DNA of 64,000 nt, taken from the IMG/VR virus record IMGVR_UViG_3300025154_000071, positions 1 through 64,000 of that record; one strand, 5' to 3'. The stretch's first letter is position 1; every line of letters starts with the position of its first letter. The position numbers were made by a program, and so were the translations under genes. This stretch comes from a virus (taxonomy: Duplodnaviria > Caudoviricetes). The notes beneath the pieces were generated by a model. That model searched no databases. It was given only the letters and a program-made list of their open reading frames with translations, and had not been told where the DNA came from. This document shows positions 1-64,000 of the stretch, piece after piece.

Positions 1-1089
1 GCAACGACTGTTCAAACTGCCGTTGATACGATTGCAGTAATGTTATTAGCGCATGATATTGATTTAGACTCGATAGCAGTTGCTATCAATAATCTTGATT
101 TGAGATTAGATAGTGCAGAGACTAAAATAAATAATATTGATTTAAGATTAGCAAGCGTTGAAGTAGTGTTTGAGGGAGGTTCCACCGGAGAAGTCATCAC
201 TAGGACCGATGATGGATATACTTGGGAAACACCTTCATCTGGTGTTACAGATCACTTATTATTAAGCAACATTGGCACAAATACTCATGCAACTATTGAT
301 CTATTCATAACAACAGCAGAGGCATTATTAAATCAGATTAATCCTGCTGCATTACCTGATGATAGCACAGCATGGGGATATAAAACAGCAACAGGTTATG
401 GCTATTATCCATCAAGCTCAACTGGTGGTGCTACTGTTGAATGTGTTTTAAATCTTGAATATACTGCACGTTCTCAAGGTGATGCAGCAAGTGGATATTA
501 TCGAATATTCGATTATGATGTGACATCATCTGTTATTATAAGTGGCACTGTTGGAGTTACTCAGAATGGCTTATTTCAATATGAGACTACACATTATGCC
601 ATTAGTACATGGGATGATTCTGGTACAGATAAGTTAAGAATAACAATGACATACGATGTTGATGAAACAAGTGATGTACGAGTGTCATATTATGAAACAT
701 TGCCCTTGATGGCAGTGATACAATCAACTAATGTATTAACCACTGATGGATATTTACAGGATGATTTAGATGATAGATACACTAAGGCTGAAGCAAACGC
801 GGTAACCTCGGAAGAAGTGCTGGTGCATAACGAAGATACGAACGCGCACCTTGCAAAATTCGCCGCCATACCATTAGCGACAGCGATCGAAGACACTGCG
901 ATATTTATCAGCTCAAATGTATTCGAATTCAGCGACGACTACGACACCACCGCCGTAGTGCTGTACCGCAACGGCATCATGCAGCCACGAAGGTTGTTTA
1001 CCACCGCTGACGTGGCGAGTAAGACGCGAGTTACATTTATCAGTGCAGTAAACGACAGCGACGAAATCATTTTCATATCCAATAAATAG
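1..1089 (+). CDS. Tail/tail-fibre-like structural protein, 5' end outside the window
   Basis: Frame is open from base 1 (ATG at 40 is internal). N-terminal coiled-coil-like repeats (NNLDLRLDS/NNIDLRLAS), Thr/Ser/Gly beta-rich body, YTKAEANA motif typical of tail-fibre modules; lies upstream of lysis genes. Confidence 0.6.
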   Translation, partial: ATTVQTAVDTIAVMLLAHDIDLDSIAVAINNLDLRLDSAETKINNIDLRLASVEVVFEGGSTGEVITRTDDGYTWETPSSGVTDHLLLSNIGTNTHATIDLFITTAEALLNQINPAALPDDSTAWGYKTATGYGYYPSSSTGGATVECVLNLEYTARSQGDAASGYYRIFDYDVTSSVIISGTVGVTQNGLFQYETTHYAISTWDDSGTDKLRITMTYDVDETSDVRVSYYETLPLMAVIQSTNVLTTDGYLQDDLDDRYTKAEANAVTSEEVLVHNEDTNAHLAKFAAIPLATAIEDTAIFISSNVFEFSDDYDTTAVVLYRNGIMQPRRLFTTADVASKTRVTFISAVNDSDEIIFISNK

Positions 1090-1102
1090 GAGGAAGTATA
1101 AC

Positions 1103-2545
1103 ATGAAAAAGGTATTATTCATAGCCGTTATCGGTATTTTGTTATTCTCTACGGTAGCATTCGCACAGAGTGGATTCGTAAGCCCGGACCAAGTGATGCC
1201 CAACGCGCCTCACATGGTCAATAATCAGTTGTTCAGGAATGTCCCGTTCATTGGAGCATCCCAAATGAATAGTTATATTGCCAACTCCAGTAACGGGTTT
1301 ATTGGGATGGGCGATAATAACTATATAGCGTATGTTCATTCGGTTTTTAGTGTAAGAGGGTACAAACTGAGGGCATTCAAAATGGTAAACGGAAGAATAA
1401 CCCAAAAAGGCCCGATTTTGCTTACCGAAGACTTGGACAACAAATACGAACCAGTAATGGTGTCGTTATCTGCTACGAATGCAGTTTTTTGCATCTCAAA
1501 CTACAGTACCAGTTTGAGGTCCTACTGTGTTACTTTGAATCCCTCAACATTGACCTTGACAATGAGCGCGGCACACAATGACACTACCGCATCGTATATA
1601 TGTGGTATTTTTTTAAATCTGATGAGGTATTCAGACACCCAAGCCATTCTGACCACCTTCGACGCAGGAGCAAATAAGACAACGATGAGATATATCAATA
1701 CATCGGCAGGAAGTATAACAAGCGTGAGCGGGCACGTATCCGATTCTTTTTCCTATACTTCCTCGGCATTACATAGTGGAATGGTGACGGACAACCATTT
1801 TACATCGTTTACTGTGAATAATGGTAGTAATTATATTCAAACAGTTTATGCGAACGGAAGCGGATTCACCAGAAGTGCATTCTCGACTACTGCAATAAGC
1901 CCTGGCACAAACATGACTGGTATATTTTTTAGGGGCAAAGGAAGAGCGACAGCGATAGCAGGTGTCGCATTTGCCTATTCAAACAACACCCTTGATGTAG
2001 GTTCTACCAACCCTGTGCATTATGTGGTTTCGAACTCGACATCCTCTGCGTTGTACAATACCGATGCCGGGGACATTTACCAAAAAATTTCAATCGCAAT
2101 AGACGACACTTACGCTGTTTTATTAGGAGTTCGAAGCAATTCCAATATGAATGTTCCGATACTTTTTTTGTTAGGATTCGATAATGAGCAGACCGTCACC
2201 ACAGCGCAACAAATAAACGCAAATATTAGCATATGCGATATAAAGTATCTGGTCAATATGCCAATAGACCCTTATGTGACAGGAGGAACGTCACAAGCCA
2301 ATAGGTCCTACACCCCATTCGTTAGCATTTATTTGCAGAGTTCGTCTAATTACAGTTTGTCTCCGGCAAATAAAAACTATTGGTATTACGATTCCAACGA
2401 AAAGATTTTGTATTTCGGAGCACCTTGGGGTTGGCAAGGCAATCAAGAGGGTTCTAAAGCAAACGCCTCCACATTTATGATAGTCCCAATCAAGATTGAA
2501 ATAGACGAAGCGGGGGCAAGGTTTGGAACGCTTAACCTTAAATAA
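1103..2545 (+). CDS. Signal-peptide-bearing beta-rich protein (possible propeller/adhesin)
   Basis: GGAGG RBS; MKKVLFIAVIGILLFSTVAFA|Q Sec-type leader; Ser/Thr/Asn-rich beta strands. Function unknown. Confidence 0.6.
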   Translation: MKKVLFIAVIGILLFSTVAFAQSGFVSPDQVMPNAPHMVNNQLFRNVPFIGASQMNSYIANSSNGFIGMGDNNYIAYVHSVFSVRGYKLRAFKMVNGRITQKGPILLTEDLDNKYEPVMVSLSATNAVFCISNYSTSLRSYCVTLNPSTLTLTMSAAHNDTTASYICGIFLNLMRYSDTQAILTTFDAGANKTTMRYINTSAGSITSVSGHVSDSFSYTSSALHSGMVTDNHFTSFTVNNGSNYIQTVYANGSGFTRSAFSTTAISPGTNMTGIFFRGKGRATAIAGVAFAYSNNTLDVGSTNPVHYVVSNSTSSALYNTDAGDIYQKISIAIDDTYAVLLGVRSNSNMNVPILFLLGFDNEQTVTTAQQINANISICDIKYLVNMPIDPYVTGGTSQANRSYTPFVSIYLQSSSNYSLSPANKNYWYYDSNEKILYFGAPWGWQGNQEGSKANASTFMIVPIKIEIDEAGARFGTLNLK

Positions 2546-2639
2546 GGGGATGCGAAAAAACAAATGTAACCTTAGGATAAATGAGGAAGCATATTATTAA
2601 AATATAAAATAAAGAGCCTTTAAATAGTTTTAAATAGTT

Positions 2640-2921
2640 CTTTATTTTTATCAAAATTTATGATAATATAAATCCAAATGATTCAATCATTTCTTGCAGA
2701 GGTTTAGGGAAAATTCTCAAACTAATGCAAGTTTTTTTAAAATCACGTGAAAGGTTATAAATGGCAATAGTTTTTATGGAAAGAAACATTCAGATGAAAT
2801 AAAATTAAAAATGTCGCAAATACATAAAAACATAAGCGAAGAAACAAGAAATAAAATGAGATTAGCACAGCGAAAAAGGCAAGAAAATAACAGAAGACTG
2901 ATTAACGCTTTCTCCATTTGA
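2640..2921 (+). pseudogene. Decayed NUMOD3-containing homing endonuclease remnant
   Basis: 2760-2921 reads NGNSFYGKKHSDEIKLKMSQIHKNISEETRNKMRLAQ (NUMOD3-like), with an in-frame TGA at 2748-2750 and no start codon. Confidence 0.6.
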
Positions 2922-2946
2922 CATTCCATAAAATAAATGCTATTAT
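2918..2946 (+). promoter_or_regulatory. sigma70-type promoter
   Basis: TTGACA(2918)-17 bp-TATTAT(2941), upstream of the AGGAGG RBS of 2979. Confidence 0.7.
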
Positions 2947-2978
2947 AAATTCAGTATAAATATTAGGAGGGATCTACT

Positions 2979-3512
2979 ATGAAAAAAATTATCACTTTAT
3001 CAATCTTATTTACTTTAATCTTTATGGGCATTGCATTTGCAGCAACAGTTGTATCATCTGATGTAACATCAACAACTGCTACATGGACAGATACTTTACT
3101 TAAAGGTGCTATGTCAATTGCTTTATTAGCATTATCATGGCTTGCTAAAGCTATTATTCCTATCATATCACGTAAAGGTGATTCAATGTTTGATGCTTTA
3201 TGGGCTTATTTAACTGAATTATCGAAGAAGATTACAAATGAGCGTATATCGAGTCGCATTAAAGATTTAATTGCTATTCTTAATAAAGGTACAGATGATT
3301 TATGTGCTATTGCTGGCAAAGCTAAAGTTGAGCGTAAATCTGATGGCTCTATTGTTATAACTAACTTAGCTGAACTTAAAGCAGAGGCATTAAATAATGT
3401 AACACCTCAGATAACTAATTCAACTAAAGACTTAGCGAAACAGATAGGCATTGATATTGAAGCTGAAATAGAAAATCAGATTAAACTTAAAGTCGCTAAG
3501 GTGGCACTTTGA
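2979..3512 (+). CDS. Membrane protein, possibly LL-H-like holin, with N-terminal signal peptide
   Basis: MKKIITLSILFTLIFMGIAFA|A leader, a second hydrophobic segment, helical C-terminus ending IEAEIENQI; near the amidase. Confidence 0.45.
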   Translation: MKKIITLSILFTLIFMGIAFAATVVSSDVTSTTATWTDTLLKGAMSIALLALSWLAKAIIPIISRKGDSMFDALWAYLTELSKKITNERISSRIKDLIAILNKGTDDLCAIAGKAKVERKSDGSIVITNLAELKAEALNNVTPQITNSTKDLAKQIGIDIEAEIENQIKLKVAKVAL

Positions 3513-3534
3513 ACTATATAATCATTACTTAACA

Positions 3535-3810
3535 GTGGCTGCTAACGCTATCTTACGAGAAGCGTTAGCAATTGCTCGTAAGAAAGCTACCGTTGATGGC
3601 AAGGGCAATTATATAGCAACGCCATCTATAACAGTGTATAAGGCAGAAAATGCAACAGTTAAGGTTGGAAAGTTTTATCATAATGGCACCGGAGTTTATA
3701 TAGGCGCTGAGGTAGAGATAGGAGATAGTGGAAGACAAACGGTTTTATATCCTATCGATACGAACGCTATACAAAAGCAAGGATTTACGTTTACGAGGAG
3801 TGATATATAA
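3535..3810 (+). CDS. Hypothetical protein
   Basis: GTG-start ORF; stop overlaps the next start (TAATG). Confidence 0.55.
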   Translation: MAANAILREALAIARKKATVDGKGNYIATPSITVYKAENATVKVGKFYHNGTGVYIGAEVEIGDSGRQTVLYPIDTNAIQKQGFTFTRSDI

Positions 3811-4097
3811 TGAAAGCATGTTGGTGTGCGATGCCGGCAATAAACGGGAATAATGATTGTTGTAAACATTGTCCAAATAATGATGCGACAGACCATAAGT
3901 CACATTTTGTGTGGACAACAGTAGGTGATGAGACAATTACTCCTATTCCTTCTGATGTTTTTGATTGGTCAAAATATTATGGCAATTTAAAAATAAAACC
4001 GATGATAGATGTTGTTAAAGAAAATATTGAAGGACTAACTCTCAAAGAGATAAAAGAATTAATGGAATATATGAAGAAATTCGATGGGCTAAAATAA
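3810..4097 (+). CDS. Hypothetical protein, Cys-rich N-terminus
   Basis: GAGGAG RBS; translationally coupled to the upstream ORF. Confidence 0.6.
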   Translation: MKACWCAMPAINGNNDCCKHCPNNDATDHKSHFVWTTVGDETITPIPSDVFDWSKYYGNLKIKPMIDVVKENIEGLTLKEIKELMEYMKKFDGLK

Positions 4098-4106
4098 GGA
4101 GATAGA

Positions 4107-4586
4107 ATGGTTAAGAAGATAATGCTATGGATAGTTAATACATTTTGGAACTTTATCTATCCTGAGTGGACAGACGCAGAAGTTAAAGCATTCTACGATA
4201 AGTTTAGCAACTACTTTGAATTAGCTTTATACCTTCAAACATATGGCTTTAAATATAAACCAGACGGAATGAATGTATTGCCTATTCATCGTTTAGATAC
4301 ATTCGCAAGGCCATCTCAAGTATTGGCCAGAAAAATGTATAATTGTAGCGATGCAATGCGGCTAATATCAGAATTTATTCGATACAAGAAATGCGCTGAT
4401 AGTATTGAAGAGATATTCTTATATAACGGCGAGATCGGAAACTGGCATTACATTATGATAATATCTGATAGAGGCAAACAATATATACAATCAAATATTT
4501 TTGTAAATGCACTAACACCAGAGTCAATGGCAGAGTATAAGAATGATTACAAACATTGGGATGTTATTGACACATGGCAAAGATAA
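4107..4586 (+). CDS. Transglutaminase-like cysteine protease
   Basis: YNCSDAM (catalytic Cys helix) and downstream WHY (His); AAGGAG RBS. Confidence 0.5.
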   Translation: MVKKIMLWIVNTFWNFIYPEWTDAEVKAFYDKFSNYFELALYLQTYGFKYKPDGMNVLPIHRLDTFARPSQVLARKMYNCSDAMRLISEFIRYKKCADSIEEIFLYNGEIGNWHYIMIISDRGKQYIQSNIFVNALTPESMAEYKNDYKHWDVIDTWQR

Positions 4587-4607
4587 AGTTATAATAGGTG
4601 ATATATT

Positions 4608-5198
4608 ATGAAATGCCCACATTGCAATAACGATATAGTTATAGATACGATTACATTGAAAAAGGCGGTGACTCCTGTGTTAAAGATAGATGATAAACCT
4701 AAAGTGGAGTTAGTTATTAAATCAGACTTAGGCGATAGAGTTATAAAGGCGGGTAATGCTCGCACAAGAGGAACTAATCTTAATATAGATAAGATAGTAT
4801 TCCATTCTCAGGGCGTTCCTGATAACTTTGGCGACGTTAAGGCATTATCAAGTATTCAAAATTGGTTTACATCATCGAGAGAGAGCGGCAAATCATCTGC
4901 TCATTATTTTGTTAATTTTAATGGCGATATTCACCAACTCGTTCCCGATGATGCAGTAGCATATCACGCTGGCACTAACGGCAATAAGAATAGCATAGGC
5001 GTTGAATTTGCGGGTAGCACGAATAGAGAGCATTTTACGCCAGAGCAAGAAGTATCAGGCAAGCTATTAGTGTTATATCTTAAATCAAAGCACCCTATTA
5101 AAATAATCAATACGCATACAGATTTTGGTAAGCCAGGATGCCCATTTATAGATGGCAGTAATAATCCATTTATAAAAGAAGTGAATAAATTACTGTGA
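4608..5198 (+). CDS. Endolysin, N-acetylmuramoyl-L-alanine amidase (Amidase_2)
   Basis: IVFHS, SSAHYFV, AYHAG, NKNSIGVEF, H..F.KPGCP Zn-amidase motifs. Confidence 0.92.
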   Translation: MKCPHCNNDIVIDTITLKKAVTPVLKIDDKPKVELVIKSDLGDRVIKAGNARTRGTNLNIDKIVFHSQGVPDNFGDVKALSSIQNWFTSSRESGKSSAHYFVNFNGDIHQLVPDDAVAYHAGTNGNKNSIGVEFAGSTNREHFTPEQEVSGKLLVLYLKSKHPIKIINTHTDFGKPGCPFIDGSNNPFIKEVNKLL

Positions 5199-5205
5199 GG
5201 CCATT

Positions 5206-5505
5206 ATGAAGATACAAAAGTCAAACAACAATAAAGGACACGGTTATGGTATTGTTTTCCCAGATTGGCTTGCTTATCTGATCTTTATTGGTTTGATAAC
5301 ATTGCTTTCTGGATTTTCATTCGCAGTGATTGTTGCTATAAGATTAATAGGCATCCCATTAGAATATAATACATGGGCGCTTGTATTCGGATTAGATTGT
5401 TTTATCGTATTAACATTCATGGCATATGAGCGTTATGAATATTGGAAACGCATGGCAGAGTGGAAGAAAAGCAAAGAGGAGAATAACAATGAAAATACAA
5501 AATAG
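5206..5505 (+). CDS. Small two-TM membrane protein (paralog A)
   Basis: Two hydrophobic segments; starts MKIQKSNNNKGHGY. Confidence 0.7.
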   Translation: MKIQKSNNNKGHGYGIVFPDWLAYLIFIGLITLLSGFSFAVIVAIRLIGIPLEYNTWALVFGLDCFIVLTFMAYERYEYWKRMAEWKKSKEENNNENTK

Positions 5506-5800
5506 CAAATCCAACAAAGGACATGGTTATGCCGAATATTATATAGCGATGTCTTGGTGCGCTAAACTTAAATGGCCTTATTTAATATTAACATTTCCTG
5601 AAATGCTAATGGATAAAATAGGATTACCTCCTTTTATAGCAATGATGGTAGCTAAGATAATGCCATTCTTCGTTAATATAGAAACTAATGATTACGCTAT
5701 GTTCTATTTTATGATAGCTCATATGATAGCATGGCTAATGATTTATGCTGGAATATATATTGGCTATAGAGTTATAAAAGGAAAAAGGAAAAATAAATGA
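5489..5800 (+). CDS. Small membrane protein (paralog B)
   Basis: Likely start 5489 after GAGGAG; starts MKIQNSKSNKGHGY; hydrophobic segments. Confidence 0.7.
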   Translation: MKIQNSKSNKGHGYAEYYIAMSWCAKLKWPYLILTFPEMLMDKIGLPPFIAMMVAKIMPFFVNIETNDYAMFYFMIAHMIAWLMIYAGIYIGYRVIKGKRKNK

Positions 5801-5863
5801 TTAAGTTAATTGAAATGATGATTAATATATTGTATCGAGATTATTTAAAGGATGTGTGCAATT

Positions 5864-6385
5864 ATGATGAAGCCGTCTAAGGCAATAGTGTATTTGTTTA
5901 TCATTGGTGTATTAATAACAGGGATATACACTGATGGATATGCACAGAATAAGATTAGTGATGGACAAGTTAGGGAAAGTTATGCTAAGAGTGCTGATGT
6001 TTACACCAAAGCAGAGGTTAATGCTACTGTTGAATCGGCTATTGCGGCGATACCGGCGGCGAGCGTAAATATAACTTTAGAAGCAACGGCGGCAGAAACT
6101 ATTGTTATTGGCGATGTCGTATCGCTCCTGAATACAAATGATGTGATTACTGTTAAAAAGACAGATAATACTAATGTAGCTGGAATAGCACAAAATTCGT
6201 GCGATACAAGTGAGGCATGTATTGTATTATTAAAAGGAACTGATGCAAATCAGAGCGGATTGGTTACTGGCGCATTATATTATAGACAGGCAGATTACAG
6301 TATTGACACGGATGCCGTTTCAATTAATGGCTCATATATTTTTGTGGGTTACGCAAAATCCGCCACGGAAATCGTACTTGATTGA
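5864..6385 (+). CDS. Signal-peptide protein with YTKAE motif and capsid-cement-like (DUF2190-like) C-terminus
   Basis: Leader ending GYA|Q; YTKAEVNA; A.ETI..GDVV...VAGIA...IVLLKG pattern resembling cement/tail beta-domains. Confidence 0.45.
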   Translation: MMKPSKAIVYLFIIGVLITGIYTDGYAQNKISDGQVRESYAKSADVYTKAEVNATVESAIAAIPAASVNITLEATAAETIVIGDVVSLLNTNDVITVKKTDNTNVAGIAQNSCDTSEACIVLLKGTDANQSGLVTGALYYRQADYSIDTDAVSINGSYIFVGYAKSATEIVLD

Positions 6386-6414
6386 TTGACAGATGTTATC
6401 TTTTGTGATATAAT
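6386..6414 (+). promoter_or_regulatory. Consensus sigma70 promoter
   Basis: TTGACA-17 bp-TATAAT with TG extension, directly before the HNH gene. Confidence 0.85.
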
Positions 6415-6445
6415 TGTTGGCAATAAAAGATAATGGAGGTCAAAA

Positions 6446-7066
6446 ATGAACATCTGTGTCTCGTTTAGAAAAGATAGTGGGAAATGGAGAAGGATGGAAA
6501 GGGAAAATGGCAAATGGAGAACTAAAAACTACTTTTTGACAAAAGAAGATGCTCAAAATAATATTAATCCAATAGTTTCAAAAACAGAAAGGATGTGTTG
6601 GATTGATAATTCCATTTGTTATATTCCATTGGCTTCTGGCGAAATAGCACAATGCGACGAAGATAGATTTCAAGAGGTTGATAAACATTTCTGGTGTTTA
6701 ACAAGAGGCGGTTATCCCCAAGCAAGAGTAAACAATAAATTAATTTCCTTACATCGCTTTTTGTATCCAGAAATAGAACGCCTTGACCATATAAATATGA
6801 ACCCTCTTGATAATCGTTCTTGTAATCTTCGCCCATGTGATAGAAGCCAAAACGGTTCAAATAGAACAAAACAAAAGAACAACACCACGGGATTCAAGGG
6901 AGTGGTAAAACATAAACAAAATGGCAATTTTGTAGCACAAATATTTTGCAAACAGAAAAGAATACATATAGGTTGTTTTAGTACCGCCGAAGAAGCAGGG
7001 AAAGCCTACGACACTAAGGCCAAAGAGTTATTTGGCGAATATGCAAATCTTAATTTTAAAGAATAA
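6446..7066 (+). CDS. HNH homing endonuclease with AP2 DNA-binding domain
   Basis: LDHINMNPLDNRSCNLR HNH core; TTGFKGV...F.TAEEA.KAYD..AKELFGEYA.LNF AP2 domain. Confidence 0.92.
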   Translation: MNICVSFRKDSGKWRRMERENGKWRTKNYFLTKEDAQNNINPIVSKTERMCWIDNSICYIPLASGEIAQCDEDRFQEVDKHFWCLTRGGYPQARVNNKLISLHRFLYPEIERLDHINMNPLDNRSCNLRPCDRSQNGSNRTKQKNNTTGFKGVVKHKQNGNFVAQIFCKQKRIHIGCFSTAEEAGKAYDTKAKELFGEYANLNFKE

Positions 7067-7079
7067 AGGAAGGTAATTT

Positions 7080-7163
7080 ATGAAACGAAGTGAATTTTAC
7101 GCCACCATGTGCATTGTTATCATACTTTGCTCGATGTCAACGGTTTTTGCCGTTATAGTATAG
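7080..7163 (+). pseudogene. Orphan 27-aa signal-peptide ORF, paralogous to the N-terminus of 8147..8617
   Basis: MKRSEFYATMCIVIILCSMSTVFAVIV* versus MLKRSEFYTFMVILMVFLGFSVSHAV; has its own RBS. Confidence 0.6.
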
Positions 7164-7171
7164 GAGTTTAT

Positions 7172-8143
7172 ATGAAACGCATTATTTATAAAATTACAAA
7201 TTTAATAAACAACAAAATATATATTGGCCAAACTAAAAATTTTGAGCAAAGAGTCAAAGCGCACTGCAAAGCTAATCGACAACGCCCAACATTAATATCA
7301 AAGACTATACAAAAATATGGCAAAGAGAATTTTGCTTTTGAAATACTCTATAAAGTTGATGAATCAGAAATAGACCAATTAGAAATTCAAACCATACAAA
7401 AATTTGATTGTATATGTCCGAAAGGATACAATTTAAGCCTTGGCGGCGACACGATAAGGCAACATAGTGAAGAAACGAAAGAGAAAATAAGAAAAACAAA
7501 AACGGGAAGAAAAAATTCAGAAGAATCGAAAAGAAAACTATCAGAAACGTGGAAAAAGCAAGGAGTTTGGAATAAGGGTCTTAAAATGTCCGAAGAATAT
7601 ATAAAAAAGAACTGTGGAAAAACTAAAGGAAAGGTTTCGCCGTTAAGAGGTCGTAAGATGTCAGATGAGCAAAGAAACAAAATGTCTGTAATACAAAAGC
7701 AATATTTCAAAGAGCATCCCGAAGCACTCATTAGATTATCTATGGCGTCTAAAGGCCGTCCCTCTCCCAAAAAAGGCATTCCTCTTTCTGATGAAACAAA
7801 AAAGAAGTTATCCATATCTAAAACTGGACAGAAACATACAGAGGAATCCAAAAAGAAAATGAGTTTATCTCATATGGGGCATCCAAGCTATACAAAAGGG
7901 AGAAAGAGTACGGAAGAGGAAAATAAAAAAAGATCTGAATCAATGAAAAGAGCATATCAGACACATCCCGAAATTAAAGAGAAAAAATCTCGGTCAATGA
8001 AACTGGCATACGCCAAAAATCCGCAACTATTGCAAAAACGTTCTGAACGGATGAAGGCTTTTTATGCCAGTATGACAGAACAACAAAAGCGAGATTTCTT
8101 TAAAAATAGGGTTAATAAAAATAAAAATAAAATTGGAGAGTGA
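7172..8143 (+). CDS. GIY-YIG homing endonuclease with many NUMOD3 repeats
   Basis: IIYKITNLINNKIYIGQT...R...H; GYN; repeated HSEETKEKI/HTEESKKKMS motifs; start 7172 after AGGAG. Confidence 0.93.
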   Translation: MKRIIYKITNLINNKIYIGQTKNFEQRVKAHCKANRQRPTLISKTIQKYGKENFAFEILYKVDESEIDQLEIQTIQKFDCICPKGYNLSLGGDTIRQHSEETKEKIRKTKTGRKNSEESKRKLSETWKKQGVWNKGLKMSEEYIKKNCGKTKGKVSPLRGRKMSDEQRNKMSVIQKQYFKEHPEALIRLSMASKGRPSPKKGIPLSDETKKKLSISKTGQKHTEESKKKMSLSHMGHPSYTKGRKSTEEENKKRSESMKRAYQTHPEIKEKKSRSMKLAYAKNPQLLQKRSERMKAFYASMTEQQKRDFFKNRVNKNKNKIGE

Positions 8144-8146
8144 GTT

Positions 8147-8617
8147 ATGTTAAAGCGTTCGGAATTTTATACTTTTATGGTAATTCTTATGGTATTTTTG
8201 GGGTTTTCAGTAAGTCATGCCGTCTCGTACCAGCCGCAGATTATTCAGCCGACGAAGCCGTATCAAAAAAGTCACCAATATACGGCGGCCGATGCAAATT
8301 TTAACACCGTGTTAGATACAACTTCCGGGGCAGGCGTGGTAAATAAAGTAAATGTTTTTGCGGCAGCAAGCAATGATTTAATTGTTATAAAAATAACTGT
8401 TGACGGCGTTGCTTATGAAATAAAAGGGCCGACCACAAGTACCGTCGAAAATTCTGCGGCTGGTATATACGTTTTAAATGCGACTACAGCAGAACAAAAT
8501 AAGGAAAGTCTATTATTTCACGGACCACTTTTTTTTAAAACCTCTATAAAAATAGAAGTAAGCGTAAATTCTTTTAACGCCAATATTCAAGCAAATGTTG
8601 ACTACGCACTCGAATAA
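8147..8617 (+). CDS. Signal-peptide beta-sandwich-like protein
   Basis: Leader ending SHA|V; beta-rich mature part. Confidence 0.6.
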   Translation: MLKRSEFYTFMVILMVFLGFSVSHAVSYQPQIIQPTKPYQKSHQYTAADANFNTVLDTTSGAGVVNKVNVFAAASNDLIVIKITVDGVAYEIKGPTTSTVENSAAGIYVLNATTAEQNKESLLFHGPLFFKTSIKIEVSVNSFNANIQANVDYALE

Positions 8618-8672
8618 TATAGGAGGCACTCATGGTAGCTATTTCTGAACTAAATTAATCATAGGAGCAACA

Positions 8673-9020
8673 ATGATAAAATTACCAACATCGATTAAAA
8701 TAGATAACATAACTTATACAGTTAAACTTGTTCCTGACCTTGTAGCAGATGATGACCCTAATGAATCACTGCTTGGCTGTGTTAGTTATTCCGATGCTGT
8801 TATTAAGATATCAAAACAGAGCAAAGACTCTGCTGTCAATAGTTTAGGACACGAAATATCGCATGCAATTTTTTTTGAAAGAAACATTGATGACTTAATC
8901 AAAGATAAAGATTCAGAAACTGTTGTTGATTGTGTTGCTAAGGCCTTTGTTCAGATAATAAGAGATAATCCAGAATTAAGAGATTTTATCAGAGATAAAA
9001 AGGGGAAAAAGAAGAAATGA
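8673..9020 (+). CDS. HExxH metallopeptidase-like phage protein
   Basis: SLGHEISHA motif preceded by G...Y....I.I pattern. Confidence 0.7.
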   Translation: MIKLPTSIKIDNITYTVKLVPDLVADDDPNESLLGCVSYSDAVIKISKQSKDSAVNSLGHEISHAIFFERNIDDLIKDKDSETVVDCVAKAFVQIIRDNPELRDFIRDKKGKKKK

Positions 9021-9340
9021 AAATGCGTCAATTATTAGATAAATTCAAATATGAAACCTCTTCAATGAAATTTTGGAAGAATAAAAATAAACAAAAAAGC
9101 ATAACAGAAGAAATTAAACGGCCAGAGCCTGATATAATATTAGTCGAATGCCTCCCGATGGAAGAGCCTAACAAAGACTCGTTATATCTGGAATTTATGC
9201 TGTGCATGTTTGCTATGGTAGTTATATTTTTGGTGATGTTATCTGTTGTTGATGATGTTAGAAATGACCATTTACAGAAATATCATTTAAATAACATACA
9301 AATAAAACAAACAAACATAGTTGACTCAATCACCAAATGA
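9017..9340 (+). CDS. Single-TM hypothetical protein
   Basis: ATGA overlap; one hydrophobic segment. Confidence 0.55.
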   Translation: MKMRQLLDKFKYETSSMKFWKNKNKQKSITEEIKRPEPDIILVECLPMEEPNKDSLYLEFMLCMFAMVVIFLVMLSVVDDVRNDHLQKYHLNNIQIKQTNIVDSITK

Positions 9341-9349
9341 TGTTATAAT
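9321..9349 (+). promoter_or_regulatory. sigma70-type promoter
   Basis: TTGACT-17 bp-TATAAT with TG extension. Confidence 0.75.
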
Positions 9350-9398
9350 GAAATTGCAGTAGAATGGTTTCGCAGAATTTAAAGTAAAGGAATTAGTA

Positions 9399-9743
9399 AT
9401 GGCTCCAGAACAATTTGCACCATTTATTGAATACGGCTCTAAGGCAGGAACAGCGATAAGTTTTGTATTTATCATGTATCTGCTTTATTCTGCATTTCAG
9501 GTATTCAAAATATTCATAGAAAAACACTTTGAACATGTTACTAAATTAGAACAGATTATTTCTGATAACGAAAAGAATAGCGACACCGCAATCCAGGCGC
9601 TTACTCAAACAATAAGTACATTAAATAGCACAATACAGTTGAATAATCAAAGTATGTTGCAAGCTTTATCAGAGTTTAAAACGATGAATACAGCAGTAGC
9701 GGAGATTAAACAAGCAACAAGTCGCTGTGGTTTAAAAGATTAA
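9399..9743 (+). CDS. Holin-like (BhlA-type) TM plus coiled-coil protein
   Basis: N-terminal TM followed by heptad-rich coiled coil. Confidence 0.45.
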   Translation: MAPEQFAPFIEYGSKAGTAISFVFIMYLLYSAFQVFKIFIEKHFEHVTKLEQIISDNEKNSDTAIQALTQTISTLNSTIQLNNQSMLQALSEFKTMNTAVAEIKQATSRCGLKD

Positions 9744-9745
9744 TA

Positions 9746-10243
9746 ATGGAGGCTGACATGACATCTGAAACAAAGAGATTAATACAAACATTAAACGATA
9801 ATGCAGATCGTAACTTAGCAGAACAGCTTGTTAATATTGATTCATCGCGTAAGTATGTGTTATTTGCAGATGATAACCCTGCAGTATTATCTTTGATGTC
9901 TGTGTTTATGCAGAGTCATGGCTTAAATAACTTTATCTTATCAGAAAATATTAATAGCGCAATGTCAGTTATAACAAGGTTAAATGGAGGATTTCATCAT
10001 ATAGTTGGTATAGCAGTGTTAGATATTGACTTCGGTGTAATGGGCGGCAATATTAATGATTTAATTAAGATACTTATCAAGAAAGATGTTCCTGTAATCG
10101 TATACTCAGCGATGAAGCATTGGCAAAAATATATATTACCAGAGTTTATCGGACAAGTATCATTTATTCAAAAGGGAAGTAAGAACGAATTAATTGACAT
10201 ATACCAAAAGGTAGTAGAATCGATAGGACTATCAGCTAAATAA
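9746..10243 (+). CDS. Stand-alone response-regulator receiver (REC) domain protein
   Basis: VLFADDN acidic pocket, AVLDIDFG phospho-acceptor Asp, PVIVYSA Ser, FIQKG Lys. Confidence 0.8.
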   Translation: MEADMTSETKRLIQTLNDNADRNLAEQLVNIDSSRKYVLFADDNPAVLSLMSVFMQSHGLNNFILSENINSAMSVITRLNGGFHHIVGIAVLDIDFGVMGGNINDLIKILIKKDVPVIVYSAMKHWQKYILPEFIGQVSFIQKGSKNELIDIYQKVVESIGLSAK

Positions 10244-10262
10244 ACCGTAAAGGGGCAAACGT

Positions 10263-10658
10263 ATGACAGATGTAATTATTCCTAAATTCTTAAGCTGTCT
10301 TAAATGCGGAAGATCATTCGAACAACACAGATATTTTTTTGAAGATTATAAAGAGAGAATTTGCAGATATTGCAAGCAAGGATTAGAGCCAGACGATACC
10401 AGAGATTTTTACTTAAGCACAGACGCTGATATCGAAAAGAGAATAAAGAAGTTTGAAAAAGAACAGGAAGAGCAATCTCGCACTGTTGATGCGATAATAG
10501 AAACCAAAATAGAGCAGTCAAATGACATATTATCAAAAGCATTAGCAGAGAAGAAAAGCAAGAGGAAAACAAGCGCTATGGTGATTGATGATTGCCTGAT
10601 TAAAGCAGCAGATGTAGAGGCTAAGATTAAATTAAAAAAGGGGCGCAAAAGAATATGA
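10263..10658 (+). CDS. Hypothetical Zn-finger protein
   Basis: CLKC...CRYC followed by a charged helical tail. Confidence 0.6.
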   Translation: MTDVIIPKFLSCLKCGRSFEQHRYFFEDYKERICRYCKQGLEPDDTRDFYLSTDADIEKRIKKFEKEQEEQSRTVDAIIETKIEQSNDILSKALAEKKSKRKTSAMVIDDCLIKAADVEAKIKLKKGRKRI

Positions 10659-11431
10659 TTTTGCTTAAAGAGAACATATTAAAGCTAAAAACGAATGAAT
10701 GCTATATATTTCCATGTTACGACTGGCACGTAGGGGAACACGCTTGCGACGTTAACTTTATAAAGCGATACATCAAAAAAGTATTAGCAACAAAAAATGC
10801 TTATGTGATCCTTGGCGGTGATTTGCTTGATACAACGATTTATGGTTCTGTCGGAAATGTCCATGAGCAAAAGCATTATATGAATGAACAGAAAGAAATC
10901 GTATTAGATCTATTAACACCGATTAAAGATAAAATTATTGGCGCAGTTCAAGGAAATCACTGCGCAAGGATGCCAAAATTTACTACGTTTGATATAATGA
11001 GAGATATTTGTAGAGAACTTGACATAGATTATTGGGGGGAAGAGAAACAATTTGCTGTTCAATTGGCTAAATCATCATTAATCCGATTCTTTATTCACCA
11101 TGGCGTGGGTGCTGGCGCAACTGACGGTGGCGCTGCGAATGCAATGGTGAAATTGCATTGGTCGGCGCCTTTTTCGGACGCAATTTTAAGCGGGCATACG
11201 CATAAATTGATATCATTCCCCAAAGAGTTGTGGTATTTAAATAGCAACGGCAAAGAAACGCGAAAGAATCAATGGTTTATTTGCTGTGGAACGGCCCTTG
11301 GACGGGCTAAATATGCTCAATCAAAGGCATATCCTCCCGCGCCAATCGGCCATCAGATTATAAAAATTAAGAGAAGCAATGGTAATAAAAACAACATAGG
11401 ATATGAAATAACAACTGAATTGTTTATGTAG
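10655..11431 (+). CDS. Calcineurin-like metallophosphoesterase
   Basis: DWHVG, GDLLD, GNH, HHG, GHTH motifs. Confidence 0.9.
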   Translation: MILLKENILKLKTNECYIFPCYDWHVGEHACDVNFIKRYIKKVLATKNAYVILGGDLLDTTIYGSVGNVHEQKHYMNEQKEIVLDLLTPIKDKIIGAVQGNHCARMPKFTTFDIMRDICRELDIDYWGEEKQFAVQLAKSSLIRFFIHHGVGAGATDGGAANAMVKLHWSAPFSDAILSGHTHKLISFPKELWYLNSNGKETRKNQWFICCGTALGRAKYAQSKAYPPAPIGHQIIKIKRSNGNKNNIGYEITTELFM

Positions 11432-11947
11432 TTAGTTTAACTGAATTATCTTTTCATTTTGATTACAGACATCATACCATTTTATCTCAAGTTTAAGGGA
11501 TTGTGGCTCTCTTTCCCTATCCCAATCGTATATACGAATAGTTTTGTTATTAATAGAAGGTTTAACCTCTAGTGCAACTATTCCTTTGCCTAAAGCGTGA
11601 ATTAACCCCTTAGGAATTAAATAAGTATCTCCAACTTTAGGAAAGATAATATTACAAAATGGCACAATAGTCTTATTTTGATGAGCATAAAAGTCATTAG
11701 TCGTTCGGGTATATTCTTCTTTTAATCCACCTATTATAAATGCTCCAGGTTCTATATCTAATATCTTCCATATCTCCCAACTGTCCGGATGACTCTGTAT
11801 TGATAAAGGGCCATCTTTGCTATCTAATATTTTGATTTCTATATTAGATTCTCCTGTTAATTTGAGAATCATCTCATTACCCCAAATAGTATCATTGTGC
11901 TCTGTTGATTTAGTTCCAAGACAATCTATTTTTTGTCTGATATCCAT
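11432..11947 (-). CDS. manA: Type I phosphomannose isomerase-like cupin (compact)
   Basis: TIWG, KILD...LSIQSHP, EIW, PKGLIHALGKG..ALEV, TIRIYDWDR. Confidence 0.8.
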   Translation of the reverse strand: MDIRQKIDCLGTKSTEHNDTIWGNEMILKLTGESNIEIKILDSKDGPLSIQSHPDSWEIWKILDIEPGAFIIGGLKEEYTRTTNDFYAHQNKTIVPFCNIIFPKVGDTYLIPKGLIHALGKGIVALEVKPSINNKTIRIYDWDREREPQSLKLEIKWYDVCNQNEKIIQLN

Positions 11948-11952
11948 TATAT

Positions 11953-12195
11953 TTACTCCTTTTTATGCTCTTTTAAATTATTTAAAATATCTTCATCTGT
12001 CTCCCAATCTTGAATATAAAATAAAATATCTCCTTTTGGGTCACATATTATAAGCTCTTCTCTGTCACATTTATATCCATTGCCATCGTCATCATACTCT
12101 GAGTTTTCAGCAAGATTAAGATATATGTTAGATTCTTCAGATAAATTATTGAAGTAAGCTAGCACCTTCATCAATGTACTTATTTTCACTTTCAA
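11953..12195 (-). CDS. Hypothetical acidic protein
   Basis: Co-oriented ORF with GGGAG RBS. Confidence 0.55.
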   Translation of the reverse strand: MKVKISTLMKVLAYFNNLSEESNIYLNLAENSEYDDDGNGYKCDREELIICDPKGDILFYIQDWETDEDILNNLKEHKKE

Positions 12196-12598
12196 TCTCT
12201 CCCTTCATTCCATTGTTTATTAACGCTTGTGTTATCTGTTCAATTAGCTTATGATTGAGCGCCCAATCCATAGGATGAGATTTGCAACGCAGTGCGAAGA
12301 AAACTATATAAGCGCTTTCATCCATATTATTAATCATATCTCCATACTTAACTACTCCATCTTTAGCAAAAATACTTGGGTCATAGAACAGTTTATCAGG
12401 CATTGCGACTTCTGATATCCATCCACACTCGCACCATATAGTGACTTTGTCAAAGCAAACGTTCTTCGTGATGTTTTCTTTTTTTATTGTTTTGTATATC
12501 TCTTTATTCTTATAACTTAACCGCCCGCCGCAGACCAGACAATGTGGAAGCTCTTTGTTAATCGCTTGAAACAACTGCAAGATATGATCTGATGTCAT
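12146..12598 (-). CDS. Hypothetical Zn-ribbon protein
   Basis: CLVCGG...CECG; ATGA overlap with the primase stop. Confidence 0.6.
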   Translation of the reverse strand: MTSDHILQLFQAINKELPHCLVCGGRLSYKNKEIYKTIKKENITKNVCFDKVTIWCECGWISEVAMPDKLFYDPSIFAKDGVVKYGDMINNMDESAYIVFFALRCKSHPMDWALNHKLIEQITQALINNGMKGEIESENKYIDEGASLLQ

Positions 12599-13650
12599 GC
12601 GTACTGCACCTTCTCTAATGTCATTTTGGCCATTAATGCTTCTTCAAAATCTCTGCCATTTTCAAATTCAAGGCCACAGCCGAAACATCTGCCCAAACCA
12701 GATGATATATAAACTGTAAATGATGGTTGTGTTTCTCCATGAAATGGGCAGCAACACCTTAAATACTTGCCACTGATTACTTGTAAATCTAAATGTTTTT
12801 CATATATTGCTATTGAGTCCTGTGCGTTCATATCGTTATATGTGATCGGTTTAAATTGCTCATCAGCTTCCATTTTATTATAATCCTCTGTTTCATGAAA
12901 TGACTTTGTACTTTGCGTTAGTATGTTTGCGATAATATCTTTAAATCCAGTCTTCATTTCAAGATATAGTTGATTGATATCTGTTTTATCGATGCCATTG
13001 TTCGGAAGATTAGCTATGCGAACATCCATATGCCCCTTTCTGCATAACTGATATGCTGTATTCATAGCGCCCTTAAGCCCTGCGCCATTTGGGTCAACAT
13101 CAAACATGATATAAACCCTTTTGATTTTAAGCAGTTTATCCATTAGTGATTTCTTCTTACGATTACAGCCAGCCAAACCAATGGCAGGGAATTTATTCTG
13201 TATCAGCGTATAGCAATCGATGAACCCTTCGGTAAGGATAACATAGGGTATTTTCTTATACAGTATATCCTCGTTTATAAGGGCATCATTAGGCCCAGGT
13301 ATGTTGAGATACTTCCTTGATGACTTATTGCCTAAATCTCGCCCAGAAATGAATACTACGTTCGGGCCAGACTTGGTTGGAAAGACGATTCTATTCTTAA
13401 AGAAATCTTGGTCTTCCCATTCATTGTCATATGCTTTGCGTAATAGGCCGGCGCCGAACATAGTTTCTTCTGAAACGTCTTGAGAGATAAGATGTTGTTT
13501 AAGCCCTCCAGATTTGGGGGCATAGCCTATATCAAAAAAGTCTATTATTTCTTTACTGAGACCCCTATTAAGGAGATACTGTTGCGCGATCTTGTTTTCT
13601 TGCAGTTGTTTTTTATAAAAGCGAATTGCCTCATTTTTTGCGTTTTGCAT
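12595..13650 (-). CDS. dnaG: DnaG-type primase with C-terminal CHC2 zinc finger
   Basis: YL..RGL, IGYAP, F.NRIVFP, GR, KYLN, TEGFIDC, FDVDPNGAG Toprim; CPFHGETQPSF...CFGCG at the C-terminus. Start 13650 follows AAGGAG. Confidence 0.9.
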   Translation of the reverse strand: MQNAKNEAIRFYKKQLQENKIAQQYLLNRGLSKEIIDFFDIGYAPKSGGLKQHLISQDVSEETMFGAGLLRKAYDNEWEDQDFFKNRIVFPTKSGPNVVFISGRDLGNKSSRKYLNIPGPNDALINEDILYKKIPYVILTEGFIDCYTLIQNKFPAIGLAGCNRKKKSLMDKLLKIKRVYIMFDVDPNGAGLKGAMNTAYQLCRKGHMDVRIANLPNNGIDKTDINQLYLEMKTGFKDIIANILTQSTKSFHETEDYNKMEADEQFKPITYNDMNAQDSIAIYEKHLDLQVISGKYLRCCCPFHGETQPSFTVYISSGLGRCFGCGLEFENGRDFEEALMAKMTLEKVQYA

Positions 13651-13937
13651 GCTTGCTGCTCCTTGCAAAGTTTCTCAAATTCAAATAATAAGATTGAAAT
13701 ACATTTTCTCGTGTATTCATTTAATCCGTTATGTTTATTCCCTAAGTCCTGAAAACATGCTCCTGCTGAATTAAGGCTCTTGGTTATATCTTTATTTATA
13801 TCTTCCTGGACTTCCATCCATTTTTTAAGTTCGGCAACATTTATTTCATTATTGATGATAGGTTTATTATAAATTACATCATGAAAAAAATGCAAGGTTG
13901 CTAATATCAAAACTACTACGATTATGAACTCCATCAT
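13545..13937 (-). CDS. Membrane-anchored hypothetical protein
   Basis: N-terminal TM; ATGA overlap; 3' end overlaps the primase. Confidence 0.5.
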   Translation of the reverse strand: MMEFIIVVVLILATLHFFHDVIYNKPIINNEINVAELKKWMEVQEDINKDITKSLNSAGACFQDLGNKHNGLNEYTRKCISILLFEFEKLCKEQQACKTQKMRQFAFIKNNCKKTRSRNSISLIGVSVKK

Positions 13938-15685
13938 TCAGCGTGCTCCTTCGTTCTTGGCTTAAAACAATAACAATAAATATCATATGTTTTGTATTTT
14001 TCTTTTGTTATGACAAATTCACTATCGAGTAAGTTAAGTAAATCATTTTCCAATGGGCTATATGGCAAGGTTAAAGCCATATCAGACGAGTTGATTGCTA
14101 TTGTTCTTTTATTTTCTGACACACTGGCCGGCGAGAATCTATACGATACTACTTTTCCTTTAAATCTATCGATATAGACTTCATCGCTTGCTTCATTATC
14201 ATGCTTCTTCTGATACGTGCCAACAACTAATATGCGACCACCCTTTGTAAGCATTGATTTCATCTTCTTCCATTTAAGTAACTGTTCGGAAAAACTTAAC
14301 TGTTGATATTCATAAGAGCCATAAAATAAGATGATATCGTATTTCATTAGCGGATGCATCGGACCGTTAAATGCAGCCTTCATCTTCCCGAATGGGTTAC
14401 TAAAGAATAATTGATGCCGGCTTAATCCTGTTAAAGCGCCAACATTATCATCGATGTTATTCATTGCTAAGATATTCGGATTTTGATACTCTGATATAAT
14501 TGGCCTAACTAATTTATCATATACTTGCAAACTCAGATCATAGTTAAGATTTAACTTATTTTGAGTGCTATTCAAAACATATTCGTTATCACCAAGCGGA
14601 GCATTCATCATTGCCATTTCTTTAATAGCATATCTTAGTGTTTCTGGTGATGTTGCTATTAAATAATAACCATGGCCCTCTTCATAGATAAGACCCCAAT
14701 TGCTATCAACAATTCCATTCTTTATAGGTTCTACCTTGCGTATCTGGTCGTTCCATAGTTCTTTGTTCGGTAGATATCCGAAAGGGCAAGGCGATACAGT
14801 ATAGCGCGTTAGCATGTAGTTGTATGAAGCATTCCAGTGAACACAGCAACTCATCTTGCCGTAGATTGATTTAAGCGCCACTGCCATTTTAAAGAAGTCC
14901 ATTGAAATATCATAAGCTGATTTAGTTCTGCCTGTTTCGGTCCCAATGTATGCCTCATATATCATGGCAAATGTTTTATTATCTTTCATTTCGGACATCA
15001 TGTATGCTAATTTATTACGATCATAAACCAACAGCGACATATTAAGATTAAAATTATCGATAACATTTTGATATGAATTATAAACATCAACTAATTCATC
15101 TTCTGGAAACTTTTTAGGCTGATATAACTCGACCTCACATTCGATTGCTGTTGTTATTTTAGATATATAGTCAATAGCATTTTCAATGCCATATATTGAA
15201 TGAGTGCTGAAATGGTTATCAGTTACATAGAATTGCTCTGAATCCTGTATAAATCTAAATATAGACATACGAGCATAGAATATATCAATTGAATCGGCAT
15301 TAGCAGCTATTATGTTTTTATATGTCCAATCCGACTCGCCTTCGTTAGATAAGATATCTGTGTTAAACATAACAAACTTCTTAAGGCTTAATCCGGCAAG
15401 TGATGGAGGAATACAGCCATCTGATAATGCTATAATTGTGGCATATTTGCCATAATTAGATTTAACCCAATTCTGCACCACATCCTGATCTTCTGATACT
15501 AATTTGTACTGAGCGCCTTTCTCTTTAAATGCATCATTGAAACATCCAGGCGAAGAGACAATATGAATGACCTCCTTAGGATATTTATTTATTATTGCTT
15601 CTGTTAATTTCTTATCCTCAATGTCTATTAAATGAGAATATTTATGAGGAGTATGGGCTATATAACCGCCGATTATTAAAATCAT
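13934..15685 (-). CDS. Large multidomain protein; C-terminus resembles a class I SAM-methyltransferase fold
   Basis: YDIILF...KSMLTKGGRILVV pattern; remaining domains only weakly recognisable. Confidence 0.4.
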   Translation of the reverse strand: MILIIGGYIAHTPHKYSHLIDIEDKKLTEAIINKYPKEVIHIVSSPGCFNDAFKEKGAQYKLVSEDQDVVQNWVKSNYGKYATIIALSDGCIPPSLAGLSLKKFVMFNTDILSNEGESDWTYKNIIAANADSIDIFYARMSIFRFIQDSEQFYVTDNHFSTHSIYGIENAIDYISKITTAIECEVELYQPKKFPEDELVDVYNSYQNVIDNFNLNMSLLVYDRNKLAYMMSEMKDNKTFAMIYEAYIGTETGRTKSAYDISMDFFKMAVALKSIYGKMSCCVHWNASYNYMLTRYTVSPCPFGYLPNKELWNDQIRKVEPIKNGIVDSNWGLIYEEGHGYYLIATSPETLRYAIKEMAMMNAPLGDNEYVLNSTQNKLNLNYDLSLQVYDKLVRPIISEYQNPNILAMNNIDDNVGALTGLSRHQLFFSNPFGKMKAAFNGPMHPLMKYDIILFYGSYEYQQLSFSEQLLKWKKMKSMLTKGGRILVVGTYQKKHDNEASDEVYIDRFKGKVVSYRFSPASVSENKRTIAINSSDMALTLPYSPLENDLLNLLDSEFVITKEKYKTYDIYCYCFKPRTKEHAE

Positions 15686-15877
15686 TTATTCTCCTTCGTC
15701 CGTCTGTTCGCATTTCTCAACAACAGGATTCGATTTATATTCTATAGTAAACTGGTTTTCACAAGAATAGCAGACTTGTAAACAAAAACATGACTTATCA
15801 TCATTTTCAATTAATTCTGCGTTATGGTTCGGGACTTTACTTTTACAATAAGGGCATTTAATCATAACTTGCACCAT
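15686..15877 (-). CDS. Small Zn-ribbon protein
   Basis: CPYC...CYSC..F.IEY. Confidence 0.6.
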   Translation of the reverse strand: MVQVMIKCPYCKSKVPNHNAELIENDDKSCFCLQVCYSCENQFTIEYKSNPVVEKCEQTDEGE

Positions 15878-15881
15878 CGCT

Positions 15882-16136
15882 TCATAAAATCATTCCATTT
15901 TCTTCTAATGAATCTTCATAATCAAGGCCATAGCCCGTCCAATACAAGCAATATTTACAAGGTCGAGAACATCTATTATAAGGGCCACAACTACAATAAA
16001 CCAAACAACTATTCTCGCATCCAGAACATTCTTTTTTCTCACATTTATCGCACCGTGATGTTAGTTTCTTACATCCATCGGGAGCTGGGTCTGCTTTCTC
16101 TATGTATTCTTTTATTAACTTCCAATGTATTTTCAT
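15882..16136 (-). CDS. Cys-rich small protein
   Basis: About 12 Cys in 84 aa; co-oriented. Confidence 0.55.
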   Translation of the reverse strand: MKIHWKLIKEYIEKADPAPDGCKKLTSRCDKCEKKECSGCENSCLVYCSCGPYNRCSRPCKYCLYWTGYGLDYEDSLEENGMIL

Positions 16137-16137
16137 A

Positions 16138-18255
16138 TTACCACCATGCCTCTTGCCCTATCGTCATTGCGCTAGGTATTATTTTTTCTGCTACTTTATC
16201 TCCAACTATCTCTTTTACTTTATGCTGATTTTTAATCAGATCGTTAATGCTACGAATGCCATTATCCCATAGCATTTTTGACCTTGCGCCACCAATGCCT
16301 TCTACTTTACACAGTTCTAATCTTTCGGGCGGGACTCCATATTTCAAACGAGTTGCCATCATTGACCAGAAATCGACCTGTTGCCATTTCTTAGTTCTAA
16401 CATCAAGCAATGATAGTGCGCTGATTATTCTTTCGCTGTCCATTTTAATCTGTTCAATTGTATTATGAAAGAATTTAACTTTAGATTCCTGCGCTATTGC
16501 TGATTGATACGCATCGCTGTTAAGTATGAGATAATATCCTAACGCTATTTTATCACTACCTTTTTTAAGAGGAACATTGAAGAACTCATATGCCATTGAT
16601 ATTTCTTCCTGAGATATCCATGCCTTTTGTTTAACTTCCCATGTAGGGATATGTGATAAAGCCTGGGAGAACAATAAATCCTGCTGATGTAATGTTAGGT
16701 TATTTTCTTCTTTAACTTTATAGAATATATCGAAATTTTTCTTCCATGCTAACATATCTTCGGGCAGTAAAAAAAATTGCGTAGTTACTATGCCAGTTTG
16801 GGTTACAGTATATGTTTCACCGTCAACATCAAGAATAATACAACCGCATTTCAGTAATCTGTTGAAAACTTCTTTGGCTTCATAATATTCCATTTTTCTT
16901 GTTTGATGGCATGCTAATGTCTTATCATACCATGTAATTAAATCTTCAGGCGTTTTTATTTTCTTATTATAGATTTCTGCTAACACATGAAATGCTAATA
17001 TATCGGCATCTTGGAGTTGTGATATTACTGGCTCACCCTTTTGAATACGCTCAAAGTCTCTTTTAAAGTTCTTTCCGTCTTTAATCAAAATATAAGCATC
17101 GCCAACTTTATCATATTTAGGGCGACCAGCCCTACCTATTTCTTGAATTAAATCTGTAGTTGACACAATACAGTTTGGTCCATGGTTCATATCTGATATT
17201 ATAGTGTTGCGGCTAGGCATATTTATTCCGCTAGCTAAACTTGTAGTGGAAACCATATGTCTAAATTCCTTGGCGCAGAATGAATTATATAGATTAACCC
17301 TCTCTTCCATACTCAAATCTGCTTTGAAAAATTTACTATCGATTCCACTTTCAATACAGGACTTCATCACGTGAGCGCCATATTTTTTTGCACCGACAAA
17401 TGTTAAAAATATTTCATCTGGTTTGCTATTAACTAAATATTTTGTTAATTCAACTTTGGCCTCTTTTTCCGATGTTAAGGGCGAAAACTTAATGTAATGA
17501 CGAGTAATCGTGCATGGACGATATTTGCTTTCAAAAATTAATGTTTCCTTTTTTGTTATATTTGTAATCCATTTCTGTAGGTCAACAATATTTGGAGCTG
17601 TTGCGCTAAACATATAGATATTGGCATCGGGACATAGCTCTGTACTTAATATTAACGCAACCTCAATGCAGTGCCCCCTTGATGTTCCTAAAATATGGCT
17701 TTCATCTATTATTATTGCACCTATATTAAATAGCCATTCATATTCTGGCTTATCCCTTCTTGCCATGCGAGCAACACTATTAAGCATTTCATTGGTTATA
17801 ATTATTATATCGCATGTATTAAGATTTGCCATTGTTGAAGCTGTCTTACTATAGTCGCCAGTTAAGATGCCAACTTTATATTGAGCGAAATCATGCTCTA
17901 AGTCGTTCCAATCTTGTGATTTTTCCTGGGAAAGAGATTTTTGTGGCGATATATAAATCGCCTTTTTGCCTTTAGAGATTGCATAAGCGGCACACGCTTC
18001 TATTACCACAGTTTTGCCACTAGCCGTTGGACTTGATACAACGATATTTTTGTCTTCTACTATATGAGGAATGACCATACTTTGCATAGGATTAAAAAAC
18101 TCATATGGAAATTTCATATATGGAAAGGAACTTGTTGGAATTTTTTCTCCATCAGTAACGGTTTCCTCTGTTTTAGAGTATATAAACGCTTCACTCTGGT
18201 CTAATCCCTCTATTGGCTGCCAAATGATTGATTCTTTTTTTATTTTCTTAACCAT
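16138..18255 (-). CDS. Ski2-like SF2 helicase (Hel308/Hjm type) with C-terminal HhH
   Basis: FNPMQ Q-motif, SPTASGKT, DESH, SAT, STTSLASGINMP, QEIGRAGRP.YD..G, LCKVEGIGGARSKMLWDNGIRSINDL. Confidence 0.9.
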   Translation of the reverse strand: MVKKIKKESIIWQPIEGLDQSEAFIYSKTEETVTDGEKIPTSSFPYMKFPYEFFNPMQSMVIPHIVEDKNIVVSSPTASGKTVVIEACAAYAISKGKKAIYISPQKSLSQEKSQDWNDLEHDFAQYKVGILTGDYSKTASTMANLNTCDIIIITNEMLNSVARMARRDKPEYEWLFNIGAIIIDESHILGTSRGHCIEVALILSTELCPDANIYMFSATAPNIVDLQKWITNITKKETLIFESKYRPCTITRHYIKFSPLTSEKEAKVELTKYLVNSKPDEIFLTFVGAKKYGAHVMKSCIESGIDSKFFKADLSMEERVNLYNSFCAKEFRHMVSTTSLASGINMPSRNTIISDMNHGPNCIVSTTDLIQEIGRAGRPKYDKVGDAYILIKDGKNFKRDFERIQKGEPVISQLQDADILAFHVLAEIYNKKIKTPEDLITWYDKTLACHQTRKMEYYEAKEVFNRLLKCGCIILDVDGETYTVTQTGIVTTQFFLLPEDMLAWKKNFDIFYKVKEENNLTLHQQDLLFSQALSHIPTWEVKQKAWISQEEISMAYEFFNVPLKKGSDKIALGYYLILNSDAYQSAIAQESKVKFFHNTIEQIKMDSERIISALSLLDVRTKKWQQVDFWSMMATRLKYGVPPERLELCKVEGIGGARSKMLWDNGIRSINDLIKNQHKVKEIVGDKVAEKIIPSAMTIGQEAWW

Positions 18256-18263
18256 ATTCGCTC

Positions 18264-19301
18264 CTATTCTACTTTGTCTTCTGGAAAATTTAAATATGCA
18301 AATTCGCCGAAATATTTTCTTGCATATGAATCGTATGCCCTTGCTGCCTGTTCTGGTGTATCAAATGTTCCTATTGTTATTCTTTTGCGTTTGATCTCAA
18401 TACATGCTTGATATTTTTTTAATCTCTTCGCTACTCCCTTGTATCCTACTTTATTTCTTGCGTTAACGCCCTGATTCCAAGCATTGCCAAATTCTCCGGC
18501 TTCTCTGATATTGGACCTTCTATTATCGAAGATATTCCTATTAATATGGTCTGCGTGTTTAATTTCTGGGAAAAGATATTTATGAATTGAAACAGACTTT
18601 CCTTTTATACAAGCCATTGGATAGGCCCATTTAAAATTTTTATTTTTCTCGTTTTTGCCTCTATTCCATGAGTATTTTCTTACTTTTTCAAAATCAGAAG
18701 CATCGCATATTATTTTATCGCCATAAGAAGTATATGTAATGCAAATATCTCCATCGACATAACACTCTCGTCTCTTATCTCGAACATTTATACTGCGATA
18801 ATCTAATTTATTTTTATTAATGTGTACAGCCATATTTATTTCGGGAAAAAGCATTTTAACCAAATATATTGTTTTATTATTTATGTTGGCCGCCACGGAT
18901 GTTCCCCTTGTTCTATACCAAAAATGGCTTTTAATTAAATCAAATTTATCTATATCACAAATGGCTTCATTTCCAGATGATATAGGGATAAAGCATAAAT
19001 TATCTTTAATATATGGATAATTCCTTTTTTGCTTCATGTTAGACTCTCGACAGTCAAATTGATTGCCATTTATATATAAATAGTCCCAATTTGGACGGCC
19101 AAGCATTTGCGACAGACTGACTTCTATATCATTAATAGACGTATACGGAATATGCTTGTTTAGGTGCCATAAGTGTCTTGATGCCATATTATAATCTTTT
19201 GCATCGCATAGCGCCATTCTTCCACTTGCCATTGGGATATAACAAATCTCTCCTATTATATAAGGTTTTCTTTTTGCTATCTCTTCTTTACTTATTGACA
19301 T
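18264..19301 (-). CDS. HNH-AP2 endonuclease with a triplicated HNH unit
   Basis: Three C.IP..SG..A.CD..DF..W units; intact DHINRNIFDNRRSN only in the third; C-terminal AP2 (GYKGV...GTFDTPEQAARAYD). Confidence 0.88.
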   Translation of the reverse strand: MSISKEEIAKRKPYIIGEICYIPMASGRMALCDAKDYNMASRHLWHLNKHIPYTSINDIEVSLSQMLGRPNWDYLYINGNQFDCRESNMKQKRNYPYIKDNLCFIPISSGNEAICDIDKFDLIKSHFWYRTRGTSVAANINNKTIYLVKMLFPEINMAVHINKNKLDYRSINVRDKRRECYVDGDICITYTSYGDKIICDASDFEKVRKYSWNRGKNEKNKNFKWAYPMACIKGKSVSIHKYLFPEIKHADHINRNIFDNRRSNIREAGEFGNAWNQGVNARNKVGYKGVAKRLKKYQACIEIKRKRITIGTFDTPEQAARAYDSYARKYFGEFAYLNFPEDKVE

Positions 19302-19323
19302 TCGTTTTGCTCCTTATAAATAC

Positions 19324-19977
19324 CTATATCTTGTTAATCAATTCAACCATTCCTATATTAGTTATCTGACTTATTATCTTGGCTGCATCCATATAAAGAA
19401 ATGATTTATCGTTTGAGTTATCTACAATCATGTAGTATGGATAGTTATCAATTCTTACATCTCTTTCTGATACATCATTCTCAAGTAATTTCCAGTTGGC
19501 ATATCTTTTGAGATCGTGACCCAGGCGCTTAAGCATTGATACATCGTTTGCATATATATAAATGGGCCATGCTTTATCTATCTTCTCATCACGCTGTAAT
19601 AATTCAGCGCCATACATTTCATTGTTATATCTGCAATCATTTATAATTCCTATACTGTATTCAGATGTCTGTTCTTTATGCCACTTCTGTATGTTTTCCC
19701 AATTCTTTTTAAACCAATATAAATTATCTTCTTCTCTTCTTTTATTGCCTATCTTGATTAATAAATGCCTATTTAAATCTTTATAAACATAGTCAGTGCA
19801 TAATTTATCATAATCAAGATTATAAACCTCTGCTGCTTCTTTACGAACCGCATCAGCGAAAGGGCATAACTTTGTGCTGATGTTAAAGTTTTTACACATA
19901 TCCATGATATGCCATGCGAATGTATCTTTGCCAACGCCATTGCGCCCTCTGATAACTATTAAGTGAAGTTCTCCCAT
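19324..19977 (-). CDS. P-loop NMP kinase (phage dNMP kinase / animal-type phosphomevalonate kinase-like)
   Basis: GRNGVGKDT, FADAVRKE, YK..R..LI.IG..RR.ED, INDCRY..E. Confidence 0.75.
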   Translation of the reverse strand: MGELHLIVIRGRNGVGKDTFAWHIMDMCKNFNISTKLCPFADAVRKEAAEVYNLDYDKLCTDYVYKDLNRHLLIKIGNKRREEDNLYWFKKNWENIQKWHKEQTSEYSIGIINDCRYNNEMYGAELLQRDEKIDKAWPIYIYANDVSMLKRLGHDLKRYANWKLLENDVSERDVRIDNYPYYMIVDNSNDKSFLYMDAAKIISQITNIGMVELINKI

Positions 19978-19999
19978 ATGTTATCTCCTCCATAAATCT

Positions 20000-20028
20000 A
20001 TAATACCATAATTTAAATAGAATGTCAA
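20000..20028 (-). promoter_or_regulatory. sigma70-type promoter
   Basis: Minus strand TTGACA-17 bp-TATTAT, upstream of the kinase gene. Confidence 0.75.
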
Positions 20029-20036
20029 GAACATTC

Positions 20037-20648
20037 TTAAATATTAGATAATTCTTTTACTTCCTTCTGCCATCGTATATCTGGGAAGTTTTTAAGTATG
20101 AAGCCATAATCATTAGAATCTAGACCAGACCACATTGTTGTTCTGAACTGATATGGTATATTGCTTGTTCTTATCATAAAGGCGCTCTCATATAGCAATG
20201 ATTTATCACCATGATAGCCAAACTTCTCATAACTATCGAAATGGCCTTTAACGTCCATTGCAATCATATCAACAAGTTTATCTTTAATGATAGGCTTTAA
20301 TACTTCTGGCATTGTTCCATTTGTGTCTAATTTAATTTTCTTTTTGGCGCATGATCGTAAGTGCTTAAGCATTAAGACTATATCCTTGCCATAGAGTGTA
20401 GGTTCACCGCCTGTTATTACTAATCCAGTTGATGGACTACATATCATATCATTAAGGATATCATTAAACTGCTCTTCGTTCTTTGATTCAAGGAAGTTCA
20501 TGTTTTTGGCGTTATGGCAGTAATCGCAAGACAGATTACAATATTTAAGAAACAATACGCCAGCCACTTCGCCAGGATAATCGACCAATGATGACCTATG
20601 ATAACCAAATGCCTTTATATTGCGTTTAAAATCACGATTGTGTTCCAT
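20037..20648 (-). CDS. nrdG: Anaerobic RNR activating enzyme (radical SAM)
   Basis: SSLVDYPG, CNLSCDYCHN, TGGEPT, KLDTNGT, MDVK, FRTT; near nrdD. Confidence 0.92.
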   Translation of the reverse strand: MEHNRDFKRNIKAFGYHRSSLVDYPGEVAGVLFLKYCNLSCDYCHNAKNMNFLESKNEEQFNDILNDMICSPSTGLVITGGEPTLYGKDIVLMLKHLRSCAKKKIKLDTNGTMPEVLKPIIKDKLVDMIAMDVKGHFDSYEKFGYHGDKSLLYESAFMIRTSNIPYQFRTTMWSGLDSNDYGFILKNFPDIRWQKEVKELSNI

Positions 20649-20821
20649 CTTTTCTCCCTTTTTTCTGCTTATATTTTAAATTTTCTTTTTCTAATATTTT
20701 GGCAGCCTGTAATATTTGATTTAACTTTTCTAAATCTTCTGCATCATTATATTTAATATTAAAATAAATTAAATTATTATGTATTAATTCCAGATGCTTG
20801 CTCATATTCTCTCCTTAAAGA

Positions 20822-20839
20822 AAGGGGCCGAAGCCCCTT
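20822..20839 (-). terminator. GC hairpin with C(UUCG)G tetraloop
   Basis: AAGGGGC-UUCG-GCCCCUU followed by UCUUU; intergenic. Confidence 0.55.
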
Positions 20840-20844
20840 ACTAA

Positions 20845-21033
20845 TTATTTATGCCCACCCGTACTATTTATGTTTACATCAATATTAAATTCATTTTTTA
20901 ATATTTTTTGAGCTATACGCTTCTCTTGTTTTGATAAATAAGTACATGAATTTAAACTCGATAATAATATATTTTTAAAGTAAGGCATATCTTCTTTGGA
21001 TATTTGATAATTATTATCGTTGTTTCCTTGCAT
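20845..21033 (-). CDS. Hypothetical protein
   Basis: AAGGAG RBS; co-oriented. Confidence 0.55.
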   Translation of the reverse strand: MQGNNDNNYQISKEDMPYFKNILLSSLNSCTYLSKQEKRIAQKILKNEFNIDVNINSTGGHK

Positions 21034-21044
21034 AACAAACTCCT

Positions 21045-23408
21045 TTACTTATTATCCTTAAGCCATTTTAAATATGAACCTTTGCCAGATATCTTTGATA
21101 TGACCTTATCGCCTTTTACTTTAGCAAGGCATGGAAGCTCAACAACGTCGTAATAGCATCCCAAAGCTAATCCTTCTGATGTTTGAGTATCAATGACATC
21201 TAACTGTATTTGTTTTTCTGCTAAGATGTGCTTTAAATCATCGCACTTAGTACAATTAGGCTTTGAAAAGAATAATATCTTTTCAATGTTATCTGCTGAT
21301 TTAGAATTATAAATAGGCATATCAAAATTAACTCTTGTCCGATCTTTAAGCTCTGCTAATTTGCCTTTAGTCCAATTCTTAATGGCGCTGAAATATCCTG
21401 TAATTCTTGTGGACTGATAAGTATTTTCAGAACCACATAATTTGCATTTGTTGTCTAATCCCTTATACATCTTATGACAGTCTCTGCATATGGTCATATC
21501 AGGACTATCAGCAGTTTGAACTGCCTGTGTATTCTTTAATACGCTTTCGTAGAGCTTCCTAAGTGCTTTGGGATCTGGTTCTGATTCGCCATGCCATAGA
21601 TGTATAATAGAGCCAGCCTTTATCATTGGAGCAAACTTTGATTGTTTTTCTATTCTTGTAAGTATATCAACGTGAGCATCGTATGCTAAATGTACTGAAT
21701 TTGTATAATATACATAGCCAGTTCTTATATCTCCATTAACAAACTGTATTGCCTCTGGAAAGAATTTCAAGTCAAGTAGTGCAAATCTATTAGCAGTGCC
21801 TTCTGCTGGTGTTTCTTCAAGTATGCATTCGATACCATATTTACTCGCATATCTATTCATCGATTGGCTCATATATGCCATAATATTAAGACCAATCTTT
21901 AAAGCAGACTCTGACTCATGTAATTCCTCGCCACATATTACTTTGACGCATTCATTAAGGCCACACATGCCAAGTAAAAACTTCGCCTGTTCTCTCCTAA
22001 GATATGGCGTGCCATCCATGCCTTTCGCTAAAAAAGATAAACATCCATTATCACCTAAATCCAATAATTTACAAATATAGTTATACTTATTTACATGCCC
22101 TTTCATCGCTATATCAACAAGTCTATCTATTTCTTTATAAATTCCAGATATTGTTTTGCTCTTATATGCTATTCTAGGGAGATTAATTGTTATATTTTGC
22201 CATGCGCTGAACCTTGTATCTTCGGGTCTATTAGACACTTCCTCGATATCTTTCTCTGATAGTTCTAAACTGAGCCGGCAGCACTGTGCAACTTTAACGC
22301 TTGTACCACGGTCATATAGAATATAAATGCTTCCGCGTTTTGAATTTATATCGCATGCTATGTCTATAAGTTCATCGTCTTGTGCGAAGTCATTCTCATT
22401 GACATGAAGTAATATTTTAGGAAATGCGAAATTGGCCTGGTTAGCATCGCCTTCTGAAATAACACTAAATATTGCCTTTAAAAAATCTCTAGCAATTGAT
22501 TCATATTCTTTATAAGTCTTGCCATTATATTCTCCACCTAATCCTATTACTTTAGTGTCTTTAAGATATTCTGGCACTCTTAAATCCATGTTAAGGTCTA
22601 CAAACGCTGTTTGGCCACCACGACTTCCTGCAAGCTGTGCGAATGAATATATAAGGTGTTGTGCTACTTGTTTGATTTCTTTATATGATTTGTTTTCCAG
22701 AAATGGAGCGAAAAATGTATTAACGGTAGACCAGCCGATAGCGCCAGCGAAGTAACACTGTAAATAATTTGCAAAACATGTCATATGATTGACAAGCGTA
22801 AGCGCATGCTTCGCAGGAGCAGATTGGGCGAGTATGTTGGGCAACTTTAATCCATGTTTCTTTATATACTCTAAACTATTGCCACTACAGTAACTTCTGC
22901 ATACAAAATCTAAATCATGCATGTGCAGCTCGCCTCTTAAGTGTGCCTCTGATACTTCCTTGTCAAAAACCTCGCGGAGTGCATATTGTTTTAATATCTG
23001 ACCGGCAAGCGTTAAGTTAATCGACTCTGGAGAATGGCCAGTGTTTGAATTTTCAGTATTATGCTCTTCGATGAGCTGTTTTACATCATAGACAGGAATA
23101 CCAAGGCTTGAGTATTTAAGCCAATGTTCGTACCCATGTTCGCCAAGTATCTGATTAACTAAACTACGAATATAGGCTGATGAGACTTGTTTGAAATTAC
23201 TCTTCAATAAGTTTTCTTCAACGCGATTAGCAATCGCTAAAGCGTTTTCAGCATCTACATTGCACTCTTTGGTAAGCGAGTTAATAATGATTTGTTTGTC
23301 GAATATGTCATACTGTTGCTCTGTATTTGATTCGATAAGCATTTGTATGTCGGTAGATGACTTTTTGGTCTTTCTGGTTCGCTTTACTTTAATTTCTGGA
23401 TTAGTCAT
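21045..23408 (-). CDS. nrdD: Class III (anaerobic) ribonucleotide reductase with ATP-cone and C-terminal glutaredoxin-like domain
   Basis: H..G..H.HDLD, YCSG, AQCCRL, ETPAEG, YYTNS, C..C...C..CG, RITGYF glycyl-radical loop; then FSKPNCTKC. Confidence 0.95.
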   Translation of the reverse strand: MTNPEIKVKRTRKTKKSSTDIQMLIESNTEQQYDIFDKQIIINSLTKECNVDAENALAIANRVEENLLKSNFKQVSSAYIRSLVNQILGEHGYEHWLKYSSLGIPVYDVKQLIEEHNTENSNTGHSPESINLTLAGQILKQYALREVFDKEVSEAHLRGELHMHDLDFVCRSYCSGNSLEYIKKHGLKLPNILAQSAPAKHALTLVNHMTCFANYLQCYFAGAIGWSTVNTFFAPFLENKSYKEIKQVAQHLIYSFAQLAGSRGGQTAFVDLNMDLRVPEYLKDTKVIGLGGEYNGKTYKEYESIARDFLKAIFSVISEGDANQANFAFPKILLHVNENDFAQDDELIDIACDINSKRGSIYILYDRGTSVKVAQCCRLSLELSEKDIEEVSNRPEDTRFSAWQNITINLPRIAYKSKTISGIYKEIDRLVDIAMKGHVNKYNYICKLLDLGDNGCLSFLAKGMDGTPYLRREQAKFLLGMCGLNECVKVICGEELHESESALKIGLNIMAYMSQSMNRYASKYGIECILEETPAEGTANRFALLDLKFFPEAIQFVNGDIRTGYVYYTNSVHLAYDAHVDILTRIEKQSKFAPMIKAGSIIHLWHGESEPDPKALRKLYESVLKNTQAVQTADSPDMTICRDCHKMYKGLDNKCKLCGSENTYQSTRITGYFSAIKNWTKGKLAELKDRTRVNFDMPIYNSKSADNIEKILFFSKPNCTKCDDLKHILAEKQIQLDVIDTQTSEGLALGCYYDVVELPCLAKVKGDKVISKISGKGSYLKWLKDNK

Positions 23409-23485
23409 TTCATTCCCTCTTTCGTATGAAAAAGCGACTGATATTTCACAGCCGCTTTTCCAGTTATTAATCTAAAACCAATTGC

Positions 23486-25153
23486 CTAAAGTTGAATTAT
23501 ATTAACCATGTCAGGTTGAAAGAGTGAAGAATGAAGGCTATGTCCGACAATAATTGCCTGTATTTTGGAGTAGGATAATTTCTCTACTAAATCCATTATG
23601 TACTTCGCCTCCATCACTTCTACATCGTCAACCATTATGATATTATACCCTGAAATCTTTGCTATTGCAACCTGAATTGCAACGGAAGCTATTATTTTTT
23701 CTGATGAACTCAGCATTTTAACTGTCTTTGAATTAACAAGAATGCCAAACTCTGTTACTCCATGGTTCTTTTCAAAAACAAACCCAAATTCTTTTGCCTG
23801 TTCATTAACTGCTTCGAAGAATGAATCAATATTAGAGCCAACAGATGAGGCAACGATCCCATTGGTTCCTTTGCCCGTTATCTCTAAATATCTTTCTAAA
23901 TCATCAATTCGTTTTGTAACCCTAACTTCTTCTTGTTCCAACTTCTGTATCTCATTGTCGAGTTGTTCCATTTTGGCGAAGTTAATTAGAATAAGATCGA
24001 GCTTATCTATATCTGCTTTGAGTTTTAAATTATTTTCTGCTGCTAATTCGTTCTGTTTAGTATTCATTGCAACGGCAGCATCAAGCTCTTTCTGTGCGTT
24101 GCTGACGGCAAATGTTGCCTGTCTTATTCTTTCCTGCTGCTCGGCTTTGAATTTATCTTCTGCTTCTTTATCTAAGGCGATCAGCGCCTGGATTTCATCT
24201 TTTAATTTAGCGTTCTCAGCAACTAATGATGCTATATAAGCGTTTATCGCTCCGGCAGATGAGCAAGGTATATTTTCTGATAGTGGACATTTGCCTGCAA
24301 ATTTAGAGCATTTATCAATGCTATTCTTATTGGCTAATCCCTGTGCATTAATAGCATCAATACGAGATTTAAATTCAGATACATACGCCAATCTCATTAC
24401 ATCCTTAAGCATTTCGCTTGTTGATGTAAGCTGTGCAAAGAAATTCTGAGGAACTTGTGACATCTGTGTGTATAGTTTTTCAAGTTTTTCTTTTTGTTCG
24501 GTGATAACACCATGTGATGCTACGCTATCACCAAGCTCTTTAATAGCCGCTTGATTATTCTGTATCGTAGCTTTAATCGTTGACAATACATGTTTCTGTG
24601 ACGTGCGCTCATCATAGAATTTCTTATAGAACAACGGTATAGTAGAACTTGTCATGCCATAGAACTCATTAAGTTCTTCTGGTTTTAGTTTATATGATGA
24701 TAGATCAATGGCCGCATCGCCAGAGAAATAATTAAATAGTATCTTCTCTTGGACTTCTGGTGACATTAAAAAGAAATTGTAATTATCACAGAGCATTGTT
24801 AATACATATTTATTAAAGCCTTCTGCCTCTAATGCGTCAATATCTTTTTTACGCGACACTGCTTTCTTAATGCCATCATATGTTATTGAAGCCGGCTCAA
24901 GTTTACGAGCTATTTTATGTTCGCCTTTATAATCGATTACTGATGATATCTCTGCTTTACCAAGTTCAATTGTTGATATTAAGTCTTTCTTATCACGGTC
25001 TGAGCAATCGCCAGTTAAAGAGAACTGTATTGAGTTCTTTAATGTAGATTTTCCTGCTCTATTGGGGCCAGTGATTATATTAACTTTATCCGACAAATCA
25101 AATGAAACATCTTTAAATTTACCTATTGATTTCAGTGATATATTTTTTATCAT
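23486..25153 (-). CDS. SbcC/Rad50-like ATPase
   Basis: GPNRAGKST Walker A, coiled coil with central CPL, LSSSEK signature, MVDD Walker B. Confidence 0.88.
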   Translation of the reverse strand: MIKNISLKSIGKFKDVSFDLSDKVNIITGPNRAGKSTLKNSIQFSLTGDCSDRDKKDLISTIELGKAEISSVIDYKGEHKIARKLEPASITYDGIKKAVSRKKDIDALEAEGFNKYVLTMLCDNYNFFLMSPEVQEKILFNYFSGDAAIDLSSYKLKPEELNEFYGMTSSTIPLFYKKFYDERTSQKHVLSTIKATIQNNQAAIKELGDSVASHGVITEQKEKLEKLYTQMSQVPQNFFAQLTSTSEMLKDVMRLAYVSEFKSRIDAINAQGLANKNSIDKCSKFAGKCPLSENIPCSSAGAINAYIASLVAENAKLKDEIQALIALDKEAEDKFKAEQQERIRQATFAVSNAQKELDAAVAMNTKQNELAAENNLKLKADIDKLDLILINFAKMEQLDNEIQKLEQEEVRVTKRIDDLERYLEITGKGTNGIVASSVGSNIDSFFEAVNEQAKEFGFVFEKNHGVTEFGILVNSKTVKMLSSSEKIIASVAIQVAIAKISGYNIIMVDDVEVMEAKYIMDLVEKLSYSKIQAIIVGHSLHSSLFQPDMVNIIQL

Positions 25154-25167
25154 GATTGCTCCTTTAC

Positions 25168-25680
25168 TTACTTTAATCTCATTTCCATAATTTGGCCAAG
25201 AGACAGAGGTTTAAAATTATTTACATCAACTCCAACATTGAATCTATTTTTTTTGTATGTCGGGTGAAATAAATCTACAAGATTATGTGTATGGCCATGT
25301 AAATGAATGCTGCCACGATGTGATTTGTTCCAGGTTTCTAACGGATAATGAAACATTATAATTGGGATACCACAATGATTTATTTCAAAATAATTTTCGA
25401 TACGTATAAATCTATGAGCCAATGAAATACAATTTCTATCATGATTTCCTTTTATAAGTATCTTCCGCCCTGTTAGTTTATTCAACGCTTCTTCTGTAAA
25501 TTGAGGATGTGCAAAAGATAAATCTCCCAAGATATATACAATATCAGATTTATTTTTGACGACATCATTCCAATTATCTATTATCGCATCATTCATCTCA
25601 GATACTGTTTTAAATGGCCGATTGCAATATTTAATTATATTATTATGGAATAAATGCAAGTCGGCAGTAAAATATATCAT
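25168..25680 (-). CDS. Calcineurin-like phosphoesterase (phage type)
   Basis: YFTADLHLFH, LGD, GNHD, FHYP, HLHGHTH; start 25680 follows AAGGAG. Confidence 0.9.
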   Translation of the reverse strand: MIYFTADLHLFHNNIIKYCNRPFKTVSEMNDAIIDNWNDVVKNKSDIVYILGDLSFAHPQFTEEALNKLTGRKILIKGNHDRNCISLAHRFIRIENYFEINHCGIPIIMFHYPLETWNKSHRGSIHLHGHTHNLVDLFHPTYKKNRFNVGVDVNNFKPLSLGQIMEMRLK

Positions 25681-25875
25681 ATGCGCTCCTTTGTAAAAGC
25701 TTTGCATGATTTAGGTTTAAATTTATGATTCATGAGTATAGTGTAATACGATATTACTTTAGGTTCGCCTTTGGTATGATAATGACTGCAATAATGCCGC
25801 CCAAGTATATACCAAAAATTAGCACAATTTTTACAGCATGGATAATTTTTTAGAAAATCTTTTCTGTTCTGGCAT
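25677..25875 (-). pseudogene. Cys-rich small gene split by a +1 frameshift in an A-run
   Basis: RBS and ATG at 25875 give only 14 aa; the adjacent frame (NYPCCKNCANFWY...HYCSH...SCKAF) ends in an ATGA overlap with the next gene. Confidence 0.5.
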
Positions 25876-25893
25876 ATGCGCTCCTTAGATTAA

Positions 25894-25913
25894 GCGAGGG
25901 CCGAAGCCCCCGC
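25894..25913 (-). other. GC hairpin with C(UUCG)G tetraloop
   Basis: GCGGGGGC-UUCG-GCCCUCGC with one G-U pair valid on the minus strand; weak U-tail. Confidence 0.55.
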
Positions 25914-26071
25914 TATATTGTATTATTTTATTAATTTGAATAGATAGTACACGCCAATTGTCATTATGCCACATAATATAATTCTAGTTATTTCACAAAA
26001 ATATAAATATGTGATATAATTATTTCCTATTTCTAATATTACTTTGCATAATATATCCATATCAGTATCTC

Positions 26072-26542
26072 CTATTTAATTCCGCTACTTCCAAATCCTC
26101 CACTTGACCTATCTGTTTCAGACAAATCATTCGCTTCAACAAATTCAACCATAGGAACTTGTTTAAATACGATCTGTGCTATTCTATCGCCTATATTAAT
26201 AACGAATGGTTTATTGCTACAGTTTTGCAATATAACGCCAATCTCGCCACGATAGCTTGAATCAACCGTCCCGACTCCATTATTGACAAATACCTGGTGT
26301 TTAGCCGCCAATCCACTTCTACTTCTTACTTGTGCTTCCCAACCTTCGGGCATTTCAACTGCAAGGCCAGTTGGCACAATTGCATTCTTGCCAGCCTCGA
26401 TTGTTAAATTAGCAACTGACTTTAAATCAGCGCCGGCATCAGTAGAAAATGCTTTCGTAGGAATCTGAGCATTAGGATTTAACTTCTTAAACTTCATAGT
26501 TACTGGTTTTTGTGAGCAACAAGTCATTATTTCCCCCTTCAA
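26072..26542 (-). CDS. dut: Trimeric dUTPase
   Basis: AGADL, RSRSG, GTVDSSYRGEI, GDRIAQ, RSSGGFGSSG. Confidence 0.97.
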   Translation of the reverse strand: MKGEIMTCCSQKPVTMKFKKLNPNAQIPTKAFSTDAGADLKSVANLTIEAGKNAIVPTGLAVEMPEGWEAQVRSRSGLAAKHQVFVNNGVGTVDSSYRGEIGVILQNCSNKPFVINIGDRIAQIVFKQVPMVEFVEANDLSETDRSSGGFGSSGIK

Positions 26543-27616
26543 TTAATCTTTATAGTTGTTATTTATTACTTTGAAAGACCATCTATTTAAGCCTCTTGGT
26601 GGTTGCTCAGCGTTATTCTCATCTGATAGTCTTACAACTATTCCCTCAACACATTCTGTACCCATAAAATTTATTTTAGATACTTTGTCCAAGAAGAAGT
26701 CTTTTGTATGAATGTCTGCGTGAAATATATGTTCGTCGAGTATCGGCACAGATAATATTCCAGAGTATTCAGAAAAATCCAATATATCTTTTTTGGACAT
26801 ATATGTAGGAATATCTTTTTCGCTTATCTTCTGCATTGTAAATATATGAAATTGCTGCGCAGGAAATCTTAGTTTATTTCCCTGTATTGATGGCCCGCTA
26901 ATTTCGCCCTGTATGGCAATTGAATGACCTTTATCAATACAGAATGATTTTAATTTATCTTTAATATTTTCTCGTTTAGCCATTAACGCATATATGCTTC
27001 CACCATCTTCAAGCATTTCCATATTACGAGAGCATATCCCGAATTTATCATTTTCAAGCAGATAATAATAGGTACAACTCGTTCCATCTATTTTTAATGA
27101 TTCATACACCGTCTTGCCATCAAATTGACTCAATACGCTTGATATATTCTGTATCCGTTCTTCATCTGTTTTAATTATAAATGATGGAAATGTTCCTTTT
27201 GCGCTTCCGGCCATAGAAACATGTAAAGGCTTAGTATACTTTACAGCGCCGATATCACCTGATACATCAGCACCAATATCAGTATTACTTAAGTTATAAT
27301 CATCAACCGAAAGAAGCAACCCCTGTGAGATATTTCCTAAAAACTTAGCTGTTTTAAGTCTAGTATATTTAACGCCGGTAACTGCTCTCTCATATTCAAC
27401 TCCATATTCTTTGAATGCAGATGATTTTTCTAAAAAAGCATATTTAGGATGATAGGGCAATAATGTATCTATCTGCACATATATAGCCTTATCTCCTTCT
27501 TTAAATTTACCTTTTTCTGCCACACACTGCCATCCAAGAACTATGGCCAATTCAATGCTATTTGCGCCTTCAATTGAAATTATCTTATCAATTACCTGAA
27601 TTGTTGCCTGATTCAT
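26543..27616 (-). CDS. RNA ligase (Rnl2/DRB0094 family)
   Basis: N-terminal LAIVLGWQCV; KTDEERIQN; KIDGTS motif I; QGEI; EGIVVR; SFKVINN. Confidence 0.9.
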   Translation of the reverse strand: MNQATIQVIDKIISIEGANSIELAIVLGWQCVAEKGKFKEGDKAIYVQIDTLLPYHPKYAFLEKSSAFKEYGVEYERAVTGVKYTRLKTAKFLGNISQGLLLSVDDYNLSNTDIGADVSGDIGAVKYTKPLHVSMAGSAKGTFPSFIIKTDEERIQNISSVLSQFDGKTVYESLKIDGTSCTYYYLLENDKFGICSRNMEMLEDGGSIYALMAKRENIKDKLKSFCIDKGHSIAIQGEISGPSIQGNKLRFPAQQFHIFTMQKISEKDIPTYMSKKDILDFSEYSGILSVPILDEHIFHADIHTKDFFLDKVSKINFMGTECVEGIVVRLSDENNAEQPPRGLNRWSFKVINNNYKD

Positions 27617-27626
27617 AATCGCTCCT

Positions 27627-28124
27627 TTACTCTACAATGTGAGATAATTTATCTGGAACATATATTCTTATTATTGAGCCTTCCCATTTCTTATCAATAA
27701 TTCTACATGAAGGCAACGTAGTGGCGATTAGTTTATCATCTTCTAATATGCCAACATGCTGCATGGCATCATTCGGCGCCTCGTATAAGTTAGTGATATC
27801 GCCCATGATCTTATTGCCATAGTGAAACTCATATGCCACGAAGCATGCCTTGATGGGGAACTCAATATCATTGCGATATTTCATTCTTTGCATCTCAAGT
27901 GTTTTATGAACATCTTTAATGTTTGCTTCGTAGTTTTTATTCTTAAGAACTATTGGCCTATTTGTTTTTGGATTAACAAATATTTGTTTATTATTTTTAA
28001 GGATTAAAGGTCTGCCATCGATTTTAAACTCTAATACCTTGAATGTTGTATTGCCATTAATGCCGAACTTCTGAAAGATATCACAGCAAGCGTCATTGAG
28101 GCAAGAACTATTTTTTATCTCCAA
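27627..28124 (-). CDS. rusA: RusA-like Holliday junction resolvase
   Basis: DITNL.....DAM..VGILEDDK.I. Confidence 0.8.
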   Translation of the reverse strand: MEIKNSSCLNDACCDIFQKFGINGNTTFKVLEFKIDGRPLILKNNKQIFVNPKTNRPIVLKNKNYEANIKDVHKTLEMQRMKYRNDIEFPIKACFVAYEFHYGNKIMGDITNLYEAPNDAMQHVGILEDDKLIATTLPSCRIIDKKWEGSIIRIYVPDKLSHIVE

Positions 28125-28392
28125 AAGTCACCTCATCTTTTATGTTTACAAATAAACATCCACAATCTAAACATCCTGCTTCTGCGCCAATCTTTTCAAA
28201 CTCTTTCTTGCGGCGTTCATTCCTGTTTAAGAAGCGATAATGCTCATGCTTACACTCTTTCTGCGCTTTAGACTTGGGATACGGAGCCAATTTGTTAATG
28301 TCCTTTTTAATCACTGTTTTACCACCATCCTTCGTTTTTATCGTTAACGGGAGTGCTATCGCTTTCCTTGCTATTTCCTTGAACTTCTTCAT
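28108..28392 (-). CDS. Hypothetical protein
   Basis: Co-oriented; CKH...CLDCG. Confidence 0.5.
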   Translation of the reverse strand: MKKFKEIARKAIALPLTIKTKDGGKTVIKKDINKLAPYPKSKAQKECKHEHYRFLNRNERRKKEFEKIGAEAGCLDCGCLFVNIKDEVTFGDKK

Positions 28393-29392
28393 TTACTACC
28401 CCTTCTTCTGCCTTCTTTATTTCTTTTTTAGGCGGTTCATATTCACCTTTGGTTATTTCCATTATTAATCTATAGTTGACGCATTCGCCATCTTCTTTCA
28501 TACATTTTCGCTTAAAACCGCAGAATGAATGCGCCATTTCTAATGGAGTGGCGCTTATGGCTTTCTTCTCTATCCCATCTACTGCCATGCATATTTTATA
28601 TAATGCTGTATTAATATCGCTTCCGTCAATATCTTTAAGATAATACTCAATTGCTATATTTTTCTGTTTAAGTAATACTGCATATGCAACTTTAAACTTA
28701 TAATCATAGCCATTATCTTTCAGTATATCTTTAAGAGCATAAGCATATAAAGGCAGTTGCAGAGCCGTTTTGAGTTTATCTTCGGTATACCTTCTTCCTG
28801 CTGTTTTATGGTCAAGTATAATTATATCGCCAGCTTTATTACGAACAACAGCGTCAGGCCATATTTGTAAATAATGGCTATCAATGTATTTGCGTGTTGA
28901 TGGGTCTTCAATCGGAACACCAACGCCAAATTCTTGTGCCGGCATCATATTGCCGTCATTTCCTTTAATCGAAAGCAATTCAAATTCCTGTTCGACCAAC
29001 CATTTAAGTATAACTGGAATAGAACCAAAACTCATTTTTTTAATATCTTCATATTCTTTGCTATCAAGGTTATGATTCTCGAACTCTTTAGCGAATGCTT
29101 TATGCCATTCTGGAATTAATACTTTGTCGATATACTCCTGATTAACTGTCTTATAGAAGTTTTTATCGTTATAAGCATCAAGTAATATCTTTTCACAGAT
29201 CGTATGATGAACCTGACCGAATGCAAGGTTATCGCTCCAAGGCTCTTTTTCTTTAAGAATATATTTAAGCGCCCATTTAAGTGAACACATGCTATAGCAT
29301 TCCACTTTGGAATTGCTTACATGCTCCATTCCATCTTTGTACCATTCTTCTTTCTTAGGCATTATTATTTTTGTAAAATCGCGGTCTCCCAT
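28319..29392 (-). CDS. PD-(D/E)xK Cas4/RecB-like exonuclease
   Basis: SNSK...C, FGQVHH, E...V, PDAV, ILDHKT, QLPLYAYA, C.F...C. Confidence 0.85.
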   Translation of the reverse strand: MGDRDFTKIIMPKKEEWYKDGMEHVSNSKVECYSMCSLKWALKYILKEKEPWSDNLAFGQVHHTICEKILLDAYNDKNFYKTVNQEYIDKVLIPEWHKAFAKEFENHNLDSKEYEDIKKMSFGSIPVILKWLVEQEFELLSIKGNDGNMMPAQEFGVGVPIEDPSTRKYIDSHYLQIWPDAVVRNKAGDIIILDHKTAGRRYTEDKLKTALQLPLYAYALKDILKDNGYDYKFKVAYAVLLKQKNIAIEYYLKDIDGSDINTALYKICMAVDGIEKKAISATPLEMAHSFCGFKRKCMKEDGECVNYRLIMEITKGEYEPPKKEIKKAEEGVVNEEVQGNSKESDSTPVNDKNEGWW

Positions 29393-29402
29393 AAATCACC
29401 CC

Positions 29403-29663
29403 TTAATCCTTCATAAAATCAGCCGGCATGCCCTGTGCTTTAAACATTCGCTTAGCAGACATTCCGTCTTTGTCAACTTTAAATCCTTTTAACTTACATC
29501 CGTTGCCTATCATGGCATTGATATTTCCATATATTGTAACTTCATATCCCTGGAATCGACCGAAGTTATCCACGGCATCCACTCTTATCTTATCGAAAGC
29601 ATATTTGCTAAGGTACTGTATGTCTTCGCATGAAAAGAAGAAATACGATGATTTGCATTCCAT
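29403..29663 (-). CDS. Hypothetical protein
   Basis: TAATG coupling to thyX. Confidence 0.55.
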   Translation of the reverse strand: MECKSSYFFFSCEDIQYLSKYAFDKIRVDAVDNFGRFQGYEVTIYGNINAMIGNGCKLKGFKVDKDGMSAKRMFKAQGMPADFMKD

Positions 29664-30385
29664 TAGAAAAGCTCCTTATATTTTTCTCTTATATTAGATA
29701 TAATTGCATCTTTTGTTGAACTAGACTCTATTATAGATAATAGCTCTTTAATAGATAGTTTAACATTAGCTTGCATAAAATCCAATAGTTCTTGAGAGTT
29801 TTTATCTACCATATTATATAATTTTTTAAACATTATTTCAACTAAATCTTTTATTTCTGCCTGAGCATGATTCGATGACCGTTGCTCATAAATATGGAAG
29901 AACTCCCTTAGATTAACGACCATTCTAAATCTTGTTGGCGTGGCATTAGGTAGAACGCAACGTGCATCCTCTGGTTTAATTCCTTGTGAAATAAGCCCAC
30001 GATATAATACATTTATAACATCTTCAAATGTATTATCATATATAACCATTTCTCTCTCTGGATTGCATATATCTCTTATTGACGGTGGAATTATTAATTT
30101 AATATCTTCTTTATAATTAACATACCGTTGGCTCTCAACTGAAAACGAAGCATGGCGATAACGTGTTATCTGGGCCAATAGCGACCTCGAAACATCTTCA
30201 ACAAGAAAATCTATATTAATACTTTCGAACGGTGTCTGATGCCCATCTTTCCACAACTGCTTGCACCTATTTAAATCCTGGTCGGCTGTTGATTCTTTCT
30301 CATCACGACGATAACACACTCTCGCAAACTCGGCAATGTATTTAGTTAAATTATCTGTTGTAATGCTCTTGATGACTACTTCCAT
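29663..30385 (-). CDS. thyX: FAD-dependent thymidylate synthase
   Basis: GHQTPFE, SRSLLAQITRYRHASFSVESQRY, EDAR.VLP, N.RE..H...R...HAQ.EI. Confidence 0.95.
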   Translation of the reverse strand: MEVVIKSITTDNLTKYIAEFARVCYRRDEKESTADQDLNRCKQLWKDGHQTPFESINIDFLVEDVSRSLLAQITRYRHASFSVESQRYVNYKEDIKLIIPPSIRDICNPEREMVIYDNTFEDVINVLYRGLISQGIKPEDARCVLPNATPTRFRMVVNLREFFHIYEQRSSNHAQAEIKDLVEIMFKKLYNMVDKNSQELLDFMQANVKLSIKELLSIIESSSTKDAIISNIREKYKELF

Positions 30386-30397
30386 TGTAATCCCTCC

Positions 30398-30694
30398 TTA
30401 TGGAATAACATTATAATATGGTCTCATATACCCATCTATTTCACTACGTAATTCTTTAAATTTAATAAAATCTATTTCTTTTGCTTTAATATATAAAGCC
30501 ATCGCTGATATTGCTATATTAAGTTTATAAAGCCTAATAAATATGGCTTTATCATATTTTATACGCTTTTTTCGACCAACTCCATCGCGTTTAATATTCT
30601 CAAATAAATATTCTATATTAGAATATACGTCTTTAAGAAACTCTTCACTTGCTTCTTCTGAAAATTGTTTAAATAAATTTTCTTTTATTTCCAT
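30398..30694 (-). CDS. Hypothetical protein
   Basis: GGAG RBS; co-oriented. Confidence 0.55.
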   Translation of the reverse strand: MEIKENLFKQFSEEASEEFLKDVYSNIEYLFENIKRDGVGRKKRIKYDKAIFIRLYKLNIAISAMALYIKAKEIDFIKFKELRSEIDGYMRPYYNVIP

Positions 30695-33600
30695 ATCTCC
30701 TCCGCTAATTTATAGTCCATTATATTAAACCCCTTGACCAGTGTTTTATCTCTTCCGATATATTCATTCACTTTCATCTGGAATATAAATTTACTCCCTA
30801 TCGTTAGTTTATCTGCGTTAAACTTATTATCCCAGCATGTGGCATAGAATCCATATGTCATTGTTTTAGGCTGTACTCGCAATGAATACATGTTGTTGCC
30901 ATTCGCTGTTTTCTTTTCCTTTACATCTGTTACTTCACCATACATAAATACTATATCGTTATCCTTTAGTGCATCTTTCTGTCGATAGCTATGTATCGTT
31001 GTCCCAAGGATATAAGGCATATATTTAAAGTCAGGGTCACTTGGACTATATCCAAGGTATTCAATTTCATGTGCTATCTTTTCACGATCTGTAAAATCAC
31101 TCATGTCCATTATCGGGAACTCATGAGCAGGACACATATCTAAAACAGGTCGCTTAGGTTCTTTGGCAGATGTTTTCTTTCCTTTAGCTGTTGCTATTTC
31201 TATTTTAGATTTGTAGTCGCGCATCTTTTTATTATACTCTGACCACTCTGCTTTAAGTTTATGATAACTGCTAACTGTTTCAAGTAACGAGCGACGATTA
31301 ATTCCTTTAATTAATGTATCGCAAGCGCCAGATAATATCATCGCTTCATATTGAGACTTAGGCATATTAAACAATAAATCAATTAAATCGTTATCATTTT
31401 CCATCTTGGTTGATTTAGCTGCCATTTGATTTGACATATCCATTATTGTATTTAAGCCAAGATAGATTGATTTATTCTCTTTATCTCCATATGTTATAGC
31501 CGGCGAGAATCTTATGTTTGGCGCATGAATTGGTATCTTCATTCTCATACATTCATGGATGTAAGGAACAACTGCTTCACGCTTTCCATCATTGTTAGCA
31601 TCTATAACAGCGGCCATAAATTCAATAGGATAATATCGTTTGTAATACGCGGTTGCATATGAATTGAATGAATATGCTACGGCATGAGATTTATTAAATA
31701 GATATTCGCAATTAGAGAAGTAAGCATCCCATATCTTTATTGCTATATCCTCTTTGCCAGTACGCTTAACATATCCGTCAATAAACTTCTGCCTCATCGT
31801 TGGTATTTTACTTTCCTGTTTCTTGGCGATAATCTTACGCAAGTCATCTGCTTCTTTAAGATTAAAGCCACACAAATCTTTCGCTATTGCCATCTGTTGC
31901 TCTTGATACGCTAACACATAATTAGTTTCATGAAGTATTGGTTTAAGCAGCGGGTCATCAAGAACTATTTCATGTTCTGCTTTTGTTCTGTTCCTCATGT
32001 ATTGCTCAAGGAACATCTTAGCGCCAGGGCGACCAAGTGCAGTAAGAGCGCATATGTCTGCAAATGATTTAGGTTTAAACTCAAGACATAATCTCTGTAG
32101 TTCTTTGCCATAGTCGAATTGGAACACACCAGATGTTTGTCCGGTTGTGAATAGGTTAAGAACCTCTGGGTCATTCTTATCTAACATCTTCCATGAGTGC
32201 ATCGTATGTTCTGGCTTATTAATGCTCTTGATTGCGTCATTAATTATGTCCACTGTTTTAAGGCCAAGTATATCAAGTTTCATAAAACCAGATCGGTCAA
32301 GCATTTTCATATCCCATTCTGTTGTTTGTGATATTGCTGACATAGCTTCATTTTTAGACTTATTTGTCATCGTTGGACATAAATTTTCTAAACTATCTGA
32401 TGCTATAACGATGCCACAGGCATGAACTGATTTATTAGATACACACCCAACTATTGCCATACAATCACGTTTAATGTCCTCGGCATATGGGTTAGAATCT
32501 AATAGTTCATTGATTGCTTTAATGGTAAATAGTTCCTGCATCTCTTGTTTGACGGCAGATAAGTTGATTTCAGATTGTTCTATACTATCATCCTCTTCTT
32601 CTTCTATATGCCGACCATCCTTTAATGCTTCATTAACTTGTTCATATGTAACACCATAAAATTTACATACTGCTTTAAAAGTGGATTTAGGTCTAAAAAA
32701 TGAAAAATTACAGATCATGGCCGTTTTGTCAGAACTATATTTTGATACCATATACTTTATTACTTTATGTCTGTTCTCAGAAGATATATCCAGGTCGATA
32801 TCTGCGAGTTGATTCTTTCTGCCGGCATTATAAAACCTTTCCCACAGAAGGCTATATTCTAACGGGTCTACAGAATGTATATTCGCAAGATAGGCCACCA
32901 TGGCCCCTCCTGCGCTGCCGCGGCCCGTGCCGAAGCCAATATTTTCGGATCGGCAATAGTTTAGGATGTCCCACACTATTAAAAGATAATCATAAATGTT
33001 TGCCTCTTCAATATCTTTTAATTCGTGCCGAACTCTATCGATATATTCTTGAGCATTGGGCTTATCGAGTATCCCTTTTTCTTTAATGCCAATATGACAT
33101 AGGTATCTGAGAAACTTTAATGATAATGGTTGTGCTTTGTGCTCTGTATCTATTTCTAAGAAGTGGTTAAATTCTCTATCGCTGATTGCCGTCATATCAT
33201 AGGTCATATTCAGTTTTGACCTATCTGGATAAATAGAGAATGTTTCAACTTTATCTGCCATTGCTTGCCCATTGTCTAATGCTTTCATTAATGCTATTAC
33301 ATGTGGCGCTTCTCCGCCCTCAACGCCTTTGCCTATTTCCTTGTGGTTTTCATCCCACAATTTATATAACTCATCTTCGGTCATAAGCCAGAAGTCATGG
33401 CTATCAAATGCGAACCTATATTTTTTCTTTGCTCCGGTTCCATCTTCTTCTCTATTCTCTGCCTCTGCATTCTTCTTCGGGTCAGCAATTGTGGCCCTCA
33501 TATTAATGCCAAGAAGAGTTTCTTGTGCCTTCGCCTCAGATAAGTTCATATAATGTGTGTCTATGCCAATGATATAAGGTAATTCGTGTTCAATTGCTAA

Positions 33601-34152
33601 TTTATAAATGCTATTATTAATTGTTTGTTGTGATGGAAGCGAATTAGGTTGCAATTCTAAATATAAATCATCTTTAAAGATTGATTTAAGTCGCTCTAAG
33701 TTATCAATAGCTAGGTCAGGTCGTGAGTTCATAATAGGCATCGCTAATGGCCCCGCAAAGCATGCTGTCGTGCATATTAATCCTTCGCTATGGTTTGCCA
33801 AATCATCGAATGATGTTAACGGAACATAATGGGAATTAATATGTGATGACTTAAATAGTTTAAGTAGATTATTCCAGCCTATTTTATTTTTGCATATCGT
33901 AATGATATGCATTTTTTCTTGTGGATTTGTGGTTAATTTAATTTCTGATTTTAAATAAAACTCGCATCCAATAAGAGGTTTAATATCGTTAGCGATACAT
34001 TCATCGTAAAAATCAAGAGAGCCTCCTATTGAGCCATGATCTGTAATTGCCAATGCTTTATATCCGCGATCCTTGGCCGACTTAACTAAATCCTTGATAC
34101 GAACAAGAGAATCCTTGGCGGAAAAGCATGTATGAACATGAGAATGTATCAT
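30685..34152 (-). CDS. dnaE: DNA polymerase III alpha subunit (family C)
   Basis: PHP HSHVHT..S..D, AITDHG; GRGSAGG, ERF.N..R...DIDLD, HACG, K.DILGL, GVFQF, RPG, YQEQ, FNKSHAVAY, Y.K.YYP.EF; C-terminal OB fold. Confidence 0.97.
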   Translation of the reverse strand: MIHSHVHTCFSAKDSLVRIKDLVKSAKDRGYKALAITDHGSIGGSLDFYDECIANDIKPLIGCEFYLKSEIKLTTNPQEKMHIITICKNKIGWNNLLKLFKSSHINSHYVPLTSFDDLANHSEGLICTTACFAGPLAMPIMNSRPDLAIDNLERLKSIFKDDLYLELQPNSLPSQQTINNSIYKLAIEHELPYIIGIDTHYMNLSEAKAQETLLGINMRATIADPKKNAEAENREEDGTGAKKKYRFAFDSHDFWLMTEDELYKLWDENHKEIGKGVEGGEAPHVIALMKALDNGQAMADKVETFSIYPDRSKLNMTYDMTAISDREFNHFLEIDTEHKAQPLSLKFLRYLCHIGIKEKGILDKPNAQEYIDRVRHELKDIEEANIYDYLLIVWDILNYCRSENIGFGTGRGSAGGAMVAYLANIHSVDPLEYSLLWERFYNAGRKNQLADIDLDISSENRHKVIKYMVSKYSSDKTAMICNFSFFRPKSTFKAVCKFYGVTYEQVNEALKDGRHIEEEEDDSIEQSEINLSAVKQEMQELFTIKAINELLDSNPYAEDIKRDCMAIVGCVSNKSVHACGIVIASDSLENLCPTMTNKSKNEAMSAISQTTEWDMKMLDRSGFMKLDILGLKTVDIINDAIKSINKPEHTMHSWKMLDKNDPEVLNLFTTGQTSGVFQFDYGKELQRLCLEFKPKSFADICALTALGRPGAKMFLEQYMRNRTKAEHEIVLDDPLLKPILHETNYVLAYQEQQMAIAKDLCGFNLKEADDLRKIIAKKQESKIPTMRQKFIDGYVKRTGKEDIAIKIWDAYFSNCEYLFNKSHAVAYSFNSYATAYYKRYYPIEFMAAVIDANNDGKREAVVPYIHECMRMKIPIHAPNIRFSPAITYGDKENKSIYLGLNTIMDMSNQMAAKSTKMENDNDLIDLLFNMPKSQYEAMILSGACDTLIKGINRRSLLETVSSYHKLKAEWSEYNKKMRDYKSKIEIATAKGKKTSAKEPKRPVLDMCPAHEFPIMDMSDFTDREKIAHEIEYLGYSPSDPDFKYMPYILGTTIHSYRQKDALKDNDIVFMYGEVTDVKEKKTANGNNMYSLRVQPKTMTYGFYATCWDNKFNADKLTIGSKFIFQMKVNEYIGRDKTLVKGFNIMDYKLAEEIWK

Positions 34153-34162
34153 GCTTGCTCCT

Positions 34163-34504
34163 TTATTTTACTGTTATTATTTTAGACATATCCCTCAATT
34201 TTTCAATAAAGCCTTTAAACTGTGTTGATGCGAATGGCAAGACATAGACGTTCTTCTCTAATGTGTCAAGAATATCTGTTTCTGATATTTCGAATAATAT
34301 TCTTAATATATGCCCTATCTCAACTTCAGATAAAGAGTAGGTCTTTTTATCATATTTATTTTTAGCTTTTATTTTTATATAAGTATAGTCCATATCTTTT
34401 TTATCCCTTGATAATTTTACCTGAGATATTGAGTTCATTGATACATCAATTGACTCTCTATGGTTATATGTTGCCTCTTCGTCTTGTTTCATTATAATGT
34501 CCAT
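34163..34504 (-). CDS. Hypothetical protein
   Basis: AAGGAG RBS. Confidence 0.6.
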   Translation of the reverse strand: MDIIMKQDEEATYNHRESIDVSMNSISQVKLSRDKKDMDYTYIKIKAKNKYDKKTYSLSEVEIGHILRILFEISETDILDTLEKNVYVLPFASTQFKGFIEKLRDMSKIITVK

Positions 34505-34679
34505 ACTTGCTCCTTCATCTGTTCAAATCTTTAATATTTTTTATAGTAACATTTCTTGAACTGTCTGAAAAAATGTGAGATAACGCCAGCCACAATGCAA
34601 TCCACCACAAAGTATTTTGTATTGCACTAAGATTATTATTTATATTAACAAGAATTTCATTGGTTTCCATATTTGCTCC

Positions 34680-34973
34680 TTAAAAAAGTGACGGTTTTTC
34701 CTCTATTACTTTTTCTTTCTTTCTTGATACTTTGGCAACTTCTGGCTGTTGTGTTTTCTTCCATATTACATACTGTATCTTCGTCATTTCAAGTATGGCC
34801 GGTTCATCGTAACAGACGTTAAATATTTTATTACATCTTCTGCAATATACACAGACATTTACTTCGGATAAATCTGGAAACATTATTGCGCTTACTATAC
34901 CAGATTCCACTGAATCCTGCCATGTATTTTGTTTGCACTTGGGACATAGAACTATATTTTTTTCTAACATCAT
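34680..34973 (-). CDS. Zn-ribbon protein
   Basis: CPKC...CRRC..F.V.Y. Confidence 0.6.
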   Translation of the reverse strand: MMLEKNIVLCPKCKQNTWQDSVESGIVSAIMFPDLSEVNVCVYCRRCNKIFNVCYDEPAILEMTKIQYVIWKKTQQPEVAKVSRKKEKVIEEKPSLF

Positions 34974-34990
34974 TTGCTCCTTAAATAGAA

Positions 34991-35016
34991 TAGAAGCGAG
35001 ATCGCTCTCGCCTCTA
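34991..35016 (-). terminator. Hairpin with GNRA loop after ssb
   Basis: UAGAGGCGAGA-GCGA-UCUCGCUUCUA followed by UUCUAUUU. Confidence 0.6.
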
Positions 35017-35040
35017 TCTCTTATTTAGTTATTCGATTGA

Positions 35041-35577
35041 CTATACGCCCCAATGCTGATTATTATTGCCCTGCGGATATACGGGCGGCTGGGCCGAAGG
35101 AGGCGCCTGTTGCTGATACTGGCTCTGCGGAGCATACTGCTGCGGCTGAGGCTGCTGATACTGCTGAGGATTAAACTGCTGCTGACCCTGAACGGGAGGC
35201 TGTGCGGGAACTCTAGGATGCAGATAAGTTGCGGCATCATAATTAGTTCTCATATTGGGCATTATGATAGAAACCTGACCACTCTGATAGTTAGCAATTA
35301 CCTGAGCTTCAAGATTCTTTTTGAAGTCTTCATTTGCTACGCCACCACGATAGTTGTTGTTCCATTTGCCTTCGGTAGTTTTCCACGGTGCATTAGCGAT
35401 CTCAAACCATATGCCGCCATCTTTTTTAGTTTTCAATTCGCCTTTAAGATAGATAAGGTCGTTGAAAAGCATCATCACATTAATTTTGGTGCCGGCCTGT
35501 GTCTGTTTAACCTCGAAATTGCAAGCGGTAAGGATTAACTGTGGTTTCATCTGGTTGTTCATTTTATTCTCCTTCAT
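35041..35577 (-). CDS. Putative single-stranded DNA-binding protein
   Basis: OB-like beta N-terminus (W.....K...GKW) plus Q/P-rich tail; next to dnaB. Confidence 0.6.
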   Translation of the reverse strand: MKENKMNNQMKPQLILTACNFEVKQTQAGTKINVMMLFNDLIYLKGELKTKKDGGIWFEIANAPWKTTEGKWNNNYRGGVANEDFKKNLEAQVIANYQSGQVSIIMPNMRTNYDAATYLHPRVPAQPPVQGQQQFNPQQYQQPQPQQYAPQSQYQQQAPPSAQPPVYPQGNNNQHWGV

Positions 35578-36988
35578 TACTAAATTGTTTTTGATACGTT
35601 TTGAAATTATTTTGTTTTTGTTTAGAGTTCTGTAAATTAATCATAGATTCAATATAGATTATATCTTGCTGAATACACTCTTCAATAATGCCACTCATTG
35701 TATTATGTTTTAGCCATATGCTAAACTCTCTGCCGAACCTATCCTTTTTCAATCCAAACTTAAGATAACGATACATATTCGGATTATCTGTTTTTGGATT
35801 TACTACCTCTGGTGACCAGAGCATCATAACCTTATCGCTATTCTGCTCAATACCAGAGGCTCCTTTCAAATCTGCCAAGCCAGGTTCTCTTTGAACGATT
35901 GAGCCATCTGTTCTCATTTTGATATCATCTTTACGATGTAGATGACTAACTAAGAATATTGTTACTTTATATTTATTTGCTAATATTTTAAGTTCTGATG
36001 TAATCCAATCTATACGTTCGCGCTCTGATAACTTAGAGCCAGGCATCTTGATTAACTGTAATAAATCGATTACAAAGAATTTAAAACCCTTAGGAACCAT
36101 TGCTCGTATTGCGTTTGTTATATCGGAATAGTTATATAAATCATCCCTTACAAATATTGGTGTTTTAGCCATTTGTATTGCTGACTGTTCTATTTCAAGG
36201 AATCTCTCATCTGGTATTTCTTTTCGTATGAGTTGGTCTGCTGTTATACATCCATTGAGATAGTGAACTATTCTGCGAGATAACATCTGCTCGATTGGCA
36301 TTTCAAGTGAAAACATACAACACGGCACATTATACATTTGTGCGATATACTCAAGTATTTGCACGGCGATAAGCGTTTTGCCAACGCCTGTATCTGCAGC
36401 AAGTGTTATAAGTTGAGATAATGCAATGCCACGAGCTGTTATTAAATTATCAATTACTCTAATTCCTGTTTTATATATATCTTCCTTACGGTTGATATAT
36501 GACATGAAATCGCCGGCATAAAGGCTATTGTCTTTAACTTCGTATTTGGCTAACCCCGTTAAGGCGATTGTATAAGCGTCATTAATATTACTTACAGCAT
36601 CCGATAGTGATTTGCATGCTAATAACGATTGCGGTAGTTTCTTTGTAAAGAATCTATGCTTATAGTGCGATAGCAGTGCTTCTATTATTTTAGGAACATC
36701 TGATATTTTAAACACGCTACGTTTGACGTTGTAAATCGGATTATTAACAGTCTCTTCTACTATCGAATGCGTAATTTGCTGTTGCCCTCTTAATACAGCC
36801 TTTATTAACTTCCCAACTGCGCTATTGCTTATCATTTCATCCGGTATATTTGGCGCTATTGATTCTATTGATGTTGGATAATCTGATATTAAGCACAGTA
36901 AGTCAACTTCACTCTGTATTACGGGGTCGCCAGATAAGTCGATAGGACAATCAGCGATCTGAGAATTTATATCTGCTATATCTGGCAT
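35564..36988 (-). CDS. dnaB: Replicative DnaB-like helicase
   Basis: LAADTGVGKT, FSLEM, VIDLLQL, SHLHR, P.LADLKGASGIEQNSDKVMML, K.R.G. Confidence 0.92.
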   Translation of the reverse strand: MPDIADINSQIADCPIDLSGDPVIQSEVDLLCLISDYPTSIESIAPNIPDEMISNSAVGKLIKAVLRGQQQITHSIVEETVNNPIYNVKRSVFKISDVPKIIEALLSHYKHRFFTKKLPQSLLACKSLSDAVSNINDAYTIALTGLAKYEVKDNSLYAGDFMSYINRKEDIYKTGIRVIDNLITARGIALSQLITLAADTGVGKTLIAVQILEYIAQMYNVPCCMFSLEMPIEQMLSRRIVHYLNGCITADQLIRKEIPDERFLEIEQSAIQMAKTPIFVRDDLYNYSDITNAIRAMVPKGFKFFVIDLLQLIKMPGSKLSERERIDWITSELKILANKYKVTIFLVSHLHRKDDIKMRTDGSIVQREPGLADLKGASGIEQNSDKVMMLWSPEVVNPKTDNPNMYRYLKFGLKKDRFGREFSIWLKHNTMSGIIEECIQQDIIYIESMINLQNSKQKQNNFKTYQKQFSNEGE

Positions 36989-36999
36989 TTATCCCGTCC

Positions 37000-38121
37000 T
37001 TAGAACAAAACTTTAGGGTCACTGTTTACAGGCTGTGCATTCTGACGTTTTATAAAATCTGATGTTGCTCTTATATGTTCAACACCAAGATTTTTAAATA
37101 TTACTTCAGTTATGCCAGTTGCCTGTGATATTAAAGATTTCTGCGCTTCCTGATTGTCAGATACGCCGATCTGTCCGAACAACGACATTAACTCGCTAAT
37201 AGCCGATGACCTTTCTGATGCTACATTGGTTGGCATAGGTGCTGCGGGAGCGACAGGCTGTTGCATTACAGGGGGCTGCTGAACATACTGAGGCTGAACT
37301 GGCTGTGCATACTGCTGGGGCTGCGGCTGATATGTCGGCTGTTGATACGGCTGCTGCTGAAATGTATTCTGTGCATACTGAACTGGAGCCTGTTCAACTG
37401 CTCTTATGGGAGCGCCAGACACCCTCCACTGTTCGAATGCAGTTCCGATGCTTTCATCCATAATAAGCTGACCGCCAAACATACCAGTTCTATCCTTAGA
37501 TGTAAAGCCATAATGGTCAAGGTTAATATCGAATACGGTAGTAAACTCATACTCAATGCCATCACGGATAATCGGGGCCATACCAACCTTACGAGGAACC
37601 TGTTTGCCCTTCTCATTGGTTTCCATGACGTAATCCTGTTTCGCTCTCATGGTACAGATTATCGTACATTTTGACTGGAGTATCGCATCAATCATTCTCT
37701 GGAATATCGGCGTTACCTGTTTCCATGCTGCATATGAGTTACTTGAATTTGAGTTGTTGACCTTATCGAGAGCGCCGCCCGTACCGTTCCATGAGTGAGA
37801 AAGGCTATCAAGTATTACAACCTGATAGTTTCCCTGTTCGGCACATTGAATTGCCTGTACATATCTTTCAGGTGCATACGGAGGGCCGAAAGGAATAACA
37901 TCGAACTGACCTATCTTTTTCGATAAGCCTTTAATATCTGCGTTTGAATATAATTCGGATGAGCTGTTTTCTGTATCGATGACGAGTATTTTTGACCAGT
38001 CTTTCGTGATGCCATAAGCTATCATAAGCGCCGATAATGTTTTGCCTGAACCTGATGGACCAGATATTGCTATTTTAGGACATACCTGAGTTCTTTCCGC
38101 TTTTCTAATTTGGAAATTCAT
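37000..38121 (-). CDS. AAA_24/Sak4-like ATPase (putative single-strand annealing recombinase)
   Basis: GPSGSGKT, VIDTE, ILDSLSH.W, K.GMAP..R.G.EYEF; Q/P-rich tail. Confidence 0.85.
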   Translation of the reverse strand: MNFQIRKAERTQVCPKIAISGPSGSGKTLSALMIAYGITKDWSKILVIDTENSSSELYSNADIKGLSKKIGQFDVIPFGPPYAPERYVQAIQCAEQGNYQVVILDSLSHSWNGTGGALDKVNNSNSSNSYAAWKQVTPIFQRMIDAILQSKCTIICTMRAKQDYVMETNEKGKQVPRKVGMAPIIRDGIEYEFTTVFDINLDHYGFTSKDRTGMFGGQLIMDESIGTAFEQWRVSGAPIRAVEQAPVQYAQNTFQQQPYQQPTYQPQPQQYAQPVQPQYVQQPPVMQQPVAPAAPMPTNVASERSSAISELMSLFGQIGVSDNQEAQKSLISQATGITEVIFKNLGVEHIRATSDFIKRQNAQPVNSDPKVLF

Positions 38122-38145
38122 TTTATTCGCTCCTTAAATATTTAA

Positions 38146-38367
38146 TTATTTTGTTTCGGGTATCTGATAAGCCATATCGTTCAATACATTGGCATGAGTT
38201 ATATTAAACTCATTAAGCGCCTGGACGACTGCCTGTTGTTTACTTAACTGCATCGCTTTCGCAATTACGTCAAACCTTAAACATACCGCATTGCTTGTGT
38301 TATCATCTTCCGGTATCTTAATATTTACTTGCACTTTGCTCTCCTCCTGCTCATTGATTTCCTCCAT
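38146..38367 (-). CDS. Ribbon-helix-helix-like regulator
   Basis: VQVNIKIP strand, F..IAK...LSK..AV..AL; first gene after a promoter. Confidence 0.55.
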   Translation of the reverse strand: MEEINEQEESKVQVNIKIPEDDNTSNAVCLRFDVIAKAMQLSKQQAVVQALNEFNITHANVLNDMAYQIPETK

Positions 38368-38374
38368 TAATCAT

Positions 38375-38403
38375 ATTTTAGCATAGATGTTTCTAAATGT
38401 CAA
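38375..38403 (-). promoter_or_regulatory. sigma70 promoter of the replication operon
   Basis: TTGACA-17 bp-TAAAAT with TG extension. Confidence 0.8.
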
Positions 38404-38498
38404 GAACTTTCTTATTATTTTTTTAACTTCTCCTTCCAAATAGACTATCCATAATAACAACTATAGCCAATAACAGCATTCCAATCAAGAAGCACCTC

Positions 38499-38867
38499 CT
38501 AGTCTACAAAGTTTAATAACATATCGGTTATATCCTCCTTTAAATTATATAATGCCGATCTGTTATTATCTTCTAATTTATCATATATCCATTTCCACAC
38601 TTCTTTCATCTTTCCTTTATTTATTCTATGATTCTTTTTTGATTTACATGCATTACATTCATTTCCTATCTTGGTCCCATTTGTTGGAAATGTCTGGTTA
38701 CATATAGCACATCGATAATATTTTTGTTTAGATTCTTTTTGATAAATATATCTACGCTCAATGCCAAATCTTTTCTTATAACATTTATTACATAGGTTAT
38801 AATTATCTTCATGCGTTTCTTTATGATCTTTAACTAACTGGCGCTGACAATCGGTGCGTCTAGTCAT
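38499..38867 (-). CDS. Cys-rich hypothetical protein
   Basis: CNKC, CAIC, CNAC pairs. Confidence 0.55.
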   Translation of the reverse strand: MTRRTDCQRQLVKDHKETHEDNYNLCNKCYKKRFGIERRYIYQKESKQKYYRCAICNQTFPTNGTKIGNECNACKSKKNHRINKGKMKEVWKWIYDKLEDNNRSALYNLKEDITDMLLNFVD

Positions 38868-38876
38868 TCCTCGCCC

Positions 38877-39822
38877 CTATCTCAATGCTTTTATTTTTCG
38901 CAACAATCTTTCTATAAATGTTTTTGGCTTTATTATATATTGTTTAGGGTTATGAAACCAGTAATCTAAGCCTATTTTTTGACATTCTGTACAAAACCAT
39001 GAACTTGTTTTGCTTTGCTCGATTTGTTCTGCCGTCATGTCGATTATTTTTCCAAGAGGCGCAAAATTAGACGCGCAGCAACAAAGTAAAAGTTCGCCTT
39101 TGGTGTTTATCGCCAAAATTTTTGATTGTGGGCATTTGTAGTCCACGGGGCGTTGCTTAACAAGCTCCTCAATGTAGTCAAGAAATGGGCCTGTTACATC
39201 TTTTGATTTTAAATCGGCGCCAGTTAAAAAATCATACGCCATAACGAAGTCATTGAAATAGGCGTAAGTAGGCGAAAATACATAGCCTCTTTTCTTGGCC
39301 CACTCTGCCGCCGGCTCAATCTCATCTAAATTAAACTGATAAACATGATACGAGATTTGCACATAACCGTTAAAGCCAAATCCGCGACAAGTTGTAACTA
39401 TCTTTTCAATGTTTTTGATGACCTTTTCAAAATCAAAATCATGCACACGGTCATAAGACTTTTGTGAAAATCCAGGCAAAGAGAAAACTATCCCTTGTAA
39501 TAACTTCATTGCCCCGATCTGGCTTTCAAAAAGTTTCAAAGGCATTGAGCCATTTGTACTTATTATAAAAGGCGTTTGATTGTCGCTTAAGCTCTCACAA
39601 ATATTACCGAAATAAGGGCTAGTCATAGGTTCTGCCCAGTTATAAAGGTGGATGACGGTTTTATTGTCTATTACTTTTTGTGCTTTTAGATGTTCGATAA
39701 TTTCATTTAATCGGTTACTCGGCATTGAAATCTGTTGTTCTTTTTTTGCTATTGCCAGTAGAGCACCACGGGCATTGGGCATTACAAAAATTAGTAATAT
39801 CTATGTTTATTTGCCTATACAT
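38877..39822 (-). pseudogene. Radical SAM/SPASM-twitch protein interrupted by a +1 frameshift
   Basis: ATG at 39822 encodes DITNFCNAQCPWC but stops at 39715; the other frame carries NWAEP, STNG, C..LAIN..G...CC, C..C. A7 run at 39741-39747. Confidence 0.8.
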
Positions 39823-40318
39823 CTTTCACTCGCTTTCTCTGCGCCAAAATATGGCATTTAATTTTATTTAAACAACATCCTGTTTCCTTGGCCTCATTTT
39901 GAGCTTTGCCCTCTTCGCTGAAAGCGGTTATCAAGTCGCCATCGGTATCTGTAAGCACATAAATATCCAATTCGTTTGTATTTGTCGGCCTTTGTTCAAT
40001 CTCGGCCTTGAGTTCTTCCTTCTCTTTTTGCAAAATATCAACCTCGTCAATAAGAGCATCGATGTATTCATCTTCGCTGATATATCTTATTGGCTCGCTT
40101 TTTAGTTTATCAAGCTCGGCCTTGAGGCGGGCGATTTCGTCTTTGTACTCCGCTATTCTTTTACCTTTGCGTAAAACAGCATCAGTTAACTTTTCAATAT
40201 CCGAGGCCATGCGCTCGGCGGCTTCATTTATTTCATGTATTACATCGTTATATTCCCCATTTGACGGCTCCCATATATATTTATTTTTATCTTTTATTAT
40301 AGCAAGATTTTTGTTCAT
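39815..40318 (-). CDS. Coiled-coil hypothetical protein
   Basis: Heptad-rich; overlapping stop/start junctions. Confidence 0.6.
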   Translation of the reverse strand: MNKNLAIIKDKNKYIWEPSNGEYNDVIHEINEAAERMASDIEKLTDAVLRKGKRIAEYKDEIARLKAELDKLKSEPIRYISEDEYIDALIDEVDILQKEKEELKAEIEQRPTNTNELDIYVLTDTDGDLITAFSEEGKAQNEAKETGCCLNKIKCHILAQRKRVKDV

Positions 40319-40602
40319 ATTTCCTCACTGTCCTTCATTATCTTTACAAGTGCTTCTTTATAATCAATACTATCGCCATTGACAAAATATTTCTCTTTAT
40401 CTATTAACTCTTGAATGCTATCTCTTATAAATTCTAACTGTTCAATCTTTTCTTCTTTCTTCCAATACTTAAACATTTCTGTGGCTTCTTTTTCTATTTG
40501 TGACTCAAGTATATCTATCACATCATCTTCGTTCTCTTCAACTATATTTTTAAGATTAAGCCTATTACCACACTCCGGGCATTCTACTATGTTATATTTC
40601 AT
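40315..40602 (-). CDS. Zn-ribbon acidic protein
   Basis: CPECG; ATGA overlap. Confidence 0.55.
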   Translation of the reverse strand: MKYNIVECPECGNRLNLKNIVEENEDDVIDILESQIEKEATEMFKYWKKEEKIEQLEFIRDSIQELIDKEKYFVNGDSIDYKEALVKIMKDSEEI

Positions 40603-41563
40603 AATGATTTACTCTCCTTCTGCATATTTCATAAACATCGTTTAGTTTCCAATCTTTTTTCGGCAACTGTATTTTATACTTCATGCCATGATCTAATTTA
40701 AATAAAGATTTCAAATCATAAGTGTTGCTCGCTACTCTTATAAATGTTGAGTTCTCAACGATAGCTATCTTATATCCATAGTTATAACATCTACTAAATA
40801 TATATGTTAAGTCTGCATTGCAAACATTATCAGAGTTAAAAACAATAACATCAGTATTATTGACATCGCTAATTAATAATACGTCCTGGCCGCTTGTTAT
40901 CTTTCTATTAGCAGGCGCTATTACCTCATCATATTTATCCACTATTGCCATAAGTTCTTTATAAATCTTGCCTTTAGCGAAATTAGCCTTAGCTAAGTTA
41001 ACCATAAGTTCAAGTAACTGTATCGATGTGCCATTAAGCCTTGATATATATACTGCCTTATGAAAGTTAGTTGCTAACTGGTCGCTATAGAATGAAGCTG
41101 TATCGCATTTAATAGCAATATCAGTTAATCTATATTTCTGCTTATCGTTAAGAAAATTACCAGCACATAATAACGCTGCCGATATGATCCCATCTGCATC
41201 TGTACCGAAGCATACAAGATTACGAGATAGCTTTTCAAACTTCATATCCTTAATGATTTCAGCACAGCTTCTTGTATCTCTTAGCACTAAATTATTAGAT
41301 GCATTATATTTAATAACTGCCTCAGCGCTCCAATTCTCGAAATGATGGTCAACCCATAATATATTCTGACTGGAACGCATATACTTATCGATTATGCCAT
41401 ATGTTGCTTGCGGGTCATGAAAATCTGGCCCAACGTCCAGAACATATATATCCGTGAACCTATTATTAACTCTATCGTTTAGTATCTTGCGTATTGTCCC
41501 GTTGCATACAGGCATTAGAACAATGTGTGTGTCAACCTCCCATGATTTATTTTTTAATTTCAT
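40592..41563 (-). CDS. DHH-family phosphoesterase with permuted motif order
   Basis: IYVLDVG, WVDHH, SCAE, then TDADGIISAALL, then IAIKCD. Confidence 0.75.
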   Translation of the reverse strand: MKLKNKSWEVDTHIVLMPVCNGTIRKILNDRVNNRFTDIYVLDVGPDFHDPQATYGIIDKYMRSSQNILWVDHHFENWSAEAVIKYNASNNLVLRDTRSCAEIIKDMKFEKLSRNLVCFGTDADGIISAALLCAGNFLNDKQKYRLTDIAIKCDTASFYSDQLATNFHKAVYISRLNGTSIQLLELMVNLAKANFAKGKIYKELMAIVDKYDEVIAPANRKITSGQDVLLISDVNNTDVIVFNSDNVCNADLTYIFSRCYNYGYKIAIVENSTFIRVASNTYDLKSLFKLDHGMKYKIQLPKKDWKLNDVYEICRRRVNHYEI

Positions 41564-44500
41564 CTTTATTTTTCTCCTCTTTATTCGAAAATGCAGCAGG
41601 GCATAGATCTCTCATCTTATTATATAACGCTCTTGAAATCATTATATCAGTGTCCTTTAGTCTAGGCATTTGTTTTATATCAATAACTATTAATCTATAG
41701 CCGGCTAATGCGCTAATCAATGGGAATATAGGCATATCTTCTTTATTCATCATTCGGCTCCTTATCTTTTAAGTCTATTCCAATTTCAATAATTTCAGCG
41801 TCTCGATTATCTTTAAGACTATCGTCTGCTTTGCTAAGTATTTCCTTACTGTGTTTCTCATAATATCCATTCACCTTTCTCTTATATTCACGCTGTTGTA
41901 CCTTATATTCTTCTGGATGATCTTTCTTCCATTTGGCTGATGTCTTTTTAGAGGCACCTGGAGTTTTTTTCTGATAATCTAATGCAGATTTGATATGGTC
42001 TTTTGCATACTGTTCTATATAAGTTTCTAATTGATTGCACAGATCGTCTTTGGTAAGTGCCTCGTGTGTCCTATATTCTTGTATAATGCTTCTGATGTCT
42101 TTTATTAATCCCATGATTACTCCTTATTTATTATTAACTTATATCCATTAGTAGTATAAATAGCGGTCCAGCCTTGTTCGATGATATAATCCTTTACAAT
42201 ATTTGCAATTTGTTCTTCGGAGTCGGCGCGACCCATAATATTATTTAATGCTTTCCCAGAATTATCCGATGATGGAACAAGTTTAATTGTTAATAACTTC
42301 GCTATTCTTTTTGGTGTTTCATGTGATAATATCCATTCTGTATATTCTGGCGCAATTTTGTGTAATGCCCATGCTTTATAATGATATGGTGCTTTCTCAT
42401 AAGTCGCATAAAATGATAACCATGATTTACGATATTTTCTCATTAATTTTCTACACCATATTATACCATCAAAACAAGCACCTGCCTGTTCTAATATTGC
42501 GTTGGTTAATATTAATTTATTTTTCATTTTATTTCTCCTTATTCTTTTTTTTACTTACACATTTTGCTAACATATCATTAGCCCATTTTATCTCTTCATT
42601 GAGAATCTCTATTCTTTTATAATATTGACTTGTTGTTTTTTCATGTTCAGATTCTTGAATAGATATAAGTTGCTTTGTTTTGTCTTTTATTTTTTTTATA
42701 TCATCCTTTATTCGTAATGGATTTTCTAATATCTCTCTACGAAAATGTAAACAGTTTGCTTTTATTTTATTGATACAATCCAATAAAGAATCACCTAATT
42801 CTATGCAATCATTGCAGTATTGATAATATTCTTCGTTGCCTTCTTTATAATTTATGATATAATCAAAATTACTATAGCATATAAATCCGAATGAATCTTC
42901 TTTTATATTATACACTATCTCGGCATATTGGCTAATACCATAAATTATTTTGCCGACATCAACAAAAAACTCATCAAAATCATGGTCTTGTTTCATTATC
43001 ATCTTATTTACTCCTTCCCATCTCGCTCTACTTGTACTTGAAATATCAACTTTCTTTCGCTATCATTCGCTGTTACCCATATAGATGAAAAATCTGTTAT
43101 ATCTACCAATACTTCTGCTGCCTTAGATATATCTACGCATTGTTGGGTTAGGCCACTTTTTACTTTTAAAGTCAATTTATGCATAAATACCTCTTTTCTG
43201 TCTCTTATAATCATTAACTCTACACTGTAATCTCACCAATGCCTGTTCGAGCGTTTTCATCGATATTTTTCTTTTGCCTTTTGTTATTAATACCCTTGGA
43301 TATGTTTCGCAATATAATATAGAATTACTTACATCATTCAGATCAAGAAATATCAGTTCATAGTTGCCTTCAAAAAAATCAAAATCTAACAATGGGCTGT
43401 TGCCTTCTCTTTCGTTTGCTTCTTTTAATAAATTTTGTTTCATTTCGTTTGTTATAACTAAGGTATCTATTCTCATTTTTTATCGCTCCTTTTATTTTAA
43501 TAATTCAATTTTTCTAACACAATAAACTCGTGTTATTCCATCAAGATTTGTTACTTTAACCTCAAGTCCCCATATTTGTGGTTCCATACATTCTACTGAT
43601 TTGGTGCTTTCGTCGGTATAAATAATACCTCCATCACAAAGAATTAGTTTTAATTTTAGAGAAAATGTATTCATATTAATTCCCCCTCAAGTTCTGGTTC
43701 TTGGGGATGCAATATTTTATTTAATTCTTCGTCATCGATATTAATATCTACAATATTTAAATAGTCAAAACTACTATCCTCTCTATATTCAAAAATTTTA
43801 TCATATAAAAGATCAGAATTAGCATCAAATGCATACTCGTCTTGCACTTCCAATGCTTCTGGCGCATATTGGTCATCATACATACAATGCCTTCGACCAA
43901 ATAAAACTTTAATTTTCATTCTATTTCCTCCTGTATGTTTTTCTTATAGTCTAATAATGCAATACTTAACTTCGATCCTTTTTTATTATCTCGTATTATT
44001 ATATCGAGTTCCATTATTGTCTTTTCCCTTGCCCAGGTATATCCCTTTTGGAAACCATGTCCATATTCTGTTATCCCAGTAATGATAAAATTCTTCATTC
44101 TCTCTACACCTCATATTTACCCGTTCCTCTGCATGCACCGCATTTTATGTGTCTTCCCCATCTATCTAAATTATCATACCAACCCGAACCATTACAAGCA
44201 CAACATCTTTCTTCAACAATTTCTGTATTTAAAATATATTCTTTAACGCTAAATACATCCTCTTTGCCGCATTCTTCCAGTCTTTTTAAATTTAATTCTA
44301 ATGTCCTGTTTTCTGCCAATATTTTAGATTTAAATAATTCAATAACTTCTTCGTATGAATATGTGTAATTATCTGAAAAACTTTCCGTTACAGCATAAAT
44401 TTTCATTTTAAATGTTCCTTTTTATTCTTTTTGTCAAAATATGAAGGGCTTATTTCTTTAATCGCAGCAACAAGTCCATCAAGTTTACATTTGTCGCATA

Positions 44501-44759
44501 ATATTGATTGATCTGGAGGATAATCACAAGAATCAACACTATATATTTTTACCATAAATCTTCTAACGGTATCTGCATATTCTCCATCAATTGTCCTTAT
44601 AGCCCTAAGATTGTCTAAGTTCGGGGTAACCAACATAACGTCTATTTCTTTATCACACCTTGAACAAATTATTCGATACTTAGTTTCTGTAATTATTCCC
44701 ATATTTATTCTCCTTTTTTTATTTCTACCAACATCCATTACTCTGTATTTGTATTTCAA
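41547..44759 (-). other. Run of short co-oriented hypothetical ORFs
   Basis: 41547-41753, 41743-42114, 42117-42527, 42529-43002, 43008-43214, 43177-43476, 43492-43674, 43671-43919, 43916-44098, 44104-44406, 44403-44759; most have an AGGAG RBS or overlapping junctions. Confidence 0.65.
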
Positions 44760-44907
44760 AGATTAATTTTTTGTTACTATCGTTTGTAGTTATAATTATG
44801 TCGTTTAAGTCTTTAATGTTTACAATTATCTCGCCTGCCTTAGAAACGTCTATAGACTGTTGGTTTTGTTCGCCTATTATTGTTAAAATCATTCATGCCT
44901 CCTTATT

Positions 44908-46710
44908 TTATTTCGGTCCCGCCCTTAGATACATTTCTTTATCAAATTCTTCATTCAACTCCTTTACTTTAAAATTATCAAATACCACAGGAAACATTGC
45001 CTTACCTTGTGTTATAAAGAAGAACTCTTCGCCTGTATCTTGATTATAAAACATACATTTGACATCATCATCGATTACATATGTTTTTTTAGCCGCCTCT
45101 ATACCAAGGTTATTAACAATAGATTTGCACGATAACGTCGATACTGTTACTGTGCAATTTAATAGTTTACGCGCTATTGCTTCTGCTTGTTTAAGCGTTT
45201 GTTCGTTATATTCTGGCATAACATAGTAGCTGATTTCGTTATGCCCTATAAACTGCTGTGCTAATTCCTTTGATGTTTCAGCGAAAGATGTAGGTACATC
45301 TTCAATAAATACCTTTTGAATTAATCCAAGTTGACCAAGCAGATTAAACAATCTATTCGCTGTGCCTTTATCTTTGCCTATGATTGAACCGAAGTATCTA
45401 TTCGACAAGAATGTAAGTGCTTTTCCTTTATAATATAATTCCACTGGCTGTGATTTATCGATCTGATATTTAATAAGATCGTGTATTGTGCTTTTGTTCT
45501 TCTTAAGTAATTTATTAATAGCAGGATAATCAGCGCCATTTAAATCAAACCATGTGTTCTGATCGCCTATAAGTTTATTTATCTCGCGATAATACTCTTC
45601 ATTGCCTGTAAATATTTTAACCACAGAGCATAACTGCTTAACAAAATCAGATACGCTCACATTACATAACTTGCAAATCATCTGTATGTTATTTAAGGAT
45701 TTACCATGCATAGAGCAATTGCTGCTATGGCAATAAAACAACCAACTATTATCAAAGCCGCGATAAACAACTGCGCTCTCCTTTCTATCTTCATGGAAGA
45801 TACACTTAACCGACTTAGACGCACCCAAGTCAAACATATTATTCATATCAAGACTATTAATATATAAAAATAAATCTTGATTACTCTTAAACATATACTT
45901 ATCTCTTATCTTATTATATTCTATATCTTCTATTATATTATCTTGTATATAAGATATATATGTAGATATAGATATAGGAGAGGGGGAGATAGGGGTATTA
46001 CTTTCATTATTATTGTTGGTTTTTTTTAAAGGCTCATTTTTACTGCTATTTTCAGAGGGGATAAATCTTGAGGTTAAAGATTCGAAGATTTCATCTTTAA
46101 TCATAGGTTGGTTGTTAAAGTTAACCAATGTAACTTCAACTGGATTGTTAATGTCTTTATTATGGAAAGACCCAGGCAAACGTATTGGATGATTAGGCGT
46201 TGATACAGCCCTATCTAAAATTAAGCCGGTGTCGAATCGGATTATATTCGCAATGGCACCCCAAACGTCCTTGTATGAAGTTTTAGATAGGTCTGTAACT
46301 TGAATATATCCATGCGGGCCTCCGACCGAATTAACTATGCAGTTAAATCTGATCGGACATGAATTAGAAGATGCGTATTTGATAAGCACATTGGATATGT
46401 CAACGCCCGATTTGTAGGTGGGATTATCTTTAAGATCGATATCGAAGAATAGATTAGAATAATCTAAGATATCGTTTTGTTTGCGTGATGTTGTTTTGTT
46501 CGGAATAAGATAAATGCCCTCGCCATTTGACTGAGCCTTATCCATACGAAGAAAAAGAGAATCAGATAGCGGTTCAGCCCAAGCGCCAGTGATGTTTGAG
46601 CCAATTCCATGCTGAAACTGAATCCGGAATTCGGATAAATTTATTTTATTTATGAAATTTTTTATTGATTCCCTATTGACATGCAATGGGATTTGTGTTA
46701 AGATAATCAT
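44908..46710 (-). CDS. Replication protein with RepB-type primase domain, Zn-finger-like module and helical C-terminus
   Basis: GIYLIPN, FFDID, S.GG.HGY, D.AV..P.HP.RLPGSFH.K; C.FHED...SA...CH...C. Confidence 0.75.
   Translation of the reverse strand: MIILTQIPLHVNRESIKNFINKINLSEFRIQFQHGIGSNITGAWAEPLSDSLFLRMDKAQSNGEGIYLIPNKTTSRKQNDILDYSNLFFDIDLKDNPTYKSGVDISNVLIKYASSNSCPIRFNCIVNSVGGPHGYIQVTDLSKTSYKDVWGAIANIIRFDTGLILDRAVSTPNHPIRLPGSFHNKDINNPVEVTLVNFNNQPMIKDEIFESLTSRFIPSENSSKNEPLKKTNNNNESNTPISPSPISISTYISYIQDNIIEDIEYNKIRDKYMFKSNQDLFLYINSLDMNNMFDLGASKSVKCIFHEDRKESAVVYRGFDNSWLFYCHSSNCSMHGKSLNNIQMICKLCNVSVSDFVKQLCSVVKIFTGNEEYYREINKLIGDQNTWFDLNGADYPAINKLLKKNKSTIHDLIKYQIDKSQPVELYYKGKALTFLSNRYFGSIIGKDKGTANRLFNLLGQLGLIQKVFIEDVPTSFAETSKELAQQFIGHNEISYYVMPEYNEQTLKQAEAIARKLLNCTVTVSTLSCKSIVNNLGIEAAKKTYVIDDDVKCMFYNQDTGEEFFFITQGKAMFPVVFDNFKVKELNEEFDKEMYLRAGPK
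46676..46704 (+). promoter_or_regulatory. Antisense sigma70 promoter inside the first codons of rep
   Basis: TTGACA-17 bp-TAAGAT with TG extension. Confidence 0.7.
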
Positions 46711-46764
46711 TGTAACTTTACCAATGGCGCTCTAAAGACCGTAAATCTTTAGGGCGTTTTTTTT
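46711..46764 (+). ncRNA. Putative counter-transcribed antisense RNA (~55 nt)
   Basis: Bounded by the 46676 promoter and a plus-strand intrinsic terminator (stem 46727-46757, T8 to 46764); fully complementary to the rep leader. Confidence 0.6.
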
Positions 46765-46796
46765 CCTTTCTCTTAAATGTCAAAAAACATAAATTT

Positions 46797-46825
46797 ATTT
46801 TAACATATTTTTGGGTTGATGTCAA
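46797..46825 (-). promoter_or_regulatory. sigma70 promoter of rep
   Basis: TTGACA-17 bp-TAAAAT with TG extension. Confidence 0.8.
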
Positions 46826-46855
46826 GAGATTTCCTGGATCGGTTGAGGGCTTGGA

Positions 46856-47301
46856 CTAACCCCTCCCGTCCTTCAAGGCAACCTGAATCTCTTCTTCATA
46901 ATCAGAAGAATCTTTAACGCATTCTATGCTCCCTGATTCGCCAGTTACGTAATTATCGTAATAAATTGAGCCATCTTCAAGCCCCCATATTTCGGTATCA
47001 GGGCTTAATTTTCTTAGCTGTTTAATTAAGCTGGCCACTGTTCTATTGTTCATGTTCTCTCCTTATATTTTCTAAAGATACATAGATGTCCTTCCTCTGA
47101 TATTTCAATACGGTCTATTTCTATATCGTATCCTTCTTGCACTAAGGACTGATTTAAAATTTTATGTAAATTGTCCTTATATATAAACAATGTGTCCGAT
47201 GGCATTGTGTCTATTGATTTAAGTGGCTTTTCGATATATTTATTTTGCCACATGACTCCATCTTCATCTGGGCCTTCATCCCAATCTTTAAACATTCTCA
47301 T
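46856..47301 (-). other. Two small hypothetical ORFs
   Basis: 46856-47053 and 47050-47301, ATGA-coupled. Confidence 0.55.
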
Positions 47302-47302
47302 A

Positions 47303-47764
47303 TTATTTCCTCGCTATATTACTTCCAAATCCATAATTAGGATACTGTCTGATGTTATGTATGTATGCTATCTTCTCCACATGAACATACTTAGGCAATT
47401 GATATGTCTGTTGCTTGTATAAACATGCTACGTCGATTCTGGCGCCCTTTATAGCACGGCCAACATCACATGCTACGAATATAATATCAGGAAACTCTTT
47501 AATTCGTAATACCGTCCCTGACTTGATAATTTTTGGATCGGTGGCGATAGATACATAACTGCCAAACATATAGTTTTGAAGGGGGCGCAATAGATTCCCG
47601 TATCTATCTTTACGCCCGCCTTCCATCTTTAATTCTGCCTTTGTTTTTATTCCTTCGATATAATATCCCGTTGCCCTTAACTTAATCTCATTTGATGCAT
47701 AAGAAAATGTGCTGCAAAACGTGCTAAGAAAAAGTGCTACTACAATAATAACTACTTTCTTCAA
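47303..47764 (-). CDS. Exported 3D (Asp-Asp-Asp) domain protein
   Basis: Signal peptide ending SYA|S; ATGY, IATDP..I..GT, ACDVGRAIKGARIDV. Confidence 0.85.
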   Translation of the reverse strand: MKKVVIIVVALFLSTFCSTFSYASNEIKLRATGYYIEGIKTKAELKMEGGRKDRYGNLLRPLQNYMFGSYVSIATDPKIIKSGTVLRIKEFPDIIFVACDVGRAIKGARIDVACLYKQQTYQLPKYVHVEKIAYIHNIRQYPNYGFGSNIARK

Positions 47765-47805
47765 ACTATTACCTCACTTTGCATTAAATTGACAGGCTAA
47801 GAGAT

Positions 47806-47834
47806 ATTATATCATACTTTTATGAATATGTCAA
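47806..47834 (-). promoter_or_regulatory. Consensus sigma70 promoter
   Basis: TTGACA-17 bp-TATAAT with TG extension. Confidence 0.85.
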
Positions 47835-47844
47835 GTATTTTATT

Positions 47845-48432
47845 TTAGTGCATCTCGAAGATTACAGATGAGCCATTCAGTGCTTCAAAGCAAAAGCCAC
47901 ATGTAGAACAGTTGCCTTCGCATTTAAAGCCTTCATATTTATCAGTATCACCTTTATTCACTGTTCTCGCTGTTGATAGTCTATGTATATTTGGTATTCT
48001 ATTATCCAGCCATATGCTGAAGAATATATTAAGATTAGGTGGAAGTGTCTGTTCCTTTAAATAAAAGTTTACAATACCATACATTTTTGTAAAGCATAGA
48101 AATTTAGTATTAGGGTATTCTTCTGCTATTTGAACCATATCGTTAAAGTATTCTTGATTTAATATATCGCCAGATACATGCCACCTAAAATAGTTAGGAC
48201 TCTTTTTGCTTACATATTCTTTTATTTCCTTAAAATATTTATAATGATTTGTCGTTACCATTATATAGTTATTATCGTAAGCTGCTTTAGTTTGTTTATA
48301 TTGTCTATATGCTTGATTCGCATAGCATTTAGACGCACAATCTTTGCAATTGCCACATGATTTGATAGGTGGCAATGATACGCTTGGTATCTTGCCCATT
48401 TTAGTATTACCGATTGATATTTTTACTTTCAT
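47845..48432 (-). CDS. Phage Gp88-like Fe-S protein
   Basis: GN.KMG, S.SLP...SC..C..C...CYA, FRWHVSGD, FTK, LPPNL, C...C..C..C. Confidence 0.75.
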   Translation of the reverse strand: MKVKISIGNTKMGKIPSVSLPPIKSCGNCKDCASKCYANQAYRQYKQTKAAYDNNYIMVTTNHYKYFKEIKEYVSKKSPNYFRWHVSGDILNQEYFNDMVQIAEEYPNTKFLCFTKMYGIVNFYLKEQTLPPNLNIFFSIWLDNRIPNIHRLSTARTVNKGDTDKYEGFKCEGNCSTCGFCFEALNGSSVIFEMH

Positions 48433-51400
48433 TATTTACTTTCCTCCCTGTTGTCAATCAGAAACATAAGATGTAACGATTCTTGAGCTTTTTCTTTTAT
48501 TTCATCTATTTTATCTATTATGTCTCCGCTGTCATTGCGAAAGGTTATATAATTTTCTTTTTTAACATTCATCCCTCCTCCAGAATACGCTTTTCTGACA
48601 TCTATAATTGTATTTAATATATCTTGTATGTGCTGATGTAAAAGGTCGTATGCTTGTTGATTCTCCATGCTTATTTCTCCTTCTCCAATATCTTTTTAAC
48701 CGGCCAATCAAATACTGTATCATCCTCCCATGTTTCAGGACAATTACTTTCAACAAAATATGCTGCATCGCTTTGTTTCTTATTCTCATCATGAAAATAA
48801 ACTCTAATTGACAGATAAGTTCCAAAATCATGAGGATTCTTTACTATCACGAAGTATATGTCTGTTTTATCAATTAGTTTAGCAAAACGCTTCTCAAGCA
48901 TTTCTTTAAATTTAGTTGCTTCTTCTTTCATTGCGGGCATATAATCGTAAGATGGATTAACTTGAACACAACCTACTCCCCAAGGTGCTGATTCGATGTC
49001 TAAATAATCTTTCATACTAAATCCTTCCTTTATTATTTTAATTTATGCAACGTAAAAAGCATTCTTGTTCCTAAAAAGAATATTATCAAATTACACACTA
49101 AAATTATTTCATTAGAGTATTGAATTAAATATTTCATATTAAATCCTTCCTTTTATTCTTAATTATTATGTTATTCGTATTAATATTAACGCCAGGATTA
49201 TAAATCATTACATCAACTTTAAGTGAGCCTATAGTTTTAGATTTATTCTTTAATACAAGCTCATCTCCTACTTTATGCCTTTTATTTCTCATGAAATCTT
49301 TCACGATCTCATTAAATTGTTGTGTTGCCTCTGATATATCTTTGTAATGTCCAAGTAAACGTTCTGAGAATTTAGTTAATGTTTTAGTTTTGTGTGATGT
49401 TAGGTGATAGATTCGATAGTCAAAGAAGAACATTATTCTGCCTCCTTTAACACTACTCCAGATATTGTCTGCTTCCATAACGACCATTCAGCGCCACAGT
49501 CATTACACTTATAATGGTCTGTTTCTTCTCCCTGCCACTGCGGATGTTTCTCTAAGCAAACAACATTATTTCCAGTACATTCGGGAGATATACAATGGAA
49601 TCGATTAAGTGATTCTAATTCCTCAGATGTCATTTCTCTTTTAGGCTCAAGGCTTATTTCAAATGTTTCTCTTACATTCATTCTTGAATATATCGCTTTA
49701 CTTGCACGGATTAATTCGATGAATAGGGATTGATATTCTTCTTGAGATAAATCCATAAGCTTGGCTATTATATTTTGGTCAATGCTTAGCGGCTCTCTCA
49801 TATTGCCCATGCAAAGAAAATATTGTTTGCCGTTGGAACTTAATGATAATATGCCATCGCATGTCTTTTTGTTCGCATAGCTCCACATATGTTTTAATAA
49901 ACCATCTATATCGTCGATCATGCCAAGTTCGCCAGCGTTAATAACCTTTCTCCCGAAACATGTATAATATCTTTCCATTTTCATTTTATCCTCCTACATT
50001 TCTAAAGCTGGGATTTCATATTTACAATTAGGGCATATTGCAATGATACACCAATTGCCATATTTAAGTTGAAACTTATCTGTGTTACAAATCTTACAAC
50101 TAATGTTTTGCTTTATATCTGTTGATATAAAATGGTCTCTGTCTGCATATCCGCATTTTATATTATCTATTAAATCTCTATTGTTGGGGTCAATTAATGA
50201 TAATGGGATATATATATCTTTTCTTCTATATCCGTCTGATAAATCAATAGAATCGCCGGCATAGTCTTTTAAAATCATATCTAACTCCTATTTTAATACC
50301 ATTATTGATTTAACTACATTATCCTGCAATGTTGCCATGATATAATCGTTTCTGTTTAATTTATCCAACGTGCTTGATGGCCTTGCATCGATCTTATACA
50401 TTTTATCTTTGCCTTTGATTGTTAATTTATAGTGTAATTTACCGTTAAGTATGATTGGCTCTTGATATTGATATAAACCGTAGATATTCAATTATTCCTC
50501 CTCGTCTGGTATAGTCTCTGTATACAACTCCATTGTTGGCGGGATGCATCCATTCATGCACCTATAAACATCATGCTCCATATTGCCCTCCATACGCATG
50601 TCGCAAAAGTCGCCACCACATGTTCTACAGTGCCTTACCCATTCATGGTTTCTGCAGATATCACATTCCATAATTATTCCTCCTTTGGATTTCTTTTCTG
50701 CTCATATATTTCTTCAATGGTTTCTAATGTAGAAACAACTTCATCAATCGATGCTGACACTATTTGCTCGAATGATAGTTTTGTTAACAAATGGCAAGGA
50801 TAATAACCTCTGTCAGACTTTGCCCCCTTCATATATCTATTAATTTTTACTGGTTGTTTAGCTTTCTGGAATCCTACATAGACTTCTAATTCTTTTGTGT
50901 CTATGTTAATGATATATGCATATTCACAGAATAAACTATCTTTGATAAAGTCTATTCCATCAAGCATATAAGGAAACCCTTTGGCGTAAGTGAATAAATT
51001 GCCCTGTGCATTTCGGAGCAAACAATACCAATCTTTTTCTGACTTATCACTTACATCGAAGTTTGTTAGTCCTTCGCATTTACATTTAAATATCTGCGCC
51101 TCTGTTGGTTTTGATTTTTCGTCAATCATTTCAATGCCATCAAATATCTCAGGCAATTTATCAAGATTAACTTTCTGTAAGAAATCGACAATATCTTTGC
51201 CTAATCCACGGATATAACTATCGTAATGATTATATATTGCTTTAGTAATGCCACCTTTGTAAAACCCAACTAATCCTCTTGTTCCCATAATTATTCCTCC
51301 TCAATTTGTATATAATTTTTAGGTTTATCTGTTACTTTAACTTGAATTGGTTTATATTCGATATCCCAGCATGTTCCACAATCGCATTCCCAACTGATGA

Positions 51401-53393
51401 TTACATGGCCATTCCCATCATAATGTGTTGCTTTTTCTTCAATATCTCCACCTAAATCACAATTCTTGTTTGGGCATTTCCCATCTGCCACTAATTCTAC
51501 TAAATCCATATTATTCCTCCTGTTTAATTTAATTTTACCAGTGAATATCTTTTGTTACCGATTTAGCACACTCAGCGCAGTATACCTCATTGTCAGACCC
51601 ATCAAATGCATGTAACTCTCTTTCTCCATGCAATCTGCCATTTTCTTCCTTTATCGTAGCGTTATATATTCCGGTAAATGATACCGTAAATTGGTCTGAA
51701 CCGCAGTTAGGACACTGATATGTCTTCATAATTATCTCCTTTAATTTCAAATGTATAATCTACGTTCTGGCCCATTACAATATATTTGCCAATGGGTAGT
51801 TTATCCTTTTCTGTCTCAATGTTCCACTCGTTACATTGTGCAACTATATTGCCTGTTTTGATGCAATGAATGAAGTATTTCTTTTGGTTCATTAATGCCA
51901 TTATTTTGTGCCTCTCTTTATTACTGACAGTGAAACCATTAAATCAGTAAGCTCATTCATACGAATGCTTTTTAAAGGACAATCCTCTCTAAATGCTTGA
52001 TGGTCTTGTAACACTGGCTGTAAGACGCCTATACAGCTTTCTACTAATTGGCAAAAATATGGGTTATTCCCTCTGATAAAGGGGCATTGGGCGCAACTAT
52101 CAAGAATTAATTCTACTATTTTCATTTAGCCACCTTCTTGTAGAAATACATTGGTGATTTTTTTACTTGTTTTAAATCAGCAAAGAATTGTTTCTGTAAG
52201 TCGATATATCCCTGTATGCCTTGCTCAGCAAAAGATGTAACTGGGTTTTTGCAGGATGGACATATCGTGTCACCCTCTATTAACTTAAAGCTATAGAAAT
52301 ATAGGCCGTATGTCATATGACCACAATGCCGGCAAGGATTATTGTGGAATAATGTCTCTATGTCATAGGGATGATGATTAATTGTTATTTTCATGTCTTC
52401 CTCCTATATGTATAAAGCATCTGTTATATTATATTTGCAATCTTCTGTATGGCCATCGCGTTCATATTTATTATTATAAAATAGATGCGTTGTTATGCCC
52501 CTTGGGTCATATTAATGTTCGACTGATAGTCTGGACAAACTAACGTCTGCCATTATAATCTGTTGCATCTTATCTTCTACTTTACTAATTGCCTTGCGAT
52601 ATGATTCTTCTGATTTAAATTTGCCATTACATTGATCTGTGCATATACGCTGATGTTTTTTGTGCAATCTTCGTAGCTTTACAATTGCCTCGAATCTCTT
52701 CCCAGAGTAATCTAAATCTTTACACCAACATGCAAGGATTCCTTTAATTGCTAATTCTGTTTTTAAATTCATATTTCCTCCTTATTTATACATTACTACA
52801 AATGTTGTACCATCTGCCTTAAATTCTTCAATGGCTAATAAGAGATCGTTGTTGATTTTAACTTCATTGCCGTTCGGATATATTATGCGGTCATGTCTAT
52901 AGACAACCACATCGCCATTGCCTTTGCGTTCGATAATGCCTCTTATACTCATATGTACTCCTCCTTAAATGCATTAACTCATGTAGGTTGCCATTCTAAC
53001 GGTTTCGTCATCAACTATTAAACAAAGAACGCCACTATAGAATGAATCAGAGTGATATCCGCCATAATCCCATCCCCTGCCGAAAGGATGAAAGGTGCCA
53101 TCTTTTATGCGCTCTATTGTCATGCCATAAGTTAAACGCATAAACTGTGAGATGTCATAAATGTTGCCACGATATTTAACAAACATCTGTTCATCAAGTT
53201 CTTCTGGTGTCCAATAATCGAAATCTTTCTTTTCATCTGGAGTTAGTTCAAAGCCATAAATGACAGGGCATTCTTCGATGTGTTTGATTTGTATTTTATT
53301 TGCCGTGGTTGTTTCTTCTTCATTATCTTCTTTTCCAGTGCCGCCGCAATAGTTACATCCATGCCCATGGCAGTTATAACAAGTTTGATGCAT
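48432..53393 (-). other. Run of short accessory ORFs, many Cys/Zn-ribbon type
   Basis: 48432-48668, 48671-49015, 49134-49487, 49433-49984, 49994-50278, 50288-50491, 50674-51288, 51291-51509, 51535-51750, 51707-51901, 51901-52125, 52122-52394, 52512-52772, 52974-53393, plus sub-60-aa ORFs; GGAGG RBS. Confidence 0.65.
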
Positions 53394-53404
53394 ATTGCCT
53401 CCTT

Positions 53405-54409
53405 TTATAATGTAATTCCTGTTATCTCAAAAAATATATCTTTGTCAAAATTAGGTATAGATTGTATTATTGTTCGATTTTCTTTTGTTAACTTATTCCA
53501 CCATGTCTGACATGCCTCTTTGTATTCGTATTTTTTAAGATAACCTTCGATTAATTTTTTCGCTTTATCTTGCGATTTTTCTTCTTCTGTATAATTAATC
53601 CACTCTATTAATACTAAACGTTCTGATGTCAACGCATTAGAATATTTTGAATTTTTAAATTCTGATGTTGTCATTTTTGTTGTCTTATCAAACATAAAGA
53701 CGATATGTTCTTTTGTGTTAAAAAAACCATTTGAATAGTCGCCTGAATTGTAGTAGCCTGAATTGTAGTCGCCTGAATTGCGGTCGCCTGAATTGTAGTA
53801 GCCTGAATTGTAGTAGCCTGAATTGTAGTCGCCTGAATTGCGGTTGCCTGAATTGTAGTAGCCTGAATTGCGGTTGCCTGAATTGTAGTTGCCTGAATTG
53901 TAGTTGCCTGAATTGTAGTTGCCTGAATTGTAGTAGCCTGAATTGTAGTAGCCTGAATTGTAGTCGCCTGAATTGCGGTCGCCTGAATTGTAGTCGCCTG
54001 AATTGTAGTAGCCTGAATTGTAGTTGCCTGAATTGCGGTCGCCTGAATTGTAGTTGCCTGAATTAATAAATCCAGTATTATCCTTTCCAGTATTACTAAT
54101 GGCCCAGACTTGTTCTTTTGTTAATATTCTTATGATTTTGAATTTATTTGTACAAGATTTTTTGCCGTCAGTATCATGTAAGACCTGACCTAATACTTCA
54201 ATTTCTCCGATTACAGACGACCTTAAATTATAATGTTTATCAATGTCATTCAGTTGTCTGCAATAATGAAATCCGTTATTGCACATCCTTAATTCGCCTG
54301 ATATTGTATAAATTTCGCCAACACAAAAAATAGTATTCCTACATTGTAACTGATTGTTTGAATTGACATTAAATCCTTTATATGCGATTTGTTTTATTTT
54401 TTTAGTCAT
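53405..54409 (-). CDS. Pentapeptide-repeat phage protein with conserved AYKGF...C...GFHYC N-terminal domain
   Basis: AYKGF...QCR...F.VG..Y...MC.NGFHYC; 22 NSGxx repeats; FFNT...FD C-terminal region. Confidence 0.85.
   Translation of the reverse strand: MTKKIKQIAYKGFNVNSNNQLQCRNTIFCVGEIYTISGELRMCNNGFHYCRQLNDIDKHYNLRSSVIGEIEVLGQVLHDTDGKKSCTNKFKIIRILTKEQVWAISNTGKDNTGFINSGNYNSGDRNSGNYNSGYYNSGDYNSGDRNSGDYNSGYYNSGYYNSGNYNSGNYNSGNYNSGNRNSGYYNSGNRNSGDYNSGYYNSGYYNSGDRNSGDYNSGYYNSGDYSNGFFNTKEHIVFMFDKTTKMTTSEFKNSKYSNALTSERLVLIEWINYTEEEKSQDKAKKLIEGYLKKYEYKEACQTWWNKLTKENRTIIQSIPNFDKDIFFEITGITL
53735..54064. repeat. 22 x 15-bp coding tandem repeat
   Basis: Minus-strand unit AAT TCA GGC (G/A/T)AC (TA/CG)C; contiguous, no spacers. 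Confidence 0.95.
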
Positions 54410-54459
54410 AATTATCTCTCCTTAAATATGTTTATAATATTTTTGTTGTTAATAAACCT

Positions 54460-57400
54460 TCAAAAGCAAATTGATCTTATATCTGCCACTAATCGCAACG
54501 TTTCGTGTAAATGATTCGCACGGTGTATTGTATCGTATTGATCTCGTTTATAATAAAATCCATCTGGCCCTTTTTCTAAAACAAAAAGCGCTTTAAAAAT
54601 TTCAACTATTCGTGGGTTCCAGTTCTTAAAAACCTCATTTGCTTCTCTTTTTAACATAAGTCACTCCCTTTTTGTTAATTTTGCCTATAAACCAAATATA
54701 TAACACCGTCAATCTCTACTTCATGTTCATCTCCATATTGTGCCAAGAAATGGCCACGACCATCTGATGATACTGCATCATCAACGAAGTGGTCGATATC
54801 TTTTATCATGCTTTTAACAAGAAAATTAGCCGTTTCGCAGAGGCTACATTGTATTTTATTTAAAGATTTTTCGATTTCGTCTCTCTCTGCCATATGTTCT
54901 GGTTTATATGCCATATGTGATACAATAAATGATGGCCTAAATGCCCATAATGATGAAAGAACTGCCTTTTTAACTGCTTCATCTGCTTCTTCTTCAGTGC
55001 AGACGAGATAATCATCTGCCATATTTGCCGATATGTCATCTGTGTCTGTTTCTAAGTGTTTGGCAAGTATTCTAAGGTTTAACTCGAAATTTTCGTTAGT
55101 TATCATAATCGCCCCCTATATAGTTTTATCATATTTTGCTTTTAACTTTAAATATAATTCTTTTTCTTTTGCATTTTCCTTCTCTTGCTCTTTTAGAATA
55201 TTGTCCATGGGGAGGGTTGGGTTAACTTCTATTCTTTGTATATATCCATGGTTGTTCATTTGCTTATATATTATCGCATGCTCCTCGTTCAAAAATGCAT
55301 AACTTGCATATGACTGCTCCTCCAACTCGTCATATGTCAAGAGCGCCCAAACATAAAAAGAAGATTCATCTTTGCCTGTGATTGATTGACAACCAGGGTC
55401 GTATGTTTCTCTATTCTTTCTACTTCTCATAATATTCATTGCCCCTTTCAAATGTGTCTTCAATTATTTTTTGTGTGTTTTTTAGATTGTTCTTGGAAAT
55501 AAAAGTTATAATTATCTGTACACTCCCCATTTATGACGAGCGCGGTCAACGATTCGCTCATGTATGCTATATTTTCGAAGATAGAGAATAGATGAATGAT
55601 AACGCCATCATCTGACTCTGAAACAAATAATGAGCCAATATCATCTGGAACCGCTGATTTATCAAGGCGCATGTCGAGAAGAACATTTTTCATTATAGCC
55701 TCCTATTCTGTTGCGGTATCATATACTTTGACGCATTCATAGTCTATGTCAAATTTATGTTCGCACTCGTTACACTTAGCAACGATATACAGCATATTGT
55801 CATCAAATTCCATCATTATGGCGCCCCAATTGCCACACCCACACTCTGGACAATTAACTGCGAAAGGTTTATTATTACTCATCATCTTCCTCCTCTTTAT
55901 TTTCGTCATAACATTCTTTACAATCTATGCCATCGGGAGAGCAGCCAAGACACACTCTCTGATCGCAAGTATCGCAAATAATATATCCGCCTATATCATC
56001 TTTATCTATCATTCTGCCGCATATTTCGCATTCGCAAGGCAACAGATCAGATTTACAGTCAAGGCACATATCGCTATCTGGGTCAAATGCCATAATGCAT
56101 ACTTGCATATGACATACTTCACAAGGGATACGGGTGTCTCCATGGTAATCTTGACCACAATAAGAGCATATCGGCTTATTATTGTTCATTCATTATTCTC
56201 CTTGACCTATCGGCCAGTTGCATCTTAAGATTGAATATATCATCATTGCTAAGAACATAGTTAACATCATTCTTAAAACTGCCAGAATAGAAATAAACTC
56301 GGCAATATATTTCGTAGTCATCTTTGCCTCTAACTTTGCGAATCTGATAATCTGGGCGTTCATATTCGCCATGATATAATGTATATATGCCAGATTTACA
56401 GTAACGACCTTTGCGATATTGTATATGGTCAGAGTCTAATAATAATTGATGTGCTTCTTTTTTAGTCATGTGTTCCTCTTTGTATGCCACTATGCATATT
56501 GGTTGCGAACTTAGACGTTTCAAATACTGCATCGACCCAGCATTTGTCACGAACGGATTGCGGTAAGTCCATCATATTGGTTGCGTTAGCGGCTTTACAC
56601 GCGGTGTCTATAAATTTTGCGTATAACATCATTCTTGCCTGATGCTGAGGATTAGCTCTTGATAACATAATTACTCCTCCTTTTTATTTTGTGATATTGC
56701 TGTAAGCATTGGCCATATCATATTAAATATGGCGTCTTTAATATTTTGGTTAGCAGATTTGCTTACTCTCTCGTTAATTAGCTCTTGTAGTTGCTCTACT
56801 GAAATATTGCCATATACAATAGATATTGAAGTGGCTATATCAACTGCGGAAGACTCTATAATTTTCATTTTTCTGGCGATCTGTTGCTGTCTTCTAAGTG
56901 TTGGCAGATACCAGTTCCAACCCTCGATAGCAGAATGGATAACATCAGCAAGGTCATCAAGATAAGCCTAACACGATAAACATTAAGCTAACAGTTAACG
57001 CTAACATTCTGCCTCCTTTTCATCTCTTTTGCATATTACGGTAGTGTCATTGTGCTTGCCGACAAATGATGGACACTCTTCACAAAAGCTACTACCAACA
57101 TGAACCGCATCTTCAAAGTCGCAGCCATTGATATCACGACATGTCAATCCGTATGGACATGTTTTTTGTTTATTATAATTCGATATTTTCTTATATTTAA
57201 TTTTTTTCATATTGCCTCCGCAATAGCGTCTATGACGCTTTCTTTCTTAAACCCGTATGAAAATGTAGACCTATCGCAATGCGAATCAAACGCAGTTGCG
57301 ACAACATTGCGTCCTGCTGGAGTTATAGCGCCGGCCTTGTTGATAAAGCCGCGCTGAAATAGAATCTCTTTAAGTTTATCGATTTCAGCAGTCTTAAATC

Positions 57401-59253
57401 CTGCTTCACGATATTTATCATTACGAGCAAACGATTTTAACGAGCATATCGTTACGAGAACAAATAACTCGTTTTTGCTGATATCAGGCTTTTCTATAGG
57501 CAACATCTTGGTTAAGAAATGATCTGGATGTAAGGAAATATGCAGTCCCAGGTCTTTGCCATTGAATGTGATATGCTCGACAAGAAACTTATCAGGCGAT
57601 GGAATATATGGAGGCACTGCCTTGCCAAATGGTTCGGGCGCTGTCTGGACATCGATTGCTACTAATTCTCCCTCCATGTCGTAACAGGAGAAATTAGTAC
57701 GAGAACCGCTATCCCAACATGAACGCAATGTTCGAGGAGTGTCTGATATTGACACTCTGATGTTTGTTCCTGAATAGCCTGTCAATGATTTAAGTTTGTC
57801 GAACAGTGGTGATTTATTTAACCATATTGCCTCCATGTTATCTCTCCTCCCTAATAACGCGATACCAGGCGGCATCGCAGTGTTTGCACTCATATAAGAT
57901 ACGATAGTCTTCGTTGCTTATTTTGATACAGTCGTGATGCCCGCAAAATGGGCAGTATGTGAACATATATGCCTCCTAGTCTCTGTTATACATTGCCTGA
58001 GCCATCGCTACTCTATAGCGATAAATAGGATTGTGTTTTAAAACAAACTTTTTATATTTGTCCATATTGTGCCTCCAACATCGTTTTTAATTCAAAATTG
58101 CCGCCAAACATTATCATGCCAGATGCGATTGACCTTGGTACAATAAATGTCTCACCTGTGTCGATATCAGTGACGCGAATGATAGGACCACCTAAAAACT
58201 TATCTAACCCGAAAAATGAATTGCTTGTTACCATAATATTCCCTCCTGTTTAATAATTTATTTGTGATGAAATAACCTATAACTCCACCTATTAGCACCG
58301 AAATAATAATTGTCATGTTATTCCTCCTTATCCTTTTTTAGCATATCTTTAATGTCGTGAATGTTATGGAATATATCAACTATCAGATAAAATGCAACGA
58401 ATCCTAAAAAATAGGTAATGTATGTCGGGATATTTTGAATTATTGATGCATTGATAGCTGACATGATAACTGTAAATGCAATAATTATTATTTTTTCTTC
58501 GGACATATGGTTCCTCCTTTTACTCAATTACAATATATGCCCCAATCATCCCGCCCCTGTGGTCACTGTCTACGTCTTTTAATATTTTAATGCAGTTGAA
58601 AATATCAAAACATTTTTGCTCTGGATTTATAAACTGCTTTAGATATAACGGGATGAGAAACTCATTGTCTGAACTCCATTTTTTAAACCCCAAAGAGATT
58701 GCTTGGTCGCGAGTTAAGTCATTAATGTATGGCAAATTGTTTTCGAATGGTCTAATTATGGAATCTTTTGTTTCTATTATGTTTTTAATCTTAAATTTGT
58801 CTGTCCAATCATATTCTATTGCTTCGGCCACTGATGATAGAAGGCTATTTCTTGCTTGACATAAAAAGTATAAACGTCCATAATATTTCCTCCTTAAAAA
58901 TAAAAGCCACCACTATTTTAATTTAGCGATGGCTTTCTGTAATATGTCCTCAAAATTAGACGGTTGAGATGCCGTCTTGACCTTTTGTATTGGTTTAATA
59001 GGTCTATAAGGCTGGTCAATGGCCTTAATGACCTGATGAATTGGCTTTACCATGCTATCTGTATTTCAGATACAAGCGTGTTCTTTGATCTAATTACTTC
59101 AATAACGCCGCCAACCAGGACGCCATATATCGCAGGATCGTCAGGGAAGTCTTCGATGAAATTATTGTAGTTATTAAGCGTTACCATTGATATAGAGTCA
59201 TGAAGAGTCAAAAATACTGTAATTCCATTTACTATAATCATAATAGCCTCCAT
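54460..59253 (-). other. Run of short accessory ORFs
   Basis: 54460-54657, 54675-55106, 55116-55463, 55460-55693, 55703-55909, 55875-56189, 56179-56550, 56462-56668, 56671-56868, 57001-57210, 57207-57893, 58052-58234, 58318-58527, 58520-58831, 59047-59253. Confidence 0.6.
58896..58936 (-). terminator. Intrinsic terminator
   Basis: AAAGCCAUCGCUA/UAGUGGUGGCUUU stem (G-U pairs valid on minus) followed by UUUUAUUUUU. Confidence 0.75.
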
Positions 59254-59269
59254 TATATTTATTGGTCTA

Positions 59270-60150
59270 AATAAAATGACCGCCGCTACATTTCTGTAAT
59301 GACGGTCGGGTCTCCGTCGTTATTTTATCTTATCTGCATAATCCTAACGATTGGGTCTTATGCAGCACATATAGCCACATTGTCAATGCGGTCTATATGT
59401 GGAATTGGTGGTTACATATTACGGTCTAACCACTTGACCGGATTGGTATGCCCGCTATCATCTATATCCATTTTTATGGTCACCGTCAGGTGTTGCCATT
59501 CTTATGGTCGGCATATCCAACCAGTGCCGCATATATCACGGTCTTCCCTATGATAGACATATCAAGTGATATAAATATCACCGTCTATCAATTATGTTAT
59601 CTACTGGCTTCATTGAGGTGTATTGATAAATACACCGTCTATCAGTCTTCCACTGATATGCCGCATCCGTATCGTCCAGGCGGATTCACTCAGCCGTCCA
59701 GAGGATCGTTTGTGCTCGATAACACAACATAAACCATATATCGATATCAAAGCACGGTCGCAGTATTACACTTTGATATATGATTTATTTCGCTATTTTA
59801 TTTTATCCTGGATTTTTTAGACAAAGCGATATTATTAGCAATTTATTGCTTAATTGCTTTTATCTTTAAAATCATAAGATTTTTATACTTACTTGCGACT
59901 AATCTAATTACTTTGATTAGATTTTTACCGCTTATTAAATGTATTTAATTTAACCCATATTCAAACAATATAACCGCTTGTTTGTTATCCGGTATTAAAT
60001 TAATTGATCTTTCATCTTCCAGGCTTATTCATGCTTAAAAATCAATTTGACCCGCTTGTCAGAAGGTATGGATTAATTTCATAAGACTTACTTTTCGACC
60101 TGTCCGATTATTCAATCTTATAATGCTTTTTGTTTATTCTATACTTATCA
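59270..60150 (-). ncRNA. Candidate large structured non-coding RNA
   Basis: No RBS-supported ORF; more than 12 nested stems; G-U pairs mostly valid on the minus strand only. Confidence 0.6.
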
Positions 60151-60190
60151 CCGTCCTATTAATCAATTTATAATGGTATGATATTAAAAT

Positions 60191-60225
60191 GCTAGCATAA
60201 CTAATCAATTTCAAGTTATGCTAGC
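60191..60225. other. Perfect 11-bp inverted repeat
   Basis: GCTAGCATAAC-13 nt-GTTATGCTAGC just after the stop of 60235..60780; terminator, processing site or operator. Confidence 0.6.
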
Positions 60226-60234
60226 GGGTATATA

Positions 60235-60780
60235 TTATTTTATGAAGTTAAGTAATTCGTCATATTTGTTGGTGAGCGTCTTGACCGTTTTAGCGTCAAT
60301 TTGTTGTAATTCTGCTGATACAAAATTTTCAGCGGTTATAAACTCCGGTAAGGTAAAGTTTTCGTCAATAGTTAAGTTTGCCGTCTTTACTTTACTTTCC
60401 GTAAATTTATCGGCTAAAAATGCTATTAAATCGGTCTTTTTGACCTCGTAAAAGTCTTTTTTGGAATTGAATATTGATATGAGGCGTTTAAGCGTCTTGG
60501 CGCCATACCGAACCGATAGCATTATGTCAATATCTGCGGTATCAATGACTTGTCTAAGAAAATTCTGAAATAGGTATTTTAATGCCTTTTTTTCGAGCAG
60601 AAAATTGATTTTCGCGTATAATTCAAAATGAATAGACTGAAAATCAATTTTGTCGATTTCGATGATGTTCCCGTTGTTTTTGACTAATTTTTCGTTAATC
60701 GCCGTGATGGTTGACAAAAAGTTTACCTTTTCCTGCTCGAAAGAATAATTGACGAGATAGTTTGCTTTAATTTTTTTCAT
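60235..60780 (-). CDS. Hypothetical protein (181 aa)
   Basis: AGGTGG RBS; no recognisable motif. Confidence 0.65.
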   Translation of the reverse strand: MKKIKANYLVNYSFEQEKVNFLSTITAINEKLVKNNGNIIEIDKIDFQSIHFELYAKINFLLEKKALKYLFQNFLRQVIDTADIDIMLSVRYGAKTLKRLISIFNSKKDFYEVKKTDLIAFLADKFTESKVKTANLTIDENFTLPEFITAENFVSAELQQIDAKTVKTLTNKYDELLNFIK

Positions 60781-60894
60781 TTTGTACCACCTACTATAAT
60801 ATTCAAGTTTTTTAATAGATACTTGTAAACTATGCTTGTAAACTATGATTGATTTTTTATGATAATTCTGGAGCCCGAGCGGAACGTGACGCGC

Positions 60895-61002
60895 CTATTT
60901 TTCTAATTGGCTCATAAGTTTTTCGAGCATTGCTAATATTTTCGGCGTTGGTGTCGCGCGTAGAAGAGTATCGACCTTTTGACTGATTTTTTCGCTTTTC
61001 AT
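60895..61002 (-). CDS. 35-aa ORF, first gene of the leftward transcript
   Basis: GAGGT RBS; MKSEKISQKVDTLLRATPTPKILAMLEKLMSQLEK. Confidence 0.5.
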   Translation of the reverse strand: MKSEKISQKVDTLLRATPTPKILAMLEKLMSQLEK

Positions 61003-61062
61003 GTTATTACCTCTCTTTTAGTTTTTTTGTTGATGTTTATCTCTCAACCCCTTGCAATATTA

Positions 61063-61091
61063 ATTATAACACAAAAGATAGCATAAATCAA
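61063..61091 (-). promoter_or_regulatory. Leftward sigma70 promoter
   Basis: TTGATT-17 bp-TATAAT with TG extension. Confidence 0.7.
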
Positions 61092-61489
61092 GTTATTTTA
61101 ACAATTATTTTAGAATATTTATATTTTTTAGAACATCCTCAAAATATAGATTAAATATAGTATTATCGAAATATTAGTATATTATATAATGTATATATAT
61201 GATATATAATCAATATATAATGGTAGATATTTCACCTTAAGACCGCTTGACCGTATTTGTATCAATTTGAGAATATTTGTATCAAAATGAGAGCGCTCAA
61301 TGATATCAAGTGTTATCGGCATGCATCCTTGAAGCCAGGCTCTACCACTGCATTATTAGTTTATTTGAATATTCTGATATTCTGAAAACATGCGTGCATA
61401 AAGGATTATGAGCAGGGGGGGTTGTAATAGGAGAAATTTTTTGAGGGGCATGAGGGCTTAACAGTACACATATACAAGTGGGTTAAAAA

Positions 61490-61559
61490 TCAACCCCACC
61501 CTACGTTTTCATAGATTCTCCCTCATATATAAGTGACCATCTTTTCAACCCCACCCTAC
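61490..61559. repeat. 15-bp direct repeat x2
   Basis: TCAACCCCACCCTAC at 61490 and 61545. Confidence 0.85.
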
Positions 61560-61634
61560 AGTAACACAGTCTTTATCGCACATAAACGAGCATAATCCGG
61601 TGGTTATCCTGCATATAGAGCAATCTATAAATTA

Positions 61635-61668
61635 TGCACAAAATATGTGCATGCACTAAAATAGTGCA
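61635..61668. promoter_or_regulatory. Two abutting 17-bp palindromes (operator-like)
   Basis: TGCAC-N7-GTGCA at 61635-61651 and 61652-61668. Confidence 0.5.
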
Positions 61669-62049
61669 TATCTTATATAGTATGTCTCCCAAAACCGACA
61701 CTGTAGGAAAATCCTATGTTGGCTCAAGCCGACACTATTTATTCTAAACAATCTAAATTCTCATAACATGCATGGGGTAATTGAGCTTTAGCATACCGAA
61801 GCATTAATAAAGCGAAGCGTATTAATGCGAGGATATGATACAGCTCAATTGGGATCAGGACATAGCGATATGCTCGTAATAACGCTCATAAAACGCTATA
61901 CACGGTATATAGGCTGGTGCATGGGTAATGTAAAGGAAGTAGATGAATCTGATGGCGTAATGCTCTTAGATGGCCTTATTTAAAAGGATAATGATAGGTA
62001 GTGCATAGTAGGTGTATAGGTAAAGGAGATAATAATAATAAGTGGTATA

Positions 62050-62169
62050 AATAACAAAAAAGCCTTACAAGGAGCGAAGTAAGGCTTTTCTGCTTAGGAG
62101 GCTGTGTACATCAATGAAATCCAAGAATTAGATTCAGTGACCGGAATAAACAAATGGAGATCAGTCATC
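62050..62169 (-). ncRNA. Candidate ~115-nt small RNA
   Basis: Promoter TTGACA(62204)-17 bp-TAGGAT(62181) with TG extension; terminator stem 62058-62089 followed by a U-tract; only an RBS-less ~24-codon ORF inside. Confidence 0.5.
62056..62089. terminator. Possibly bidirectional intrinsic terminator
   Basis: AAAAGCCTTAC-10 nt-GTAAGGCTTTT with A/T tracts on both sides. Confidence 0.75.
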
Positions 62170-62790
62170 AATATAATCCTAACAAATAAATATGATGATG
62201 TCAAGAATAAATAGAAAATAAAATGAAATATTTTAAAATATTCCTTAAAAACAATTGGTGACAGGTCTTAACGTAAACCACTCCCCAATGGGCGTAGCAA
62301 CATATTGCTCTCCCATTCAAAACTCTTATAAACATTGATTGGTCATAATCCTAAATAAATGTCAAGTTAAATTATTAACTATTTTTATATTTAAACCAGG
62401 GATATGTTAATAAAAGATTGGAATGTTAACATGAAAGATTTATTGCAAACCTATGCCTTAAAATAATCATTTCCTTGCGAAGTAATAGGTCATCGAGTTA
62501 AGCTCCGATAAATGAATCCTTAGAAATACTAAATCGTTTTTAGATACCTTTCTGAGCGTTATAGAGTATATATTAAAATATCCAATGAAATCATAATATA
62601 GTGGAAGCGATATAAATATTAATAGGGAATAAGATAAAGAGAATAGCTATACTACACTATAGTAGTATAGAGTAATGATATATATTTATATTTATGATTA
62701 TGTTACTATTTATTTATAATATATTATTTACGAGTTAATTTAATTTATTAAATTAATGAGTAAATAATATAATTAGCATAGCATTATAAT

Positions 62791-62827
62791 CGCGCGCGCG
62801 AATATCTGCGCACACGCACACGCACGT
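62791..62827. repeat. Alternating purine-pyrimidine tract
   Basis: (CG)5...GCGCACACGCACACGCACG next to a very AT-rich stretch. Confidence 0.8.
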
Positions 62828-62990
62828 ATCAGATACTAAAAGTGAATTGACTCTCATTTACGGCAAATAACAATAAAGATATACTTGAAAGATAGCGTGG
62901 TTATTGGCGCTCGGCAAGTGCATATGAAATATCTAATCAGTTCGTTGCCATTGCTATAAAAATATTTTTATATAAATTATTAAAAAGTTC

Positions 62991-63020
62991 TTGACATTCA
63001 ATTTATGTTTATGGTAGAAT
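62991..63020 (+). promoter_or_regulatory. Rightward sigma70 promoter
   Basis: TTGACA-18 bp-TAGAAT with TG extension and an A-rich UP region. Confidence 0.7.
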
Positions 63021-63041
63021 TAAAATTAAGGGGGTGAGGTT

Positions 63042-63218
63042 ATGGAACGGCAAAAAGTCAAACAGCTTATTATCCATTTGCCAGTTGATGTACATAAGAG
63101 TTTAAAAATTCTTTGTGCAGAGCGGCAAGAAACAATGTCGGGAACAATCGCAGAATTAATTCAAACACACGTTAACTTATATAAAATGGAGAAATTTGAT
63201 GAGAAAGATAAACTATAA
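63042..63218 (+). CDS. Ribbon-helix-helix protein 1 (ParG/CopG-like)
   Basis: KQLIIHLPVDVHKSLKILCAERQETMSGTIAELI; GGGGTGAGG RBS. Confidence 0.75.
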   Translation: MERQKVKQLIIHLPVDVHKSLKILCAERQETMSGTIAELIQTHVNLYKMEKFDEKDKL

Positions 63219-63354
63219 TGACAAGATGATCGTATTGGGATATGACACTCATAAAAAAATAAAACTAAGAGCATTCGAAGAGGGGAAAACAATTAAGAGA
63301 TTGATGCAGGAGGTTGTAGATGTCTACTGCCGAACGCCGCACAAAAGAGATTAG
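63199..63354 (+). CDS. Ribbon-helix-helix-like protein 2
   Basis: KMIVLGYDTHKKIKLRAFEEGKTIKRLMQEVV. Confidence 0.65.
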   Translation: MRKINYNDKMIVLGYDTHKKIKLRAFEEGKTIKRLMQEVVDVYCRTPHKRD

Positions 63355-63511
63355 AGAGGTTAGAATTTATATGCCACTCGAACAACATTGTTTTTACAAA
63401 GCATTGGCGGCAAGCATAGGAGTAAGTCTTTCGAAGATTATAGAGATAGAGTTAGAGGCTGGCAAAATAAGAAGGGAAGAAAAAGGAGATAAAAATAATT
63501 ATGACCGTTAA
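63320..63511 (+). CDS. Ribbon-helix-helix-like protein 3
   Basis: EVRIYMPLEQHCFYKALAASIGVSLSKIIE; AGGAGG RBS. Confidence 0.7.
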   Translation: MSTAERRTKEIREVRIYMPLEQHCFYKALAASIGVSLSKIIEIELEAGKIRREEKGDKNNYDR

Positions 63512-63635
63512 AGCAGAAAAGAAGAAATTAATAGGTGGCTATGTTCCTGATGACATTATGGAAAAATTTATACAATTTAAAAAAGATAACAACCTAAACT
63601 CATCATCGGCAATAACTAAAATTATAGAATGGTAA
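63501..63635 (+). CDS. Ribbon-helix-helix-like protein 4
   Basis: KLIGGYVPDDIMEKFIQFKKDNNLNSSSAITKII; AAGGAG RBS. Confidence 0.65.
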   Translation: MTVKAEKKKLIGGYVPDDIMEKFIQFKKDNNLNSSSAITKIIEW

Positions 63636-63648
63636 AGGAGTAGTCAAA

Positions 63649-63792
63649 ATGAAATTAAGTAATTGGGAACAGATGTTATGCTTACTTGCTTATGGAATGG
63701 CTGCTAAATTTCTTAATGGTGGTCTCGAAATGTTTATAGGTTGCATTTCAATAGCAGTATTTATGACAGTAACAAAGAAGGAGCAAAAATGA
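63649..63792 (+). CDS. 47-aa membrane peptide
   Basis: AAGGAG RBS; hydrophobic; ATGA overlap with the next ORF. Confidence 0.55.
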   Translation: MKLSNWEQMLCLLAYGMAAKFLNGGLEMFIGCISIAVFMTVTKKEQK

Positions 63793-64000
63793 AATCAAAA
63801 AGAGAGTTACCTTTTCCGAATGCTAAGCTAGAAAAGAAAGCAATTAAAAGGGTTCATGAGTCAGCGATGCAATTCCTCCAAGAGAGTATGAATGCCTATC
63901 CAGACGATATAGACATTTTATATAACACTAGGTATGAAGCTTTATGCTTTTATAACGGTTGCGAAGGCACAACGGCAGCAGATAAATTCTTTAAGATCGT
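63789..64000 (+). CDS. Hypothetical protein, runs off the window
   Basis: AAGGAG RBS; frame open to base 64000. Confidence 0.55.
   Translation, partial: MKSKRELPFPNAKLEKKAIKRVHESAMQFLQESMNAYPDDIDILYNTRYEALCFYNGCEGTTAADKFFKI

Follow-up and report, generated by a model that had tools for sequence, protein, structure and literature searches.

The locus described here raises the question of whether a large phage can limit the synthesis of a replication protein by means of a small antisense RNA encoded opposite the start of its gene. Countertranscript control of replication proteins is a textbook mechanism of small plasmids. A 2025 review of phage small RNAs lists no phage RNA directed against a primase or an initiator (PMC12197685). 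The window, which is the whole stretch of 64,000 nucleotides of phage DNA under analysis, had been proposed in an initial annotation to carry a complete plasmid-style antisense circuit on a rep gene. The analysis presented below leads to a reading in which a cis-encoded, countertranscript-type RNA gene probably limits translation of a primase of the AEP type.

The target gene (44908..46710, minus strand) encodes a protein of 600 aa which, by family profiles and fold, is an AEP primase of the RepB'/PrimPol type carrying a CHC2 zinc ribbon and a helical, HTH-like C-terminal region of approximately 250 aa. Direct sequence searches of the window protein against Pfam, NCBIfam and PDB were blank, and its family was placed solely via distant relatives and a fold search. 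Among 28 family members, PF16793 (RepB_primase) was found in 16 and PF01807 in 20, with the family profile search matching PDB entries 6zp9 and 2au3. An AF2 model (pLDDT 78.9) placed 6zp9_A (TMt 0.78) and the RepB' structures 3h20/3h25 (prob 1.00) at the top ranks of Foldseek, and the AEP motifs, D90 and D92 of the DxD pair together with GGPHGY for sGxH, are conserved. The AEP catalytic fold is thereby common to this protein, RSF1010 RepB' and the PrimPol of cyanophage S-2L, although identity to solved structures is only 11–12% and the window primase differs from both in its fused DnaG-type CHC2 ribbon and its C-terminal helical region. The designation “rep” is loosely appropriate in so far as the fold is that of RepB'/PrimPol, an initiator role for the protein being only putative.

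Transcription of the primase gene is predicted to begin from a promoter of its own (TTGACA-17-TGnTAAAAT, 46825..46797, minus strand), scoring 11/12 with a TG in the promoter scan and belonging to the cTTGACAt...TGnTAnnAT class of this phage. Its hexamers are invariant in 5/5 members of the close clade, the DNA further upstream being unalignable. From promoter geometry the mRNA would start near 46790, giving a leader of ~80 nt (46711..46790, minus strand) whose contents, established by sequence, alignment and fold, are an A8 run, the complement of the antisense hairpin and a weak or absent Shine-Dalgarno (SD) sequence. The SD-like letters are UGGU in the window and AGGUG or AGGU in relatives. 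Inspection of the leader revealed no GGAGG-type SD before the primase ATG, whereas the neighbouring gene has AAGGAGAG in this role; the minus-strand promoter and the ~80-nt leader lacking a clear SD were thus correctly described at the outset. In the fold of the sense mRNA, the stretch from the hairpin to the AUG is mostly unpaired. Read-through from a 12/12 promoter at 47834 would also transcribe the primase gene in the sense direction, and the genes surrounding the antisense terminator all lie on the minus strand.

Facing the sense promoter is an antisense promoter (TTGACA-17-TGnTAAGAT, 46676..46704, plus strand; 10/12 with a TG), composed of a -35 TTGACA at 46676-46681, a TG at 46696-46697 and a -10 TAAGAT at 46699-46704. 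Because the primase ATG occupies 46710-46708, this promoter spans codons 2–12 of the gene, its -10 ending 4 nt short of the start codon, which agrees with the near-consensus promoter in codons ~2–12 originally noticed. It fits the pattern cTTGACAt-17-TGnTAnnAT, the phage's own strongest promoter class, of which all other members drive a co-oriented gene or an sRNA candidate. Upstream of the -35, an A/T-rich tract (46640..46675, plus strand) encodes the conserved peptide IKNFIN, may act as an UP element and includes ATAAAAAATTTCATAAAT, which is invariant at the DNA level across the clade. Across the -35 itself lies an imperfect inverted repeat, CCCTATTGACATGCAATGGGA (46672..46692, unstranded), detected by hairpin scan, retained in L003–L005 with a change that improves pairing and folded as a hairpin in the modelled sense mRNA; the repeat may serve as an operator or act as a hairpin of the mRNA. 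Conservation of the promoter is in part protein-driven, since the Val-Asn dipeptide that contains the -35 is itself conserved, and the -10 falls within Ile/Leu codons of an AT-rich genome. The Val-Asn codons are GTC AAY, GTC representing only 5–20% of Val codons. Synonymous resampling of the promoter gives weak P values for the window (0.18) and for L014 (0.23), and 0.0025 when the values are combined across four lineages.

The predicted antisense RNA (46709..46764, plus strand), its ends placed by promoter and terminator geometry, would start at 46709-46712, finish at about 46764 and measure ~54 nt, close to the ~55 nt first suggested and likewise supported by comparison of relatives. It would comprise a 15-nt A/U-rich unpaired 5' tail, a 13-bp hairpin and U8, and is fully complementary to the primase leader from -1 to -54, a stretch that contains the weak SD directly adjoining the hairpin. 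The hairpin and T-run form an intrinsic terminator on the plus strand only (46726..46764), with a stem at 46726-46738/46746-46758, a 7-nt loop at 46739-45 and T8 at 46757-46764. The plus strand folds at -16.2 kcal/mol (z -3.5) vs -12.3 kcal/mol (z -1.9) for the minus strand, on which A8 precedes the hairpin and no U-run follows it. The plus-strand-only terminator with its T8 tail, a further element of the initial annotation, is therefore sustained, and it is the strongest plus-strand terminator in the 60 kb scanned. When a unit was defined as a promoter of at least 10/12 with a strong terminator within 10–120 nt downstream, the window contained 2 such units, compared with a mean of 0.1 in dinucleotide shuffles (none in 28/30). 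The two promoters are convergent and ~120 bp apart, and the antisense transcript would end ~25 nt before the sense start point. Neither a sense-strand terminator past the antisense target site nor a leader-peptide gene or sense-strand attenuator was evident in the leader sequence and its fold. Searches with Rfam, including the families ctRNA_pGA1, pND324, pT181, p42d, CopA and RNAI, gave no ctRNA match at gathering threshold across the whole 64 kb and, for 46500-47000, only noise from unrelated families (E>=0.3).

Comparison within a close clade of five relatives (L001/2, L003, L004, L005 and L006; 73–94% aa identity) demonstrates that the unit is maintained. All five keep both promoters with the antisense TG and 17-nt spacer, as well as the hairpin and a run of T4–T8, and the antisense -10 takes only the forms TAAGAT, TAGAAT or TATAAT, the codon changes involved being synonymous or conservative. 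Of the hairpin cells, 98.7% pair on the antisense strand (28–68% in slid controls), and 2 of the pairs are compensatory. Strand preference is evident in the wobble pairs: once the two basal G.U pairs of the stem are set aside, eight antisense wobble cells correspond to C-A mismatches in the mRNA, with one cell of the opposite kind. In all four lineages folded, the antisense strand is 4–7 kcal/mol more stable than the sense strand. Codons 1–20 are the most constrained of 31 synonymous-site bins, 11/12 synonymous-capable codons being invariant vs 0.489 gene-wide (binomial P 0.0025). The 5' tail and the loop vary among close relatives while the stem stays, as is expected of a regulator and a target that share one piece of DNA. 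The comparison rests on only about 8 independent sequences. A search with the invariant 15-mer returned 29 loci, real only in two contigs already known; metagenome and genome scans yielded only close copies, and two scans of IMG/VR found no relatives.

Beyond the clade, the same layout is rebuilt from unrelated sequence in L009, L011 and L014 (31%, 27% and 25% identity, respectively), each with a promoter at the same position inside the start of the primase gene. In every lineage the hairpin has a strong promoter 20–80 nt upstream and, on the strand of the antisense promoter, is followed by a T-run, the hairpin sequences themselves being unrelated from lineage to lineage. The predicted RNA covers the SD region in each of the four lineages, despite differing leader lengths. 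The unit is absent from the family members L008, L010 and L012; conservation of promoter and terminator in homologs, which had been named at the outset as a check, therefore holds for the five relatives and these three distant lineages but not for the family as a whole. In L011 and L014 a CopG-type ribbon-helix-helix (RHH) gene directly precedes the primase gene, as in the order copG-RNAII-repB, the RHH call being below cut-off in L011 (PF01402, E 1e-3) and made by eye in L014; the upstream 65-aa ORF of the window has no RHH match. The hairpin of L011 and L014 is bidirectional and could merely terminate the upstream RHH gene.

Among known systems, the closest likeness is to RNAII of pMV158, a 48-nt RNA made up of a 17-nt tail, an 8-bp hairpin and U8 (PMC4485353). 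Both RNAs, one of them predicted, have a single-stranded 5' tail, one terminator hairpin and a U-tail, are complementary to an initiation region, and are encoded opposite the untranslated stretch immediately preceding a replication gene, where they overlap translation signals that are atypical or weak (PMC4485353). The targets differ, a small rolling-circle initiator (RepB) in pMV158 and a 600-aa AEP primase with CHC2 here, and so do the replicons, a small plasmid compared with a phage of ~80–117 kb (at least 64 kb for the window genome) with its own replisome. The copG gene upstream in pMV158 has a counterpart in L011 and L014, whereas the window lacks an RHH gene and has a separate sense promoter. 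P22 sar, a phage-encoded RNA of 68/69 nt, pairs with the ant initiation region and blocks translation (PMC12197685), and thus resembles the predicted RNA as a short phage RNA antisense to the site where translation of a single phage mRNA begins; sar, however, controls an antirepressor in a temperate immunity region, while here the target is a replication protein and no lysogeny genes are seen, and homology between the two RNAs would not be expected. With R1 CopA, pT181 RNAI, pIP501 RNAIII and the p42d ctRNA the unit shares a cis-antisense position in a rep leader, variable loops or tails and conserved stems, but those RNAs employ kissing loops, attenuation or leader-peptide coupling, for the latter two of which no attenuator or leader-peptide gene is apparent in the window.

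On the antisense reading, a strong promoter of the host sigma-70/SigA type within primase codons 2–12 would fire backwards from about the start codon, and transcription would halt ~54 nt on at the intrinsic terminator within the leader. Pairing would most likely start between tail and linear mRNA, as in pMV158 RNAII, after which the duplex could occlude the ribosome-binding region and lower primase translation, with duplex cleavage perhaps adding to repression. The analysis shows the elements, their strand specificity and their conservation, from which production of the RNA, repression of translation and a consequence for the phage are inferred. Net repression would depend on kinetic assumptions, because both RNAs scale with template number. 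The likeliest purpose would be to limit or switch off an early origin-priming protein as templates multiply. Two other mechanisms were tried and discarded: a split ribosome-binding site in the style of T4 gene 38, in which AAAGGA upstream of the hairpin is brought near the AUG, still leaves a spacing of ~22 nt, and attenuation of the pT181/pIP501 type lacks a sense-strand terminator following the target site.

Several explanations compete with an antisense RNA that acts on translation. Face-to-face promoters may occlude one another or cause polymerase collisions, the terminator shielding the sense promoter and the RNA being a by-product. Such interference is in keeping with the convergent geometry, the antisense stop ~25 nt before the sense start and the fact that sense transcription, including read-through from 47834, must traverse the antisense promoter. 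Pure interference, however, needs neither structure in the RNA strand nor coverage of the SD region, so that the wobble asymmetry and compensatory pairs, which point to selection on RNA-strand structure, and the spanning of the SD region in four lineages with differing leader lengths count against it and render it quite improbable. The hairpin might instead act as DNA, as a single-strand initiation or origin site for the adjacent RepB'-type primase, with the promoters activating the origin. RSF1010 RepB' binds the hairpins ssiA/ssiB. One of the fold matches, 3h25, is RepB' with initiator DNA, G.T asymmetry would likewise favour one DNA strand, and the adjoining A/T-rich tract could be an unwinding region; yet the T-run and strong upstream promoter present in every lineage would be superfluous for an ssi site, and hairpin sequences unrelated between lineages make this role very improbable. 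A trans-acting sRNA aimed at host or other phage mRNAs, with its position opposite the primase leader incidental, has precedent in known phage-encoded trans sRNAs (PMC12197685) and would fit the anti-SD-like CACCU of the relatives' 5' tail. Tail and loop nevertheless differ among close relatives, whereby a conserved trans target would be lost and a cis target kept automatically, and homologs as distant as 25% identity keep the same placement with respect to the start codon, leaving such a function with very little probability. Accidental matches to the consensus in AT-rich DNA, together with a hairpin that serves the mRNA itself, would accord with promoter-like sites whose overall counts equal the shuffle expectation and with the weak resampling P in two lineages, but are hardly credible given the strand-specific fold, the pair and wobble counts, the shuffle test, the promoter class and a layout that recurs in four lineages.

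A different question is whether the antisense RNA serves plasmid-type copy control, as the initial annotation proposed, with an unstable, dosage-proportional RNA limiting a rate-limiting initiator and setting the copy number of an episomal prophage. The target has the RepB'/PrimPol fold of a plasmid replication protein, the RNA is shaped like pMV158 RNAII (PMC4485353), L011 and L014 reproduce the copG-RNAII-repB order with their CopG-family RHH gene, and the primase gene is separate from the main replication operon and has a promoter of its own. Against this stands the gene content of the window, which includes a full replisome (Pol III alpha-like polymerase, DnaB and DnaG-type primase) together with NrdD, thymidylate synthase, RNA ligase and homing endonucleases, a repertoire typical of a large virulent phage. 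On a 116.5-kb contig of a 73% relative, searches turned up neither an integrase, recombinase or resolvase nor ParA or ParB (PF00589, PF13614 and PF02195 matched other contigs only; PF00239 and PF07508 matched nothing), so that signs of lysogeny and of plasmid maintenance are equally missing there. A DNA search of cultured phages gave no match, phage and plasmid protein searches gave only weak partial matches and no close relative, and the product of the ORF upstream of the primase gene in the window is not of the RHH type. Given the complete replisome and the lack of integrase, resolvase, ParA and ParB on the relative's contig, plasmid-type copy control stays conjectural, is supported by nothing tested here and appears unlikely. 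A broader proposal, also doubtful, regards a copG/RNAII-like cassette (RHH plus a ~50-nt countertranscript) as an ancient mobile module for AEP primases of large virulent-type phages. It would then act as a template-dosage sensor, stopping origin priming once genomes accumulate; the fast-evolving tail and loop would set “incompatibility” specificities among co-infecting relatives, and the N-terminal LxxVN..KNF would owe its conservation chiefly to the antisense promoter and UP element that it encodes.

The antisense unit extends a known principle and adds no new one, since the mechanism itself is known. It places a plasmid layout on the AEP primase of phages of ~80–117 kb with a complete replisome, and this layout persists among proteins with as little as 25% identity. 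Should the unit be real, it would represent a compact regulator testable outside the host and a clear case of N-terminal codons constrained by a promoter on the opposite strand, and it would point to dosage- or timing-control of origin priming during lytic replication.

The 600-aa target gene (44908..46710, minus strand) opens with an ATG at 46710 and has its own promoter, TTGACA-17-TGnTAAAAT (46825..46797, minus strand), 87 nt 5′ of this codon. A second promoter faces it on the plus strand (46676-46704), comprising TTGACA at 46676-81, a 17-nt spacer with TG at 46696-97, and TAAGAT at 46699-46704. As this promoter is housed within codons 2-12 of the ORF, the expected transcription start, ca. 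46709-46712, coincides with the start codon. The stem of a 13-pair terminator (46726-38 with 46746-58), with a 7-nt loop and T8 (46757-64), begins fifteen bases beyond this start. Viewed on the minus strand, the hairpin has A8 before it and no U-run after, and would therefore terminate plus-strand transcription only. The predicted plus-strand RNA, ca. 54 nt, consists of an unpaired A/U-rich 5′ tail of ca. 15 nt, the hairpin and U8, folding at -16.2 kcal/mol (z -3.5) vs -12.3 kcal/mol (z -1.9) for its complement. The primase ATG is preceded by UGGU only, with no GGAGG-type SD; the neighbouring gene has AAGGAGAG. Both promoters and the terminator had been named in the initial annotation, and each was located again by consensus scan and reading of the raw sequence; its missing clear SD was borne out, and the promoter and terminator geometry predicts close to the ~55 nt it had claimed.

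Direct Pfam, NCBIfam and PDB sequence searches with the 600-aa protein, earlier labelled "rep", gave no match. Its family contains 287 representatives, with PF16793 (RepB_primase) found in 16 and PF01807 (CHC2 zinc ribbon) in 20 of 28 diverse members, and the family profile matches the AEP domain of S-2L PrimPol (6zp9, 2.6e-8) and a DnaG zinc domain (2au3, 4e-8). The top fold matches of the AlphaFold model (pLDDT 78.9) are 6zp9_A (TMt 0.78) and RSF1010 RepB′ (3h20, 3h25), and D90/D92, GGPHGY and a C303/H306/C327/C332 cluster are conserved. Together, these matches and residues identify the product as a plasmid- or phage-type AEP primase, so that "rep" is fair as a loose name, with an initiator function at most putative. 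The window, a stretch of a large phage of virulent type, also encodes a Pol III alpha-like polymerase, DnaB helicase, DnaG-type primase, NrdD with its activase, thymidylate synthase, RNA ligase, an SbcC-like nuclease, exonucleases and several homing endonucleases. It lacks tRNA genes and has neither an Rfam match nor a DNA match to cultured phages; the nearest cultured relatives of the polymerase, which include Moorella and Geobacillus phages, share <30% identity.

Relatives at 73-94% protein identity (L001/L002, L006, L003, identical to L044, L004 and L005) were taken from IMG/VR, JGI, Logan and NCBI assemblies. In these, DNA 5′ of the sense promoter is unalignable, yet both hexamers of this promoter are identical throughout. 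The same applies to the antisense -35 (read as TGTCAA on the sense strand). Ile/Leu codon changes give the antisense -10 as TGTTAAGAT, TGTTAGAAT or TGTTATAAT and in no other form, each with the TG and 17-nt spacer, and the hairpin is preserved with its T4-T8 run. On the antisense strand 98.7% of cells are paired, against 28-68% when the pairing is slid by 1-3 columns, and two positions carry compensatory changes (A-U to C-G, G-C to U-G). G.U wobbles which are C-A mismatches in the mRNA occur in eight cells and the reverse in one (two stem-base G.U pairs excluded), and in all four lineages tested the antisense strand gives the more stable fold, by 4-7 kcal/mol over the sense. Pairing, compensatory changes, wobble asymmetry and fold energies together indicate that the hairpin structure is selected in the plus-strand RNA, and the last two uphold the earlier claim that it functions on that strand only. 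The 5′ tail and loop are the most variable portions of the unit, the pattern expected if regulator and target share the same base pairs. Within codons 1-20, 11 of the 12 amino-acid-invariant codons are also codon-invariant, compared with 0.489 gene-wide (binomial P 0.0025; top of 31 bins).

The antisense layout is recreated with unrelated leader sequence at the loci of three distant primase homologs, L009, L011 and L014 (31, 27 and 25% identity, respectively), which have the N-terminal motif LxxVN..KNF in common. L009 contains a sense promoter (138-166), an antisense promoter in codons 2-11 (289..261, TTGACA-17-TGnTATACT) and a GC hairpin (178-196) that only the antisense strand follows with a T-rich tail. 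The antisense promoter of L011 (819..791, TTGACT-17-TAAAAT) is paired with a bidirectional A5-hairpin-T6 terminator (735-774), and that of L014 (1547..1519, TTGACT-17-TATTAT) with a hairpin (1465-1494) bearing T6 on the antisense vs T4 on the sense strand. The unit was not found in L008, L010 and L012, homologs without the motif; conservation of promoter and terminator, which the initial annotation had proposed as a check, thus holds in the close relatives, L009, L011 and L014 and fails in these three. The L008 leader (1925-2030) is very stable (-37.9 kcal/mol, z -4.8) and contains a long GC hairpin; its SD, AAGGAGG, is paired with a 5′ CCUCU, and this may represent a different, cis-acting masking of the primase-gene RBS.

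In the window, L009, L011 and L014 the antisense -35 corresponds to the Val-Asn codons GTC AAY; GTC makes up 5-20% of Val codons in these primase genes, the product over four lineages being 1.5e-4, a post hoc observation. When codons 1-16 were redrawn synonymously with each gene's own codon usage, P for an equal-or-better promoter was 0.18 (window), 0.012-0.014 (L003-L005), 0.005 (L009), 0.034 (L011) and 0.23 (L014), or 0.0025 by Fisher's combination over four independent lineages, so the peptide accounts for part of the antisense promoter, not the whole. The peptide LxxVN..(I/L)KNF(I/F), at 46639-46683 in the window (primase codons 10-24), occurs only in homologs with the antisense promoter. 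Its VN codons supply the -35 and its KNF codons an A/T tract upstream of the -35, and part of the reason for its conservation may be this promoter.

CopG-type ribbon-helix-helix genes lie directly upstream of the primase homologs in L011 (515-727) and L014 (1260-1445). In both, the operon promoter precedes this gene, the primase has no separate promoter, and a bidirectional terminator hairpin stands between the two genes, an order matching copG-RNAII-repB of pMV158. RNAII of pMV158 is 48 nt long and comprises 17 nt of single-stranded tail, a hairpin of 8 bp and a U-rich end, its binding and inhibition of repB translation being driven by the tail, not a kissing loop (PMC4485353). RNAII is the closest characterised model for the phage RNA.

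We propose that the cis-encoded antisense RNA would pair with the 54 nt immediately 5′ of the primase AUG and block ribosome binding. The predicted mRNA fold leaves most of this region unpaired; in the relatives, the region carries a weak SD (AGGUG or AGGU) adjoining the hairpin. Transcription of the RNA, repression of its target and benefit to the phage are all three predicted. The antisense terminator acts ca. 25 nt short of the sense start point, and the sense promoter would thus be spared. Transcriptional interference, with the antisense RNA as a by-product, is judged improbable. An ssi/origin DNA hairpin serving a RepB′-type primase is more doubtful again, and a trans-acting sRNA slightly more so. 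Chance is the least probable reading. Promoter-like sites in the window total the shuffle expectation. Units in which a promoter scoring 10/12 or better has, 10-120 nt further on, a terminator of 8 or more pairs and 6 or more Ts number 2, against a mean of 0.1 per dinucleotide shuffle (none in 28 of 30). The antisense terminator is the best plus-strand terminator of the 60 kb scanned, amid genes all on the minus strand, and the antisense promoter falls in the phage's own strongest class, cTTGACAt-17-TGnTAnnAT, all other members of which (ca. nine in the class) precede co-oriented genes or an sRNA candidate.

The second unit, at 58856-58982 (+), has TTGACA-17-CATAAT (11/12) and, behind a hairpin (58962-58982), a weak T-run. 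On the minus strand, a 21-codon ORF (start ca. 58881) with a strong SD, AAGGAGG, has its ATG overlapped by the -10 of this unit, which may be another cis-antisense RNA covering a ribosome-binding site. A perfect 12/12 promoter with TG (47834..47806, minus strand) is overlapped by a plus-strand TTGACA-18-CATACT match (47789-47818), both (47789-47834) sitting in the gap between a GP88-like gene and a 3D-domain gene. TTCACA-17-TGnTATAAT (25992-26020, plus strand, 11/12) lies where two minus-strand genes (25707, 26072) leave a gap, and is possibly another antisense or divergent start.

The plasmid-type copy control put forward in the initial annotation is, in its full form, unlikely, since the phage has its own replisome and none of the results favours a plasmid lifestyle. 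On G001:C16, the 116.5-kb contig of a 73% relative, no match was obtained to ParA, ParB, resolvase, integrase or large serine recombinase, each of which matched other contigs or nothing, an absence on this contig that is not proof. G001:C16 (L044/L045) is a near-complete relative binned inside a 1.1-Mb MAG, and as the MAG's ParA, ParB and integrase matches are all on other contigs, the binning says little on host.

Rfam ctRNA models have no match to the window or the antisense locus, and the phage RNAs covered in a 2025 small-RNA review (sar, OOP, aQ, c4 and others) include none aimed at a primase or initiator (PMC12197685). The mechanism is a known one, the RNA family is uncatalogued, and the setting is unusual, the unit being placed on an AEP primase gene of large phages whose replisome is complete. 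Rather than full copy control, a modest role is more likely, in which the antisense RNA would cap or time an origin-priming protein as templates multiply.

Follow-up and report, generated by a model that had tools for sequence, protein, structure and literature searches.

A large, modular structured RNA candidate at the head of a phage early operon, with a tentative role in terminator read-through

Large RNA elements that act on transcription or on proteins have been described in a few settings, and four of these are useful points of comparison here. In the conAn bipartite antitermination system of Gram-positive conjugative plasmids (ConAn1 protein plus conAn2 RNA), a promoter is followed by a small and poorly conserved protein gene (large forms of about 172 aa and small half-size forms), then by a non-coding region of 260-600 bp that acts as RNA and makes polymerase ignore terminators, and then by a long operon with terminators (PMC8191782). 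Both protein and RNA diverge fast, and an inverted repeat closes the conAn2 element. In phages, HK022 put (about 70 nt) and lambda nut (about 50 nt), each with a single site, are early-operon RNA elements placed before the first terminators, and the lambda N gene is flanked by nutL and tL1. GOLLD and ROOL are large phage-associated RNAs of 0.5-0.9 kb with many helices, whose function is unknown from sequence alone. CsrB/RsmZ-type RNAs are protein sponges in which a short motif, GGA, is repeated many times on hairpins, with the number and sequence of those hairpins drifting while the motif persists.

The locus examined here lies in a 64,000-nt stretch of DNA from a large phage (IMG/VR record IMGVR_UViG_3300025154_000071, positions 1 to 64,000), hereafter the window. 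A minus-strand replication arm of this phage carries DnaE-type polymerase, DnaB helicase, NrdD, SbcC, Sak4 and primase genes, and its closest proteins in GenBank phages are below 30% identical. A first-pass annotation of the sequence alone had proposed that about 0.9 kb (59270-60150) forms a heavily base-paired, novel large phage non-coding RNA read from the minus strand, reminiscent in size and setting of GOLLD/ROOL-class RNAs and possibly acting with the adjacent orphan 181-aa protein. The observation itself was confirmed: the stretch is free of credible genes, and every stem that had been listed reappears in the minimum free energy or consensus folds, several of them backed by compensatory changes in relatives. 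The interpretation was only partly supported. A large, minus-strand, non-coding RNA candidate with real covariation and no known family is upheld, but membership of GOLLD or ROOL is not, the 0.9 kb is two separately assorting domains rather than one indivisible unit, and the 181-aa protein accompanies only one of them. The features of the locus are collected in the table.

Table. Positions in the window of the RNA domains, the predicted terminators and the neighbouring features, with the observations that support each.
Position	Strand	Feature	Supporting observations
62027-62087		Sub-threshold Rfam hit to Enterococcus sRNA RefA9	33.4 bits (gathering score 49); a hit of 33.1 bits lies at the matching place in L011 (148-208)
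61037-62000		Largely ORF-free region upstream of the 181-aa gene	77.5% identical between the window and the IMG/VR relative (L011 235-1209)
61063-61091		Leftward promoter with extended -10, the strongest leftward one in the area	About 0.9 kb upstream of the RNA
60235-60780	-	Orphan gene (181 aa), first gene after the leftward promoter	Homologues at 93, 70, 65 and 42% identity only; no Pfam or PHROG family; AF2 model pLDDT 57.6, too low for a fold search
59254-60234		Gene-free gap between two minus-strand genes	Only short ORFs
60191-60225	-	T1, terminator-like hairpin after the 181-aa gene (12-bp stem, then a U-rich run)	-17.8 kcal/mol, z -6.8; stem rewritten with full complementarity in L005
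59819-60156	-	5' domain (D1, type A), AT-rich and multi-helix, closed by a long-range helix (60146-60156 with 59819-59831)	Consensus fold of the window, L007 and L005: 88 pairs, 96.6% paired, 13 pairs changed on both sides against 0-1 in slid controls
59887-59898	-	12-nt box conserved upstream of P1 in all three kinds of 5' half	Seen in the window, L005, L011, L015 and L040; its only match at one mismatch in the 64-kb window, the four two-mismatch matches being no more than chance gives
59270-59793	-	3' domain (D2), about 525 nt	P1 to P7 plus T2
about 59789-59794	-	Conserved AGCGAA preceding P1	
59729-59788	-	P1, 14-bp hairpin opening the 3' domain	7 of 14 pairs changed on both sides and none broken, in 6 sequences
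59591-59728	-	P2 domain, an 11-bp long-range helix (59718-59728 with 59591-59601) enclosing the core hairpin and two type-specific hairpins	Best partner in an unbiased search 11/11 complementary in types 1 and 3, with 3 compensatory positions; 8 contiguous pairs plus a bulge in type 2
59668-59708	-	P3-P5 core hairpin, the most conserved internal element, with an invariant tandem UG/GU	Covariance model of P1 plus this hairpin scores 131-148 bits in types 1-3
59551-59590	-	P6, helix with an inner hairpin and a 3' internal loop	Outer helix of 6-9 bp at the same place, with different letters, in every type where it was tested (types 1-3)
59527-59549	-	Purine-rich joiner plus P7 (4-bp stem, 7-nt loop)	Present at the same place, the stem reading CCGY/GCGG, CCAC/GUGG or CCAU/AUGG in different types
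59309-59526	-	Variable hairpin array carrying most copies of UAGACSGU	Differs in length (about 220-460 nt) and in sequence between types; hairpin 59408-59433 keeps its motif-bearing loop while the stem letters are swapped in L007 and L011
59270-59307	-	T2, 13-bp hairpin with a GAAA loop, then a U run; 3' end of D2; its 5' arm is a copy of the repeated motif	-17.1 kcal/mol here and -21.1 in L040; nearly invariant in all four types; A-U (A-C in the window) to G-C change in L046
59047-59253	-	Gene following T2	
58913-59053	-	Conserved 46-aa lysine-rich basic protein (pI 10.1) between T2 and T3; candidate partner (inferred only)	Downstream of the RNA in every relative that reaches far enough: L005, L015, L026, L040, L041, L046
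58902-58937	-	T3, terminator hairpin related to T2, overlapping the end of the 46-aa gene and directly before the next ribosome-binding site	-19.5 kcal/mol, z -6.6
47806-47834 and 38375-38403	-	A perfect and a near-perfect consensus promoter, each with extended -10, inside the leftward arm	
7109-8143		GIY-YIG-type homing endonuclease gene among the plus-strand genes	PHROG 314, E 1.4e-39

For 59270-60150, the minus strand folds at -236.4 kcal/mol against -184.6 +/- 6.1 for shuffles (z -8.5), whereas the plus strand gives z -7.1. The strand is fixed as minus by invariant G-U pairs (the tandem UG/GU in P4, two in P2, two in the 3' hairpin), which are valid only in that orientation. The possibility that the region is hidden coding sequence or non-functional, hairpin-rich filler was considered, as ORFs of 46-94 aa overlap it and a 147-aa ORF runs antisense across the longer variable region of type 2 relatives (L005 1332-1775 and L015 419-862). 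However, none of these ORFs is kept across types, their amino-acid identity equals the nucleotide identity, substitutions show no 3-base periodicity (13/9/18 and 11/9/14 by position) and avoid paired columns, and no family hits were obtained. The 147-aa ORF, without a Pfam or PHROG family, is probably spurious. Compensatory changes, and conservation above that of the neighbouring proteins, argue against filler, and this reading is considered most unlikely.

Relatives, designated here by L numbers, were sought outward through neighbouring proteins and two conserved words, and were found only in uncultivated (mostly groundwater) phages; identical and related contigs come from groundwater and similar metagenomes. 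L007 is 93% similar to the window, and L011, identical to L024 and L041 (an IMG/VR UViG), is 90% similar over 59805-58879 but has a different 5' half. In L005 the 5' half is 76% identical, the middle is not alignable and the 3' hairpin matches at 40 of 41 positions, while the neighbouring protein is only 42% identical, so the RNA is under stronger constraint than the protein next to it. L015, L026 and L040 share short conserved blocks only, and L046 is the most distant; its contig starts with about 170 nt of G/A-rich low-complexity sequence (1-170), probably an assembly artefact, and the 5' end of its type 4 RNA may therefore be missing. Matches in L012-L014 and in 21 of the 25 metagenome loci were due to chance in G+C-rich DNA, an apparent variant in L002 is a run of N in a scaffold, and more distant phages (L042-L045, L047-L051) showed no copy in the DNA captured. 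No match was found in GenBank phages by blastn with three divergent versions of the element, in plasmids by tblastn with the 181-aa protein, or in IMG/VR with protein patterns for the 181-aa and 103-aa neighbours, while the pattern for the 228-aa neighbour recovered only the same UViG. A search with the 46-aa protein found one close copy only, and the Atlas gave no lead for the 181-aa or 103-aa proteins.

The 3' half falls into four sequence types and the 5' half into at least three unrelated kinds, and the AT-rich 5' half and the 3' half recombine independently between phages. The 5' half is swapped together with the upstream gene, which is the 181-aa family, a 188-aa family or a 103-aa protein. 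The 181-aa protein travels only with its 5' half (3 of 3 loci), and the conserved 3' domain also occurs behind the unrelated 188-aa family and behind the 103-aa protein. In L015, the type B 5' half (1080-1735, minus strand) carries a duplicated hairpin and many short repeats built around a GTTAAC palindrome, resembling an operator or iteron field rather than RNA structure.

In contrast, the 3' domain keeps one architecture, with all types sharing the order AGCGAA, P1, P2 enclosing the P3-P5 core hairpin, P6, purine-rich joiner, P7, variable hairpin array, A-rich linker and GAAA-capped hairpin with a U run. On the alignment of P1 plus the core in six sequences (28 pairs), all 168 cells are paired and nine pairs change on both sides, a figure reached by 0 of 500 shuffles, with slid controls giving 0-2. 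A covariance model of these two elements finds one copy per locus, but only a weak P1-like match in L046. The 5' domain is also structured, with the caveat that its consensus was derived from the same three sequences on which it was evaluated. Altogether, a genuine conserved structured RNA is very likely, although only about eight distinct sequences from closely related phages exist.

No Rfam family was matched at gathering score on the whole window, none within the RNA at E up to 5 on 58800-64000, and none inside the RNA at E up to 1 on L005, L011, L015, L040 and L046. There is thus no covariance-model match to GOLLD or ROOL, with which the element shares size class, phage setting and a multi-helix fold. 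Moreover, it is not next to tRNAs, of which the window has none, and it is tightly embedded in an operon between terminators. The setting at the head of an early operon, with three terminators in series, points more to a co-transcribed regulatory element than to a free-standing GOLLD-like RNA, without settling the matter.

Of the repeated sequences, the 12-mer occurs exactly twice, while AGAC(C/G) occurs 8 times in 59262-59800 against 1.07 +/- 0.98 in 1000 dinucleotide shuffles (maximum 5), and never on the plus strand. Extended to UAGACSGU, the motif occurs 7-9 times per 3' domain in each of the four types, against 0.9-1.8 expected and a maximum of 5-6 in 1000 shuffles, and it is absent or nearly so on the opposite strand. 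Clusters of 6-9 per 500 nt occur only at the RNA in each locus, with copies at helix starts, in loops and in joiners. A K-turn reading of the motif was dropped because the simple helix is far better. A type III antitoxin (ToxI-like) RNA would be a tandem array of near-identical repeats of about 34-36 nt, but no tandem family is present in 59000-60400, where the longest direct repeats are 10-25 nt and scattered. A TnpB or IS guide RNA was dismissed as no nuclease gene is adjacent, and the 12-nt box was dismissed as a phage promoter word, given its only close copy in the window.

Such an array also suggests a stand-alone, trans-acting RNA with its own start near 59793 and its own terminator T2, whose scaffold would present the motif to soak up or organize a host or phage RNA-binding protein, either as a sponge or decoy in the manner of CsrB/RsmZ or as a large self-assembling RNA like ROOL or GOLLD. 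The motif count is kept while the hairpins that carry it turn over between types, a hallmark of trans-acting sponge RNAs, and the unit ends in a canonical terminator, with a G+C content of 42-44% against about 30% around it. A -10-like box lies 5-7 nt before the conserved AGCGAA in types A and B, and the recombination boundary falls right there, at about 59805, both of which fit an independent transcription unit. However, no conserved -35 element was found and promoter-like sites are not above shuffles. The downstream genes start 30-45 nt after T2 without a promoter of their own, so that polymerase must pass T2 anyway. The motif, AGAC(C/G)G, is not the GGA of Csr/Rsm, the RNA has a large fixed scaffold, no partner is known, and no Rfam sponge or ornate RNA was matched. 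This reading is possible but rather unlikely, only slightly less favored than the one preferred below.

Two further explanations place the function at the DNA level or in replication. In the first, the region would be a replication origin, packaging site or single-strand initiation signal, with hairpins forming in single-stranded minus-sense DNA and the motif serving as a protein-binding iteron. Both strands fold well, the AT-rich half carries direct repeats, the type B 5' half in L015 has its palindromic repeats, and the motif copies all point the same way. Against this, the invariant tandem G-U pairs and many single G-U pairs would be A-C mismatches on the other strand, the element ends in a terminator with a U run and is co-oriented with its neighbours in every locus, the motif sits at irregular spacings and often inside helices, and the replication genes lie 13-30 kb away; this is thought very unlikely. 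In the second, the transcript would be a replication-primer or copy-control RNA in the manner of ColE1 RNA II or the phage T4 R-loop origins, priming or regulating DNA synthesis in the adjacent AT-rich DNA, as suggested by a structured RNA of about 0.5 kb next to a region of 24-29% G+C. However, the AT-rich part lies upstream of the conserved domain rather than downstream, is itself structured with covariation, and is replaced by unrelated sequence in other phages, making this even less likely.

The layout of the operon bears on a role in cis. T1, T2 and T3 all lie within 1.3 kb and conform to intrinsic terminators, with hairpins of -17.1 to -21.1 kcal/mol (z -4.4 to -7.3, L040 copies included), each followed by a U-rich run; T3 and the L040 copies were also picked up by a terminator scan. 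In all seven loci with flanks, the RNA lies on the same strand as the genes that follow it, and its hairpin ends 30-45 nt before their ribosome-binding site, with no promoter-like site scoring above background in between. T2 and T3, each at most 45 nt before the next ribosome-binding site, are the only two matches to their shared arm pattern in the 64-kb window, and the same pair occurs in L005, L040 and L041, T3 being a near copy of T2 in L040. The genes between the 46-aa protein and the RNA differ (68, 79 or 85 aa). Further down the arm there are strong promoters, so the arm is not one transcription unit, but no strong minus-strand terminators. In L040, a 12/12 consensus promoter drives the 103-aa gene and the RNA follows with no terminator between. 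Synteny arguments are nevertheless weak, given the few related phages.

It is therefore tentatively proposed, at less than even likelihood, that the stretch is transcribed on the minus strand as part of, or right behind, the first early transcript of the leftward arm, and that the 3' domain acts in cis as a loading platform deciding whether RNA polymerase reads through T2 and T3 into the early genes. In this view, a factor reading the motif would be gathered on the nascent RNA and would then either occupy the 5' arm of the terminator or modify the polymerase; it could be the 46-aa basic protein, the swappable upstream protein or a host protein. The structure, strand, conservation, motif array, terminators and gene layout are shown here, whereas transcription, the binding factor and antitermination itself are inferred. 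Several points weigh against this proposal. The element is much larger than put, EAR or nut, the link between the motif and the terminator arm rests on only 6-7 nt, and type A has a terminator (T1) in front of the RNA, which would starve a purely co-transcribed element. An antiterminator pairing at 59301-59318 was also rejected, since its upstream arm exists only in type 1.

As to the described antitermination systems, the order of parts is that of conAn, with same-strand genes following in all loci after a gap of 980 nt here, about 1005 nt in L007 and about 810 nt in L040, and a long-range helix closing the 5' domain as an inverted repeat closes conAn2; as in conAn, both protein and RNA diverge fast. 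However, the 181-aa, 188-aa, 103-aa and 190-aa upstream proteins show no hit to the ConAn1 domain (PF17362, pXO2-34) at E up to 10, the host is a phage rather than a plasmid, and the RNA is larger (0.9 kb, two domains), carries a repeated motif and ends in its own terminator. The resemblance is therefore a functional analogy only. Like put and nut, the element is an early-operon phage RNA placed before the first terminators, and, as with N, a small basic protein gene is flanked by the RNA site and a terminator, but the 46-aa protein is lysine-rich and has no family. No sequence or model match to put or nut was seen in the Rfam scans, which included no specific test for the two-hairpin put fold or for boxA plus boxB, and the GAAA-capped hairpin is a 13-bp terminator stem, not a 5-bp boxB.

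The motif array fits a sponge equally well, and the two ideas can be merged if the factor that reads the motif also reads the terminator arm. In a more far-reaching form, considered unlikely, the element would represent a new class of large modular phage RNA built as a terminator-arm mimic array, in which a fixed scaffold displays many copies of the short word that forms the 5' arm of the operon's own terminators. A single sequence-specific RNA-binding factor would be collected, or titrated, on the nascent transcript, setting when polymerase may pass T2 and T3 and providing an RNA-based timer for the early-to-delayed-early switch, with the swappable 5' domain and upstream protein as an exchangeable input module.

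Structured bacterial and phage RNAs above 500 nt are rare, and each class found so far (OLE, GOLLD, ROOL, conAn2) has opened new biology. The present one combines clear covariation from few sequences with a modular build and a repeated motif tied to its own terminator. If it gates terminators, it would extend RNA-based processive antitermination from plasmids and lambdoid phages to large uncultivated phages, in a compact system of promoter, small gene, RNA and terminator. If it is instead a sponge, it points to an unknown RNA-binding protein that these phages target.
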